Shown here: positions 1-64,000 of the stretch, piece after piece | How the letters are laid out: every line of letters starts with the position of its first letter | Numbering within the stretch: the first letter of the stretch is position 1 | Origin: Octopus vulgaris | Lineage: Eukaryota | Length of the DNA stretch: 64,000 nucleotides | Direction of reading: 5' to 3' | Assembly: GCA_951406725.2 (NCBI GenBank) | Contig: OX597823.1 | Coordinates: 77,128,001 to 77,192,000 of the forward strand | Position numbers and translations under genes: made by a program | Notes under the pieces: model-generated | Told to the model about the DNA's origin: nothing | Seen by the model: only the letters and a program-made list of their open reading frames with translations | Database searches by the model: none

Positions 1-150
1 GACGAAGACAGGTGGTGTACAAAACAAACAGATGTATTAGTATAATGCTCAGGAATAGAAAAAGTCTTTTACGTTTCGAGTCTACGCTCTTCTACAGAAA
101 GGGACACAGAAAAAACAAGGAGAGGAGCAAGGAGAGAAAAAAATGTGTGT
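1..150 (-). repeat. Short interspersed repeat with a variant hammerhead-like motif (other copies ~20460-20605, 32935-33125, 47015-47195)
   Basis: Four homologous copies in the window. Minus strand reads cttt-CTGTAGAA-GAG(c)gtag(a)CTC-GAAAC-GTA-aaag; the 20480 copy has CTGAAGA. Confidence 0.65.
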
Positions 151-199
151 ATATATATATATATGTATACATATACATATGTGAATGTGTGTATATATC

Positions 200-409
200 T
201 TTGTGTGTATGTGTTTGTACCCCCAACATCGCTTGACAACCGATGCTAGTGTGTTTACGTCCCCATAACTTAGCAGTTCAGCAAGAGACACTGATAGAAT
301 AAGTACTAGGCTTACAAAGAATAAGTCCTGGGGTCAATTTGCTCAACTAAAGGTGGTGCTCCAGCATGGCCCCAGTGAAATGACTGAAACAAGTAAAAGA
401 GTAAAAGAA
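200..409 (+). mobile_element. SINE family A, 3' half
   Basis: Matches the 3' half of full-length copies (e.g. 31037-31450) ending ...GGTGCTCCAGCATGGCC...TGACTGAAACAAGTAAAAGAGTAAAAGA. Confidence 0.85.
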
Positions 410-1200
410 TGTGTATGATGAACTCAAATGCATATATCCAATTCAAAGCAATGTGAATAGATAAGTATTACATTTGCTAGATAATCTGAAAGCTGCAGGG
501 TTAACCTCAGGCAGAAATTGCTTTTATACATATCTGATCATAAGACCCAGAAAGAACTGAACGCTTCTAGCCAGACCGACACAAAAATGCTTATTCTCAT
601 ACTGTTATTTACCGAAATGCTCATATATTTTATAGTGGTTCTGTCAATTAAAGCAGTGAACCTGTATCAACTCTTTGACAACTCTTTACAGACAATTGAA
701 ACTTAAATTTCTTGGCTATAAACAAACACTTATGTCAGATGTAACCACTGACCTCTTAGTTATTTGTCTGCAACCTCATGCAGCCAGCAGTAGTTCTCAT
801 CACTTACTAATATATGCATATAATCATGATTAAAAGTTCAACTATCCTTTCTTCTCTTAGCATAACAATTGAAATGCATTCAGTTAGTTTAATAATCAGA
901 CGAACCATTAGAAAATATAAATCGTTCAATATTTAATTGTTTAACAGACTCGCCTCTCGTTTATTCAGCCATATTAATTAATTGTTATATTTTAATTACC
1001 TAAATGGATAATGGATATGTAAATACATAGAATATGTGTGTGCCTGCTTGTGTGTGTTTGAGCATGTATGTATGTATGTGTGTAAGGGTGAGAGTGTACA
1101 TGCATGTATGTGTATCTATATGTATGTGTATGTGATATATGTACATATATATGTGTAGATATGTATGTATATATATATATATGAGTGTGTGTGTGTGTGT

Positions 1201-1236
<36 letters not shown>

Positions 1237-1674
1237 GTCTATATATGTGTGTGTGTTTATAGATACATACTCACGCACATACATATACAGGAGGAAGGGT
1301 TTTTCTTTGAAACAAATATCAAAATCATAGCTATGTTCTATTTGCATCTTGTTTTTTATTGCTACAGAAATATTTAAGAAATAATTTTAGCTTCCATTTT
1401 AATATCCTACATAATTTACATAAAGCTTTAGGCCATACAACATCTCTATTTTTAGATGTTAATATATGTATAAATAACAACACACATATGACATCTGTAT
1501 ACACCAAAGTCACTAGTAAAAGTTTGTACATTCATTGCGGATAGTGAGCGCATACACATACGCATGTGTACAAGTTATTAGACAGCAAAATAGTAATATA
1601 TTTAATGAAAGAAATACAAGAGACTCAACAAGAAAAATTTCATAGATATATATATATATATAAATATATTACGG

Positions 1675-1875
1675 AGATGTAGTTGCATTGCAAGTGACCT
1701 GATCTGAGATCGTGTGCTAGAATGAAAACAATTGCAGCATGGAAGATGTTTGTAAGCCATTTAAGAAACACACAAAATACCGTTAGATTCACTTCAACAT
1801 TTAAATTTAATTTGTCAAAATATTTTCATCGCTTTGAGACCACGACTTATTCACTGACAAAATTCTGTGCTGCAT
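1675..1875. repeat. Short repeat with inverted ends (TGCAGCATGGAA...TTCTGTGCTGCA); second copy at ~51142-51250
   Basis: Two homologous copies, each set in (TA)n. The minus strand has a degenerate stem-GAAA-ATATT-TTGACA arrangement reminiscent of a minimal HHR. Confidence 0.5.
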
Positions 1876-1985
1876 ATATATATATATATATCTGAAGATT
1901 TCTCTTGAATGAAACAGTACTAGTCTGTGCTCCTTCTATATAATAAATTAATTTTACTCTGCATGTATATATTACTTACTGTGGT

Positions 1986-2023
<38 letters not shown>

Positions 2024-2041
2024 TTTATATATGTACATATA

Positions 2042-2092
<51 letters not shown>

Positions 2093-2164
2093 GTATATGC
2101 ATATAAAGTAAAAAGTAAAAGAGTCAAAAGGAAGAGTAAGTACAGCTAGGCAGCTTTTATATAT

Positions 2165-2204
<40 letters not shown>

Positions 2205-2224
2205 GATGATATATAACACAGCTT

Positions 2225-2585
2225 ATTTAATCGAAATCGAATTAAACCAGCCAGGATCCCTGGTCTGGTGGTACGTAAAAAGCACTATCCGACTCGTGGC
2301 CGATGCCAGCACCGCCTCGACTGGCTTCCGTGCCGGTGGCACATAAAATACACCAATCCGACCGTGGCCGTTGCCAGCCTCGCCTGGCACCTGTGCAGGT
2401 GGCACGTAAAAAGCACCCACTACACTCACGGAGTGGTTGGCGTTAGGAAGGGCATCCAGCTGTAGAAACATTGCCAGATTAGACTGGAGCCTGGTGCAGC
2501 CTTCTGGCTTCCCAGAACCCCGGTCGAACCGTCCAACCCATGCTAGCATGGAGAACGGACGTTAAACGATGATGATGATGATGAT
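2225..2585 (+). mobile_element. 5'-truncated RTE LINE 3' UTR copy ending in (GAT)n
   Basis: Homologous to the RTE 3' UTR at 10310-10790. Other copies at 5120-5230, 6430-6645(-), 36950-37285(-), 48340-48495, 52275-52800 and 57355-57610. Confidence 0.85.
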
Positions 2586-3892
2586 ATGAACACATGATAA
2601 CATCAAAGACAATATAACCTTCATCACATCCAGTGTTAAGCTAGTTTTAATTATGCACAAAAATTATATTAAACTAAGTTAAACCATTCTCATCAGCTTC
2701 TACACGTCTACAGACTAGTGAATAATTTTCATCAAATTGGTAGTCATCAGAGCATAGAAAAAAATGTGTTTGTTCTAGTTCATTACACACCCTTCATGTG
2801 CCTGTCGTCGTAACCATCATCATCATCATTATTTAATGTCTGCTTTCCTTGCTGGCATGCGTTGGATAGTTTGACAGGATTCGATGTCCAGGGTCTGTAT
2901 GGAACTCCACTGTCTGATTTGGTGCAGTTTCTACTGCTGATTGTCCTTCCAAATGAATGACAAACACTGTGTTGTAGGTGTTTTTCATGCTTCAGCACTA
3001 ATGAGGTCACCGTGTAGCTCATAAGATTACCAACATAGAGATTAACAACCTCCTTGCAGATGAGGGGGTGAGTGTATGAGAGAAGGATTCTTGTAGAGAT
3101 GCTGCATGGTTATCACATTTTTAGTAGAGGAAAGGAGAGATTGATCGGTAGGAGATGTGAAGAGATAGATAGGAAATACGGTGTCCATGTGGTCCCACAA
3201 GGCACAAGGTAAGTAGAAGTGGTGGGTGAGGCTATTTCAAGATTGTGAGAGAAGCACATTATGTGGGGAGAGGAGAGAACCTGGAGCTGTAAAAGAAGTT
3301 GGGTGAAAACCACCAAGGAGACTGGCATGGCAGCTGAAACCAGATCATTGTGGCTATGGTTGACAAGAGCTCACAAATGGAACCATTTTGTGGCTAAAAA
3401 CTAATTTGGTCTTTGATGCCCATTCAAGCAAAGGATTCAAGCTAAGAAGTGAAATACTCATGTCTCCAAGTTACCTACAAATGATAACAAATCGATTTCA
3501 ACTTTGCAAGGGTTCAGAAGAGGAGCTTGTAATATATCTGAGTAGCTCTATGCAGTTTATGCATAGGGCAAAGCATCTATAATGTCCTATTTCATCTATG
3601 TTGTATCATGGGAGAGACATTTTACTAATAGGAATTACACACTCATTCTTCTGCAGGGTGTCTATAAATTACCTTTAAAAGAAAAACAAAAGAAAGGTAA
3701 CTCAGCAGGTTGAACAAAGCCAATGAAACCCATGTGGAAGTGTTCAGATATTTCTAATAAAACTTTATTTGTTTGCCATGTTTTCCAATAAATTCTGTTG
3801 AATTATCCTCATATTAATTCTTAATGATTTTAAATTGTAAAGGTAATTTACGGACAACCTGTATTTAACTTCTTTTTTTTTTTTATTATTAG

Positions 3893-4270
3893 GCACAGGC
3901 AAGGCTGTCTGGTAAGAAGCTTGCTTCCCAACCAAATGGTTTCAAGTTCAGTCCTGCTGCATGGCTTCTTGGACAAATGTCTTCTACTAGAGCCTTCAAC
4001 TTGTGAGTAAATTTGGTAGACGGAAACTAAAAGAAGCCCATCATGTGTGTGTGCGTGCGTGTGTATGTTGTGTCTTTGTATATCTGTTTGTCCTCCACCA
4101 CTCCTTGACAACCAGTGTTGGTGTGTTTATGTCCCTGTAACTTTGTGGTTCAGCAAAAGAGACTGATAGAATATGTTCTAAGCTTTAACAGAAAATCCTT
4201 GGGTCGATTTGTTCGACTAAAACCCTTCAAGGCAGTGTCCAGCATGGTTGAAACAAGTAAAAGATAAAAG
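3893..4270 (+). mobile_element. tRNA-headed SINE family A (diverged full-length copy)
   Basis: Head GGCACAGG...TGGTAAGAAGCTTGC...AGTTCAGTCC (A/B-box-like), central (TG)n and the family tail. Confidence 0.8.
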
Positions 4271-4314
<44 letters not shown>

Positions 4315-4616
4315 GAGAGAAAAAGAGAGGAAGAAGTGAGGAAGAAACACTAAAAGAAATAGAGAGGACAAGAAAACGGTTGAGAAAGGCAAAGTCAAAG
4401 GTGAAAGGAGAAAATTATATATGACACTAAATGGAACATTTTAATGTTGTTCAGTAAGTCAACTGGGAAAAGGCGGGGATGAGGTTCGAGTAAAAATTTT
4501 GTTTATTTTGCAAGTAATTAAATCTCTTCGCAGGATTGAACAAGTCTCCCTGATCGCTTTATTTTTGACTGTCCAAAAAAAATATCTATAAAGGTACTAG
4601 TTTTAGAGTTACCTAA

Positions 4617-4836
4617 ATGATGGGATGCTGAAATGTTCCTGGTGTTAAAGGTATCGTGAAAGGTTTGGTTGGAGGCCTAATCTTCCAAGTTCTTTTACAG
4701 GCCTCAGAAAAACTGGAGGACCACTGCAATAAGAATGTTAATCTGAGAAGGGGATATGTTGAATAAAATCATAATTAACTGATCCTCTTATATTTTCTTT
4801 TACCAAAAGCCAGGAACTTGTCAGCATCTCTTTGTA
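4617..4836 (+). mobile_element. Mariner-derived MITE / internally deleted element
   Basis: Imperfect TIRs GGGATGCTGAAATGTTCCTGG ... CCAGGAACTTGTCAGCATCTC; interior resembles the mariner transposase C-terminus (...GYVE*). Confidence 0.55.
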
Positions 4837-4901
4837 TATGCAATGTATATGGCAAAAAATGTAAAGGTATATACAGTATAATATTTAAACACTGTTTCAA
4901 T

Positions 4902-5107
4902 AAGGTAGCAAGCTGGCAGAATTGTTAGCACGCCGAGCAAAATGCTTAGCAGTATTTTGGCTGTCTTTAAATTCCACCAAGGTCGATTTCACCTTTCATC
5001 ATTTCGAGGTTGATAAATTAAGTACTAGTTGTGTACTGGGGTTGATCTAATCAACTGAATACTGCTTCCCAAAAATTTCAGGCCTTGTGCCTAGAATAGA
5101 AAAGAAT
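4902..5107 (+). mobile_element. tRNA-headed SINE family C (copies 23305-23500-, 29073-29305+, 47350-48058- cluster, 52370-52570-, 59280-59477-)
   Basis: Head AAGG..GAGCTGGCAGAA..GTTAGCA..., B-box GAGTTCAAATTCC in the 29073 copy, shared core and tail ...GGCCTTGTGCCTAGAATAGAAAAGAA. Confidence 0.8.
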
Positions 5108-5484
5108 TTTGAAACACTGCACTTCCAGATCAAACTGGAGCCTGGTGCAGCCTCCTGGCTTCCCAGACCCCAGTTGAACTGTCCAACACATGCTAGCATG
5201 GAAAACGGACGTTAAACGATGATGATGATGTTGCTGCAGCAATAATCAATAGAAGTGTGTGTGTGTTTACAAATATATAGAGACAAATAAATAGAAGAAT
5301 AGATAGGTAGATGGTTCAATAGATACAGTGATTCAAACATACATCTCTACTTAAATGAATGAGTGTAATTTGATAAGTGTCACTACACGAAACTCTCAGC
5401 CCTTCAGTCACTCAGTAACTTTTGCCAAACATTAATGTTAATAAATGAATACATACATATACATATACATATATACATATATAT

Positions 5485-6410
5485 GAGCTGGACAAAATAT
5501 ACAAGTGGGCTGAAAAGAATAGCATGCAGTTCAATGCTGAAAAGTTTCAAGCTCTATGCTATCAGCACGCAAAACTAAATGCAATACCCAATAAATACAC
5601 TGGACCTGGAGGGACTGCAATCCCAGAGGCACAATCAGTGTGAGACCTATTTACATGAGTGATGATGCAACCTTTCATGTGCATGTTGCTAAATTGGCAA
5701 TGAAATGTAGGCGGCTGACCGGATGGATTCTTGAACCTTCAGAACAAGAGACTAGGAAACCATGATGGTCCTCTGGAGGACACTTGTCCTAAGCCACTTT
5801 GACTATTGCTCTCAGCTATGGTCACCATCCAGTGTCAAGTTAATCACAGAACTTGAGGCGATCCAACGAGCTACATGAAGAAGATAGCCTCTGTGCAGCA
5901 TATAAGCTATTGGGAAAGACTCAAGAGATTGAGACTCTATTCCTTAGAGCGTAGGCAAGAAAGATATGCCATAATATACATCTGGAAGATCCTAGAAGGA
6001 CTTGTCCCAAACTTTGGCATCGAGAGTTACACAAATGCCAGAAATGGGTGCCACTGCATAGTGCCAAGGACTCCAAATTTGCCATCAAGATGTAGGACAA
6101 GATACTGTGATAGCCTGGGCTTCCAAGGCCCACAGCTCTTCAATATCCTCCCGAAGAACCTAAGAGACCTGCATGGGGTGGATGCAGATGTCTTTAAAAT
6201 GAAACTGGATCTCTTCTTGTCAGGTATCCCAGATGAACCAACTTCATGGCTGGAGGTGCAGATGAGGGCTGCTGCATCGAACTCTCTCATGCACCAAATG
6301 GCAATTGCTAAAAAGCATTCATGAAGTAAAATCACGTAGCAAAACCAAATGGCGGTGCCCCAGCATGGCCACGGCTTGTGAGCTGAAACTAGATATATAA
6401 AAAAAGTAAA
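5485..6410 (+). mobile_element. 5'-truncated CR1/L2-group LINE (RT C-terminus plus 3' UTR), frameshifted
   Basis: ELDKIYKWAEKNSMQFNAEKFQ; DYCSQLWSP; YWERLKRLRLYSLERRQERY; FKMKLDLFLSGIPDEP (ORF 5875-6324). These are typical CR1-group ORF2 C-terminal motifs. Confidence 0.85.
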
Positions 6411-6663
6411 TAAATAAATAAAATATATATCATCATCATCATCATCATCATCAGTATCGCTTAACGTCCGTTTTCCATGCTGGCATGTGTTGGACGATAC
6501 GACTGGAGTCTGGGAAGCCAGGAGGCTGCACCAGGCCCCAATCTGATCTGGCAGTGTTTCTACAGTTGGGTGCCCTTCCTAATGCCAGCCACTCTGAGAG
6601 TGTAGTGGGTGCTTTTTACGTGCCACCAGCACAAGGGGCCAGAGGAGCCAGCATTAATTAAAA

Positions 6664-6780
6664 TGCTTACAGCACTTAGGTTTCCCCAGTGGTCACCCAT
6701 CTAAGTGCTAACTAGGCTTGATGTTGCATAACTTCGGTGATTGGAAAAGAACCAATGCTTTCAACATGATATGGCCGTAA
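6664..6780 (-). pseudogene. 5S rRNA pseudogene (diverged, isolated copy)
   Basis: Reverse complement TTACGGCCATATCATGTTGAAAGC...TCACCGAAGTTATGCAAC...GTTAGCACTTAGATGGGTGACC...GTGCTGTAAGC follows the metazoan 5S consensus over ~117 nt with many substitutions. Confidence 0.85.
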
Positions 6781-7830
<1,050 letters not shown>

Positions 7831-8139
7831 CATAATCGACAGCAAAATTTTTACATTCATGTTTGCTATGTCAGTATGTTTGAGATTCGCTGAGGCAGTA
7901 TATTTTGTCTCACTCTCCCTGTTCTCCTTCCTGTCTCTATCTCAGTCTCTCTGTATAACGTGTGTATCAGCATATATTGTATAATATATAGAAGTGATTT
8001 TCTCACAATAACTCTTGTTAGGACTCTACTTGTCTCTGACGAAACTGTGAGTCCACTGCATCTTAGCAGAAACAGCTGTGAGGTAATGAAGTTCATATGA
8101 TAACCATTCATACCTTTTATCATCTCTTTTCTTATGTAT

Positions 8140-10789
8140 AATGGTGCAAAATCCCCTCGTGACCCAAGGTAACGTGGTGGTGGAACAATGTGGTTGAGAG
8201 GGCTATTATAGAAAAGAAACAGGCTTAGAAGGACTGGAGGAACAGAGGTAGCAGGGAATTGTATCAGACTGCCGGAAGAGAAGCTTGGAGACAGGTTTAT
8301 TTAGCCAGAAGGGAAGTAGATAAGAAAAAAATTTGTCAATGTTCTGCACCGTGAGGACCAAAGACTTGAAGTATTTCGTGTTGCAAGAGAGAGTTTGAGA
8401 GAGAATCGTGACATCGTAGGAGAGAAATGTGTCCGCATGGATTACAGGACAGTTCACTTGCACTAAATGAGGATGCAAAGAGAGAGGTTTGGAGACACCA
8501 CTATGAAAGGTTGCTCAATAAAGAGAATGAATGGGAGAAAAAGAGTCTGCTGAATGTCGACCAAATAGAGGGACCAGCTATCCGAATTGACAGTACCTTG
8601 GTAGATAAAGCAATTAAGGGTATGAAGACAGGGAAAGCCCCAGGCCCATCAGGAATCACTGTAGAGATGCTAAAAATATCTGGCAGTGTCAGCTATAGCC
8701 TAGTTACCCATATAGTTAACCAGGTGATACACAAACAAGTCATACCAAATGACTGGTGTACCAGCACCATAGTCAACTGCTACAAAAGTAAAGGTGACAC
8801 TCTAGATACAAATAATTACAGAGGTATCAAGTTGTTGGATCAAGTAATGAAGGTCACGAAGAGGGCCATAGCCCAACTAATTAGAGAGAGAGTCAGTTTA
8901 GATGAGATGCAGTTTGGGTTCATGCCAGGGAAAAGCACCACTGATGCTATATTTCAGGTAAGACAGCTGCAGGAGAAATACCTAGCCAAATATAAACCTC
9001 TGTACCTGGCTTTCGTTGACATGGAGAAAACCTTTGACAGGGTCTCCTGATCCCTTATCTGGTGGTCAATGGGGAAACTAAGGAAAAGTGAATGGTTAGT
9101 GAGAGCTGTGGAGCCATGTACAGGGATGCCATCAGTATGGTGAGGGTTGGTAACGAGTACACTGAAGAATTCAAGGTAGAGGTTGGGGTCCACCAAGGTT
9201 CAGTCCTCAGCCCCCTCCTATTTATCATAGTCCTCCAGGCAATAACAGAGGAATTCAAGACAGGGTGCCTCTGGGAGCTCCTCTATGCTGATGACCTTGC
9301 TCTAATTGCTGAGTCACTATCAGAACTAGAGGAGAAGTTTCTGGTGTGGAAGCAAGGATTAGAATCAAAGGACCTTAGAGTCAACCTAGCTAAAACCAAA
9401 GTCATAATAAGTAGGAAGGCAGACAAACCACAAACCTTTTCAGGTAGAAGCTCTGCTCAATCAGTAGAAAAGGTGTAGGTAGAAACTCTATAAGATGTAC
9501 CCAGTGTAAGCTATGGACACATAAGAGGTGCAGCAATTTCAAAGGAATGCTAATTAGGAAGATAGTTTTTGTATGTGGCAGATGCTCAGGAGCAATAAAC
9601 ACTGAAAATGTGGAGAGAAAAACTAGAAGTAGTTGATAGCTTCCATTACCTAGGCGACCAAGTCAGTAGCTGGGGTGGGTGCACTGAAAGAGTAATTGCT
9701 AGAATAAGAATAGCCTGTGCAAAGTTCAGAGAACTCTTACCTCTACTGGTGACAAAGGCTTCTCACTCAGAGTAAAAGGCAGACTGTATGAAGCATGTGT
9801 ACAAACAGCCATGCTACATGGCAGTGAAACATGGGCTGTGACTGCTGAGGACATGCGTAAGCTTGCAAGGACTGAAGCCAGTATGCTCCGATGGATCTGT
9901 AATGTCAGTGTTCATACTCGACAGAGTGTAAGTACCTTGAGAGAAAAGTTGGATCTAAGAAGCATCAGATGTGGCACAAGAGAGATGACTGCCCTGGTAT
10001 GGTCATGTGGTAAGAATGGATGAGGACAGCTGTGTGAAAAGTGCCACACCCTAGTGATTGAGGGAACCTGTGGAAGAGGTAGACCCAGGAAGACCTGGGA
10101 TAAAGGTGGTGAAGCACTACCTTCAAACATTAGGCCTTACCGAGCCAATGCCTGGTGACTGAGACCTTTGGATATATGCTGCACTTGAGAAGACCCAGCA
10201 AGCAAGTGAGACCATAACCTGTGGCCTATGCCAGGAGTATAACTAGCTTACTTATGCATACCGTCCCTTCATTGGACATTAAACTCTGCTTGCAAGACCT
10301 ATTGAGGCAAGTGAAATCGAAATCAAATTCGATGACAGCACTGCATGACTAGCATCCGTGCTAATGGATCACTAAGAGCACCATCTGAGTGTGATCATTG
10401 CCAGAGCAGCTGACTGGCTTCCATGCTGGTGGCACATAAAAAGCAACATTCAAACATGATTGTTACCAGAATCACCTCACTGGCACTTGTGCTGGTCGCA
10501 CATGAAAAAATGTTCGAGCGAGATCGTTGCCAGTGCTGCTGGACTGGTTCCTGTGCAGGTGACACATAAAAAACACCATTTTCGAGCATGGCTGTTGCCA
10601 GTACCACCTGAGTGGCCCTAGTGCCAGTGGCATTTAAAAGCACCCACTACACTCTCGGAGTAGTTGGCATTAGGAAGGGCATCCAGCTGTAGAAACTCTA
10701 CCAGATCAGATTGGAGCCTGGTGCAGCCATCTGGTTTGCCAGTCCTTAGTCAAATCGTCCAACCCATGCCAGCATGGAAAATGTATGTT

Positions 10790-10790
<1 letters not shown>
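8140..10790 (+). mobile_element. 5'-truncated RTE-clade LINE (RT with frameshifts and stops, long structured 3' UTR)
   Basis: KAPGPSGI, NYRGIKLL, QFGFMPGKSTTDAIF, FVDMEKTFDRV, GVHQGSVLSPLLF, LLYADDLAL, HGSETW motifs. The 3' UTR is shared with many short copies in the window. Confidence 0.93.
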
Positions 10791-11150
<360 letters not shown>

Positions 11151-11174
11151 ATATTCCTGTCTCCTTATATAAAT

Positions 11175-11632
11175 GAGGGTGAAAAATTTATATTAATTTA
11201 ATAATACCATTAATTTAATACCGAGTGGCTTAGCACAAAAAACTAGGGAGAAAATACAAATTTATACATAAATTATTAGAGATTTACCACTATGTGGATA
11301 TCTCTAGTGCTAAAAATAGCTCCGATAGTATAGCCACAGAAATGATGTTTCCAACTAATTCAACGGAAGGAAAATGAAACATAACAAATAAATAGATTGA
11401 CCCTGAACAATTGTTTCATTACTAATGTAAAATGTAATTTTACTTACATAAACATCTATAAATCATCAGCAGAGGTTTGTCTTAAATTCGCTATTTATTA
11501 GACCAACACGAGCATCAAATATCACGTGCGGTTTAACCAATTGCATTTTTGGTTATGCCTCAATATATTCCCCGCGAATTTCTGTGGCTATACTATCGGA
11601 GCAATTTTTAGCACTAGAGCTATCCACATAGT
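11175..11632 (-). mobile_element. Penelope-type pLTR-like cassette: 55-bp inverted arms around a hammerhead
   Basis: Arms 11289-11343 and 11578-11632; HHR motif at 11401-11475; related to 18575-18930. Confidence 0.6.
11401..11475 (-). ncRNA. Type I minimal hammerhead ribozyme motif
   Basis: ctctg-CTGATGA-[~45 nt AU-rich helix II]-GAAAC-aatt-GTT-caggg; palindromic ACAATTGT helix III. Confidence 0.6.
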
Positions 11633-13200
11633 TATATATAGATATATATATATATAAATTGACAGAATGCGATAAAGAATCCAAGACTGTGAATAGTTTA
11701 CAGAACATTAATAAAGAGGTCTTACAGCTGTTTCCATGATACTTTATATATCCCTTTATTAGATAACTATGAATTTGTGTGTGTATGTTTGTGTCTGTGT
11801 TTGTCCCCACACCATTACTTGACAACCAATGTTGGTGTGTTTACATCCCCATTACTTACAGATTTGGTAAAAGAGATAGATAGAATAAGTACAAGCCTAA
11901 AAAATTGAAAAGACGGTGCTCCAGTATGACCGCAGTCAAATGGCTGAAACAAGTAAAAGCATAAAAGAATATGGTGAAAGGATGTTACACTTCTATACTT
12001 TAAATTGGAAAGGTAATTCATAGACTTCCTTTGTAACATATTGGAATAGAGTTCAGTGATGTAGCTAATATTCAAAGTACTTGACATAAAGGCAAAATTT
12101 TAGAAAACAGATTTTTGTGATTAATAATGAAATAAAAAAAGCTATTGATAAAAGAATATTTGAACTTCTAGCTCATTGAGTTTCTGAGATATCTGATTGG
12201 ATACACAATCAATCAATTAAACAAACAAAATCAAAATGAGGAAACCTTTTATTTAATTTTAATTTTGTGGTTAGTGATGTTGGTTTTTAGAAGAGAGTAT
12301 GGATGCATAGTATAAAAATAAGCTTGGTTCCTAGAGCTATCACAGGAAGATTTATAAAAGTACAGTGCCAAATCAACATACATTCACACAGAAATGAAGT
12401 GGAAGATCTAAGGACACTTGATACAAATGTAAAGCCAAACAGACTGAAGAATTTCATAGGAGGAATATTTTCAACAACCAAATAAAATTTATGTTATAAC
12501 AAATACGAGAGATCTAACATTTCAGGAAGCCTCCTTCAACAGAGAGAAAGAGATATCAAGTGGTTTTAAAGGATGGATCACTTGGGGTGAGAGAGAGGGA
12601 GAGTGAAAGAGATTCTAAGTTTTAATGGATGGAGGCTGTAATGGTCAGGGAGAGGAGGAAATATAAGGAACATCAACAAGTTTCAAAACTATCGAGAGAT
12701 GGAAGAGAGATAAAGACATAGAAATGAGAGAGGGATACCTAGATTCAGACCCACATACATATGTATGGATGTAGCTATAAATGTGGTGTACACAGTTATA
12801 TATTATGTATAAAAACTATACTAAACAAAACAAGAGCACTCAGAGAGCACAAACCTCTGCCAAAGTAACACCAGAATCCTCTCAATGAATAGCCAGAGAT
12901 GATTTTTAAAATGAGAATATCTGAAACAAACTCGACTGCTCTCACAAATGAAAGTACTAAAAATGAACCCAGCCGTTCTCAAAAATTAAAAAAACCGGAA
13001 AAATAATCCAGAAGATAATTTTCCTGTGTCTATGTTTTCTTTGGTTGTATAATGTCAATTTAACGTGACAGTAGGGGATTACACCACCGCTGTTTAGCCC
13101 TAGGAAGCATCGACGCTTCCTGATGGCTTTGACACATTTATTCCTGTGTCCTTATATATTTACGAAGGGGAGACAAACACCCCCAGCAGCCAGGCCTGCA

Positions 13201-13247
13201 TCTAGAGAAACACATGTTTCAGAATCTTTGTCCATCATCGGTCTAGA
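13201..13247 (-). ncRNA. Degenerate hammerhead ribozyme (unit 1)
   Basis: tctaga-CCGATGA-tggacaaagattct-GAAAC-atgtgt-TTC-tctaga. Core U4 is changed to C and helix III is mismatched. Confidence 0.65.
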
Positions 13248-13273
13248 GTAGCAGAAGCCCGCCAGCCGCAGAT

Positions 13274-14935
13274 GAATCTTTATTATAGGCACAATGGCCC
13301 GAATGAAGAGGGGACATAACAATACAGGACATGGGGTACATATAACAAAAAAAAAAAGGATGGTATGACAATGAAATACCTATAATTAATTAAATGGAAT
13401 GGCTTACGAGCTACCCCCAAAGCTCGCAGTTTCATTTACAATTACAATTGTGCTGTCCGGGGCGTTCATCCATAATATAATCGAGTAACTCCTCCTGTTC
13501 TATAACACCTGGCAAACTGTCATATCGAATGTATTGCATTACGCGTACAGCTATATTTGAATACACATTTATTAATTTCATTACTGTCTCTCTTTCTACA
13601 ATTGCCGCCTTTATTTGGTCATCGAATATCTTCAGGCTCAGTTTTACTCTAGTTAGATTTTTCATATTCACTAATTTCTTCTCAATTTCTTTGTCCTTTT
13701 TGTACAACATTATAGCTTTGAGATTTCTTCCTTTTGGCCTCCGTCCTTCCTTACATATTTTCAGTTGTTCTTCCATTTTTCTTTCCCATTCTTTCTCTTC
13801 CTCCCACATTGAAACTTCACTCACTTTTGTTTCTGTATCTCTCTCTTTGTGCGTTTGATCCCCTATCTCGTCGGTAGACTTCTTTTTGGCTTTTTCCTTT
13901 TTTTGTGCTTTCGGTGGTGATTCCACCTGCGTTCTCTTTCTATCCTCTTTTTCTTCTGTTCTTTCCTTTTCTTTCTCCTTCACCAACTCGTCACCACTTT
14001 CCACATTATCTGTAGTCACGATTTCTTCTTCCGCTTGCAATTCCACATTCGCCTTTTGTAACTCCTCTGTCAAAGCCTCCAGTGTTATCGTCTTCTCTTG
14101 TACTTCTCTCAGCGGACACATATCCTTCATGTGACCTCTAATTTTACATTTGTAACACACTGGGGGTCTCCCCTTCACCACGACTCTGAGACATGTCTCG
14201 TCGGGGAAGACCAACTCCTCTGGGATGTTATACAGGTCTGGCATGGTTATGTGAACCAAAGCCTGCACCGCATAACCCCACCAATTTATTTCTTTCGACT
14301 TTTCTACCTTCAGTATGTGAACGCTCTCTTTGCAGTTGAATATTATTGCCGCTACAATTCTTTCCGTGTCCAGTTCCGATGAAATTTTACTAATCCGTAT
14401 TCTCACTGCTCTTTTTCCACAATAGCTAGGTAGTAACACCCATTTTTCGGATTTCAATACTGTCGTGGCGTTTCTCTTCGCTTCGTCTTTGTTTTCAAAA
14501 CGAATGTCTACTGTCGCATATTTTCTACCTCTATTGTAGAAGGTAGTTTTTCCTTTAATTTCCTGTAGACACTTCTCAATTTCTTCCACCTCTGCTACTT
14601 CTATTCTCTTCGAAACCACACTCCACGTTCTGTACGTTATAATTCTCTTCTCAGCTTCTTTCACTTCGTCTTTAGGTGGTGTGACCCTCAGACAATCACC
14701 TTCCTTCTTGATGCTGTCGTAGTACTTCCTCAAACTCTCCTTCTCGATAACTATTTCTTCCACCTGTAGTTCGCTCGCAACCAGGCCTCTGCCTGTTGCT
14801 ACCACATAAGTTTGAGCTTGCATACCCAACAAAAACTCCAACAATTCACCACGCCGTAACAACTTCCAACAACAAAATCCAACTCACAACCGCAATACAC
14901 AATAACCATAATACAAAATAACCAACACAAACACT
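13274..14935 (-). mobile_element. Full-length ORF1-only non-LTR element (Tx1/L1-related, HAL1-like), 1662 bp
   Basis: 17-bp TSD GCCCGCCAGCCGCA(G/A)AT at 13257-13273 and 14936-14952; 5' end AGTGTTTG; single ORF; 3' end ...GTGCCTATAATAAAGATTC; no RT or endonuclease. Confidence 0.8.
13432..14823 (-). CDS. Gag/ORF1p-like nucleic-acid-binding protein with CCHC zinc knuckle (463 aa from the first ATG)
   Basis: Uninterrupted ORF with C-x2-C-x4-H-x4-C (CYKCKIRGHMKDMC), preceded by an RRM-like region and followed by a K/E-rich tail. This is the layout of Tx1/L1 ORF1. Confidence 0.8.
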   Translation of the reverse strand: MQAQTYVVATGRGLVASELQVEEIVIEKESLRKYYDSIKKEGDCLRVTPPKDEVKEAEKRIITYRTWSVVSKRIEVAEVEEIEKCLQEIKGKTTFYNRGRKYATVDIRFENKDEAKRNATTVLKSEKWVLLPSYCGKRAVRIRISKISSELDTERIVAAIIFNCKESVHILKVEKSKEINWWGYAVQALVHITMPDLYNIPEELVFPDETCLRVVVKGRPPVCYKCKIRGHMKDMCPLREVQEKTITLEALTEELQKANVELQAEEEIVTTDNVESGDELVKEKEKERTEEKEDRKRTQVESPPKAQKKEKAKKKSTDEIGDQTHKERDTETKVSEVSMWEEEKEWERKMEEQLKICKEGRRPKGRNLKAIMLYKKDKEIEKKLVNMKNLTRVKLSLKIFDDQIKAAIVERETVMKLINVYSNIAVRVMQYIRYDSLPGVIEQEELLDYIMDERPGQHNCNCK

Positions 14936-15236
14936 GCCCGCCAGCCGCAAATATCTGTCCCGACTTCGTAAATATATATATCTAATTTTCAGTGAAGTTT
15001 ATTCACTGATTACCAAAATCAGAAATATTAAATTTCTAAATATCTCATAGAGATATGTACGGTGATGGGGCGATAGAATGGTTGTATACTGTCAATTTAA
15101 CGTGACAGTAGGGGATTAAACCACCGCTGTTTACCCCTAGGAAGCATCGATGCTTCCTGATGGCTTTGACACATTTATTCCTGCGTCCTTATATATTTAC
15201 GAAGGGGAGACAAACACCCCAGCAGCCAGGCCTGCA

Positions 15237-15283
15237 TCTAGAGACACACATGTTTCAGGATCTTTGTCCATCATCAGTCTAGA
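15237..15283 (-). ncRNA. Type I hammerhead ribozyme with intact catalytic core (unit 2)
   Basis: TCTAGA-CTGATGA-tGGA caaaga TCCt-GAAACA-tgtg-TGTC-TCTAGA: 6-bp helix I, short helix II, 3-bp helix III, GUC cleavage triplet (15245-15243). Confidence 0.8.
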
Positions 15284-16089
15284 GTAGCAGAAGCTCACCA
15301 GCTGCAGATATCTGTCCCAACTTCGTAAATATATAAATCTAATTTTCAGTGAAGTTTATTCACTGATTACCAAAATCAGAAATATTAAATTTCTAAATAT
15401 CTCATAGAGATATGTACGGTGGTGGGGCGTACATATCTCTATGAGCACCCACTAAACCGTATTAGTCATAAGGAAGAAGAGAAATCTAACATTTCACAGA
15501 GAATCCTTCATCACAAAAAAATAATAATAGTAAATGCCCTGATGCAGTACCAGGCAGTGGCTCTCATGGCTTCTGATCTTAACTGATTGGAAGTGTTATC
15601 ATGTACATTGTTTTGTCTAGGTAGAAAAGATGGGCTACAGCAAATATTCTGCTCAATACCACAGATTTGCTTGTCAGTTGTTTGACCTTAACCAGTTGAC
15701 CATGTCCATTGTGGCTGATGATATTTGCATCTCTGATCCCGAGCAGAAGTAGTTGGGAGCATCATAGCCATGTGTTGAGAGGCATTCTTTGGGGTTTGAA
15801 TAATTCACCTCTGGAAACATGGGTGTTTCATTTAACATACTTAAACAACCCTTATTCAGGGACCTTTTGAGCAGGATGGGTTACTCAACCAGAAAAAAAT
15901 TCTAACTGGGCCCCACCTGCAAGGTCATGTGCTGTTTATCTTGATATGAGATCACCATGTCATGCATATATGTTTGTGATGCATGTACCTAGTGTAGCCT
16001 TATCAGATAGATAGTCATGATGGGTATACTGGGCTTTGTATATTTTACCCCAGTGGCACTTCAATGGCATGCACTGCTCTCTCACTCAA

Positions 16090-16281
16090 TAATAATAAAT
16101 AATAACATTGAAAAATACCTTAGGAATGAGAACCCAGGTTCGAAATTTCTCCAAGACACCTGAAGAAGGCTGGAGGGTATATCAGCCAAAACATTGTGTT
16201 AACAACAAACAAAATGACGACAAATATCCCCCAAATGTAAATAATGTACATAATTCCTCATCTCTTAAATATAGAACTGTC
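16090..16281 (+). repeat. Interspersed repeat following (AAT)n with a degenerate hammerhead; second copy 26130-26290(-)
   Basis: acac-CTGAAGA-aGGCTG gagggtatat CAGCC-AAAAC-ATT-gtgt (G>A in the core). The minus-strand copy has helix II deleted. Confidence 0.65.
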
Positions 16282-16565
16282 TTAAATGTTAAATTTTATT
16301 CTTAATTTGCCTAACAGAATGTTTTTTTTAAATTTTACTTGATGTAATTGTTGTCTATAAGAATGTATGCATGAATGTACATTGAATATAAGGCAGAAAA
16401 TACAAACTTTAGATATATCAATTTAATTAATTTTAATGGCTGTTTCATTGGGAATAAGCATAATTCCAAAGTTACATAATTAAAATATATAATTAATCAA
16501 TATAAAGTAATTTCATTTCAATTAATTTAAAGCAATGTTCTTCCCAAATTATCAAGAATACAACT

Positions 16566-16891
16566 TTAACCCTTCAATGTTTAAACTGCCATATCCAACC
16601 CAAATAGTCTACCTGTTCAACGTTCCAACCAACCACACCTGGTCTCTGGCACCTACCCTACAGTGCCATTCTAAATCTTGAAGCTACAAAATAATGATTT
16701 CCTTCTTTATCAATTAGATTTCTTTGTTAAATGCATTACCAATTTATTCACATTGTTTTGAATTAATCGTGCATTATCTTGTACCTTCAAGATTTCGATG
16801 AGGGGATTATATATTTTAGAATGACATCATAGAGTAAGTGTGAGAGGTTAAAACTGACCGAATATGGTCAGTTTAGATGGTAACGTGTTAA
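16566..16891. mobile_element. piggyBac-like MITE (partial copy ~44385-44555)
   Basis: Ends TTAA-CCCTT ... AACGTG-TTAA; interior homologous to 44390-44550. Confidence 0.45.
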
Positions 16892-17394
16892 ACCAGCAAC
16901 AGTTTACAGCTAGCATAGCTGGTAACATTCCTGATGATTTGGGACAAATATGGCTTTCACTTAATTTAATTTGAATTCGTTTACATTAATTAATTATATA
17001 TTATAATTATGCAATTATTGAATTATGCTTATTCCTAATGAAACAGCTGTTGAAAGTAATTGAATTATGATCTGTCTGTAAAATTTCTGGCTTTCTGCCT
17101 TGCATTCGAAACATTTCAAACAATGGTTTTAGCTGATTATGTGTATAAATGGGAACTTCTTCCATTGAATTTTCTTCAATATTATCACTTTTTGGAGATG
17201 AAAAATTTATTGTCAATTAAATTCTTAATTACCATGGAAATATATGTTTTGATGTTTTATGCATTGTCTGTTTTGATAAGAATATAACATACACATTTAT
17301 ATATTTATATTAGCATGTAAGTATGGGCATATATATATTACATCTTTGGCTTTCTATCTTTTTTCAGTCATTTGACTGTTGCCATATATATCTA

Positions 17395-17518
<124 letters not shown>

Positions 17519-17568
17519 TGTATGTATGTATGTATGTATGTATGTATGTATGTATGTATGTATGTATG

Positions 17569-17644
<76 letters not shown>

Positions 17645-17647
17645 ATC

Positions 17648-17861
17648 ATTAGAATCAAAATAAGCAACAAGGATATCCAGAGGTAATGCAGTACGATCGT
17701 TTCATGCAACTCCATTTAATTGAACAATGTAAACATTACATCAATTTAAATGCAGAGCCATCCTCAGCTGCACAAAGACATAGAATTTGGTTAAATTAAA
17801 GCAGATGGACACATTAGTATAATTACCTCTGGATATCCTTGTTGCTTATTTTGATTCTAAT
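17648..17861 (-). mobile_element. Inverted-arm cassette (perfect 40-bp arms) enclosing a hammerhead
   Basis: ATTAGAATCAAAATAAGCAACAAGGATATCCAGAGGTAAT at 17648-17687 and its exact reverse complement at 17822-17861. Confidence 0.75.
17687..17772 (-). ncRNA. Type I minimal hammerhead ribozyme with intact core
   Basis: TGCAG-CTGAGGA-[long helix II: TG/CA, GCTC/GAGT, CATTT/AAATG, AATTGA/TCAATT]-GAAAC-gatc-GTA-CTGCA; palindromic ACGATCGT. Confidence 0.75.
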
Positions 17862-18574
17862 CACCTTATTTTGAAATGGATAATACCGTACTAAGTTCTA
17901 GTGCCTCAGCTTAAGTACCATATTCATCTGAATCTAAATTTTTGCTGAACTCATACATACATACATATATATATATATATATGTGTGTGTGTGTATATAT
18001 ATGTATGTATGTATATATAATATGGATGAGATCCAGAGATTCTCCATATAGTAGACAATTAGTAGTGCTCAAAAGATTTAAACTTAGATTCCAATGTCAT
18101 TACAGGGACTCGTTTCCACAAGGTAAAGAAAGGCTATAAAGAGGATCAAATTGAGCGGCTACAGAGACAATTATGTGAATATACAAATATAATATATTAG
18201 ATATATGAAATACATTAAATATACTAAACATAATAGTTTGGGTATGAAATACAAAATACGTATAGATGTAAACATTCAAAAAGAAAGAAAGTAATATTTA
18301 TGTTAAGGGGTCCAAATTACATAGAGTACAAAAGATAGAAAAATTAAATGGGTTGAATAAAGGTGTTATAAGTCCGACAGCTGTTTCTGGGTGCTCAGTG
18401 ATCTCTTTTACTTGTTTCAGTCATTTGACTGTGGCCATGCTGGAGCACCGCCTTGAGTTGAGCAAATCGATTCCAGGACTTATTCTTTGTAAGCCTAATA
18501 CTTATTCTATCAGTGTCTCTTAGTGGTCATCTAAAGCATGGAAAGCAGACGTTAAACGATGATGATGATGATAC

Positions 18575-18930
18575 ATATAAGAGGGATTACCACTAAGTTG
18601 ACATCCATTATGCTAGATGTCGACCCCCTATGGTCTTATCACTAAGAAAGGAATATTCTCAAGAAAATTTAGCAAACGCCATAATGTAAGCGAGCAAGAC
18701 AAAGACAAATGTAAAGATACAAAATTTTCTTGAGAACATTCCTTTCTTAGTGGTAAGACCATGGGAGGTGGGGGGGGGTCAACTTCTAGCATAATGGATT
18801 TCCACTTAGTGGTCATTCCTCTTATATATATGAAATATAATTTTTCTGAATCTTCAGATTTTTCTATATGCTAGACCACTGGTTTTAAATTAATATTAAT
18901 CAAATTAATATTCAATTTTTCACCCTTATT
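18575..18930. repeat. ~95-bp inverted-repeat cassette of the same family as 11175-11632
   Basis: Arms 18575-18670 and 18722-18827; 18865-18930 resembles the reverse complement of 11175-11240. Confidence 0.65.
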
Positions 18931-19194
18931 ATTTAAAGTTTAAATTTAATATATATATATATATAAAACGACCTCGAACCCACAAGAGTAAACAAGGGAG
19001 ACAGAGGCTGGCATAAACAAGGAAAATGCCACTTGTATTTGAACACTATACAAATATTCTTTTAAAAAATTTAAAAAATTTTTCTAAATTTAATTGTTTT
19101 CCATACTTACAGTTGAAAAAGTCTCAATGACTGAAACCGGTACTGAAACGTCTTTTATAAAATTATTTTAGCATTTTCTATCTTGACTTTTTTT

Positions 19195-19241
<47 letters not shown>

Positions 19242-19519
19242 CACTGACATCATTTCTTTCTGCAAAGGCAAAGTTAAATTCACCAAGGCAAAGCAGGGGA
19301 GGACACACAAGATGCTGAAGTCAAGTGAAAAGTGGAGGTGGAAGAAATATTTAAGGGCTAAAAGTGATTTGTTTTGGGTGATGACTGTTCTTTGGAATAA
19401 GATTGATTGCTGTATTGTTTATGATGCGATGAAGGAAAGAAGGTGATGAGGTCTTAAAATGTATTAATTTATCATTTAACATTGATTTTTAATATTTTAA
19501 CTGAGAGCGACAGGTGAGG

Positions 19520-20090
19520 GAAATATCATCATCGTCATCATCATCATCATCGTAGTCATCCTCATCATGTACATTCCTCTTAGAATTTTTGTGTTACATT
19601 CTATTATCATCTACTTCATCATCATTGTCGTGTTTCAGCATCATCATAACCATCATCACTGGCATGATTGTCATCATCATCATAACCATCATCATCACAT
19701 CATCATCATCACCATCATCATCACCATCATCATCACCATCATCACCATCCCCACCACCACTACCACCACCACCATCACCATCATCATCACATCATCATTA
19801 TCTTTATTATCATCATCATCATCATCATCTTCATTTTCAACATCAATATCTTGTCATCATCATCATCATTGTCATCATCATCATCATCATCATCATCATC
19901 TTCATTGTCAACATCAATATCATAGTCATCATCATCATCATCATTGTCATTGTCTTCATCAACACCTACGTCATCACCATCGTCATCATCATCATAATCA
20001 TTATCATCATCAGCAGCATTGTCCTCAACATTACCTTCAGTATTAATATTGATTTTATTATCATTACTTTTATCATAATTACAATCATTG
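19520..20090. repeat. Degenerate (CAT/CAC)n trinucleotide array (similar arrays 40320-40430, 43420-44060, 48490-48735, 53490-53885)
   Basis: Direct inspection; these arrays explain the poly-H/S/I/D/M ORFs. Confidence 0.95.
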
Positions 20091-21891
20091 AAATATCATG
20101 CATTTCCTATTTGTTATCCTTGTAAAAGGCAGGTGACAAAGTGAGCAACCAGCTGTAAGGTAACTGGTTCAAACCCAATACAGATTTACCTTTAATACTG
20201 GCTGCTGTCAGAATGCATAATTTTATATTGCTTTAATTCAATTTTCTAAATGGAAAATTATTAGAGAAACATCAGGTTTCGGTGAACTGATATAAATTTT
20301 CATCTGACCTCTTATGAAGGAATTGGTGATGATGTGTGAAGAGGGTACTTGGGAATAAGCTTGGGGGTCTACTTGATTCATATCTTTATTACTACTACTG
20401 AAGCATTTAGCTTCTAATGGCCCAATCAACTGAGTTAACTAGGGACCATAATATATTCTCTCTCTCTTTATTTTCTCTTATTCCTTTCTGCTGAAGAGCG
20501 TAGGCTTGAAACATAAAAGACTTTTTCATTTTCTCAAGCATCAAACTAATGCACCTGCTTGTTGTTCATACCCTTGTCTTCATCTTTTGTTTTTCTATAA
20601 ATTTCAATCAAATTATAAAGCAAGCTACTACTATTAGAAGTAACAACCACTTTACAAACACAGCAAGAGAGAAGAAAATACATGAAAGTTTTAGCTATCT
20701 ATACTAAAATGTGTGTATATATTTTCCTAGTCATTCTTATATATTCACTGTGGCTTTGCTATTGTTGTTTACCAGCAGTTCAGTGTTATTTGAGCACACA
20801 CATTATTAAACAGATCAAAATATTCCAGGAGTGGCCACCTTATCTTTCTTTTTCTGATATATTATACACCAGTCAACATAATCCAATCTTTTATCTTTTA
20901 CTTGAATTTTTAACCAAATGAATTGGCCCCAGGACTTACTTCTTTTTTAAGCCTGGTACTTATTCTATTAGTCTCTTTTGCTGAACGTGGTGATGGTGGC
21001 GACAAACATGGATACAGAGACACAAACATAGATAAAGATATATATATACATACAACCGGTTTCTTTCTACCAAATCTACTCTGAAGGTTTTGGTTGGCCA
21101 GGGATATAGTAAAAGACACTTGCCCAAGTTGCTACACAGTGGGACTGAAGCCAGAACCATGTGGTTGAGAAGCAAGCTTCATACCACACAGCCACGCCTA
21201 CACCTATGCGTATTTCATTTTTCTAATGTTATAAGTTATCGTTTGAGGAGCATTTGGGTGCTATTTCCAGCGAGTTTAACAACCACATATAAGCTCTCTT
21301 CTGTCGTTTATTAACAATAAGAAATGAGTGAAATAATTTTGGTGAGTTAAAAAATTTTTTTCAAAACCCTTTTGTCAACAAAATTCTTTTCTTAGAATGG
21401 ATGACAAATTTAGATGTATAAGATATGTGAGGCTCTACTGTAGTGCATTAAAATTATTGAATAGACAAGATCTTTGGACCCTAAATAGAACTGAGTTAAA
21501 TATAGCATATTTTAGATGAAACATTAACTGAATGCAAAGTCAGAATACAGGAAGCAGAGAGAGAGGAACTGAACATTAAAGGTTTTTTTTTATTCAAGGA
21601 AATGTGGTTGCACTGTTACAGCCCAGTGGATGCTATGTGCTGGACAGGAAAGTCCTTTGTGCATGAAGCGAATATGGGATTTGTAGTACAAGATGACCAT
21701 GGAGAGCATAGAAAGGTGCATTGCAGTGAAAAACTAAGAATGTTGAGCATTAATGCTTAGCTGTTATACCACAACCCCAACTAACATAATATTAGAGTGA
21801 AATATAGACCTTATGAAAATGATATTAATGATGAAATGTGGTCACACACATACACACAGATATATCTAGATATCAGTTTACATATCTATCA

Positions 21892-21944
<53 letters not shown>

Positions 21945-21985
21945 ATTCTCTACCTATCTGTCTGTCCATCTCTCTCTCTCTCTCT

Positions 21986-22027
<42 letters not shown>

Positions 22028-22109
22028 TGATTGATAGAAATGGTAAGACAACAAAAGAATGAAAGAGACCTCGATATTATGTAAATAGAAGAATTTATCT
22101 GTAAATATG

Positions 22110-22292
22110 ATATTCGGTAGCCATGATAAAACTCCATGGTTTAGATGTCGGGGCGGAAACCCATGCCGCCATCTCTTCAGTTATCTGGCCATCAAAAAAA
22201 ATGCCATGGAAAAACGTTTAACTGAAGAGATGGCAGCATTGGTTTCTGACCTGACATCCGAAACTCAGAGTTTAATCATGGCTACAGAATAT
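22110..22292. repeat. Inverted pair of hammerhead-bearing ~75-bp arms
   Basis: Arms 22110-22185 and 22219-22292; plus arm reads CTGAAGA-GATG...CATC-cGAAAC-tcaga-GTT. Confidence 0.7.
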
Positions 22293-22655
22293 TTGTCCCG
22301 TATTTTATTTATATATATATATAGGCGCAGGAGTATATATATATATATATATTGGGCAAGTGTCTTCTACACATTGAGTGGATTTGGTATAAAGAAGCCC
22401 GTTTATATGTATATATATGCGTGTGTGTGTTTGTGTGTCTGTGTTTGTCCCCCTAGCATTGCTTGACACCGATGCTGGTGTGTTTATGTCCCCGTTACAG
22501 CAAAAGAGACCGATAGAATAAGTACTGGGCTTACAAAAGAATAAGTCCCGGTGTCGAGTTGCTCGATTAAAGGTGGTGCTCCAGCATGGCCGCAGTCAAA
22601 TGACTGAAACAAGTAAAAGAGTAAAAGAGAAAGAGATATATATACACATGAATAT

Positions 22656-22686
<31 letters not shown>

Positions 22687-23696
22687 TGAGGAATTTTGTT
22701 TGAGTGGTTGATCTATGAAACCAAATAGCTGAACTTAGAAATATAATATAATTACTTCATAATATCCTCTTCACACAAAAACATTAGAAATACTATTTAT
22801 TTTGTAAACAACATCATTAATCAGCAAACTTACAATTAATGATTAGGGCTAACAGCATGCAGTACAGATTGTAAATGATACACGAATACAGGAAGAGACT
22901 GAAGTTTTCTCCCTTAGATTACAGAATTTATAACTTCTTTTAAAAGAAATGTAAACTGGGTGGTATGATTCACACGGTTTCAGACGAACAGTTTAATTAC
23001 TATGTAATAATGAATCTAAGTTAAACAAATATTGTTATTTCCTTTTTAAAAGTTACACTTATAAGGCTGTTCAGCAATTGACCATCTTTTACCCCAGTAC
23101 TAATCTATGCCAAACTTCTTTATACTGCCCCTTGTCTTTATAGAAGCCCTTTATTTTTCGGGAAAATTCTTACTCAAATTTAAAACTATACAAGCCACTG
23201 GGATCACCTTACTGCCAACCAACTCCTTAATTGAATACATAAATAAAAATGAACACAGATTGTTGCTTGGTCAGGGAACTGTTTTTTCTCATAATTCTGA
23301 TAATTTTGGCACAAAGCCGACTGTTTTGAGGGATGGGGCAAGCTGGCTACATCAACCCCAATGCTCAGCCGATGTATATTTTATCAACCATGGAAGGATG
23401 AAAATCAAAGTCAACCTCAGCTGAACTTGAACCCAAAACATACGAAGTCAAAAGAAGTGCTGCTAAGAATTTTTGCGTGACATGCTAAAGAGTCTCCCAG
23501 TTCATTTTACCACATATAATGAATATGTTGCAATAACCTGATGGCATCTACTTCTGCAGCACTCCTGTTGGTGCAATAAAATACTTCTTTTAAGTTTATA
23601 ACTGAACTAAGTTTACAACCTAAATGAATTTACTATAACAGTAACCTCTTCTGGCCTAGCAACAACTATACCAGTGGTTCCCAACCTTCTCACTCT

Positions 23697-24155
23697 CAGC
23701 ACTGGATTACCTAACCCATTAAGCAAAATAAGTAAGTGCTTAGGGCATCAAGGAGCAGGTGCACCACAAAAATGAAAATGGTTTACTGCACTAAAGAAAT
23801 CAATTTAGACTTGCTAAAATAATATTCATAATGACTTATCTCTACTAAGCATAGAAGCAGAAGTTTTAGGTAAAATCAATTTTAATGATATCATTGAACA
23901 CTTTGCAATTAATTAAAAAAAGGAGAAATTCTTTTCAGATGTAAACAGAAGTGGAAGCATAAAAAAAAATAAACATTATTTTCCATCTTACTGGGAATTT
24001 TATTTCCTTTTGAAATATAAAAATTTATTTTATGGTTTATTAATATTTAGATTTTGAATTATTTTTGTTTACAATTTGAACCATTTAAATATACTTGAGG
24101 GCACCAAAACCTTTTTTTAGTGCTTAGGGCCTCTATGGGTCTTGACCCAGCCCTG
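23697..24155 (+). mobile_element. Non-autonomous hAT element nested in another hAT-like MITE
   Basis: TIRs CAGCACTGG / CCAGCCCTG; imperfect 8-bp TSD ctcactct/ctcacagt; interior translates to DLSLLSIEAEVLGKINFNDIIEHFA (hAT C-terminus); CAGTGGTTCCCAAC terminus at 23672. Confidence 0.6.
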
Positions 24156-24407
24156 CTCACAGTGTTTCCCAACACTTTTATTAAATGAGTTTTCCCACAG
24201 ACCCCTTTTAATATGCTTATCCTTATGTGTGTGTGTATTTATATATATATATAAAGTAATAAATAATGTGGACAAAAGCATATAATTTGATTAGTGTATT
24301 TAAATGCTGAGTAGAGCACCGGCTTTTATTCATTCCCAAATATTTGATGGACATGTAACAACAAGGCAGCCAACACTAAAAATCTCTAATGAGACTTCTT
24401 TATCAAT

Positions 24408-24452
24408 GTACCTGAAGAGACCCAGACTGGTGGGTTGAAACATATATTGTAC
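24408..24452 (+). ncRNA. Near-intact minimal hammerhead followed by AATAAA
   Basis: GTAC-CTGAAGA-GACCCA gactgg TGGGTT-GAAAC-atat-ATT-GTAC-ct-AATAAA. Confidence 0.6.
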
Positions 24453-24489
24453 CTAATAAAAGTTTACAACAACCAACAGAAGCTAGACG

Positions 24490-24832
24490 ATGGAGGAGGA
24501 GGAGAAGAAGAAGAAGAAGGGGTGGATGGGGAAGGGAAGGAGAAGAGGGGACAAGGAAGAGAAGAAAGAGGAGGGGAGGCCAGAGGAGAAGGAGGAAGGG
24601 ATATGAGGTAAAGAAGGAGGGGGAGGGGAGAGATGAGGAGGAGGAAAGGAAGGGTGGGATGGTGATGATGATAAAGAGGAGGAGGAGGGGGAAGGAGAGA
24701 GAAGGAAGAGAAGAGAGGAGGAGGAGGAGCAGATGGTGTGGGATGGTGATGATGATAAGGAGGAGGAGGAGGAGGAGAAGGAAGAAGAGGGGGAGGAGAA
24801 GGAAAGAAGAAGAAAGAGAAGAAGAAGAAGAA
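24490..24832. repeat. Purine-rich (GGA/GAA)n low-complexity tract
   Basis: Direct inspection. Confidence 0.9.
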
Positions 24833-25099
24833 TCTATAGATTTAGAGCTAAAAGAGTTAATACAAATTTTGATTTGAAATTCACCTGTGCATAACATTTA
24901 ATATTTTTCGTTAAATAATTTAGCTGTTAATTTATATATTCATATATTTAGATTTATTCTCAATAATCATAATTTTATTACATAAACAAATTTGTCTAAT
25001 GAAAAACACACAATTTACAAAAATACACAGTAAGAAAATGGCAAAAAGAAAAGGAAAGCAAACATAACAAAACAAAAACAGAAATTATTAAACAGATTA

Positions 25100-25502
25100 G
25101 GCTTAGGAGTGGCTGTGTCATAAGTAGCTTGCTTAACAACCACATGGTTCTGGGTTCAGTCCCACTGCACAGGACCTTGGGCAAGTGTCTTCTACTATAG
25201 CTTTGGACCAACCAAAGCTTTGTGAGTGGATTTGGTAGATGGAAACTGAAAGAAGCCTATTGTATATATGTATATATATATGTGTGTGTATGTATATGTT
25301 TGTGTTTCTGTGTTTGTCTCCCCAACATAGCTTCACAACAGATGGTGGTGTGTTTACATCCCCGTAACTTTGCGGTTCGGCAAAAGAGACTGATAGAATT
25401 AAGTACTAGGCTTACAAAGAATAAGTCCTGGGGTCAATTTGCTAGGCTAAAGGTGGTGCTCCAGCATGGCCGCAGTCAAATGACTGAAACAAGTAAAAGA
25501 GA
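25100..25502 (+). mobile_element. tRNA-headed SINE family A, full length
   Basis: Head, central (TA)/(TG) repeat and CR1-like tail; colinear with 31037-31450. Confidence 0.88.
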
Positions 25503-25696
25503 TTCAGCTTCGAGAAATTCTATCTCACCCTTGCAAGCATGGAAAAATGAACTCTAAAATAATGATGATGATGGTGGTAGTGGTGGTGGTGTTGGTGTTG
25601 GTGGTGGTGGTGGTAATGGTGGTAGTAGTGGGGGTGGGGGTGATACTGATGATGATAATAGTAGTGTTGATGTTGTTACTGTTTCTGTTGTTGCTT

Positions 25697-25727
<31 letters not shown>

Positions 25728-26286
25728 GTGGTGGTGGAAGCTTGACAGTTGTTCTGATCAACCCAATTCTGATCTATATAAGCTGTAAGTTGCTGTCGCT
25801 ATATAAATACTATCAGACTCATTACATTGATTTGCCTGGCGGTGGTGGTGGTGGTGGGGGGGCTTCCATAACTCTGCTAAGATGTCCCTGGGTAGTGGCG
25901 ATGAGGACGATAACACTAATGGAGATAATTTTCCTCAAATTATACATCAAAATAAGAGACATGAGACATTGATACTTCATGATGCTCTGCCTCTAAATGT
26001 CTTGCAATCAGCTCAAGCACTTCATAATATAACCATAGGTAATCATGAGACTGAGAGGTTGAGACAGTCAAGTGTCCTCATAAGGACCATCTCATTTGAA
26101 AACCAGAAACAATGAGTAATAAATCTCACTATACAGTTCTTTTTTATTTTTAAGAGATGAGGAATTATGTACATTATTTACATTATTTACATTTGGTGGA
26201 TATTTGTCCTCATCTTGTTTGTTGTTATCAGGTGTCTTGGGGTAATTTCAAACCTGGGTTCTCATTCCTAAGGTATTTTTCAATGT

Positions 26287-26339
<53 letters not shown>

Positions 26340-26361
26340 TTATTATTATTATTATTATTAT

Positions 26362-26550
26362 TCAATAGTTTTATTTTCATAACGTGCTTTCACTTCACTA
26401 CCGAGCGCAGCTCTGTGTGCCTTGGGAATGTGCTGTGATTTGTTGTGATGCTCTGATTGTTACTGCTTTGAAAGTGTTCTGTGTAGGATGTGTGCAGTGC
26501 CTAGTAGTACAATTTTCTGTATGTTATATGTGTTTGTAAGTCCTGGTGTT
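26362..26550 (-). mobile_element. 3' end of an R4/Dong-like (restriction-like endonuclease) non-LTR retrotransposon
   Basis: Minus strand translates TPGLTNTYNIQKIVLLGTAHILHRTLSKQ*, resembling the conserved R4/Dong C-terminus. A short UTR runs directly into (AAT)n/(AGT)n. Confidence 0.7.
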
Positions 26551-26562
26551 ATTATATTATTA

Positions 26563-28150
26563 CTAGCATTATGACCCATCGTTGCCGGGTCATAGTGCTA
26601 GTGCATGTATATATGTGTATATATATGTGTACATATTACATGTACGTCTGTATATATACATCTACACATAAAATACAAAATACAAAGTTATATCTTGATA
26701 TCACTAGTGATAACAATACTCAAAATATATAACAGACTGAAATTGTAGGCCCATCTCTTGCAATTTCGATCAATTGTATCTTTTCCTCCCTAAGTGTGGC
26801 TACAATCCAGGCTACCTCTACTTCTGGGGGGACATTTCAAATTTTTATCTGGGACGTAGTACGTCCCAGATACAAAGGTAAAAATAAAATATTTCCACTT
26901 TGCAAGGTTCGAGTTGAATACTCCCTTGCACGCTCCGTTGACTCAAACCTTGCTTCTATGGTGACGACGAATTTACCGCCTCTGGTTAGATACTTGATAT
27001 CTTTCATAGTCGCACCAAGACACTTTTCGATGGTGCTTTCCTCCAGGTGTTAAAATCTTTTTTTCTCTCTACATTGTATACTTTATAGACAATAGTCTTT
27101 TCTTTAATTTAATTTTTTATTTCGTTTGGTGGTGTCGATGATCAATCCAAAATAGGTTTGTATTTCTTCCATTTTAATTTCAATGAGTTTGCGCCCGCCG
27201 ACGGCTGCAGCGAAATTCATTTTTAGACTTTCTTCTATTGAAGGCATTCTAACAAAAATGCTTCTGTATAAACGGTGAAAATATTGTCAATTTCTCCAAA
27301 CAGGGACACAATTCAATTTTTAAACAATAACCAAAACTCTTTCTCCCAAAGGGGGAGTGTTACAGTTTACAACTATTTAACAAATGCAAAACAATAACAT
27401 TTCCCTTACGAGGAACCAACAAACATGATAACAATAGTTAAACAGTAATAATAATAACAACAACCCTTACAGTGAATCAAAAAGCAGTACGTAGTTGAAG
27501 CTATAGTCCTTTATTTATAAGAAATAAACCAACAGCAGTACTCAGTAGAAGCGACTGTTCGACAAAACAGACATTACACACAGCCAAACTTCATATAGAT
27601 ACTTAATGCTAGCTAATTAGCAGATAATCTAATGTAAAAGCCGTGGTAAATGGTATGTGCACAGCTCCATCTGGACTATTCCATTTCTGCACTTAAATTT
27701 TATTTTTTATTTATTCCCATTCATGTGAAACCACTTATTCAAGTTCAAGTCATTGATGCAATTTTATACCAATTGCTATTTTTACTTTTGTTATGTTACG
27801 ATTATATTATACTTTAGTTTGATTTTAATTATTATTTACGACATATAATTCAATTGTTATTATTATCTCTAATTTCTATTGTTAAAGTGAAAGTATCTGA
27901 CATAAAATAGAGAATAGTTTTTGTCTCACATTTAACACATAATACTGAAATAGTGGAGAAGATATGATATTGCTATGGGCGCCCCCTAGGCAAGAAGTTG
28001 AACATTTTTTTTGCCCATGAAACTACATGGACCTTAAGTAAGGCATGTGTAAATTTTGAATGAAATTGGTTGAGTACTTCTCAAGTTTTAGGGAAACACA
28101 CAGACAGATAGACAGACAAACACACATTCTCAGTTTTATATATATAAAGA
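26563..28150 (-). mobile_element. Non-autonomous Helitron-like element carrying an ORF1 fragment
   Basis: Minus strand starts A|TCTTTATATATATAAAA (28150) and ends with hairpin TATGACCC...GGGTCATA plus CTAG|T (26563). The 5' part is repeated at 28670-28792. Confidence 0.6.
26740..27172 (-). pseudogene. Decayed ORF1 fragment homologous to the 13432-14823 protein
   Basis: EKTIVYKVYNVERK..HLEESTIEKCLGATMKDIKYLTRGGKF..TIEARFESTERAREYSTRTLQSGNILFLPLYLGRTTSQIKI*NVPPEVEVAWIVA aligns by eye with EKRIITYRTWSV..EVEEIEKCLQEIKGKTTFYNRGRKYATVDIRFENKDEAK..LLPSYCGKRAVRIRISKISSELDTERIVA. Confidence 0.75.
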
Positions 28151-28539
28151 TTTTGATTGTTAATTGTTTAAATCACTTTCCATTGCTTTCGGGTTTTTTT
28201 ACACGAGTAACAATTAAATTAATTTAACAATTAAAAAAAAAAAATTAGGGTTAGGGTTAGTTACAGGATGTTGTCTCAGTTTTAGACACAGCTAATGTTG
28301 TTTACCTAAATGGAGGTAATCGATTGGTTAAAATTGCCAAAATACTCGGATTTTCAGACGAAATATCTTACAACATATAGAATTTTCTCAATAAAGCCAA
28401 GAAAAAATTATGTTTTATAAACACATTCTACCAGTATACGAAGTTTTAAAGTGTTTAGTTGACTAGAAATTGTGTTGAAATCTGACTATCAAAAGGAAAA
28501 AATCTATTATTGTTATTATTATTACTATTATTATTATTG

Positions 28540-28658
28540 TTCAGGTCACTGCTTGGAATTGAACTCGGAATCTTAGAGTTAGTAGCCCACGCTCTTAACC
28601 ACATAGCCCACGGGCATATGGTATAGTGGCTAAGAGCGTGGGCTACTAACCCCAAGAT
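28540..28658. repeat. Head-to-head inverted pair of tRNA-like SINE heads
   Basis: AATCTTAGAGTTAGTAGCCCACGCTCTTAACCAC / GTGGCTAAGAGCGTGGGCTACTAACCCCAAGATT. The minus copy has B-box GAGTTCAATTCC and runs into (AAT)n. Confidence 0.7.
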
Positions 28659-28820
28659 TTTTTTAGTCGATGACACTTCCCAGACCCTAAGTAAGGCATG
28701 TGTAAAATTTGAATGAAATTGGTGGTGTACTTCTCAAGTTTTAGGGAAACACACAGACAGACACACATTCTCGATTTTATAGATAGAGAGATCATTATTA
28801 TTATTAATAAGATAGAGAGA

Positions 28821-28867
<47 letters not shown>

Positions 28868-30531
28868 TATTATTATTATTTTTATTATTATTATTATCAT
28901 TCAGGTTACTACCTGGAATTGATTGTAGAACATGGATCTTGTATTAGACCTACGAACCATCAGTCTGGGTCTCTGCCAGGAATTGAACTCAGAATCTTAT
29001 CTTTATACTGTGTACATTAAATGATATTTATCTCTCACTGAAACATTTTGCAAATTTGCAGACAATATCTGTCAAGGTAGTGAGCTGGCAGAAATGCTAG
29101 CATGCTGGGCGAAATGCTTAACAGTATTTCATCCATCTTTACATTCTGCTGTTACATTCTGAGTTCAAATTCCGCCGAGGTCGACTTTGCCTTTCATCCT
29201 TTTGGGGTCGATAAATTAAGTACCAGTTGCGTACTGGGGTCGGTCTAATTGACTGTCCCCCCACTAAAAAAAAATTTTCAGGCATGGCACTTACAGTAGA
29301 AAATAATATTTTCCTGTCATTACATTGAATGATCTAGCATACATCTACGTGTATATATATGTTCGTGCGTATAGATGAAAGCATTCAGGATTATACTTAT
29401 ATAACAGCATTGCAATGGTGTAGTCATATGCAAATATATTTAGGTGTATAGGTAAGCATGTGTACGTATGTGTAGTAAATATATCTATACATTGTGTATT
29501 TGTTGTATGTATACCTAGGAATGTATGTGCATGTGTGTGTAAATTTTCAATCAGTTATATTTACAACTATAATAAGAATAATTTTCTTGTGATTGCCGAC
29601 ATAATTTCTGTTCAAACATTCTTTCTGGCTCGTCTTATTAAATATATTAAATGTTTATTTCCACTAAATTAATTATGGCATCTCACATTTAATTTACTGT
29701 TCAATAGCTTCAGTAGAGAGTGGATTTTGTTTACATTCTGTTTCAAATTACTGCTTATGTAGACAGACAACCCATCTGATATTATCAAATGCAGCCGAGA
29801 AAAAAACACACCAGATATCCATAAAATACTTGTAATATTTCATAATATGCACCCAGTGTCCCATACTTCATTTATGTATATGAAAATACATGTGTATGTA
29901 TTTTCATATATATATGTGTGTGTGTGTGTGCATGTATAAATGTATACGTATGCATCTGCATAGTTTTTGTTCATTTGCTTTTTTGTAGTTTTTTTTTTCT
30001 TTCTCTTTCTTTTCTCTCCTCTTCTCCTATTGGTTTTATCACTTACACTATCTTTCCTTGCAAATAAAAATAATCTCATTCTTATGCTTTGACTTTCCCA
30101 ATATAATGCTTGATCAGCTGTAAAATCATCCGCAAAAACATGAAATTTGTTAGCCCCAATTAGACTCCTTGGTGGCCACACCATAAATTCGATTTTGTAA
30201 ATAACGAAATGATCTTGAAATCACACCCCAATCTATTTACTATGGCAATGTGTAAGTAGGACATTTGAATGGCTCTACCAATCCTATTTTCCACTCCCCT
30301 CTTTGATTCTTAAAATGTACATCTTTTCCTAACCCTTTTTTTTTTTTTGTATAATTCCTTGCAGCAAATAATTTCAAACAGAATATCCAGATGCACCTAA
30401 TGGAAAAGGACGCCAGATATCTATAAAACATTAGTAATGTTTCAATATATGTACCAAATGACCCTTTTGAGATGTATACAATGTTATACTTGAGTACTTC
30501 ATTCCGTTTCATTTATCAACATGACTATCAC

Positions 30532-30903
30532 ATAGAAGCACTCCGTCGGTTACGACGATGAGGGTTAATCCGAATCAACGGAACAGCCTGCTCGTGAAAT
30601 TAACGTGTAAGTGGCTGAGCACTCCACAGACACGTGTACCCTTAACGTAGTTCTCGGGGATATTCAGCGTGACACAGAGAGTGACAAGGCCGGCCCTTTG
30701 AAATACAGGTACAACAGAAACAGGAAGTAAGAGTGAGAGAAAGTTGTGGTGAAAGAGTACAGCAGGTATATACATTCATGTGTGTGTGTATGTTTAGGTG
30801 TTTTCGCTCAATAAACACTCACAACGCCCGGTCTGGGAATCGAAACCGTGATCCTACGACCGTGAGTCCGCTGCCCTAACCACTGGGCCATTGCGCCTCC
30901 ACA
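30532..30903 (-). mobile_element. tRNA-headed SINE family D with TSD
   Basis: Head TGGAGGCGCAATGGCCCAGTGGTTAGGG...GGTTTCGATTCCC; 11-bp TSD ATGACTATCAC (30521-30531, 30904-30914); nearly identical to 61571-61951. Confidence 0.88.
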
Positions 30904-31036
30904 ATGACTATCACGTAATAAACAGCATTTGTAGCTTTCAAACAGGAGTTACATAACATCTGACATCATGTTGGAATTTTCTGGTAAATGAAAATAGTAA
31001 AAGAGATCAACAATCATTTGTTTGTACATTCTTATA

Positions 31037-31450
31037 GGCGTAGGAGTGGCTGTGTGGTAAGTAGCTAGTTTACAAACCACATGGTTCCAGGTTCAGTCCC
31101 ACTGCATGGCACCTTGAGTAAGTGTCTCCGACTATAGCCTTGGCTGACCAAAGCCTTGTGAGTGGATTTGGTAGACAGAAACTGAAAGAAGCCAGTCGTA
31201 TTTATGTGTATATATATGTATGTGTGTGTATGTGTTTGTGTGTCTGTGTTTGTCCCCACAAGATTGCTTGACAACCGATGGTGATGTGTTTACATCCCTG
31301 TAACTTAGCGGTTTGGCAAAAGAGACCAATAGAATAAGTACTAGGCTTACAAAGAATAAGTCCCGGGGCCGATTTGCTTCACTAAAGGCAGTGTTCCAGC
31401 ATGGTCACAGTCAAATGACTGGAACAAGTAAAAGAGTAAAAGAGTAAACG
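31037..31450 (+). mobile_element. tRNA-headed SINE family A, full length (others: 20910-21210-, 22323-22630+, 32655-33320-, 38005-38395-, 39780-40186-, 46218-46625+, 50110-50530-, 54575-55050+, 62245-62660-)
   Basis: More than 12 colinear copies in the window with a Pol III-like head, central microsatellite and (GTAAAAGA)n tail. Confidence 0.9.
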
Positions 31451-31644
31451 AGCAGTCACTGGAAACAATGATGTATAATAAATATATTCTTAGCACCAGA
31501 GTTTAGCATTAAAAAACATAGCATTAGAGAATATTTCCTTTAAGAGGAAATGCATTTACCAATATACGCTCACTTGCAACCACACTCACATACATACATA
31601 AATACATAAGATACTACCACACACGTATGTATGCATAAGTGTAT

Positions 31645-31920
31645 ATATGTTTCTTCCTTCTCAAGCCATGCCTGGCTCATAGGGCTAGTTTCCTGGTTTC
31701 TTTGGCGTATAGGTTCCCCACCTGGACAAGATGCTGTGCCATCGAAGGTGAGCTGCAAGATGCGGAAGGAAAGAGTGAGAGAAAATTGTGGCAAAAGAGT
31801 CACCATGTGGAGCTTAGGCGTTTTGCTCATAAACACACACATTGCACGGTCTGAGATTCGAACCCATGATCCCTCAACCGTGAGTCCACTGCTGTAACCA
31901 CTAGGCCATGTACTTCCATG
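31645..31920 (-). mobile_element. SINE related to family D head (relatives 54325-54540+, 56300-56550-, 63580-63850+)
   Basis: Minus strand TGGAAGTACATGGCCTAGTGGTTA...GGTTCGAATCTC tRNA-like head; shared body and tail ...CATGGCTTGAGAAGGAA. Confidence 0.7.
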
Positions 31921-32819
31921 TGTATATATACATGTGTGTATATGTTTATATGTGTATGCATGTACGTATGTATGTATGTTAATCCATGCACATGTAACAC
32001 TGCTATCTTTAATGCTACTATCTGTTTCTTCTCTAACCATGTAGCTTTATGCTTTAGGGTCAGTCCCACTCAGTGGTGGCTTGTGTATAGGCACTGCAGA
32101 ACAGTAGCACCCCTTATTTCCACTTGATATTATCGTTAACATTCAATATAATGAGTCCTGTTTTTCTTTAATTCTTTCTTTAAACTTGTACATTATATAA
32201 TCCTTAAGCTTAATGTCAGTAGCCATCCCCTAGTTTATGAACAAAATACAAAAACCATTGTATAAAATTGTGCATTTCACAGTTCCAGCGCTGTAGTGTT
32301 TGGTTGCTGTGTGCATGCTCATATGTTTGAGATAGAAAGCTTCATGCTAGGGAGAGAGAGCGCTGCATGAACAACAATGCCAACTTTTGTGTTCCAGTGA
32401 AAGGTAGTGTCTCTTTTTGACTCCACGTCTGTTATGTTTAAAAATATGTTTTATATTCTTGAATGTAATAAAATGTAGATTTAGACTATTATCCTGCTTC
32501 CAGGTTCAGTGTTGCTTCCAGGATTTGAAAAATAAGGCACATTTTCCTCCTTTATTTTGTGATTTAAAGGGGATGTGTGAAAAACAAGAGGTGTTTAGCA
32601 GTGGTGTTTAGTAAACAAATTAATCACTACTTGGCTGTGGTTAAAATGCAAACTCTTTTACTCTTTTACTTGTTTCAGTCATTTGACTGAGGTTATGCTG
32701 GAGCACTGCCTTTAGTGGAGCAAATCAACCCCAGGACTTATTCTTTCGGTCTCTTTTGCCAAACTGCTAAGTTACAGGGACTTAAACACACCAGCACACA
32801 AACATATCCACACACATGC

Positions 32820-32850
<31 letters not shown>

Positions 32851-33123
32851 TATATTATATGCATACATACATATATATATATATATATATAGATAGATAG
32901 ATAGCTATATATAGGACGCCATGATAGATCATTAGCTCCTACATGCATTTTTTCTCTCCTTGTTTCTCTCCTTGATTTTTTCTGTGTATCTTTCTGTCGA
33001 AGAGCGTAGCCTTGAAACGTAAAAGACTTGTTCTATTTCTATTCCTGAGCACCATACTAATACATTTGTTTGTTTGTACTCCACCTGTCTTCGTCTTTTG
33101 TTTATTTTCGTAAACCTTCCCGT

Positions 33124-33155
<32 letters not shown>

Positions 33156-34280
33156 TACAACGAGCTTCTTTCAGTTTCCATCTACCAAATCCACTCACAA
33201 AGCTTTGGTCAGCCTGAAGCTATAGTAGAAGACACTTGCCTAAGGTGCCATGCTGTGGGACTGAACCCGGAACCATGTGATTGGTAAGCAAGCTATTTAC
33301 CAGACAGCCACTCCTATACCTGATCAAGTTTATGTATAAATTTTCTTTTTATATGTTTGTTTCCTTTTACACAATATTAAAACAACGGCTAAAAATTTTC
33401 TGAAGCAGCAACCACATTACTTCTATCTACAAGCCACCACTGTTCCCACTTTAGAGGATCATGAATAAATGTGTTCTATTATAGGCCCATGCTGACCAAA
33501 GCCATGTGAACGTATTGCTTGATGGAGACTGAAGGAAGCCTGTCTAAGGTGTGTGTGTGTGTGCATGCATCTATGTGTGTCCCTTTGTCTGGATATCACA
33601 TGATGGTTGCTAACAAGCATCAGCATCAGACAAATGGTGCCATTTGTCTCCAGTCTTTTCTGGCTATGATAAAATATTAAATTGTTTGGATACTCTTGTG
33701 TGGACACCCCCAGAAGATAAAGTAGGCTAGCCCAATATGTAGATATAGAGGGAGAAGTCTAGATGTCAGGTGTTGAGTAGAGGTCATCGGAACATGTGAT
33801 ATAACAGATACATGTATGGGTTGACTAAGGGAAGGGCATCTAACTGTAAAAGATCTGCCTCATTGATTACCATCTGACCCAAGCAAGTATGGAAAAGTAG
33901 ATGTTGAACAATGATGATGACGATGGTGATGACAACATTGATGATGATTATAATGAGAGATAAATGTAATTGCTTTTATTCTCATTACAGGTTAAATTTC
34001 AATTCATTAACTAATTTTGGCACTCACTACTTTCACTGTGTTATTCATCACTTCACTCTAAGTTCTTTTGGCAGGGTAGATTTGAGGAAAAATTTATCAT
34101 GCCATTATTTAAATGGTTTAATCGAATAACAAAATCTATGAGTTACATGCTAAACTGTTTGACTAATCATTTCATGAGTTATCGCTACACATATCGAAGT
34201 GCAACCATATTTTCCACTACGTGTTTTATTAAATTTTTAATTAATTAAAAATCTAAAGTTGTGTCCCTTGACTTGCCTAT

Positions 34281-34653
34281 TAACTATTAATATCCAGTAA
34301 CGCTGCTGTAATCTCCTTTAGAGAGACTTAGTAATTTTAATATTTCTATTATTGAAAACAAGTGGATGTATTCCACTGTAACTAGGTAAATAAAATCTTC
34401 GAACAGACGGTCAGTAGCGACACCTGCGGGTCTGACTACGCTGCATTGATAAAGGGCAACAACCCTGAAACATGTCTGCAGATGTCTGACTAGCAAGGTG
34501 AAACGGCTGACCTCCCTGTTCGAAGGTTGTAATGGACGCAGGTTCGTGTGTCATATAGCTAGCTAGAGGCGGTGGCCTCTTGGAGCTAATCAGCGACAGC
34601 TTTAGTCTTATATTTATAGATTGCCATATTAGTATGGCGATAACTATTAATAT
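34281..34653 (+). repeat. 360-bp retrozyme-like monomer with 13-nt terminal redundancy; diverged relative of the 357-bp unit
   Basis: TAACTATTAATAT at 34281 and 34641; colinear similarity to the reverse complement of 15079-15429; HHR at 34441-34481 CTGCA-tTGATaA-AGGG caacaa CCCT-GAAAC-at-GTC-TGCAG. Confidence 0.75.
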
Positions 34654-34837
34654 ATATATATATTGTTTGTTTTTTCTCGAGCCATGCCCGGCTAAGGTCC
34701 CATCCAGGTTCCCCACCTGTGTGTGTGTGACAGGTTCCTTTCAGTTTCTGTCTACCAATTGAATGCTGCTTCAAGTTTCTCACCTCTCTCACCTTCCCCC
34801 TTTCTCTCTCTCCTCTGTCTATCTATCTGTCTAACTG

Positions 34838-34890
<53 letters not shown>

Positions 34891-35718
34891 ATGTCTGTCT
34901 TTCTATCTATCTCTATCTCTCTCAAGCTTGATGCATGACTGGATCAATAGTGAGGTGAGCCAAAGTTTGTCTATTTCTGCTCACAGCTACAGAGGTACCT
35001 AAAACAATTATCAAATACTCAATACATGTTACCAAGCCATAGCTATTCACAAATGACTGCTGGTTCTTATATTATCGACTGTTGAATTGTGTCAAATGAA
35101 TGATGGGGCAGAATTCAATAAATGTTGTTGATTATAATTCATGTAATGAATCCAGAACAGTAAGAATCCAAACAATAGCACCTATTCCTTCTGGATATGT
35201 TCTGGCAGATCTGAAAGTGAATATTTGATCACTGTTGGGTTTTCTTACCTTTTTTTCTTTTTTGTTTTTGTCATTGGAGAATACCTCCTCCCTTTTGACA
35301 ATTTGCGCTCATAACACTTGGTTCATTTGTGTAAGAAAACTTTGAGATATTGCAGTGTTTCAACCTCATTGTGTGTCTCCTCAGTCAAAATCTCCTTGAT
35401 CGACAGCTGAATCCCAGAAGACTATGATTTCTTGTTTATAGGTATCAACAAACAATTCTGATGCATGCAGATTTCTTCTAAGCAGGAAATAACTTACGCA
35501 GTGCATACAGAACAGTGATAGTCCAAGTAATAATATATATGTATTCATACTTAATATGTTCTGGCAGATAGCTGACCTTGTACCAAAATTTGAAACCCAA
35601 TATATTCTCATAGATTCCAGATTCAAATGTGAATATCTCATCACTGTTGTTTTGCATCACGTAATCACACCTTCTTATCACTGTTGTTTCTCATCATGTG
35701 ATAACAATGTTCGTAATA

Positions 35719-36808
35719 TTCGGTTGGCAACTAAGTTCCGATCGTTTTATTTAATTTTGTTATTTATTGCATTTTTAAATTTGGGAATTTTTTTTCTTTC
35801 TTTGAGAATTCTATTTTTGAATCATTTTGGAATCTATTTTGTGTTTTTTTTCTACTTAACTTCAGTTAATTTTTGTTTATTTTTAGATCATTAAAATGGC
35901 ATGTCAAGTTAAGAAAAACAAGCATTTTTGACACCTCCTTCTTTTTGCTTTTAATCAAGGTTCTAACGCTGCAAAAGCTGCTCGTGACATTTGTGCTGTG
36001 TATGGAGAGGGTGCTATAGAGAAGCATCTTTACTCGATGAGAAAGGTTCAGAAGTATGGAGCTTGGGTTCTGCATGCTTTAAGTAACACCAACAAAAATC
36101 AACGAGCCACAATCTCCACTGGTTTGCTTGCTTGTCACCGCTCAACTCATGGACACAAGCAACAATTTCTTTACTGAATTGTTACTGGCGATGAAAAATG
36201 GTGACTGTACATCAATATGAAGCAGCGTAAGGAATGGCTTAGCCCCAGTAAGCAAGAGACACCGCGCATCAAACAAGATCTTCATCCGTGTAAAACGATG
36301 TTGTGCATATGGTGAGACTGGGAAGGGATTATCCATTACGAATTGCTTGAATGGAACCAGACAGTCAATGTTCAAGAGATGAAATGACTGAACACGGCTA
36401 TTGAAGAGAAACGACCTAATCAGCAGCATGGAGTTCTTCTGCTGCACAACAACGCCTGCCCTCATATTGCCAATATGACCAAGGAAGCCATTCAAGCACA
36501 TGGCTGGGAAGTGCTGCCACACCCACCGTACTCTCTTGATTTGGTACTAACAGATTTCCACCTCTTTCGATCTCTGTCAAATGCCATGTGCAGAGTTTTG
36601 TTCAACATTGAGAGCAAAATTGAGAGCTTGTTTGGATCAATTTTTCGACTCGAAATTAGGTGATTTCTACCAACAAGGTATTGAAAATCTTGTTGAACAT
36701 TGGGAAGAAGTCGTAAACAACAAGGGTGAATACATTATTGATTAATTAGTTGTTATTTTTTATTAAATTTAAATTTTAAAAAACGCGGGAACATAGTTGC
36801 CAACACTA
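35719..36808 (+). mobile_element. Mariner (Tc1/mariner) transposon with both TIRs and a decayed transposase
   Basis: TA-flanked TIRs ..GTTGGCAACTAAGTTCC / GGAACATAGTTGCCAAC..; motifs GAWVLHAL, IVTGDEKW, LLHNNACPH, HPPYSLDL..DFHLFRSL, with stops and an internal deletion. Confidence 0.92.
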
Positions 36809-38639
36809 TACATGCAATTCATCAGTATAGGGCTATAGTGTTCTCCAATGTTTCAAAGCAATAAGGATTAAATAATCATGTTAGAATTTTTCAGAACAAA
36901 TTAAGAGTGAATAAATATGTTGTTACTTGAATTTTCACTGTTCAGCAGGTATCATCATCATCATCGTTTAGCGTCCGCTTTCCATGCTAGCATGGGTTGG
37001 ACAGTTCAACTGGGGTCTGGGAAGCCAGAAGGCTGCACCAGGCCCAGTTTGATCTGGCAATGTTTCTACGGCTGGATGCCCTTCATAACGCCAACCACTC
37101 CGTGAGTGTAGAGGGTGCTTTTTACGTGCCAGACGAGTCTGGCAAATGGCCACGATCAGATGGTGCTTTTTATGTGCCACTGGCACTGGGGCCAGGTGAG
37201 GCTGGCAACGGCCACGAACAGATGGTGCTTTTTACGTGCCACCGGCACGACTACGAATGGATGGTGCTTTTTACGTGCCACCGGCTTTCTAGTTTAGCAG
37301 ACATCAGCAAATAGTTTCTCTGCTGATTCCTATAAACTTGAGCTGGTGCTTTTGTTTGACCCATCTTGGTAACTTTGGCTGATTAGACACACAATGAGGT
37401 TGAAACACTAAAGTGTCTCAAAACTCCCTTTTAACTCCCTATCAAACCAGTGAATCACATGTGTATGAACGCACATCATCAGAAGGGAGAAACAAAGAGA
37501 TGCTCTTTGATGGGGAAAAGCTACAGCAAATAGAAATCAACTTGGAATCTGCTAAGACATATTAAGAATAAATAGATATATTATTATTATTGTAGAGTAT
37601 ATTTTTCATTTTGAATTGAGTGTTTGTCTTGGAATTCAGTTTTCACACCACTATGGTGGGAAATATTACATAATAGGTGGAAGCCATTGCAACTAGATGT
37701 TGTAATATGTTTATATAAATATATGTTTATTATATTTATAAATACACCACAACAGTGATTTAAAACAATCCTTGCCTGAAGATACCAGTTGTTGGAAAAT
37801 CTAGTCACGAGATAAATATTCAATTTAAAGAAACCACATTCATATGCACACTTCTATATGCATATATATATATGCATGTGTATATGTGTGTATTTTATAC
37901 AAATATACAAAGTTTCTCTTGATGATTGTGGTAATAACGTGGATAGAAACTATATTGAATAATGACAAATTTCCTTATACTAACCACATTAGGATCAAGC
38001 ATATACTCTTTTACTCTTTTACTTGTTTCAGTCATTTGACAGCAGCCATGCTGGAGCACCACCTTTAGTCGAGCAAATCGACCCCAGAACTTATTCTTTC
38101 TAAGGCCAGTACTTATTCTATCGGTCTCATTTGCCGAACTGCTAGGTGACGGGGACATAAACACACCAGCATTGGTTGTCAAGCAATGCTAGGGGGACAA
38201 ACATAGACACACAAACATACACACAAATATATACATATGTACAATGGGCTTCTTTGAGATTCTGTCTACCAAATCCACTCACAAGGCTATATAGTAGAAG
38301 AGACTTGCTCAAGGTGCAAAGCAGTGGGACTGAACCCGAAACCATGTAGTTGGTAAGCAAGCTACTTACCTTACCACACAGCCACTCCTATGCCTATATT
38401 TAATTTTTTTTTTGTCACACACTTAATCGTCTTCAGCCACAAACACAGATATAGAATAGAAAAAGAACACACAGACACACAAATATACATTCTCTCTCTC
38501 TCTCTCTCACGCACACACACACATTTTATGGGTTTGTGTGAGTTATCATGTCTTGTTCAAATGGCTGCATTAGAAAGTGATGAGTTAGTAATTATTTCAA
38601 GTATTTATTTACACACATATATGTGCAACCACATTTATT

Positions 38640-39187
38640 TATATAAGACATTGTGTCTTATATACTCATTATACTCATATATAATACTTATAGATGTGCA
38701 TGTATGCATATCAAAATATATAAACACTTACATATGAGCATAGCATGCATGCACATATACATATATGCGTACATACATGTACATATACATATATGCATGC
38801 CAGCATGGAACATGGATTTTAAACGAGAATTTATATATATGTGTGTATGTGTATGTGTGTGTGTGTGTGTATTTATATATGTGTGGATGTTGTATGCATA
38901 TAAGTATGCATATACGTGTATATATGCATGTGTATATATGTATTGTGTGTATATCACTATCCTCATCATTTAAAGCCCTGCTTCTATGCTGATATATTAT
39001 ATGTATATATGTGTGTGCATGTGTATATGTGTGTGTGTATGTGTGTGTATTATGCACACACACATATGCATGTGTATGTATATATATATACATGTATGTA
39101 TTATATATACACATACATAAACACACACATATATATATATGCATTATCTATCTATCTATCTATACATATATATATATATATATACAC

Positions 39188-39230
<43 letters not shown>

Positions 39231-39287
39231 TATATGCATGTATTATACATACACATACATACATACATATATATATATATATATGAG

Positions 39288-39329
<42 letters not shown>

Positions 39330-39380
39330 CACACACACACATATATACATCTATTTATTTATATATGCACACACATACAA
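38640..39380. repeat. Degenerate (TA)/(CA)/(TG) microsatellite field
   Basis: Direct inspection. Confidence 0.9.
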
Positions 39381-39725
39381 TAGCGATAATAACTTGAAGC
39401 CATCTGTCTTGTCTCCCACTAACTGATAAACTCATAAATAAGTAAACTGCAGAATATCCACTTGCAGACTAATTAAAATATTTTCTTCATTGTCATCAAT
39501 AATTTATAGAACTCTGTGGCAATATTGCTATGTGGCAAGAACTACCAATAACGCAGTATTACTTGTTGGATTTGAACTGTCAAATAATAACGCCAACATT
39601 TACCAAAGTTTGCCCTTTGGTTCCTTCTCATCTAAATATGTGTTTTAAGATGAAGATGTAAAAGTAAAATTGAAAATAAGCAGAAATAATATGTATGTAT
39701 GTATGTATATGTGTATATATATGTG

Positions 39726-39781
<56 letters not shown>

Positions 39782-40185
39782 CTCTTTACTCTTTTACTTG
39801 TTTCAGTCATTTGACTGCGGCCATGCTGGAGCACCGCCTTTAATCAAGCAACTCGACCCCGGACTTATTCTTTGTAAGCCCAGTACTTATTCTATCGGTC
39901 TCTTTTGCCGAACCGCTAAGTGACGGAGATGTAAACACACCAGCATCGGTTGTCAAGCAATGCTAGGGGGACAAACACAGACACACAAACACACATACAC
40001 ATACATATATATATATATATACATATATACGACAGGCTTCTTTCAGTTTCCGTCTACCAAATCCACTCACAAGGCATTGGTCGGCCCGGGGCTATAGCAG
40101 AAGAAACTTGCCCAAGATGCCACGCAGTGGGACTGAAACCCGGAACCATGTGGTTGGTTAGCAAGCTACTTACCACACAGCCACT

Positions 40186-40239
<54 letters not shown>

Positions 40240-40594
40240 AGTGTATATGTATGTATGTATATGTTGTTCCATTGTGTTTAGTTTGAGAAAATGTTTCTTT
40301 ATTCAACGAAGCTTTCACTGTAGTCATTATCATTGTCATGACCATCACCACCATCACCACCATCATCATCGTCATCATTGTCGTCATCATTATCGACATC
40401 ATCATCATCACCACTATCATCACCATCGTTACCAATGCTATCTATGCCATCTGCATTATCAGTCTAATCACAATCTGCTCTATCATTATTAATAGCCGAT
40501 AGCATTGCGAATAACACTGTCACCAGTTCAATTAACATCAGCTCTATCAACTCTGTCATTGTCATCATTTCTTTGATTATTTGCAATAAGGACA

Positions 40595-40630
40595 ATGATG
40601 ATGATAATAGTAATTATAATAATAATAATG

Positions 40631-40676
<46 letters not shown>

Positions 40677-40687
40677 TGATGATGCTG

Positions 40688-40724
<37 letters not shown>

Positions 40725-40825
40725 TAATAATAATGATGATAATAATAGTAATAATAATAATAATAATAATGATAATAATAATGATGATAATAATAATAAT
40801 AATAATGATAATAATAATAATAATG

Positions 40826-40860
<35 letters not shown>
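40595..40860. repeat. (AAT/GAT)n array abutting the Tx1 3' end
   Basis: Direct inspection. Confidence 0.95.
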
Positions 40861-43290
40861 TTATTCTTTTATTAGCCACAAGCACTTACAAACAATAACA
40901 TTAAAAGACATGCAACAATGTAAAAATCAAAAAGCTGGACAATACAATGGGTTTTACAGTGTGTAAACAATATATATATAGCAATAACAAATTAAACAGA
41001 TTAAAACTTCCAATAGGGCAGGCATTTTAAGGTTCCCATGGAAAAACCCACAAAACCCATGGGTGCCTGATCAACAGAGCAAGAGCCCTTCTTTTATTTC
41101 TCAGGATTGGTTCTTTCACACTGGCCATCCTTCCAACATTCACCCACCTTTCAACAAACTTGCTACAAGGCAACACTTTCCTTTCCACCCTCAGCTTCCT
41201 TCTCAAGTGAAATTTGAAAAAGTTGATGAGGGCTTAGCCAAAGAGGAAAGTGTCTGTCTTTAGCCTTTTCAAACAGGCACACCATACTACCCCTTTTTGC
41301 TACAGCCACTAGACAAATTAAAAATTGCCTGTCCTCTCCTGGCAAAAAGAGGACGGCGGAGCAATCTTCACAATGGATTCAGCTGATAGCCAGATCTGTC
41401 CACCATGTGACAGCAGGTGTTCGATATAAATCCACAGGTCAGCAATACTCAGGCACTGAACTAGGGTGTGCAGAACAGTATCACCGTTCTGGGTGCACCT
41501 GGAGCAGGCCCAGCTAAAGGCAATTTATCTCGAACAGGCAATGCCCCTCAGTAGTACTGCCAGGCAAGGGATCTCTGGAAGTTAATCATAGGCTCAGGCC
41601 TGAAAGTTCTCTGAAACAGATCGGTTAGTTGATCTTCATCAACACCCAGAGTTTTCCTGAGAACATTGTCGCACTTTTTCTCCACTAGCCGTCTATAGAA
41701 TGCTAGGGTGGAACTTCTACCGACTGCATTGCCCACCTGGTGGAGGGCTGTGAACACTTAATGGTGCTCGAGGTGCCAAGCACCTCTCCTTGGTTTATGC
41801 CTAATCCAGGTTTACAGTTGAGTCAAGGAGATGAGCTGTGGAAAAGTGTGCCTGACAAACGGTGAAAACACCTGCTCACTGTCAAGGAAACGCAGGAGAT
41901 GCTGCAACCTGTGCTCATGTCTGTGCATCAGTAACCATGGCATGCCCAGCCCTCCATTCAGTGGCTGTTGACAGAAGATGGAGTGTCTAACCAGTGGAAT
42001 GTACCCTTTACACAGAAAGCAGAAGAGTAAACACACCAGCTTGGTCAACCAGTAATAGATGACGGATGCGATATACACATTCACCACCTCTGCTCAACCT
42101 TTCAGGGATAGCTTCCTCTCAGCCAATTTCTGGGTAAGATACACTACTCTGCTCATCACTTCATCCCTCTTTTTCTCCATCTGGAGGTTTGGTCCAAACC
42201 AGACTCTGAGCAACTTAATCAGACCATCTTTCCAGTACCCTATGACACTGTTGGACAGCATGGACTTGCCTCTCCAGGTGCTGAGTAGCAAGCCTGCTGA
42301 CTTTTCTGTATTAATTTTTGCTCCTGTCACCACCACTTCATATTCTTGTAGTGTGTTGCCAATGAGCTCTATATGCCTGTGAATCAACACTATGATGGTG
42401 ACATTATCAGCATAAACAGATACATTTCTCCCACATCCTAGATCATGTGGGACACCCCTCAAAGACTCTGACTTCTGCATTAATGGCCCAAAGAGTCAAT
42501 ATATACAGAAAGGAGAAGAGAGGGCATCGTTGATGGACCAAACACAAGATGTTGAATGGCTCCAATAGGTGACCATTCACCCGAACAACCAAGTAGATGC
42601 TGTTGTACAAAGCAGCGATCCAACTGCAGAAAACTGGACCAAAACTGGCTGCCTTGAGGACAGCTGCCAAGTATTGATGGTTGACCCTATCAAAGGCTTT
42701 AGTTTGATCTAAATTGAACAGAGCTCCACCCATGCCAGCTTTGTTACCCACATTCCCTATGTTGTAGTACATAAGATGGAGGTTGTTGTGAATAGTCCTG
42801 GTTGGGATGGTGCATGTCATTGCCTCACCAACCAGCTTGTCCACAACAAGTGCCAATGTCTTAGCTAATATCTTGGCTGAAATCTTCAACTCAGCATTGA
42901 GCAGAGTGATGGGCCAGAAATTTTCTATGATGTTTGTTTGGGTCCTTTCTCAGCAGTGCCACTACCCCTTGACAGACAAAAGTGGGAATATCTCCCATTC
43001 TGCAACCAGTTGCAGTAGACGTCTGCTAAGAGGCCCCAAAACAAGCCTGGCATTGAAGTAAAAGTCTCGTAGGGCAGACCATTCAAACCTGGCAATCTTA
43101 CCTCTCATGCAACTCTTCATCGCTTCCTGTATTTCTGTGGCTGTTATTGGCTTTTTGCAGCACTCCGCCTCACTTGTTGAGAGTCGTGGCAGGCTGCCCA
43201 GGTACACATTGGAGTCTGCCTTTTCATCCATCCTACCATTCATCCTGATCAGTCAAGCAAAGTACTTCTGGAAGGCGCACACATCTGTTT
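40861..43290 (-). mobile_element. 5'-truncated Tx1/L1-clade LINE ORF2 (decayed RT) plus 3' UTR
   Basis: KISAKILAK, LDQTKAFDRVNHQYL, VSVYADNVT, GAKINTEKS and GGLGMP motifs across frames; 3' end ...CTTGTGGCTAATAAAAGAATAA. Confidence 0.9.
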
Positions 43291-43895
43291 CAGTTCAAAC
43301 CCTTCACATCCGTTCTGTAAAACCGTCAGTCTCATCAAAGTCATCAACGACAACCAAGTAGAATTACTTATAACAACCTTCTACACAATTACCGTCATAT
43401 TCATTATTATTTACACTGACATCATCATCATCATCATCATCCTCATGAGAAACATTGTCATCATTATTGTCATTATCAGAAGCAGCAGCAGTATCATAAG
43501 CATTGTCGTCATCATCATTGTTATTATTATCATTGTTGACAATTATTATTATAATTATTATTATCATTGTCAAGATGTTGCTCATCATTATCATCCTCAT
43601 AGTTCACACCATCATCATCAAAATCAGAATTATCACTGACAACATCGACAGCCATCATTATCATAATGATCAAATCTGATACTGTCATCATTGACAGCCA
43701 TTAGCTTCATCACTGTCATCACCATCATCATCATCATCATCATCATCATCTGTTCATCATCATCAACAGCATCATCATCATTTGATCATCACCATCGTCG
43801 TCATCATCATCATCGTCGTCATCATCCTTATCATCGACATTATCATCATCACCATCGCCGTCGTCGTCGTCATCATCATCATCATCATCATCCTC

Positions 43896-43975
<80 letters not shown>

Positions 43976-44559
43976 TGATAGCCTATAACTACTTATAACA
44001 CTGCCATCAATGCAATTAACATCAACCCCCATCATCGTCATCACCATCATTATTCCTATAATTGTCACTGTATGAAGCTGTCTCTAAAACCTGTAATTAA
44101 TCTACTTTAACCTCATTCAAACTGAGAGAAGAAAGCAGACAGAGCTCTGTCAATAGATTGTGAACACACATCCCATCCTTGGTCTTTCATTAAATCCTTG
44201 GCTAGCATATTTAACTCACAATTAATCCAGTTTGCCTTGCTATAAATTGGCTTCATTAAGTAATTAACCACACACTACAGTAAGCACTAGCATTAATAGT
44301 GGTAGCATCCTTATTGACTGAGTAGTCTTCAAATCCAAGGCATTCCAGTAATGACAACCCCATCTATTTGTCTCTTACTTACTTTAATCCTTTAGTACTT
44401 AAACCAGCTATATCCAGCCCAAATATTCTACATGTTTAATGTTCAAACTGGCTAGATCTGGCTTCTCATACTTACTCTACAATGTCATTCTAAAAATAAA
44501 CAAACACATCACTGAAATCTTGAAGCTACAGGGTAATGCATGATTAATTCAAAACATTG

Positions 44560-45208
44560 ACCAGTGACCAGTGACCGGGACCTTTGGAAATATACTGTGT
44601 TTGAGAAGACCCAACAAGCCAAGTGAGACCATAACATCGTGGCCTATGCCAGGGATGTAACCAACCCACTTATGCATACCTTTCTTTCATTGGACCCTAA
44701 ACTATGCTGGGGAAGACCTGTTGAGGCAAGTGAAATCAAAATCGAAATCAAATTTGATAACTGGCATCTGTGCTGGTGGAGCGCTAAGAGCACAATCCAA
44801 GCGTGATCGTTACCAGGGCAATAAACTGGCTTCCATGCCAGTGACATGTGACAAAGCACCATTCGAGTGTGAACGTTACTAGTGTCGCCTTACTGGCACT
44901 TGTGCTGGTGGCACATGAAAAAACATTCGAGCGAGGTCATTGCCAGTGCCACTGGACTGGCTGCTGTGCAGGTGGCATGTAAAAAACACCATTTGAGCAT
45001 GGCCGTTGCCAGTACCGCCTGACTGGCCCTTGTGCCGGTGGCACGTAAAAGCACCCATGGAGTGGTTGGCGTTAGGAAGGGCTTCTAGCTGTAGAAACTC
45101 TGCCAGGTCAGATGGGAGCCTGGTGCAGCCATCTGGTTCACCAGTCCTCAGTCAAATCGTCCGACCCATGCTAGCATGGAAAGCAGACGTTAAACGATGA
45201 TGATGATT
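44560..45208 (+). mobile_element. 5'-truncated RTE copy containing the whole 3' UTR
   Basis: Colinear with 10155-10790; ends GTTAAACGATGATGATGAT. Confidence 0.9.
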
Positions 45209-45564
45209 GTGAATAAATAAGCATTACACTTGACAGAGAAATTTGAAAGCTAAAAGAACTGTACATGCACACACACACAAACAGTTTGATTCAAACTCCG
45301 TGGTACTCTGAGTTTCAAGCATGTTGCTAGTTATCAGCCATTAGTAGCCTGAATGAGAATTTGATTGAAGAGAGTCAGTGTTTATAACTAGACGTTAGCT
45401 TGTGATTGGTTGAGAAAGGTCATGAGGTGTTGCAGTTTGATGTTGGTATTTCAGTAACAACAATTATTTAGAAAATACTGTATGGTAAACAAGAAATTGA
45501 CTGTGTGGTGGGCAGGAAATTGGTTGTGTGGTTGATGGGGAAAAAGGAAGGAGTGGAAAAAGTT

Positions 45565-45715
45565 GCATATACCCACAACAGCTCCCCATCCCACCCAGCT
45601 GTAATTAAAAACCTGGTTTCAGACATTAGCAAACGGGTGTCTAAACTCTCAGTCAATAGGGAGATTTTTAATAGGTCTACCCACTCTACAATGATACTCT
45701 GGCTAGGTTTTTCTT
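45565..45715 (+). pseudogene. Penelope-like element RT C-terminal fragment
   Basis: YTHNSSPSHPAVIKNLVSDISKRVSKLSVNREIFNRS resembles the PLE Y.H..S.HP..I.K....I..R.S.LS....IF motif. Confidence 0.6.
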
Positions 45716-45789
45716 TTTTAACAGGGGCTTTTCCAAACAAATTCTTAATTTTGTAGAAAGTATCTCTGCATCATTTTCTAAGTGTTTTC

Positions 45790-46140
45790 CATCACTTGAC
45801 TATCAAAACGTATAAGTGGGTCATCAATCCTTTTGCAAGATACAACAGTACACACCTGCCATTAACATTAACAGAAAAAGAAACTTTAATAGATTTGAAA
45901 AACGATCCTGTGCACAAGGCTTCATTTTCTGTGCTAGAATTGTCAAAATTTTGGATTTTGCTTTGGAGCCAATATCCTCGATTAGCTTCAAAGGCCGTTA
46001 AATCTATCTTGCCTCTGGTATCATCATATGTTTGTGAATTAGGCATCTCTGCACAAATGGAAATTAAGTTAAAAACGGGAATGATTATGGATGGTAGATG
46101 AAGAGTTATGCATTTGTTTATCAAATTTAGAGTCGCATTT
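45790..46140 (+). pseudogene. hAT (Buster/Charlie-type) transposase C-terminal fragment
   Basis: WVINPF...LIDLKND...FW....YPRLASKAVKSILPLVSSYVCELGISA, the hAT dimerisation-domain pattern. Confidence 0.75.
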
Positions 46141-46709
46141 TGATAAAGTTCTTTCTGAAAATCAATTGCATCCTTCTCACTAAGAACATTATTATTGTAT
46201 TATAATACCTATATAATAGGCATAGGAGTGACTGTGTGGTAAGTAGCTTGCTTAGAAACCACATGGTTCCGGATTCAGTCCCACTGCGTAGCACCTTGAG
46301 CAAGTGTCTTCTACTATAGCCTCGGGCTGACCAAAGCCTTGTGAGTGGATTTTGGTAGACGGAAACTGAAAGAACCATGTCGTATATATGTGTATATATA
46401 TGTATGTTTGTGTATTTGTTTGTGTGTCTGTGTTTGTCCCCCCCGTAACATGGCTTGACAACCAATGCTGGTGTGTTTACATCCCTGTAACTGAGGGGTT
46501 CAGTAGAAGAGACCGATAGAATAAGTACTAGGTTTCCAAAGAATAAGTCCTGGAGTTGATTTGCTCGACTAAAGACGGTGCTCCAGCATGGCCACAGTCA
46601 CATGACTGAAACAAGTAAAAGAGTATATACATATATTATATTTTCAATAAACAATGTTATTTTATTGTTATCATAATAAGAATTTATTTATTGTTATTCA
46701 TACTATAAA

Positions 46710-46840
46710 GTACAGCAGAACCACGGTTTTCGAACAACTCTGATCACAAATAAATCATATATTATTTCCTGTTTTTCTCATATTCATTTGATACAGTAGT
46801 ACTTCGGTTTACAAACACCTCTGATCATGAATAAATCATT
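46710..46840 (+). mobile_element. Two tandem pogo/Tigger-like terminal fragments
   Basis: TA-CAGCAGAACCACGGTTTTCGAAC and TA-CAGTAGTACTTCGGTTTACAAAC, each followed by the same ~25 bp. Confidence 0.4.
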
Positions 46841-46868
46841 ATTTATATCTATCTATCTATCTATCTAC

Positions 46869-46903
<35 letters not shown>

Positions 46904-46950
46904 AATATATATGTATATATATATGTATATATATATATATGTGGTGTGTG

Positions 46951-46986
<36 letters not shown>

Positions 46987-48531
46987 CCCTTCTGTCCAGC
47001 AGTCACCATGATAGATTGGTAGCCACTACACACATTTTTTTTCTCTCCTTGTTTGTTTTCTGTGCCCCTTTCTCTAGAAGAGCATAGACTCAAAACGGAA
47101 AAGACTTTTTCAATTCCTGAGTGTTATACTAATGCATCTGTTTGTTTTCTACACCACCTGTCTTCATCTTTTGCTTTTTTTGTGAACTCTCCTTATATAT
47201 ATATATATATATACACACACATACTCTTTTACTCTTTTACTTCTTTCAGTCATTTGACTGCGGCCATGCTGGAGCACCGCCTTTAGTCAAGCAAATCGAC
47301 CCTAGGTCTTTTTCTTTGTAAGCTCAATACTTATTCTATCGGTCTCTTACCGATAAGCATTTCACCCAGTGTGCTAGTGTTTCTTATTTCTGTACTGCTC
47401 ACAAGGGGCTAAACATAGAGGGGATAAACAAGGAGAGACAAAGGAATTAAGTCGATTACATCGACCCCAGTGCATAACTGGTACTTAATTTATCGACCCC
47501 AAAAGGATGAAAAGTAGAGTCAACCTCAGCAGAATTTGAACTCAGAATGTAACGGCAGACGAAATACTGCTAAGCATTTCTCTTGGCGTGCTAAAGTTTC
47601 TGCCAGTTCGCCGCCTTATTTGAAATAAATATTCTTTTCTCCTTTATGCACAAGGCTCGAAAATTTGGGGAAGAGGGCCAGTCAATAAGATCGTCCCCAG
47701 TTCGCAACTGTTACTTAATTTACTACCCCGAAAGGATGAAGGGCAAAGTCGACCTCAGTGGAATTTTAAACTCAGAACGTAAAGACAGACCGATAAGCAT
47801 TTTGCCCAGCATGCTAACGTTTCTTACTTCTTTATTGCTCACAAGGGGCTAAACATAGAGGGGACAAACAAGGAGAGACAAAGAGATAAAGTTGATTACA
47901 TCGATCCCAGTGTGTAACTGGTACTTAATTTATCGACCCCCAGAAGGATGAAAGGTGAAGTAAACTTCGGTGGAATTTGAATTCAGAACGTAACAGCAGA
48001 CGAAATACTGCTAAGCATTTTGCCCAGCATGCTAATGTTTCTGCCAGCTCGCCGCCTTATCCTCTCTGATTCTAACTCTCATTCTAACATCTCTCCCTCT
48101 ATCCTTTGTTGCTATCTTTCTCTCTAGTTTTATCGCTCACCTCTCTGTTTTTTTCCTTGTGTCTTCTCTGGTATAAAGAAGATTCTGGATGCCTGTTTCT
48201 ATCTCTTTTTTATACCTTAATGTTTTTAACTAGCACAAAGCTACCTCTTCCAACACAACTCCTTCTCCTAGTCAAGGGTTTTCTTTTTTGCAAGTTACTT
48301 GGTGGCCCTGCCACTACTGGTGTTAATTAAAAAGCTCCCAGTACAGTACTCTGGGAAGTGGTTGGCATTAGGAAGGACATCCAGCTGTAGAAACCATACC
48401 AAAGCAGAGAAAGAGTTTGGTGCAGTTCTTTGGCTTGCCAGTGCCAATCAAACTGTCTTGCCCATGCCAGCATGGAAAATGGATCTTAAATGATGACGAT
48501 GATGATGGTGATGATGGTGATGATGTTGATG

Positions 48532-48583
<52 letters not shown>

Positions 48584-49516
48584 GAAGGAGGAGGACGATG
48601 ATGATGATAATGACAACAGTGATGACGATGATGATGATGATGATGATAATGACGACAACGACAATGGTGACAATGGTGACAATGATGATGATGATGATGA
48701 CAATGATGTCGATGATGATGAAGATGATGATGATCGGTAATTTAAGAGAGATTTGATTACTATTTCTTGCAGACCTGTCAGCCTCACTGAGGTTCTCTCG
48801 TTAACTTATATTTAGACTTGATTATCAGCATCGAACTAATTTCTTTAACAGCACCATCTATAATTAAATATATAAAAATCTATTTACCATTTTCCTCCTT
48901 GTAAGTGACCCAAAAAATTGTTATTTAGTGTCCAAGAAAGTTTTGCTTATACAGGAATCACTTGGCAGAGAATGTCTGACGAGAAGGAAATTTCAAAATA
49001 GCACATGACACTTCAAAAACCTTTTATTCAAAAGTAATCTTTGTCAAAAATACCAAATTAAAAATCTTTGTCAGGTTATCATTTAGAAAACGAATGAAGT
49101 CATTAATTGTCTGACAATGTAGCAGAATGAATGAACAAAAGGCAGCAGACAAGCATGAGTGATTCTAATTAGCTGTCCAACAACATTGTCCTTGCTTTTG
49201 TTTCTTTTTCTTTTCCTTTTATGCATTTTGATTAACCTATAAAAGACACGATATGATGCTAGAACTATTGGCTTCTCGAAGATAACATTTCTTATTCTTG
49301 ACAACGCATTTTAAAACAACTAACAATGTATTACTGCAGTGCAAAAACAGCCCAAAACATATATATCTATATATCCCTATATTCATATATATATGTTAAT
49401 ATATATATACATGTATATTATATGTATATATATATTAATTATTTGTATTTTTATGTTTTGCTTTATGTTTTTCACTGTTTGATTTGCCTAATCTCTAATT
49501 TTTATCTCTAATTTAA

Positions 49517-49561
<45 letters not shown>

Positions 49562-50317
49562 CAAATGTATATATATATTAACATATATATGTTGCAAAAC
49601 TGATAGTCTAGCAACTCTGGCTTGGAATTAAAACTTATTATCTTCATGTCATGTATTATATTTTTACAATTATTATCATCATTATTTGTACTATCACTTC
49701 AACATATATTTTGATTTTGGATTCACATATGTCAGATTGTTGGCAATAACATTTTGTGAGCATTTTCAAGTTTACACTTAACTCTCTTTATCCACTAGGA
49801 TGAAAGCAAAAGACTATTTTGAATTTTGTTGTTCTTTCTAGCCACTATATCATCCCTGTTTTCATTCCCTTTGACACCGTCATCATTACAGCAATCATCA
49901 TTGCCATTGCTTTTACATCCATTTTTCCATACCTGTATGAGATGGACACGTAGTTGTTATTAACGGAGCAGGAGATGTAGGGAATTGTGATGGAATGCCA
50001 AGTCTTGGAATATTCTTCACTCTTTTCCACAGCATACCTTATCAAAAGATTTAGCCAGATCATAAAGTAATACCTGTGCTTATCATGGTGTGTGTATGAT
50101 AGACATATACTCTTTTACTTGTTTCAGTCATTTGACTATGGCCATGCCGGAGCTCTGCCTTTAGTCGCGCAAATTGCCCCCAGGACTTATTCTTTGGAAG
50201 CCTGGTACTTATTTTATTGATCTCTTTTGCCAAACCGCTAAGTTACGGGGATGTATACACACGGTTGTGAAGCGATGTTGGGGGGGGGGGGGGACAAACA
50301 CAGACACACAAACATAT

Positions 50318-50362
<45 letters not shown>

Positions 50363-51085
50363 TACGACGGGCTTCTTTCAGTTTCCATCTACCAAATTCA
50401 CTCACAAGGGTTTGGTCGGCCTGAGGCTATAGTAGAAGACACTTGCCCAAGGTGCCACGCAGTGGGAACTGAACCCGGAACCATGTGTTTCATAAGCAAG
50501 CTACTAACTACACAGCCACTCCTATGGCTATATATATATATCTTATCCTTTACTTTTTACAGTCATTAGACTGTGGCCATGCTGGGGCACCATCTTGAAG
50601 AATTTTTAGTCAAATTAATTGACCCCAGTTCTTTTTTTATTTAAGTAATTATTCTTGTGGAATAGAGAGGAGAGGTGGGTGGAAGGAAGTAGGTGTGAGG
50701 GGAGAGAGGCGAGAGGAGGAGGTTAGATGAAGAGGGGAGGAGAGTTGAGCCCATGTGGTGCAAAGGAGCAAAGAGAGAAGATTAATCCCTGTTCACGGTG
50801 CAAACGGAAGTCCGGATGGCCCATATGCAAGGACAGATGTACATGATAGATTAAAAATATATGAATACACAGCCATTTTTTAAAAAATCTTTAAGTAAAT
50901 AAATATATTAAAAATATATATGTGTAAAGTAATAGATCCTAAAGAATCTCTGGCCGAAGACATAAAAACGTTAAAACATGTACAATTGTCCTTTAAATCC
51001 ATCTCTAATCAGAATCATGTTTGCGGATTGAATTACCAGTTCTTTTGTTTCTTCACATTACATATTTATATATATATATATACAT

Positions 51086-51136
<51 letters not shown>

Positions 51137-51262
51137 CATACAACTGCAGCATGGAATGTGTTTATAAGCCATTTAAATTTAATTTATCGAAATATTTTCT
51201 TCATTTTGACACCGTGGCCTGTTCACTGACAAAATTGCATGCTGCATTTATATATATATATG

Positions 51263-51316
<54 letters not shown>

Positions 51317-51423
51317 TATGTATATTAGAAGGTTTGGAGATGATATACAGGTATTATATATTAGAAGAAATAAGGTACTCAGAAATCTGGATGGTTTTAT
51401 ATCTACAAATATTTATTAAAATG

Positions 51424-51546
51424 TCACATGTTTTTATAAATCATATATTAGCACTTGCGTCCACTCTAGTGGAGTCTTCAGATTGGAGTCTGAAGACTCC
51501 ACTAGAGTGGATGCAAGCTCTAATATATGATTTATAAAATATGTGA
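51424..51546. repeat. Near-perfect ~120-bp palindrome with hammerhead-like arms
   Basis: Arms 51424-51482 and 51489-51546 around a 6-nt loop; each arm reads CTGAAGA-cTCCACT ag AGTGGA-(t/c)GCAAG. Confidence 0.7.
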
Positions 51547-53081
51547 TATATATATATACACATATAAACATACACACATATACATATGTGTGTGTATGTA
51601 TGTGTGCATGTACAGTCACTCTCACACATGTGTTCTTCACAATCAAGCACAAAATCTGCAAGTGCCTTCACTGTGACTATTAAAGAAGACATAGTAATAA
51701 TAGCACACTCTCTTACTGACCACACTTTTGTAATGATAAACCATTGTGACATATTATATTATCATATAACATAAAACCAAGACTAGATCAAGAAAAAGAA
51801 AAAAGAAACATTGATTGATTGAACAAATGTCTTATGTGGAATACAACGTAAAAGGAAAGTAAAAATATCGATAACAGAACCTCTAGTAATAAGGAATTCT
51901 AATGGAAGAACCAAACATACAGTTAGCTTACCCTAGCAACATACTAGCAGGAGATGCTTGATGCTATGGTGAAAATACTTCCTGATTGCTGAAAGGAATT
52001 CTGCATCAACAGCCATAAATTTAAAGTTCAGTGATAATGAATGAGAAACACACATAATATTATTGTGATTGTTGCTTACAAAGAAAACAGGAATGGTAAT
52101 GACCACTAAGAACTATATCGTCAGGTGGTGAAAGAGATGAGAAGTCTGAGGAAGGTTTTCATAGATCTATGGTCTTAATAAAATTTATTGTTTCAAATAT
52201 AATATGAAAGAATAACCAGGAGGTATCGGAACGGTTTAACAATAGAAATAAAAGTGGAGCATAGTTGTTTACACACATCATCATCATCTTTGTTTAACAT
52301 CTATCTTCCATGCTGGCATGGGTTGGATGGTTTGACTGAGGGCTGACAAGCCAGAAGGCTGTACCAATTTCTTTACTACCCACAAGGAGCTAAACACAGA
52401 GAGGACAAACAAGGACAGACAAACAGATTAAGTCGTAACTGGTACTTATTTAATTGACCCCGAAAGGATGAAAGGCAAAGTCGACCTCGGCAGAATTTGA
52501 ACTCAGAACGTAGCATCAGACGAAATACCGCTAAGCATTTCGCCCTGTGTGATAATGTCTCTGCCAGCTCCAATCTGATCTGGCAAGGTTTCTACAGCTC
52601 GATGCCCTTCCTAATGCCAACCACTATGAGAGTTTAGTGGATGCTTTTTACATGTCACCGGTATGGAAGCCAGTCAAATGGCTTCCATGCCAGTGGCACA
52701 TAAAAAGCACCATTCGAGTGTGGTCATTACCAGTGCAGCCTGACAGGCCCTTGTGCCAGTGGCATGTAAAAAGCACCCACTACATTCTCAGTGTGGTTGG
52801 TGAATATTTACACACAAATACATAGACACAGATCGATACATATGTGTATATTTATATGTGTATATTCTTTTAATCTTGTTTCAGTCATTTGACTGCAGCC
52901 ATGCTGGAGCACAGCCTTAGAGCATTTTAGTTGAAGAAATTGACCCCAAGACTTAATTTTTGTAAGCCTAATACTTATTTTATCTGGCTCTTTTGCTGAA
53001 CTGCTAAGTTATGGGGGACATAAACACACTAGTATAGGTTGTCAAGCAATGGCAGGAGGACAAACACACATCCACAAACAC

Positions 53082-53124
<43 letters not shown>

Positions 53125-53589
53125 CCTCTCAGAGGACCACTCATATCACCCTTTCAAAAGTGGAACAGATTGTATTGTAATCCTTGACTGGCACCACACA
53201 TGGTTCAGATAGTTCTCTTTGAAATTCTCAGAATAAAAGAGAGAAAAGCTATTTCTTGACGCTCTTCAGAATACTTGCAGGACTTTACAGTTAGTACTAA
53301 GAAAGAATAAAATACTTTCCAAACTAATTTATCATCTGCCCAAAATACATTAGGAAAAAGAAATGCCATATGATATAATTCAACTATGAACATTGATGTA
53401 AGAGGTAGCGTTGCCAATATTTCCACCTTGGAAACAATGGCCATAATGTTATAACTATTATAACCAGGATGGGGGACACGGGTCTCAATGTATCATCATC
53501 GTCATCATTACCATCATCAGCATCATCATCATCATATTCTTCTTCATCATCATCGTCATCATTACCACCACTACCACCACCACCACTAC

Positions 53590-53640
<51 letters not shown>

Positions 53641-53680
53641 CATCCTCACCATCATCATCATCATCTTCTTCTTCATCACC

Positions 53681-53745
<65 letters not shown>

Positions 53746-54666
53746 CATCATCATCCTCACCATCATCATCATCATCATCTTCTTCATCACCATCGCCACC
53801 ACCACCACCACCATCATCATCGTCATCATTTTTCTTTATCATCATCATCATCATCATCCCCACCACCACCACCACTATCACCACCCTCTATACAGTAGTA
53901 AGAAGAGTGATGAAGAGATGAGTGATTGGGGAGATGAGAGGTGGAGAAGGTGCAACAGGGGAAAATTGAGCTAGGGGTTTATTTGTGTGTACACACATTA
54001 TGTTCTTCAAACTCATAATTGTCTGTTATTCTCATAGACCTTCACATTACAAATCAACAAAATCTTTCGCTGTCTTCTCTGTGAGCTTCAACACCCTGAG
54101 ATCAGCCTTGACTACTTCGTTCACATTTTTCTCAGTCTCTCATCTTCCAGAGATTCCATCCACTGTAAATAGCTGACACTTCCGTTTCTCAACTAAAAAT
54201 TCAAATGAAAATATATCTCTTTTATTCATTAAATAAAGGCTTTACAAAGAAAGGAAGCTGTGGGCTGGACAAGGACATAATGAGATGAAATGATTGACGA
54301 TATGATAATAATCACAGTAATGCCATGGAGGCGCAATGGCCCAGTGGTTAGGGCAGCGGACTCATGGTCATGAGAACGCGGTTTCGATTCCCAGACCGGG
54401 CATTGTGAGTGTTTATTGAGCAAAAACACCTAAGCTCCATGAGGCTCCGGTGGGGGGGGGGGGGGTGAACCCCACTGTATTCTTTCACCACCACTTTCTC
54501 TCACTCTTTCTTCATACTTCTGCCACAAAGCAGAGGAACCATGGTGTAACCCACTATGGTGTGGTAAACTTTCAGACCTTGGGCAAATGTCTTCTACTAT
54601 GGCCTCAGGCTGACCAAAGCCTTGTGAATGGATTTTGTAGACGGAAACTGAAAGAAGACCATCGTA

Positions 54667-54739
<73 letters not shown>

Positions 54740-54777
54740 GTGTGTGTGTATATGTATGTGTCTGTGTTTGTCCCCCC

Positions 54778-54813
<36 letters not shown>

Positions 54814-55184
54814 GTAGTGGTGGTGGTGGTGGTGGTGGTGGTAGTGGTGGTAATGATGACGATGATGATGAAGAAGAATATGATGATGGTGTGCTTACAT
54901 CCCCATAACTTAGCAGTTCGGTAAAAGAGACCGATAGAATAAGTACTAGGCTAACAAAGAATAAGTCCTAGGGTCGATTTGCTCGACTAAAGGCGGTGCT
55001 CCAGTATGGCCATATTCAAATGACTGAAACAAGTAAAAGAGTAAAAGAGTTATATTACTTCAACAACTATTTCACTTATACTGAATCAAATACCATTTAA
55101 ATATAAACACTGAAGCCTACTCACTCAATTACTTTTAAAAATATTGTTGTACTAATGTGAAAACATATAAAGGCATCATGTAAG

Positions 55185-55990
55185 TTTTAATCTTTTGAGG
55201 GAAATGTTAAAGAAGGAGATGGAGAAGTCAGTAATCTCCGTTTTGTCGATGATATTGATTTAACAGGATAAAATGAAGAAGATCTCAAAATCTAACAACC
55301 TGTTTTGATACAAGTGCAAGAAGATATGGAATGGAAATAAGTGCTTAGAAAAGCGAAATAATGATAAATGGTAAAAATGAAAAACGGAAATTCTTGATTC
55401 AATTGAAATAGCATGGAAAACGCTCAAACAAGTTGATGAATTTAAATATTTGGGAAGGACAATAATGGAAGATGGGAGATCAAAGAAAGAAGTAAGATGG
55501 TGGATTATAGCAGCTACAGAAGCTTTAACAAAATTAGACCCTGTTTGGAAAACTAAAAACAATAATAATAATAACAATTTTCTGGGGGTTTTTTTTTTTA
55601 AGAGCAATAGTAATTTCAGCAGCCCTTTATGAGTGTGAATCACAGACGTTAGATGCTGAAAGATCATGTCCTTTGAAATAAAACATTACCGGAAGATGCT
55701 TCACATCGCATATACAGAACATCAAACAGACGAAAGTATTAAGAAGGAAATTGTAGTGAAGATTGCAAACCATGTAACTCTAGTGTCGATTATTAAAAGG
55801 GTGAGAAATGAAGTGTTTCGGTCGTGTAATATGATGTCATGACACTCTAACTTTAGCAAGGATAGTCATGGATGGACAAACATCAGTAACAGAAATACAG
55901 AAAGAACAGCTCAGTGGGAGTCGTTAAATAACATCAAGGAAATGTCATAGAAAAAGACGGTTTAAAGCATGAGACTGGCTGATGGCTTGA
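55185..55990 (+). mobile_element. Old RTE-type LINE remnant (RT C-terminal half)
   Basis: SNLRFVDDIDL (RT YADD-type motif) and LKQVDEFKYLGRTIMEDGRSKKEV, with many stops. Confidence 0.7.
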
Positions 55991-58900
55991 AAAGAAAGGA
56001 AAGAAAATGCATCTTGCTTCCCTCTCAAGGCCCATGTGAGCTATGAATTTTTTATGAGGAGAATATTACAAACTATGGCTTTTAACTGTTGGAATGTTTT
56101 GGGAATAGAAAGCCTATTTTGGAAACCATCAGTTTAGCATCGTATCATTAGTCAAGCTCAGGGTCAGTCAAGGTCATAATGAGAGCCTCTATATGGTCAT
56201 TTGATTTGTTAGGAACAGCAACCAAATCAGTGTCAAAACCAATATAAAAATGAAAAGTGAACTTCAGATAATATAGTTTAAAATAAAATATTTATAAAAT
56301 AAATGTTCCTTCTCAAACCATGCCAGATTCATATGGGCCGGTTTCCCAGTTTCAGTGGTGTAGAAATTCCCCACCTGGACGGGACGCCAGTCCGTCACAG
56401 GATTACTCATTTTTGTCAGCTGGGTGGACTGGAGCAACGTGAAATGAAGTATTTTGCTCAAGAATACAACTCATTGACTGGTCCAGAAATCGAAACCACA
56501 ACCTTACGATCATGAGTTCAACACCCTAACCACTAAGCCACGTGCCTCCACATAGTTTAAGATATGTTATGTCTAGATATCACATCATAGTACCTCACTT
56601 CAGCAAAAAATAAACAGACTATCAACTATTTCGAAAGGATTGCTGTACAGGGGGCATCAATCCTTGTGCCCCAAAAACCTGAAATGGCAGATAAGGCAGG
56701 ACCTAATATGGTCAACGGCTCAGAAGGCATGACAGAAAGATCTGTGGTAAATCTAGGGTACTCTCTTGATGGAGTACAGATTGGTGTCTAGCCTCCATGG
56801 AAGGGATTTTAAATAATTGCATCTGTAATGAACCCTGAATCTTAAACTACCTGAATGGAGATCCTTGACATTCAGCTTGCTGGGTGCAGATGATACCTAT
56901 GAATATAATAATAAGGAAGGTAAATAAGGAACAATATCAAACTTTATAATTATTCAATGGCTATCAACTGAAACCCTGCTGGGTTGCCATGAAAGATTAT
57001 TATTAATGGTTAGTAAAAATATTTAAGAATTTAAAGCTTGATTTTAATATTAGACTGAGTGAGACTTTGTTCTTCAGTGTTAAAGACAGGAATAGAGGAT
57101 GGCAAAGGAACTAAAGAAATGTCTTGCTAACCACCTTACACCACAGAGTCTTTTTGAACAAATAATGGAGTTTCTACATTGTCCTCCTACTAGAAATAGC
57201 AGACAAATCTCCTTCTAATCAAACCCATAACTGAAAGGAACTAAAGGTCTGTTAGGATTATAGAAGAATGTCAGCTACTAGAGGTTGTTGGTATGCTAGG
57301 GATGTGGGAGTGGACAAAGATAGCTTATTGCATTTGTCTTTTTTTTTTACGTACTACTTGTGCAGATGGCATGTAAAAGAAATACCATTTGAGTGTGGCC
57401 GTTGCCAGTACTGCCTGACTGGCCCTCGTGCCTGTGGCACATAAAAGCGCCCACTACACTCTTGGAGTGGTTGGCATTAAGAAGGGCATCCAGATGTAGA
57501 AACTCTGCCAGATCGAGATTGGAGCCTGGTGCAGCCATTTGGTTTGCCAGTCCTCAGTCAAATCGTCCAACCCATGCTGGTTTGGAAAGCAGACGTTAAA
57601 CGATGATGTTGATGATGAGGAGGAGGATGACGACGACGACGATGATGATGAGGATGAATTCAACAGAAATATGTTATCTTCATTTCAATTAATTTTGAAA
57701 GCAATAAACTGTTTAATAAAATATACTCATAGTAAAATAAATGAACAGTTTGTACAAAGGAGAAAGTAGTTACTTCGTGATACTAAGCAGGATTTGACAT
57801 TTTAATTAACAAGGAAGAAGATACATAAATTTTTTTTCTCTTCTTTCTTATTACAAAGATTTTGAAATTTCTAGTTTGTGGCAGATTTATATAGCACTAT
57901 TTCATTCACTTTTGAAGTCATCAGCATGACATTGTCAATATTAATTGGAAGTTTGCAACACAACATAAATTAACACGAAGTTTTGAAGAAAGTTTTTTTT
58001 ATCAAAAGAGTTAATTAGTCATGGTTTAACCTCACAAGAATCCGATGTAACACAAGATGTTGAGAAAGAAACATTTTTTTGTTTTCAACTTTCTTGGAAA
58101 TGAATAACAGAAAAAATTATATTGAGCTGGCTACTACATGTATATCATTCTTTGAGGGCTACTATGAATAACCTCTATCAGGCTCCATGGTTCTTGGTAG
58201 TTCCGGTCACACAAATTTATCAAATACATTCAGACCATAACTATCCTCTTTTTTCATATGTACAAGGGACACAGCCACCCTCATTAGCCAATGTGTTCTT
58301 TTTTAGATGATAGGGATTGATTTGAAGGATATTTGTCTCCTATTTCTAGCAGGTGAAAGTTTTGTCTTACTAAACCTGCTACCATGATTTAAATTGTATT
58401 TAAAACTGAACATTTAAAATTCAATTCTTCTTCTCATTATAAAAGGAAAAGAATTTAATTCAATAGCTTTTGTTGTGTTCATTCTGCTGCAGGGATATAA
58501 ATTATGAATTTATATTTAGCACTAATTAACACATGCCACATGTAATGGTTTTTTTCTCTGACATGTTTCATTTTTCACCAAATCCATTGCATTTTTTACA
58601 CATCTGCTTCGTCTTGCCAACCACTTTACACCACAGAGTCTTTTTGAACAAATAATGGAGTTTCTACATTGTCCTCCTACTAGAAATAGCAGACAAATCT
58701 CCTTCAAATCAAACCCATAGCCTAAAAAATGAACACGTTGGCTAATGGAAGCCTGGGTTCCTTGCACATATGAAAAAATGGGATGGTCATGGTCTGAGTG
58801 TCTTTGATAAATTTGCTTGATCAGTACTGCCAAGAACAATTGGAAACTGACAGTGGTCATTCATAGCAGCCAAAGTGCCCTCAAAGAATAAGATGTACAT

Positions 58901-59899
58901 AGTTGCCTCAATACCACTTTTTGGTTATACATTTCCAAGAAAGATGGAAATAAAAAAAATTGTTGAAATAACATTCATTCATTTAAGAGAAAGATCAAAC
59001 TATAAAAATAGTGAAACAACATTTGATACTAACCTACCAGAAACTGCCTTTGGTTCTATGATACAAACTTCTTGTTTTAAATTGATCTAAATAAAAACCT
59101 TCCAGCAAAAAATTTCACATGAATTTATGTTCCAAACACAAGGACAAAATAATTTTAATAAATTTTTCATTATTTTAAAAATTAATTGAAAGAAATATTG
59201 TGAAGAAAAATGGTGTCATGAACTATAAAAAAAAAACAAAAATATAGAAATAATAATAGAAATATAATAATGGCTTCAAATTTTGGCACAAGGCCAGCAA
59301 GTTCAGGGGAGGGGTTAAGCCGATTACATTGACCCCAGTGCTCAACTGGTACTTATTTATTGACCTTAAAAAGCAAAGTTGATCTTAACAGAATTTGAAT
59401 TCAGAATTTTAAAATGGACGAAATATCATTAAGCATTTTCCGCAACATGCTGATGATTCTACCAGCTCACTGCCTTAAATAGAAGCATATTAATTATTAC
59501 TTTATTGTATACAGCACACAGGTATGCTATAATTTGTCAAAAAAGGGTGAAAGACAGGACAGGAAGTGGCAATAAGTCAAGCAAAAAAAGACAGCAATGT
59601 AAGCCAAAAGTACATGCACAGTATACAAAATAAGACACAAGATGACAGGAAATTGAACAGTGAAAAAGAATAAAGGGTGTTTGAGCATACCAGGTGTAGA
59701 GTTGGTGAATTTCAAGAAGCATGACATTTTCTTAAGGAAACAGCACTTTAAGAGTTAACAACTGACTCCGGTAGTTTATTCTATGCTTTGACTATTCAGA
59801 GAGTGAAATATTCATAAATATATATGGATTGACGATCATCAACAGTTTAAAATAAATTTTTATGAAATCACAGGTAGATTTTTCAAACACACATCGTTA

Positions 59900-61230
59900 C
59901 CCTATTACAAGTGAGGTTTTCATTTCTTCATAATATAAGTAGATCAGAAATAAGAAAAAACAAGCTAACTGGGTTAAAATCATTTCTAAGTAGCCATCAA
60001 ACCAGTGTAAATGTTTTGTAAGGAAACTGATACAGGCTTCTGATCTTCGTGAATTATGTGAAAATATCCAGTATTCACTTTCTCTTCCCTTTGCATTTCT
60101 AAAAACAGTTCCTGCTAGAAATTCTCCCACAACTTTTTTACATTTTACTAAGTTTTGCAGTTCCTTTTGTTGAACACAAGAAGTGATATGACACAGTCTT
60201 TGATCTGGATTTATTCAGAAATATTATAAAAGACTTGATTTAAATAATGGTTTTGTTTACATTTGTATTATCATCAAGTGCATAATATTGCTTCGTGTTC
60301 TTCAACCAGATTTATATCTCTAAGTGATTTTGAATGTATTTTTCTGTTTTACATTTTTGATAAGAGTGCAAAAAAAAAAGAAGACAGTTAAAAGAGTTTT
60401 ATAAGTTTCGTGATTTTGAGATACTGAGTACAAAGGTATTTCAAGGTGGTAAAACCTAAAAACGACAATTAATAACATTCTACTAGTTTTTGATTAACTT
60501 TCGTTATACTTTTGTAAAGAGATAATCCATTGATCCATCTGCTAGACACTAAATAATATTATTTTCACAAGAAGCTTTCTGACAACTTTATGAAGTTGAT
60601 ATCATTGTAAATTAACTATTTTATCAAAAAGATTAAATGAATCATCTCAGCTTTACATAAATCCGCATTGAGATAAACAATTCAGTGATAAAAAATAATA
60701 TTTTGAATTTGAGTGAAAATTCTGGAAAATTGCTTGTTATTTTTACATAAATACAGTTACAAAAGTGTCTTACAACATTGCCTAAGAGCGAATTCTTCTG
60801 GCACACATCATTTATTAATTCCTCAGAAAGAATGGAAACTAAGTCTTGGGAGTTCCTTTTCTTTCATTGATTTTCCTTTTGTTTCGTAAATGATTTTGAA
60901 AAGCTTCATGATGAATTTCTAGAATATTAGCTGCTACCCAGATAACTTAATTACCACCATATTTGAATATAAAGCTTTAGATTTTAAATGCTTTGTTATG
61001 AAAATGCTGAATAACATTTGCATGTTTGTAATGAAAAGTTTCCTAAGGCTCACGTTTTATTGAGTTATTTACAATCTTTGTCATTGAAAGATGTCAGGAA
61101 AGGATTTAAGAATCTGTCTACAATTCGAGAGGTTTTACATGTAATTCCACACTTAAGAGTACTGAAAGACAGACCTCTCAGTTCAGTTAAGCTTAAGAAA
61201 CTCCAAGTAGGTTATTACTTAAAGTAGATG
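59900..61230. pseudogene. Highly decayed putative hAT-like transposase remnant
   Basis: Only scattered peptide resemblances (DNPLIHLL..; FKNLSTIREVLHVIPH); no intact frame. Confidence 0.35.
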
Positions 61231-61570
61231 TTACACTGTCTTCTCTCATTACTGGAAAACATAGAGCCCTGTTATGTGCATGTGTTTGTGTATACAAAGA
61301 GGGCAGCCATAGAGTAAATGGTAGAATATTTAGTTGACTCACAATCATGAGGTAGTGAGTTCTATTCCCGGCAGGGCTCTGTGCTGTGTTCTTGAGAAAG
61401 ACACTTTACTTCCCGTTGCTACAGTTCACTCAGCTGTAGAAATGAATTGCAACATCAATGGTACCAAGCTGTATCAGCCTTTGCCTTTCCTTTGGATACC
61501 ATCGGTGGCATAAAGAGGGGAGGCTGATATGTATGGGCAAGCTTTTTCTCCAGTTTTCACTCAGTTAATT

Positions 61571-61951
61571 ATGGAAGCACTCCGTCGGTTACGACGACGA
61601 GGGTTCCGGTTGATCCAATCAACGGAACAGCCTGCTCGTGAAATTAACGTGTAAGTGGCTGAGCACTCCACAGACACGTGTACTCTTAACGCAGTTCTCA
61701 GGGATATTCAGTGTGACACAGAGAGTGACAAGGCCGGCCCTTTGAAATACAGGTACAACAGAAACAGGAAGTAAGAGTGAGAGAAAGTTGTGGTGAAAGA
61801 GTACAGAAGGGATCACCACCATCCCTGCCAGAGCCTCGTGGAGCTTTAGGTGTTTTCGCTCAATAAACACTCACAACACCCGGTCTGGGAATCGAAACCG
61901 CGATCCTATGACTGCGAGTCCGCTGCCCTAACCACTGGGCCATTGCGCCTC
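61571..61951 (-). mobile_element. tRNA-headed SINE family D, young full-length copy with TSD
   Basis: 13-bp TSD CACTCAGTTAATT (61558-61570, 61952-61964); near-identical to 30532-30903. Confidence 0.9.
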
Positions 61952-62784
61952 CACTCAGTTAATTGACAATCCAGCTGATACAATACATGATGCTTGTTTT
62001 GTTATGTGATGGTATATTGCTAATGCAAAATACCATATTCTGATCACCGATTTGTTAAAAAGGATGTATCTAAAGTTCTGACTGTGTTAGATCCTAAAAC
62101 ATGAAGCTTCAGTGACTAAAGGCAGAAGTACCAGTTTCACACCATACAACAAAGAAACAGGTCTCCTAGATCAGATTTATGAAGTTCTTTTGCATTTAGT
62201 TTGTCTTTTTACATATCTACAAACACACAAGACTACCCTCAACTCTTTTAATCTTTTACTTGTTTCAGTCATTTGAATGTGGCCATGCTGGAGCACTGCC
62301 TCTAGTCGAGCAAATCGACCCCAGGACTTACTCTTCATAAGCCTAGTACTTATTCTATCAGTCTCTTTTGCTGAACCTCTAAGTTACGGGGACGTAAACA
62401 CACCACCATCGGTTGTCAAGCAATGGTGGGAGGACAAACACAGATACATAAACATATACACACACACACACACATATATATATGCATATATACGATGGGC
62501 TTCTTTCAGTTTCCGTCCACCAAATCCACTCACAAGGCTTTGGTCAGCCCGAGATTATAGTAGAAAACACTTGCCCAAGGTGTCACGCAGTGGGACTGAA
62601 CCCGAAACCATGTGGTTGGTAAGCAAACCACAGAGCCACTGCTATGCCTATACCACACAGCCGATAATATTTGTTCAGTATGTTGTCTTTAATATATCTT
62701 TGAAAGAAAATATGTAGCAGTAATGTGCTCGACAACGATGACTTCCACTGAATAGAATTGTGAGGGTTGCTACTAATGAAACAC

Positions 62785-63050
62785 CATCATCATCATCATC
62801 ATCATCATTATCATCATCCAGTGTTTTAAATCCTGGTTTTGTCCCCGTTAACGGGGTTGGTTGGATCTACCTCAATGCCATAGCAACTGAGGCAGGTAGG
62901 TGCAGCCCACCCCAGCCCTTGGGCTGGCTGGTGCCCATTCTCCCTTGCTTTCATGAGGCTTTGATAGGATAAAAGGTAGTAGCAGCTGTATTTATGAGAA
63001 ATGACCCCGGTTTCCCTTGTTGATTGCACTTTCCATTAGGTGACCCCTGA
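62785..63050 (-). mobile_element. 3' tail of a second RTE-like LINE/SINE family ending in (GAT)n
   Basis: Minus strand ends with hairpin CCCCGTTAACGGGG, then ACAAAACCAGGATTTAAAACACTG-(GAT)n, the same layout as the main RTE tail. Confidence 0.4.
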
Positions 63051-63860
63051 AAGATAAAATGCAACCTGGAACTTCACATAATTCGAACTTGTGCTGTGAG
63101 TTCTAATCCAGCCAAGACCAACATAACCTTCATACTTCTGGGGTCAGTAAAATCAAGATAGTGTACCTGTCTCATACTAGGGATGATTTATCTAACCCTT
63201 CCCCTGAATTTGTGACCTTGATCCTATGTAATAGAAATCTTTATTTACTAGGAAGCAAATGACAATTACAACGACTATGAAGATACTATTAAATTTGTTT
63301 CCTTTTATTTTTTATAAAAATCTCTTTCTTGTTTCAGTTATTCGATTGCAGCCATACTGGAGCACTGCCTGGAAGAATTCTTAATTAAATGTATTGGTCC
63401 CAATACTTATTTTTAAAAGCTGATACTTATTCTATCAGTCTCTTTTTACCAAATCACTAAGTTACAGGAATGTTAACAGCCCATCACCAATTCTAGTGGT
63501 TGGTAGAGGTGGGGGAGACAAGCACAGACATACACACACAGATACATACACACACACACACACACATACATATTTATATAGTGGAGGCACATGGCCTAGT
63601 GGTTCAAGCAGCAGGCTCACAGTCGATATGTGAGTTTATGAGCAAAACATCTAAGCTCCTTGCGGATCCAGCAGAAAGATAATGGGGAACTTCTCCTGAC
63701 TCTTTCACCACAACTTTCTCTCACTCTTTCCTCCTGCATCAAACAGCTCACCTGTGATGGACCAGCAACCCATCCAGGTGGGGGACCTATAAACCAATGA
63801 AACTGGGAAACCAGCCCTTATAAGCCAGTCATGGCTCAAGAAGGAACAAACAACACACAC

Positions 63861-63905
<45 letters not shown>

Positions 63906-64000
63906 GATGGGCTTCTTTTCAGTTTCCATTTAGCATATCTACTCACAAGATTTTGGCTGACCTGGAGCTATAGTAGAAACACTTACACAAGCCACCATGA

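Follow-up and report, generated by a model that had tools for sequence, protein, structure and literature searches.

A probable retrozyme-type dimer with an ORF1-like insert in a 64-kb window of Octopus vulgaris

Two hammerhead-bearing repeats lie within 2.5 kb of each other on the minus strand of an Octopus vulgaris contig (OX597823.1, assembly GCA_951406725.2), and raise the question of whether the locus is a retrozyme array and, if so, how a long coding sequence came to stand inside it. The question was addressed computationally on a window of 64,000 nucleotides (the whole stretch of DNA analysed; all positions below refer to it).

Locus layout and hammerheads

Read along the minus strand, the locus begins with an 18-bp foldback at its 5' end, followed by an intact 357-bp unit and then by a second 357-bp unit that is interrupted by a 1,662-bp insert. 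The features of the two units were as follows:

15428..15445, unstranded: foldback of 18 bp at the 5' end of the element, identical to the reverse complement of 15401-15418
15073..15429, minus strand: uninterrupted retrozyme-type unit of 357 bp (segments B', m and A'), 40.6% GC, longest ATG ORF 45 aa
15237..15283, minus strand: type I hammerhead with complete core (CUGAUGA, GAAA, GUC); helix I of 6 bp, helix II of 3 bp over a U.U mismatch, helix III of 3 bp capped by a 4-nt loop; cleavage predicted after 15243
14936..15072, minus strand: 5' part of the interrupted second unit (segment B and the first copy of a 17-bp duplication)
13042..13273, minus strand: 3' part of the interrupted second unit (segment A), 94.8% identical to 15079-15309
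13201..13247, minus strand: damaged hammerhead with U4C and with GUC changed to UUC, which breaks helix III; cut-equivalent site after 13207

An earlier note on this DNA had described two head-to-tail units with a period of 357 bp and a hammerhead in each, a description that did not survive repeat comparison. Only a 137-bp segment recurs at a distance of 357 bp; the hammerhead-bearing segment of 232 bp recurs at 2,037 bp, with the 1,662-bp coding insert, overlooked in that note together with its ORF, in between. The spacing from hammerhead to hammerhead is 2,036 bp, not 357 bp, and Tandem Repeats Finder did not report an array with a 357-bp period. The short inverted duplication with which the array was said to end is present, as the exact 18 bp at 15428-15445. 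The second unit encloses a 463-codon ORF, and the ATG ORFs of the empty units, here and in a distant diverged monomer (34294..34640, see below), reach at most 45 and 47 aa. The array and that monomer have their start and end points at identical positions of the unit, and no target-site duplication was found around the whole element. Among the features of a Penelope-type insertion, the two-unit tandem is present and the inverted piece is only 18 bp long.

The complete-core type I hammerhead that had been proposed on the minus strand, with cleavage after 15243, agrees with the core recovered here at 15283-15237, and the core mutations ascribed to its partner correspond to U4C and GUC to UUC (13247-13201). 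A pattern search of both strands of the 64-kb window matched a perfect core only at 15283-15237, and the same pattern gave no matches in any of the shuffled controls (20/20). The Rfam HH9 model scored 20.5 bits (E 0.08), which is below its gathering score of 52, and no hammerhead was found among the 126 matches at E up to 1 in an Rfam search of the whole window. Folded in isolation, the minimum-energy structure of the sequence is not a hammerhead (z -0.12; canonical fold -4.0 kcal/mol). A hammerhead-like match at +37379 was rejected as a chance occurrence, with a G8 change and flanks without homology. A degenerate hammerhead pattern gave no matches in prokaryote genomes or viral contigs; 23 metagenome loci obtained with it were dropped because they had the core alone in common (best blastn E 0.007 over 33 bp) and no long coding ORF.

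Predicted fold of the unit and a diverged monomer

The earlier view that the unit is rich in local hairpins is borne out by its strong predicted self-pairing (z -8.25; 0/100 shuffles equally stable). The only further copy of the unit within the 64-kb window lies 19 kb from the locus:

34294..34640, plus strand: uninterrupted but diverged monomer (54% identity) belonging to a related family; its minimal type I hammerhead (34441-34481) has a U3-A8 core pair
34281-34293 and 34641-34653, plus strand: 13-bp direct repeat flanking the diverged monomer

This monomer (∼345 bp, 42.9% GC, longest ATG ORF 47 aa) is also predicted to be strongly self-paired (z -6.38; none of 100 shuffles equally stable). 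A predicted fold is common to the two, with both sides changed in 21 of 74 pairs, and the consensus fold scores -58.5 vs -20.9 +/- 4.3 for 100 shuffles of the columns. The hammerhead sits in a long stem that the monomer has too, with compensatory changes, and the core pair C3-G8 of the 357-bp unit is replaced there by U3-A8, a covariation described as natural and active (PMC3088659). Based on the shared predicted fold, the two-sided pair changes and the C3-G8 to U3-A8 swap, the unit appears to have been under selection as a ribozyme RNA. As judged from these sequences, the unbroken unit is also the apparent ancestral form, since the junction is intact in the first unit and in the 54%-identical monomer.

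Both copies carry the type I hammerhead of a retrozyme, with a complete core here and as the U3-A8 variant in the distant monomer, and both fall within the retrozyme range of length and composition (∼150–450 bp, GC below 45–50%), at 357 bp with 40.6% and ∼345 bp with 42.9%, respectively. The proposed assignment to a cephalopod retrozyme family was thus upheld in part: size, GC content, the type I hammerhead, the self-paired fold and a diverged member with compensatory changes speak for it, while there is no clean non-coding tandem, one hammerhead is damaged and an ORF lies between. With its complete hammerhead separated by 2,036 nt from a damaged one, the locus does not correspond to the definition of an active retrozyme copy (bioRxiv 10.64898/2026.07.22.740005) and is not classed as an active retrozyme array. 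Release of a 357-nt monomer or circle from it is no longer to be expected: of the two hammerheads only the upstream one is intact, and the next cut site, 2,036 nt further on, is damaged.

The insert and its ORF

The insert, its borders and a relative of its ORF in the window were delimited as follows:

13274..14935, minus strand: insert of 1,662 bp, with a 112-nt GT-rich leader, the ORF and a 158-nt trailer
14936..14952, minus strand: upstream copy of a 17-bp direct repeat (likely target-site duplication), 16/17 identical to the downstream copy
13257..13273, minus strand: downstream copy of the 17-bp direct repeat
13432..14823, minus strand: intact 463-codon ORF, type I ORF1-like, with two RRM-fold domains, a CCHC zinc knuckle, a charged linker and a family-conserved C-terminal domain
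26753..27205, minus strand: ORF relative, broken and truncated at its 3' end; it has a leader of its own, and no hammerhead unit adjoins it

The 17-bp repeat is unit sequence that occurs as a single copy at the empty junction, and matches to it at ≥13/17 were found at three places only in the 64-kb window (the two insert borders and the empty junction). The insertion point falls within one arm of the hammerhead-bearing long stem. The flanks are predicted to pair across the insert at -52.6 kcal/mol vs -51.6 in the empty unit, so a composite could keep its fold, and the hammerhead cut sites lie 308 nt upstream and 67 nt downstream of the insert. An AATAAA is present in the trailer at 13284-13279, the 17-bp duplication begins 5 nt further on, and no poly(A) was found between the two. 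An interpretation of the insert as a spliced intron was rejected, as GT/AG ends are absent at the junctions.

A Pfam search of the ORF returned zf-CCHC alone (21.4 bits vs a cut-off of 20.8). A structure model predicts tandem RRM domains and a CCHC knuckle (pLDDT 91; a single-sequence fold, at pLDDT 32, was not usable); in this predicted structure the RRM fold at residues 50-138 gave Z 9.3 (rmsd 2.5, 79 aligned) and the second domain Z 7.7, and tandem-RRM proteins were on top in a Foldseek search with the model. One or more RRMs followed by a CCHC knuckle is the arrangement of a type I LINE ORF1, and the ORF encodes a predicted RNA-binding protein, likely of LINE-type retrotransposon origin. 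Word-index protein searches missed all homologues, and an index-free search gave 440 relatives, with all ten that were looked up coming from Octopus, which supports an octopus host. No RT or endonuclease domains were detected in the 32 relatives scanned, no longer, ORF2-linked forms of the family were found in what was a weak search, and a locus search of prokaryote genomes with the N-terminal part gave no relative. Rep_trans clusters, considered as a match to the C-terminal domain (Atlas), were rejected for a score below 0.9 and low recognition. The ORF is open through the conserved C-terminus, whereas neutral decay at the between-unit rate leaves it open in only 3.9% of 1,000 simulations (35% without indels), which suggests that the insert is younger than the divergence of the two units.

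A Penelope RT fragment had also been placed in the same window. This is not supported by any profile search and goes back to a by-eye resemblance at ∼1380-1545, where Pfam, PDB, phage and locus searches gave no relevant match to the candidate. In a profile scan of the window (176/178 filtered ORFs of at least 62 aa), RVT_1 was found in three ORFs at two places, RTE-like and L1/Tx1-like by eye, and no GIY-YIG domain was found in the same set. The locus does not have the PLE RT and GIY-YIG ORF of an autonomous Penelope-like element; its sole long ORF combines zf-CCHC with the RRM fold.

Origin of the locus and comparison with known systems

On balance, the locus probably goes back to a dimer of retrozyme/Penelope-pLTR type, now decayed, whose second unit has taken up a younger half-LINE. 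A head-to-tail dimer of the 357-bp hammerhead unit was likely copied in by a Penelope-like reverse transcriptase. By analogy with known families, transcripts of intact arrays would be cut at each hammerhead into ∼357-nt monomers, the monomers would be circularised by a host ligase, and Penelope-like proteins would reinsert the circles as partial tandems with inverted 5' ends. A separate retroelement, ORF1-only and half-LINE-like, likely inserted into the second unit at a later time and left the 17-bp duplication; a full-length ORF1 transcript may have been inserted by target-primed reverse transcription via a LINE, for which an L1/Tx1-type element would be the likeliest donor. The insert is ORF1 only and bounded by a likely target-site duplication, as HAL1 elements are by theirs. 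A poly(A) tail is a further feature of HAL1, and because it is absent here the insert is classed as HAL1-like only. ORF1-only derivatives are known (HAL1; PMC5753468), as are Tx1 elements with a preference for inserting into other transposons (PMC4494074); a type I ORF1 made up of RRM and CCHC has been described as fitting the Tx1 elements of animals (PMC5203782), and L1-Tx1 and Penelope families were recently active in O. vulgaris (PMC13282606).

A more far-reaching account, to which we give a minor share of belief, is that an octopus retrozyme lineage acquired a LINE ORF1-type protein, such that a 2,037-bp unit would be transcribed and trimmed by the flanking hammerheads to an RNA of 2,036 nt, possibly a circle, from which a packaging protein for the unit itself would be made, and the unit would propagate as a family. 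This could take two forms. A composite may have captured the ORF once and now move, by Penelope RT, as a hammerhead-bounded 2,037-bp unit encoding an RNA-binding (capsid/chaperone-like) protein, the locus being one Penelope-type insertion from a master array of mixed short and long units. We consider this unlikely: the array begins and ends at the unit positions of the distant monomer, its 5' end is inverted as in Penelope-like insertions (PMC8557442), the ORF is intact, the flanks are still predicted to pair and the insert is without poly(A), while Penelope-like elements are able to carry host genes in trans and a Chlamys type with a zinc-knuckle ORF and a 3' hammerhead exists (both PMC8557442); yet the 17-bp duplication is clean, the downstream hammerhead is damaged though the ORF is intact, and the other relative in the window (26753-27205) is without a unit. 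That same relative, lying outside any retrozyme, weighs against the second and still less likely form, a Tx1-type half-LINE family that homes repeatedly to this position in retrozyme arrays, where it would be transcribed as a passenger and trimmed by the host hammerheads. Multicopy repeats and other transposons are frequent targets of Tx1 elements (PMC4494074), poly(A) is absent and the distances to the cut sites are short (308 nt and 67 nt), but a preference cannot be read from a single insertion, and the ORF relatives offered no RT, endonuclease or longer form in support of a Tx1 origin (32 scanned; a weak search).

Two further accounts treat the repeats differently. That the ORF-bearing form, a non-autonomous Penelope-like element, is ancestral and the 357-bp unit arose from it by recombination between the 17-bp repeats is improbable. 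Such repeats would permit the deletion, and animal retrozymes are reported as Penelope pLTR derivatives (bioRxiv 10.64898/2026.07.22.740005), but the junction is equally unbroken in the 54%-identical monomer, which also has the long stem with its compensatory changes, so that the same deletion would be needed long ago or twice. A non-autonomous Ngaro/PAT-type element with a gag-like ORF hardly comes into consideration. On the plus strand the repeats do read A1-internal-B1-A2-B2 (split direct repeats), their sizes (A 232 bp, B 137 bp) and layout resemble Xenopus DIRS-53 (A 236, B 152; bioRxiv 10.1101/2021.08.05.455354) and there is no outer duplication; however, the ORF and hammerheads are on the strand opposite to the split-repeat layout, RT and tyrosine recombinase are absent, and the repeat halves occur elsewhere as one unbroken unit. 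The Ngaro/PAT order (A1 5' and B1-A2-B2 3' of the coding strand) is reversed relative to the ORF, and by this orientation the reading is strongly disfavoured.

If the locus is a decayed dimer with a younger insertion, the class that already includes retrozymes of mussels, corals and amphibians gains an octopus retrozyme-type family, two or more of whose diverged subfamilies lie in one window; a large family of ORF1-like sequences in octopus, an ORF1-only copy included, comes in addition. This is useful for repeat annotation and not surprising. If instead the ORF travels with the ribozyme unit, the locus would be a protein-coding retrozyme of an animal, an intermediate between non-coding retrozymes and coding RNA circles that bear ribozymes, and the way in which such circles acquire proteins could be tested on it directly. 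No description of octopus retrozymes was found in the literature searched (most subscription journals and Repbase/Dfam lie outside it), and 'hammerhead', 'ribozyme' and 'retrozyme' are absent from the text and supplement of a 2026 O. vulgaris repeat paper (PMC13282606).

A sequencing-run search with the 2,037-bp unit listed 24 runs, which came from 9 studies and bore 4 organism labels; 20 of them contained part of the unit, the best share being 0.37, and an RNA run with part of the unit was not among the runs listed. Neither observation was counted as evidence.

The closest known systems are the metazoan non-LTR retrozymes, exemplified by the 350–390-bp repeats of Mytilus galloprovincialis (Cervera and de la Pena 2020, PMC7229834, the main text of which does not mention Octopus); the invertebrates named in the available text of a retrozyme preprint are three insects and one coral (bioRxiv 10.64898/2026.07.22.740005). 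The octopus unit shares with these retrozymes its length of 357 bp, GC under 45%, a type I hammerhead and strong predicted self-pairing, with axolotl HHR_Amex2 the U.U mismatch under helix II, and, in the distant monomer, a long flanking direct repeat. It differs in having two units only, with one hammerhead damaged and one unit split by a coding insert. A hammerhead in a terminal repeat, a partial tandem and an inverted 5' end are also found in the pLTRs of Penelope-like elements and their non-autonomous derivatives (PMC4209133, PMC8557442, bioRxiv 10.64898/2026.07.22.740005), as described there, and the short, palindromic helix III of the distant monomer is a further likeness to such pLTRs; unlike Penelope-like elements, the locus has no RT or GIY-YIG ORF and its inverted piece is an 18-bp foldback rather than a truncated copy. 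The insert resembles HAL1 and the type I ORF1 of L1/Tx1 elements (PMC5753468, PMC5203782, PMC4494074) in its ORF1-only unit, leader, trailer, AATAAA, 17-bp duplication and RRM plus CCHC layout, but is without the poly(A) of HAL1, which has been described from mammals (PMC5753468). Chlamys-2_cBra, a Penelope-like element of algae, is autonomous and encodes RT and endonuclease, whereas the ORF of the insert stands alone; a zinc-knuckle ORF along with a 3' hammerhead is common to that element and the octopus locus (PMC8557442).

Layout of the locus

The locus had been described in an earlier note as a tandem with a 357-bp period; self-comparison of the window instead gave two repeat pairs, one of 232 bp (13042-13273 and 15079-15309, 94.8%) at a spacing of 2,037 and one of 132 bp (14941-15072 and 15298-15429, 96.2%) at a spacing of 357, and no 357-bp array was found by Tandem Repeats Finder. 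Nor is the tandem non-coding, as a 1,662-bp insert (13274..14935, minus strand) with a 463-aa ORF splits the second unit.

Features of the element and its relatives in the window
15445-15428 (-): 18-bp foldback, first in minus-strand order
15429-15073 (-): unit 1 (segments B', m and A'), second in minus-strand order
15072-13042 (-): split unit (B, m, 1,662-bp insert, m, A), third in minus-strand order
34294-34640 (+): retrozyme-type monomer, reached from a weak blastn match, with a minimal type I hammerhead and a U3-A8 core pair
27205-26753 (-): broken, 3'-truncated relative of the insert ORF (profile E 1.4e-33)

A/A' and B/B' are copies of unit segments. The 17-bp segment m is present once in unit 1 and once on each side of the insert, and matches of at least 13/17 occur in the window only at these three places. 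The copies flanking the insert are 16/17 identical to each other, and the downstream copy is 14/17 identical to that of unit 1. No duplication was found around the whole element, the longest word common to its flanks being 6 bp. A 57-bp direct repeat (12493-12549 and 15465-15521, 74% identity) flanks the element on both sides and is perhaps an older repeat.

Hammerheads and the distant monomer

The proposed minus-strand hammerhead proved real: a descriptor scan of both strands of the window returned one perfect type I motif, with its core from 15277 and a predicted cut site after 15243. No such motif turned up in any of 20 shuffled windows. The second copy, 2,036 nt away, is mutated (U4C, and GUC to UUC), and its hammerhead fold scores +5.1 kcal/mol. 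The suggested Rfam check gave weak support (HH9, 20.5 bits, E 0.08, gathering 52). The isolated motif is predicted to favour a different fold (z -0.12; hammerhead fold -4.0 kcal/mol), as would be expected from the account in PMC4209133 that metazoan hammerheads with weak helices may need dimers. A hammerhead-like match at 37379 (+), with a G8 change and flanks without homology, is likely due to chance. Metagenome contigs L001-L023 contain a similar minimal core, often within inverted repeats, and are unrelated to the octopus unit outside it.

The monomer and unit 1 are identical at 185/341 aligned positions (54%), with a global score of 220; shuffles (300) scored 88 +/- 11, and none of 289 other segments of the window exceeded 154. 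Both are predicted to be far more stable than their shuffles (z -8.25 for unit 1, z -6.38 for the monomer) and to share the same hairpin order, with the hammerhead at the tip of a long stem. In this alignment of only two sequences, 21 of 74 consensus pairs were changed on both sides and the consensus energy was -58.5, compared to 10.7 +/- 3.4 such changes (at most 19) and -20.9 +/- 4.3 in 100 column-shuffled alignments. The monomer core has U3 and A8 where unit 1 has C3 and G8, a covariation that, according to PMC3088659, occurs naturally and is active. A covariance model from the two cores matched only those copies and the split one. A 13-bp direct repeat, absent elsewhere in the window, borders the monomer. 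Judged by sequence, comparison with unit 1 shows that the minus-strand RNA was evidently selected as a ribozyme; the ancestral state was evidently the unbroken junction.

The insert and other elements in the window

The stop-free frame of the insert is 483 aa long; counted from its first ATG, at 14823, it encodes 463 aa. It is preceded by a GT-rich leader of 112 nt starting at CAGT, an initiator-like start, and followed by a trailer of 158 nt, in which AATAAA lies 5 nt ahead of the duplication. The N-terminal 274 residues had 440 relatives (50%-identity representatives, E up to 0.001); all ten looked up, picked from the best 14, were from Octopus (O. bimaculoides, O. sinensis or O. vulgaris), and the 32 that were scanned, out of 150 listed, all lacked RT, endonuclease and recombinase domains. 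The ORF is complete, since its C-terminal 112 residues align with 7 of the relatives, in several cases up to the C-terminus of the relative itself. Its confident structure model (pLDDT 91.3, 40-sequence alignment) resembles tandem-RRM proteins (Foldseek best E 1.4e-4; Z 9.3, rmsd 2.5, 79 aligned), with Atlas matches at 0.93 to CCHC clusters and at 0.90 to ZCCHC3 RNA-binding domains. PMC5203782 describes this combination, RRM with CCHC, as the layout of type I ORF1.

Pfam searches of 176 of the 178 filtered ORFs of the window placed RVT_1 at only 8412-9475 and 42446-42949, and GIY-YIG nowhere. The first belongs to a broken LINE RT followed by a PHD-like finger (8412-9633, +; RTE-like by eye), the second to a broken LINE RT (42097-42949, -; L1/Tx1-like by eye) upstream of which no ORF1 of the insert family was detected. 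The Penelope RT previously placed in the window lacks database support, the short frame at ~1380-1545 (+) resembling the C-terminal end of such an RT only by eye, through a motif. It is irrelevant to the mechanism, as Penelope-like elements constitute 6.83% of the O. vulgaris genome according to PMC13282606. Also present were a 155-aa frame without a Pfam match whose sequence suggests, by eye, the C-terminal end of a CR1/L2-type ORF2 (5857-6324, +), a Mariner (Mos1-type) transposase HTH fragment (35932-36174, +; E 8.6e-10), and a 5S rRNA-like sequence (6664-6782, -; 68.7 bits), which may be a pseudogene or may head a 5S-derived SINE.

Origin of the element and its relation to known retrozymes

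The insert is best read as an ORF1-only transcript that would have been retroposed into the second unit at a later time, since neutral decay at the between-unit rate leaves the ORF intact in 3.9% of simulations (35% ignoring indels). Against this, the insert and its trailer lack poly(A), there is no proven LINE partner, and the unit halves are still predicted to pair across the insert. That the ORF instead travels with the ribozyme unit, as a coding-retrozyme family, we consider unlikely; the broken relative at 27205-26753 has its own leader from about 27558, also starting at CAGT, and no hammerhead unit near it. Homing of the insert to retrozyme arrays is likewise considered unlikely, and a deletion origin of the short unit or a split-repeat element very unlikely.

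The units themselves may have been reverse transcribed from an internal start, away from the hammerhead cut. Both subfamilies begin and end at equivalent positions far from the cut site, which fits the internal initiation described in PMC11167929 for one Penelope-like element, whose in vitro insertion did not need hammerhead cleavage. According to PMC7229834, retrozymes are non-coding repeats in tandem; their transcripts cleave themselves into monomers, which a tRNA ligase then circularises. They reportedly derive from Penelope pLTRs (bioRxiv 10.64898/2026.07.22.740005). The 357-bp unit fits this description, and the earlier note was right in its assignment to the retrozyme type.

Follow-up and report, generated by a model that had tools for sequence, protein, structure and literature searches.

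An ORF1-only LINE of octopus recurrently inserted at likely snRNA-type start sites of hammerhead retrozymes

The window analysed here is a stretch of 64,000 nucleotides of the Octopus vulgaris genome (GCA_951406725.2 OX597823.1:77128001-77192000), in which the features described below lie on the minus strand unless stated otherwise. A non-autonomous element of the Tx1/L1 group without a poly(A) tail occupies positions 13274–14935. It is bounded by two copies of a 17 bp target-site duplication (TSD), the 3′ copy at 13257–13273, located by self-comparison, and the 5′ copy at 14936–14952; the two agree at 16 of 17 positions and define the insert as 1662 bp. The element contains an intact 463-residue reading frame (ORF1, 13432–14823) and no reverse transcriptase (RT) domain. 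An AATAAA at 13279–13284 belongs to a conserved 3′ tail that is common to an autonomous partner family, sister families, and a SINE-like repeat. The flanks hold only the 17 bp duplication and no LTRs, and an LTR-type element was rejected on this ground. The interrupted host is a 357 bp retrozyme repeat, broken at the start of its second unit. The 5′ TSD copy corresponds to +1 to +17 of the retrozyme unit, and 14952 is, judging from the sequence, the likely transcription start.

Both retrozyme units have the same orientation and are 94.8% alike across 232 bp in a self-BLAST comparison. Unit 2 of family A (14953–15309, +1 at 15309) is complete with 357 bp, and unit 1 (13042–13273) extends from +1 to about +231, a usual 3′ end point of this family. 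The promoter part of the repeat ahead of unit 2 (15310–15429) includes a PSE-like ATCAGTG at 15361–15367, at −58 from the unit-2 +1. The same core at 15004–15010 stands at −58 from the TSD start, with motif and spacing as in U1/U2 promoters, and a TATA-like tract lies at 14971–14980 (about −28). At the 5′ end of the retrozyme locus, self-BLAST located an inverted 18 bp copy (15428–15445, plus strand), a putative Penelope-type 5′ inversion. Each unit contains a type I hammerhead, at 15237–15283 in unit 2 (core CUGAUGA 15277–15271, predicted cut after 15243) and at 13201–13247 in unit 1 (core CCGAUGA 13241–13235, predicted cut after 13207). Stem I of the latter lies about 10 nt from the TSD end. 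An earlier note on this DNA had described the 1662 bp element, its intact 463-residue CCHC frame without RT, the 17 bp TSD, the co-oriented insertion about 10 nt upstream of the unit-1 hammerhead, and cut sites 2036 nt apart that bracket the frame, and all of these were recovered.

We built a custom type I descriptor comprising the core, three stems, and UH. Unit 2 passes this descriptor; unit 1, which the earlier note described as looking inactive, fails it owing to changes that are private to its stems II and III. The C that unit 1 has at core position 4 is usual in the family and occurs in 33 of the 35 cores listed. At the Rfam gathering score neither window hammerhead was matched; unit 2 gave only a sub-threshold HH9 match (20.5 bits versus 52, E 0.087), and an E-value scan of eight loci returned only repeat-driven miRNA-type matches. 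The retrozymes targeted at the loci fetched by element similarity can be sorted into about eight sequence groups; their stems vary in sequence from group to group and yet pair. The strict descriptor accepted 46 of 74 motifs downstream of insertions (54 ORF1-only and 20 partner sites) and none of 2220 shuffled sequences. With a 357 bp unit and covarying stems, the host conforms to the definition of non-LTR retrozymes as tandem units of 170–400 bp that each carry a type I hammerhead. The window copy has hammerheads on both sides because the insertion hit the second unit of a retrozyme dimer, and the pair is mostly a by-product rather than a functional unit.

The earlier note had called the protein Gag-like and had proposed structure modelling and an estimate of dN/dS among copies; both analyses were performed. 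The predicted structure of ORF1 (pLDDT 71.8) contains two RRM-like domains (about residues 50–137 and 138–220), a CCHC knuckle (223–236), a disordered linker, and a C-terminal α/β domain (330–455). Structural matches to tandem-RRM proteins have E values of 7e-5 to 1e-3 with a best Z of 8.5, and the RNA-binding clusters of the ZCCHC3 type provide a lead. The CCHC motif was retained from the former description, although its zf-CCHC match is weak (residues 222–237, E 9e-4, just under the curated cut-off). A retroviral or LTR-type Gag was rejected, since the region preceding the knuckle is modelled as two α/β RRM-like domains and not as a helical capsid; the protein is a LINE ORF1. A word-index protein search with the frame yielded no match, and a profile search with ORF1 found homologues, of which the top five, all looked up, were named Octopus proteins. 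The C-terminal domain is conserved across the ORF1-only family and missing from both autonomous families examined. It is predicted to fold well on its own (pLDDT 86); searches against Pfam, Atlas, and Foldseek gave nothing notable (best E 0.014, ferredoxin-like folds), and comparison with ORF2 gave no match. Among 31 intact frames, several of them near-duplicates, the median dN/dS was 0.18 over 308 pairs with dS > 0.3, and values against the window copy were 0.14–0.24. ORF1 is kept under purifying selection.

A DNA search of the genome with the element gave 337 candidates, of which 40 were scored, most of them near full length. A protein search with ORF1 gave 13256 candidates; the 150 scored had identities of 47–100%, with many frames of 430–490 residues and many head-to-tail stacks with a period of about 1.8 kb. 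An ORF2 query over loci L001–L160 matched six places. At four of them ORF2 is part of another element, which has a 3′ end to itself, and at L010 the ORF1-only element is nested inside another LINE. Only at L154 does a more distant ORF1 (55% identical) continue into an ORF2 fragment. The family therefore consists of multicopy, full-length units with ORF1 and without ORF2, L154 being the exception, and the concern that the window copy might be a one-off deletion of an element normally continuing into ORF2 did not materialise. Nor do the copies have unrelated flanks, as would befit a chance insertion; the flanks are mostly retrozyme. No poly(A) tail was found at 108 junctions. The duplications measure 11–22 nt including microhomology, and truncated copies carry a TSD, the signature of target-primed reverse transcription. 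The window element is a HAL1-like, ORF1-only member of a multi-subfamily LINE of the Tx1/L1 group with start-site targeting.

ORF2-bearing 3′ ends adjoining ORF1-only copies led to a partner family of about 5.5 kb. Its ORF2 (a 1134-residue frame at L225) contains Exo_endo_phos, RVT_1, and zf-RVT domains, corresponding to an AP-type endonuclease, an RT, and a zinc-binding motif. The ORF1 proteins of the two families are 26–33% identical. Partner and ORF1-only elements use the same insertion sites, have a related 3′ tail, and form chimeras with each other. The chimeras suggest that one RT handles the RNAs of both, and, as far as sequence comparison can tell, the partner likely copies the ORF1-only elements in trans. 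The partner is young: copies at U2 and in two retrozyme families differ by at most 6 bases in 2900 or are 99.6–99.7% alike over 900. An RT query against the database gave 47 matches, the best named ones 24–28% identical, with no named Tx1 reference RTs among them. The placement of the partner in the Tx1/L1 group follows from its ORF2 domains, and it is a candidate member of the strict Tx1 clade. Although a very active (ATT)n-associated LINE is related in both ORF1 and tail, its copies terminate in ATT repeats, and it was rejected as the partner.

Insertion targets were counted as distinct genomic positions among loci fetched by element similarity; copies with degenerate tails are missed, so that the counts are lower bounds. 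Among at least 78 ORF1-only 3′ ends, 54 have a hammerhead-like core, from several retrozyme families, within the next 45 nt, 14 are stacked, with another family member next, and 10 precede other sequence, two of these beginning with a retrozyme start. Hence 68 of the 78 are at the same retrozyme position or stacked, all of them co-oriented, and eight lie at unrelated sites without a PSE core. One of these eight, L002, is 95% identical to the window copy and is found some 28 nt downstream of the TATA box of an unrelated repeat, which is also used by a stacking sister clade. The 30 partner 3′ ends precede a hammerhead in 20 cases, another element in 4, other sequence in 3, and a U2 gene, exactly at its first base, in 3. 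Like Tx1-clade elements, the family prefers multicopy targets. The retrozyme had earlier been proposed as a new specific target of a Tx1-type family. The search supports and extends this proposal, since the same retrozyme position recurs in several retrozyme families; the target is better described as the likely +1 of an snRNA-type promoter shared with U2 genes than as the GCCCGCCAGCCGCAGAT sequence.

The spacing to the promoter motif was analysed for 65 resolved insertions. Stacked elements have the next element and not a promoter as their upstream neighbour, and the 13 insertions with another element upstream were set aside. In 39 of the remaining 52, ATCAGTG (≤1 mismatch) occurs 54–61 nt before the TSD, compared with 1.5% of random window positions; the core is missing from this interval in 13. 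The motif stands at −57 to −59 in all 15 U1 loci and at −57 to −61 in all 23 uninterrupted U2 loci, and the one U6 array gene read has no such motif upstream. Although the targets are dissimilar and include the U2 +1, the spacing between insertion and promoter element stays constant, and the insertions are position-specific in this sense. The cited part of PMC4494074 names the PSE as the core element of snRNA promoters and places it about 60 bp upstream. Since the spacing of ATCAGTG resembles that of the snRNA PSE, we infer that the retrozymes have a Pol II snRNA-type promoter whose +1 coincides with the first base of the duplication. This position is the known start of U2 and, on sequence grounds, the likely start of several retrozymes. 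Because the insertions repeatedly lie about 58 bases behind the promoter motif, the elements likely borrow these promoters. Newt satellite 2 has a promoter of the snRNA type. The retrozyme families may share one ancestor, in which case the constant spacing is partly inherited and only U2 and the TATA target are independent.

The 5′ junctions point to the same start. Several of them carry the first 14–17 nt of another target, beginning at the predicted +1. In four U2 copies, probably from one event, the U2 duplication is followed by a piece of retrozyme spanning +1 to +14, and the 5′ junction of L008 includes a second family-A start. Donor-type 5′ duplications of this kind were found at L008, L015, L016, L225, L240, and L139–L144, and at L225, L240, L029, and L139–L144 the 5′ copy is subfamily-specific and unlike the local 3′ copy. 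Since several copies carry the first ~15 nt of a donor target, transcription likely starts there.

Whether the copies are independent insertions or one amplified composite had been raised together with the idea that the composite could travel as a protein-coding retrozyme. In a tree of 62 of the 76 copies (14 truncated or rearranged rows were dropped), sisters 93–95% alike sit in different retrozyme groups. Two stacks contain the same two subfamilies in opposite order, and a comparison of stack order with age gave no time order. Partner copies that are identical over 900–2900 nt have flanks that are 91–97% alike or unalignable; identical copies in different targets therefore indicate independent insertion. 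ORF1-only pairs with a similarity of at least 93% number 64, and in 23 of them the similarity of the flanks is below 80%. Another 27, including the nearest relatives of the window copy, have flanks about as alike as the elements, so that these pairs are indecisive and may reflect co-amplification. A single amplified composite was rejected as the main explanation, given the independent insertions.

The cargo reading holds that, after rare captures, the element moves mainly with the retrozyme: an RNA of about 2 kb from hammerhead to hammerhead would circularise and be copied by a Penelope-like RT. It draws on 11 5′-truncated copies that end at the retrozyme +1, of which six have unrelated DNA and no promoter upstream (1.5–7.7 kb checked), four are inverted or partly tandem in the manner of Penelope (L066 among them, where each arm, at 95.6% similarity, contains the element 3′ end and the retrozyme), and only one is a classical promoter-flanked truncation. 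L144/L315 is the only locus at which both hammerheads pass around a long frame (2100 nt between cuts, a 366-residue ORF), and Penelope pLTRs are described in the cited part of PMC3846280 as able to move cargo in trans. Bracketing by a same-strand upstream hammerhead is nevertheless confined to 3 of 26 ORF1-only loci, with both hammerheads passing in one, and 4 of 10 partner loci (7 of 36 in all); unit 1 of the window fails the descriptor; and each full-length copy that could be resolved is flanked by a TSD of its own, which agrees with the retrozyme variant at that locus. The four candidate places where two +1 sites lie close together proved to be inverted pairs or else local duplications, none of them a tandem array of unit plus element. 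Three promoterless fragments were examined for a flanking duplication and showed none, and deletion could be an alternative source of such fragments. Since bracketing is so limited and the downstream ribozyme is damaged, the coding circle is not the main route, and we consider the cargo reading very unlikely. Its weak form survives, as the six promoterless element-plus-retrozyme fragments suggest occasional hitch-hiking.

The best explanation, which we regard as probable, is that an ORF1-only LINE, likely copied by its partner, inserts in sense orientation, with the TSD about 58 bases behind an snRNA-type motif, and is likely transcribed from the host promoter. Targeting by sequence only is an unlikely competitor that retains the same partner and promoter use. 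Under it, a lineage endonuclease, aided by RNA–DNA pairing of co-transcribed target, would read the bases around +1, and the PSE distance would be a consequence. The three targets of the youngest partner (U2 and two retrozyme families) indeed share TTYATCG....CYGG, and an off-target partner copy, L235, also begins with ATCG. In the main, each subfamily stays with one or two target families, one subfamily cutting about 10 nt further in, and choice by the endonuclease is the rule stated for Tx1 in the cited part of PMC4494074. The targets of families A, B, C, and D and the TATA repeat, on the other hand, have little common sequence around the nick in ungapped columns. The short motif occurs 2996 times, with a PSE core at the right distance in 943 cases (31%), yet a core lies upstream of every one of the 13 partner copies at such sites that are full-length and not stacked (in one case at −46), and none used the two thirds that lack it. 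A longer recognition sequence for each partner lineage is possible. The abundance of retrozyme repeats (2378 first-look candidates in family A) and the eight copies at unrelated sites might suggest that a LINE with an internal deletion landed in a common repeat by chance. The recurrent co-oriented site, the uniform length of 1.6–1.75 kb, and the dN/dS of 0.18 across subfamilies with dS > 1 led us to reject this reading, and its probability is negligible.

The promoter-directed mechanism may be envisaged as follows. RNA polymerase II would start at the first base of the duplication, so that the RNA would comprise target +1 to +15 plus the element, and ORF1p would coat its own RNA. The partner ORF2p would nick near the +1 of a new promoter, and the RNA would be copied by target-primed reverse transcription. 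The target piece at the RNA 5′ end may anneal at the upstream junction, and such pairing would explain the many full-length copies and the donor-type duplications. By analogy with Ty3 and TRE5, it is probably the promoter complex or the opened start site that guides the element to its target, and local sequence plays a smaller role; we infer tethering to the promoter complex. Upon insertion, the target unit loses its promoter. A broader reading, which we offer tentatively and hold to be somewhat less likely to be right than wrong, is that an animal LINE lineage finds Pol II snRNA-type starts via the promoter machinery (SNAPc/TBP or the opened start) and lives on retrozyme promoters as a parasite of a parasite. 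Its ORF1-only members would keep their protein, with the family-specific C-terminal domain, for tethering, and read-through into the downstream hammerhead would set the RNA 3′ end and occasionally allow the Penelope route.

These insertions serve as natural markers of where retrozyme promoters lie. In octopus, the promoter of the retrozymes appears to be of the U1/U2 type and to have a defined start, a point that matters for the question of animal retrozyme transcription. If the promoter-directed reading is true, insertion of the kind known from Ty3 and TRE5 at Pol III genes would also be a property of an animal LINE, and would take place at small-RNA promoters used by Pol II. The near-identical young copies make the question of sequence versus tethering directly testable, which is of interest for site-directed gene insertion. 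The system also lends itself to testing why elements that have only ORF1 retain its protein.

Target-specific Tx1-clade elements include Keno in U2 snRNA, Kibi and Koshi in microsatellites, and Tx1 and Tx1-Mar in DNA transposons (cited parts of PMC4494074 and PMC4640811). The octopus family resembles them, as far as those sources describe them, in its APE-RT partner with an ORF1, its TSDs, its small-RNA-gene and mobile-element targets, its stacking, and non-autonomous riders on the same target. Unlike them, one octopus lineage uses many dissimilar targets at one promoter-defined position, and its elements lack a poly(A) tail at the 108 junctions. The U2 site of Keno and Utopia is internal, at about +37, whereas that of the octopus partner is +1. 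No retrozyme or hammerhead target for Tx1-clade elements was met in the literature searched, and this literature likewise contained no LINE targeting retrozymes or snRNA-type start sites; the families may be catalogued in Repbase or Dfam. The metazoan non-LTR retrozymes and Penelope pLTRs, in the cited parts of PMC7229834, bioRxiv 10.64898/2026.07.22.740005, and PMC8557442, share with the octopus hosts the units of about 360 bp, the minimal type I hammerhead with a palindromic stem III, the partial tandems, and the 5′ inversions. Retrozymes encode no protein according to the cited part of bioRxiv 10.64898/2026.07.22.740005. The octopus targets differ from described retrozymes in carrying a U1/U2-type PSE core and in hosting protein-coding LINE insertions.

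The HAL1 (half-L1) elements of mammals are non-autonomous, encode only ORF1p, and form a long-lived lineage (cited part of PMC5753468), and the octopus element matches them in all three respects. It differs in its mollusc host, its site specificity, its likely borrowing of promoters, and an ORF1 that is only 26–33% identical to that of its partner and has an extra conserved C-terminal domain. Yeast Ty3 inserts 1–4 nt from the start, and the ORF1 of Dictyostelium TRE5 binds TFIIIB, as reported in the cited part of PMC5911963. The fixed insertion distance from small-RNA promoters is common to Ty3, to TRE5/NLTR-A of the L1 clade, and to the octopus family, within what that source covers. TRE5 and Ty3, in the same account, use Pol III tRNA and 5S genes and leave the gene promoter alone, whereas the octopus elements use a U1/U2-like promoter, insert in sense orientation, and displace the target from its promoter; binding of a factor is putative here. 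Tx1-type targeting, HAL1-type coding of ORF1 alone, and position specificity of the Ty3/TRE5 type are already known as parts; what appears to be new is to find them together on retrozymes and at Pol II snRNA-type starts.

The ORF1-only elements of the sister clade, which is very young and has a TATA-type target, form head-to-tail stacks up to seven deep (loci L122, L123, L128, L149, L153, and L002). The stacks sit approximately 25–30 nt downstream of a CCAAT/TATA promoter within a repeat, and at L128 this promoter-bearing repeat comes after an ORF of Penelope-like RT and GIY-YIG type. Two further ORF1-only types, approximately 65% and 35% identical to the window ORF1, occur in mixed stacks (L121, L131–L137, L147, and L152) that begin approximately 30 nt downstream of a TATA-like box and contain many near-identical copies. 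An abundant SINE-like repeat, detected at L147 (oriented positions 4770–5400), L153, L154, and L156, has a 3′ tail (CCCC...GTGGGTAATAAAGAAAT) in common with the sister clade. This common tail points to one machinery that would mobilize both. At L156, an ORF1 element is inserted close to the head of the SINE-like repeat.

Several genomic element copies carry a pronounced excess of sense-strand A-to-G changes relative to their nearest relatives. Such changes constitute 153 of the 160 differences in the upstream copy of the L128 stack, 156 of 164 in L153, and 118 of 168 in the upstream copy at L125, and in these three they are distributed across the ORF. A weaker excess is observed in L079, L022, and L012. 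The A-to-G flag was raised for 7 of 125 rows, two of which overlap at one locus. These A-to-G-rich genomic copies likely arose when ADAR-hyperedited RNA was copied back into germ-line DNA by reverse transcription. Within the parts of the literature covered by our search, no paper was found on germ-line copies of ADAR-hyperedited element RNA in octopus.

Chimeras between the partner, the young APE-RT family of approximately 5.5 kb, and ORF1-only elements are present at L124 and L006, combining either a partner 5′ part with an ORF1-only tail or an ORF1-only 5′ part with the partner ORF2 end. At L124, a block comprising a unit, an element, and a partner fragment occurs repeatedly. At L028, a stretch of approximately 20 nt that matches the U1 snRNA 5′ end is fused, inside a microsatellite, to the element 5′ end. 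This junction may derive either from a donor copy located within a U1 gene or from template switching; among the 15 U1 loci examined, none has an element end upstream of U1. Near position 1520 of L274, a truncated element directly abuts (CCCTAA)n telomere-type repeats in mid-contig.

Elsewhere in the window, a decayed LINE (40870–43300, minus strand) belongs to a very active family (related copies L171–L190) with a 1145-aa ORF2 and a 3′ end in (ATT)n, which builds 5.87-kb tandem arrays. The window also contains a 5S rRNA-like copy (6664–6782, minus strand) and two plus-strand LINE ORF2-like fragments (8427–9478 and 5875–6324), which presumably resemble RTE-type and CR1/L2-type ORF2, respectively.

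The U4C hammerhead core is found throughout the family A retrozymes, in 33 of 35 cores (L032–L060), and for window unit 2, reversion by CpG decay may account for the canonical core. According to PMC3088659, a U4C hammerhead is slow in vitro, yet sufficient in a viroid.

What the first reader, a model, noticed from the sequence alone, without database searches (positions are those of the whole stretch)
34281..34653. Diverged 360-bp relative keeps every hairpin by compensatory change and has circular-template-type terminal redundancy
Seen: colinear with the reverse complement of the 357-bp unit, with sequence changed but pairing kept. Helix I is CTGCA/TGCAG vs TCTAGA/TCTAGA; helix II AGGG/CCCT vs GGA/TCC; GTGGA..TCCAC vs CAGTGAA..TTCACTG; CTTCGAACAG..CTGTTCGAAG vs ATATATTTACGAAG..CTTCGTAAATATAT; GAGGC..GCCTC vs GGAAGCATCGATGCTTCC; TTGCCATA..TATGGCGA vs TGTCA..TGACA. 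GGACGCAGG..TGTGTCA is shared. A 13-nt direct repeat 360 bp apart resembles the unit junction of the other family. Inference: selection acts on a ~360-nt multi-branched RNA fold, and this copy is one unit plus 13 nt copied from a circular or multimeric RNA.
Basis: partly seen in the sequence, partly recalled or inferred. Interest (0 to 1): 0.85.

Follow-up and report, generated by a model that had tools for sequence, protein, structure and literature searches.

The report
Hammerhead retrozyme with conserved RNA fold
This is one copy of an abundant non-coding jumping repeat that carries a predicted self-cutting RNA motif (a known kind, the animal retrozymes); a distant sister family keeps most of the same predicted fold and the same two insertion end points, which suggests that a Penelope-type enzyme copies a small, likely circular, RNA from two set start sites.

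Summary
The observation largely holds. 34281-34640 is one 360-nt unit of a family with about 3,200 exact hits of an 18-mer in the genome. It holds a type I hammerhead motif (U3:A8 core, predicted cut 34476/34477). It is 58% identical to the 357-nt family B and keeps the fold by compensatory change (15 double changes against 6.3 expected), but four helices are not kept in register.

The 13-mer is unit sequence, not a target duplication. Copies are not randomly permuted: 3' ends sit at two fixed sites next to (TA)n, 5' ends are scattered, arrays reach 5.5 units and run through the cut site without scars. Head-to-head arms use one site each in 63 of 65 loci. An intact Penelope-like element here shows the same end pattern and core variant.

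Verdict: a non-LTR retrozyme, a known class, likely mobilised by Penelope machinery; the circle is inferred, not shown. This scan already noted similar 360- and 485-nt families on other DNA of this genome. Side result not found in earlier notes: a gag-only element inserts 21-38 nt upstream of hammerheads in several such families.

The parts
34281..34640 (+). One 360-nt unit of retrozyme family A (subfamily A1), 42% G+C
   Evidence: modal unit 362 nt
34641..34653 (+). Start of the next unit (13 nt); this copy's 3' end, at the family's first fixed end site S1
   Evidence: 46 of 133 runs end in the 10-base bin of S1
34654..34663 (+). (AT)5 tract next to the 3' end
   Evidence: 111 of 133 runs are followed by a microsatellite
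34434..34486 (+). Type I hammerhead motif: helix I 34441-45/34477-81 with a TAC bulge and extension, core TTGATAA 34446-52 (U3:A8), helix II 34453-56/34463-66 with 6-nt loop, GAAA 34467-70, palindromic CATG 34471-74; predicted cut between 34476 and 34477
   Evidence: the matching stretch of family B hits Rfam Hammerhead_HH9 at E 0.0023, below the gathering score; the A copy has no Rfam hammerhead hit
34394..34528 (+). Long predicted rod extending helix I (34394-34436 with 34484-34528), largely kept in B
   Evidence: 21 of 34 pairs kept in the three rod helices, 23 in B's own fold within 2 positions
34336..34352 (+). Sequence-conserved A/U motif (12 nt identical in A and B) ending at the second fixed end site S2 (unit position 72); not used as an end by this copy
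   Evidence: (62 of 133 runs end in the 10-base bin of S2)
34412..34430 (+). Unoccupied site matching the place where a gag-only element is inserted in other family A copies
14941..15429 (-). Family B retrozyme array (partial + full 357-nt unit + partial), hammerhead core 15276-15270, predicted cut after 15243
13274..14936 (-). 1.66-kb gag-only element (476-codon frame 13432-14862, CCHC knuckle) splitting the B array, with a 17-nt duplication
13040..13273 (-). Continuation of the family B array after the insertion, with a second hammerhead core

Best explanation
This is a protein-free, hammerhead-bearing repeat of the animal non-LTR retrozyme kind, whose RNA likely cuts itself to a 360-nt monomer, likely closes into a circle, and is likely copied back into the genome by a Penelope-like reverse transcriptase. 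Shown: the motif, the conserved fold, the copy number, two fixed 3' end sites about 59 nt apart next to (TA)n, scattered 5' ends, seamless arrays, head-to-head arms that use one site each, and a young intact Penelope-like element with the same end pattern. Inferred: transcripts of tandem copies self-cleave (probably as dimers, since helix III is a palindrome), a host ligase closes the monomer, the enzyme nicks A/T-rich DNA, the two DNA ends prime at S2 and S1 on the same RNA, and copying runs round the circle until it drops off. The window copy is a single arm primed at S1 that stopped 13 nt past one turn, or a longer array later shortened by whole units. With one hammerhead it is probably a dead-end copy.
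For: Core conserved as a hammerhead predicts: 152 of 157 fetched A cores read TTGA-N-AA with all four bases seen at the free position 7, and helix III changes from CATG to CGCG, another palindrome, in subfamily A3. U3:A8 cores and dimer cleavage are described for Penelope hammerheads (PMC4209133). Covariation A to B and A to A3. 70 of 133 runs cross the cut site (98 crossings); 2 start within 12 nt of it, 3.9 expected; 0 indels in 764 bases around 95 junctions, 1.9 expected. A3 lengths fall without a step at one unit (50, 16, 7, 3, 2, 2). Units and arms of one locus match better than different loci (A3 0.34% and 0.45% against 2.11%). Two-arm loci pair S1 with S2 in 36 of 36 and 63 of 65 over all fetched loci, B 6 of 7. 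The resident 781-codon RT + GIY-YIG element has a TTGATAA...GAAACATG core and ends at 0 or +35 next to (TA)n, mixed in 3 of 3 two-arm loci with both ends at those sites, the 'tail' and inverted-copy pattern described in PMC8557442.
Against: No cleavage, expression or circle was shown. No sequence similarity between A or B and the 10 Penelope loci tested, so the partner is unidentified. The A motif has no Rfam hit. 29 of 32 B cores have C at position 4, which may weaken cleavage (recalled). Eight of nine Xenopus retrozyme dimers did not cleave in vitro. In the older A1 subfamily within-locus identity is only modestly better than between loci (2.8% and 3.2% against 3.9%). 20 of 85 A two-arm loci have an end at neither site. 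Beyond one turn A1/A2 copies end faster (0.009 per base against 0.0033), which the simple model does not explain without later unit loss.
Confidence: 0.72

Rival explanations
1. Same element and same Penelope enzyme, but the template is an uncleaved linear multimer transcribed from a tandem array; the hammerhead is weak or rarely acts and no circle is needed.
For: Explains seamless crossings and both end sites equally well; minimal Penelope hammerheads cleave poorly in vitro; 8 of 9 Xenopus dimers inactive; arrays of 5 or more units exist as possible sources.
Against: Variants fixed across all units of an array (the L236 array is 99-100% identical within, 94-96% to other A3 loci; concordance 0.80 against 0.07) need a one-unit bottleneck followed by re-expansion; the catalytic core is under strong constraint.
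Confidence: 0.2
2. The unit is a detached pseudo-LTR of a Penelope element that inserts as a short 3' fragment and is then expanded by DNA-level unequal crossing-over (the route discussed by Li et al. 2026).
For: Proposed in bioRxiv 10.64898/2026.07.22.740005; homogeneous arrays would follow; many other hammerhead cores of Penelope type occur in the genome.
Against: No parent pseudo-LTR found among 10 loci; no Penelope ORF fragment continues the 5' side of A or B copies (tblastn hits in 4 fetched loci only, two of them the same place); multimers occur in both inverted arms and lengths fall smoothly.
Confidence: 0.06
3. An ordinary SINE or insertion with a 13-nt target-site duplication and a chance A/T-rich fold.
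For: The 13-mer is A/T-rich and flanks the copy; no empty allele could be examined.
Against: The 13-mer lies inside tandem arrays at every junction; no target duplications; fold z -6 to -8 and covariation beyond similarity.
Confidence: 0.02

Closest known systems
Metazoan non-LTR retrozymes (Cervera and de la Pena 2020, PMC7229834: coral 220-240 bp, Mytilus 350-390 bp, axolotl 330/350 bp; Li, Clavereau and Pollet 2026, bioRxiv 10.64898/2026.07.22.740005)
   Same: Type I hammerhead in each unit, unit of 360 nt, tandem copies, G+C under 50%, strongly self-paired RNA, no long ORF, Penelope elements in the same genome.
   Different: Core is U3:A8; no target duplications seen; two fixed end sites and head-to-head arms are not described in the parts of these papers that I read; circle and cleavage shown there, not here.
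EN+ Penelope-like elements, Neptune type (Craig et al. 2021, PMC8557442; Cervera and de la Pena 2014, PMC4209133)
   Same: Partial tandems, inverted 5'-truncated copy, a 'tail' at one end only, (TA)n preference, hammerhead with palindromic helix III and the U3:A8 variant.
   Different: No RT or endonuclease; tail 59 nt (55 in B) against 30-40; hammerhead of the canonical build (4-bp helix II, bulged helix I) rather than the minimal build with long helix II; no sequence similarity to the Penelope 3' ends tested.
Rfam Hammerhead_HH9 (RF02275)
   Same: Family B aligns over the whole model, including the helix I bulge and loop 2; A has the same layout.
   Different: 21 bits against a gathering score of 52; A gives no hit.

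Membership tests
Non-LTR retrozyme | Type I hammerhead in each unit | tested here: met
   sister family hits HH9 weakly; A has no Rfam hit
Non-LTR retrozyme | Tandem units of 150-450 bp | tested here: met
   360-365 nt units, arrays to 5.5 units; this copy itself has one hammerhead only
Non-LTR retrozyme | No protein, G+C under 50% | tested here: met
   only antisense or flanking ATG frames of 64 codons or fewer; G+C 42%
Non-LTR retrozyme | Highly self-paired monomer | tested here: met
   circular z -6.3 (A), -6.9 (A3), -7.7 (B), 64-67% paired
Non-LTR retrozyme | Target duplications longer than 4 bp when present | tested here: inconclusive
   1 of 26 single-arm copies, control 8%; (TA)n would hide them
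Non-LTR retrozyme | Self-cleavage of the transcript | not testable with these tools
   needs in vitro transcription
Non-LTR retrozyme | Expressed as linear and circular monomer RNA | not testable with these tools
   only contigs were on hand
Non-LTR retrozyme | No PBS or PPT | not tested
   no tRNA-primer search was run; no LTR layout in the copies mapped
Penelope-mobilised non-autonomous element | Partial tandem and inverted 5'-truncated copies | tested here: met
   50 of 77 loci have head-to-head arms
Penelope-mobilised non-autonomous element | Tail extension at one end only | tested here: met
   63 of 65 A loci with both ends at S1 or S2 are mixed; tail 59 nt, longer than the 30-40 described
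Penelope-mobilised non-autonomous element | Microsatellite bias | tested here: met
   111 of 133 3' ends; whether (TA)n is target or added by the enzyme is not settled (5' flank ends in (TA)n in 10 of 26)
Penelope-mobilised non-autonomous element | 3' sequence similarity to an autonomous partner | tested here: not met
   no blastn hit at E 0.05 in 10 Penelope loci; most families of the genome were not tested
Autonomous Penelope-like element | RT and GIY-YIG reading frame | tested here: not met
   no tblastn hit in the window

The most novel reading that the evidence does not exclude
The 360-nt fold is a scaffold that presents one RNA circle to a Penelope enzyme at two set priming sites, kept in place across families only 58% alike, so that both ends of the cut DNA copy the same circle; this would explain the long-unexplained Penelope 'tail' and inverted copies. 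In addition, a gag-only retroelement targets a position defined by the hammerhead (21-38 nt upstream of its core) in at least five diverged retrozyme families and then rides their Penelope-driven copying: a parasite of a parasite.
Probability: 0.4. Interest if true: 0.78.

Novelty: new member of a known kind. Interest (0 to 1): 0.52.

Why it matters
Copying of hammerhead circles by Penelope enzymes was proposed in 2014 and 2020, and Craig et al. call the origin of Penelope tandem/inverted structures an open mechanistic question. Here a short substrate, a naturally diverged sister with the same two end sites, and a young intact Penelope element occur in one genome, so the proposal can be tested directly, with the A/B differences showing which helices and motifs matter. 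The class itself is known and this scan has met it repeatedly in this genome.

Tried and rejected
Target-site duplication: rejected. Random circular permutation of copies: rejected for 3' ends (108 of 133 in two 10-base bins), true for 5' ends. A special one-turn product: a surplus of 5' starts near unit positions 348-8 appeared among the top-scoring hits but not in 82 pattern-selected long copies; I treat it as a selection effect. Linear self-cleaved monomer as template: rejected. Expression: no RNA holder listed; contigs of four guessed-RNA runs cover the unit and show the unit junction, but that junction exists in genomic arrays and contigs cannot show circles. Empty allele: no contig of four runs bridges the locus. 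Rfam: no hammerhead hit for the A copy. Penelope partner by sequence: none in 10 loci. Gag-like protein: no homologue at E 0.001 among 8,000 scored candidates. Literature searches for an octopus or cephalopod retrozyme, for twin priming in Penelope elements and for a LINE-type element targeting hammerheads gave no direct description; the supplement of PMC7229834 could not be read, bioRxiv supplements are closed, and Repbase is not searchable here, so prior description cannot be excluded.

Full report
The observation. The window comes from a 2.8-Gb animal genome rich in microsatellites; a cephalopod is likely, but that is inference and was not tested. The 13-mer stands at 34281 and 34641. With both units read from the predicted cut site they align end to end (score 208 against 75.8+-11.8 in 300 shuffles; reverse complement 67) at 57.6% identity. 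The plus strand folds at z -7.6, the minus strand at -5.2; circular folds give -6.3 for A and -7.7 for B over 40 shuffles.

Covariation. I permuted B's letters among columns with the same A letter, which keeps identity and composition. Of 120 predicted A pairs 109 map to B: 78 are kept (62.2+-3.8 expected), 15 change on both sides (6.3+-2.2), and 61 recur in B's own fold within two positions (6.6+-6.5); 0 of 120 permutations reach these values. A to A3 gives 5 double changes against 1.4; A3 to B gives 10 against 6.0, with 5 of 100 permutations as high, so that comparison is weaker. On 18 natural monomers 19 of 50 consensus pairs show a double change; the structure was derived from these rows and the rows form only about four lineages. 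31 pairs break, and four helices (two in the arm ending in the TTGCCATA hairpin, the A/U hairpin at 34335-34357 and its enclosing helix) are absent from B's fold in register. A 12-nt A/U motif at 34336-34347 is identical in A and B but pairs differently in their predicted folds, which suggests a sequence signal rather than a helix (inference).

The ribozyme. 34441-34481 has the layout of a type I hammerhead with a U3:A8 core. That covariant is described for Penelope hammerheads, as is dimer cleavage through a palindromic helix III (PMC4209133, parts 1-2 of 4 read). 152 of 157 A cores in the fetched loci read TTGA-N-AA, with all four bases at the free position; subfamily A3 swaps CATG for CGCG, again a palindrome (overlapping loci may count a few cores twice). 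B hits Rfam HH9 at E 0.0023, below its cut-off; A has no hit. 29 of 32 B cores have C at position 4.

Copies. An 18-mer of A has 3,180 exact hits, the reversed control 0; a hammerhead pattern has 1,342 hits against 49. I mapped 133 runs in 77 loci: 49 loci from the first 100 pattern hits on contig 1, and 28 of the 40 scored loci; five runs in two duplicated segments were dropped. 3' ends fall in two 10-base bins (46 at S1, unit position about 8-13; 62 at S2, position 72), and 111 are followed by a microsatellite. 5' ends are spread round the unit. 70 runs cross the predicted cut site, 98 times in all; 2 start within 12 nt of it against 3.9 expected, and there is no indel in 764 bases around 95 junctions. 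A linear cut monomer is therefore not the template. Arrays reach 2,004 nt, and A3 lengths fall without a step at one unit. Among 82 copies longer than one unit there is no excess stopping just past one turn, so unit + 13 is one draw from a spread, or a shortened array. No target duplication is seen.

Two arms. 50 of the 77 loci have head-to-head arms. In 36 of 36 with both ends at S1 or S2, one arm uses each (p 1.5e-11 against independence); 14 have an end elsewhere. Over all fetched loci: 63 mixed, 2 S2/S2, 0 S1/S1, 20 with another end; in B 6 mixed, 1 same, 7 other, at the homologous positions 178 and 233 nt after the cut (A: 178 and 237). Arms and tandem units of one locus share variants: A3 mismatch 0.45% and 0.34% against 2.11% between loci; the older A1 3.2% and 2.8% against 3.9%. 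This fits one RNA primed by both DNA ends (inference).

The likely enzyme. GIY-YIG hits include many copies of an intact 781-codon frame with RT and GIY-YIG domains; a CxxxxCxxC linker suggests the Neptune type (PMC8557442, passages). Its 3' repeat has a TTGATAA...GAAACATG core and ends at 0 or +35 next to (TA)n; 3 of 3 two-arm loci with both ends at those sites are mixed (30 loci chosen by the 3' end plus 6). Partial tandems, inverted copies, a one-sided 30-40-bp tail and microsatellite bias are the described Penelope marks. There is no sequence similarity between A or B and 10 Penelope loci, so this family is a candidate only.

What is known. Non-LTR retrozymes are hammerhead tandem repeats expressed as circles in coral, mussel and axolotl, with Penelope elements proposed as the mobiliser (PMC7229834, parts 2-4 of 6 read; supplement unreadable). 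A 2026 preprint links them to Penelope pseudo-LTRs in vertebrates and found 1 of 9 dimers active (parts 1-3 of 5 read). PMC4640811 was seen as a search listing only. Searches for a cephalopod retrozyme or for two-site priming found no direct description. Earlier notes of this scan reached the same reading for 360-nt and 485-495-nt families on other DNA of this genome (read after my); they are not independent support.

Side result. The B array in the window is split by a 1.66-kb element with one gag-like frame (CCHC knuckle; Atlas look-alikes are CCHC and ZCCHC3-like proteins, a lead only) and a 17-nt duplication. Its 3' end lies 21-38 nt upstream of a hammerhead core in families A1, A2, B and at least three others, and where both junctions were in view the duplicated bases are the host family's own. 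Read by eye, 25 of 41 distinct 3' junctions in the first 100 rows are so placed, 3 more carry a retrozyme duplication before a tandem copy, 1 is unclear and 12 are elsewhere. Among the 30 best of 141 protein hits, 16 are so placed by pattern, 5 more by eye, 3 are tandem and 6 are not; no long frame other than a further tandem copy follows within about 900 nt. Some composites show head-to-head arms, so Penelope-driven amplification inflates the counts, but the different families imply several independent insertions.

Verdict. A real, structured, hammerhead-bearing retrozyme: a new member of a known kind. Penelope-type mobilisation is well supported by the insertion marks; cleavage, expression and the circle are untested. 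Interest 0.52.

Noticed in passing
window 13274-14936 (-); loci L339-L423: Gag-only CCHC element that inserts with 15-17-nt duplications 21-38 nt upstream of hammerhead cores in at least five retrozyme families, family A included; tandem copies at the same site; no RT frame seen. Resembles target-specific Tx1-type LINE derivatives (recalled, not tested).
   Followed up: partly
G000:C7:33737444: One 3' junction of the gag-only element runs into sequence that looks like the start of U2 snRNA (recalled likeness, not searched).
   Followed up: no
L187 (G000:C16:20835000-20841000) and L239-L268: Young Penelope-like family: intact 781-codon RT + GIY-YIG frame, an upstream frame of up to 479 codons, 40 scored copies 100% identical over the last 243 nt, two 3' end sites 35 nt apart.
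   Followed up: partly
L164-L169, L216, L218, L220, L236: Subfamily A3 (about 82% identical to the window copy) is the youngest, with arrays up to 5.5 units and helix III CGCG.
   Followed up: partly
L350, L352, L354, L367, L374, L385: Further diverged hammerhead retrozyme families (74-81% to B, or unaligned) that could extend the covariation analysis.
   Followed up: no
family B: 29 of 32 B cores carry C at hammerhead position 4 and most a U-U pair at the base of helix II; the window's full unit has U4. Effect on cleavage unknown.
   Followed up: no
A1/A2 copies longer than one unit end about three times faster than the overall rate; possibly loss of whole units with age.
   Followed up: no
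window 6664-6782 (-): 5S rRNA-like sequence (Rfam 68.7 bits).
   Followed up: no
window 160-408, 31199-31445, 38003-38366, 39857-40140, 62240-62603 and others: A dispersed repeat family of about 250-290 nt in both orientations, probably a SINE.
   Followed up: no
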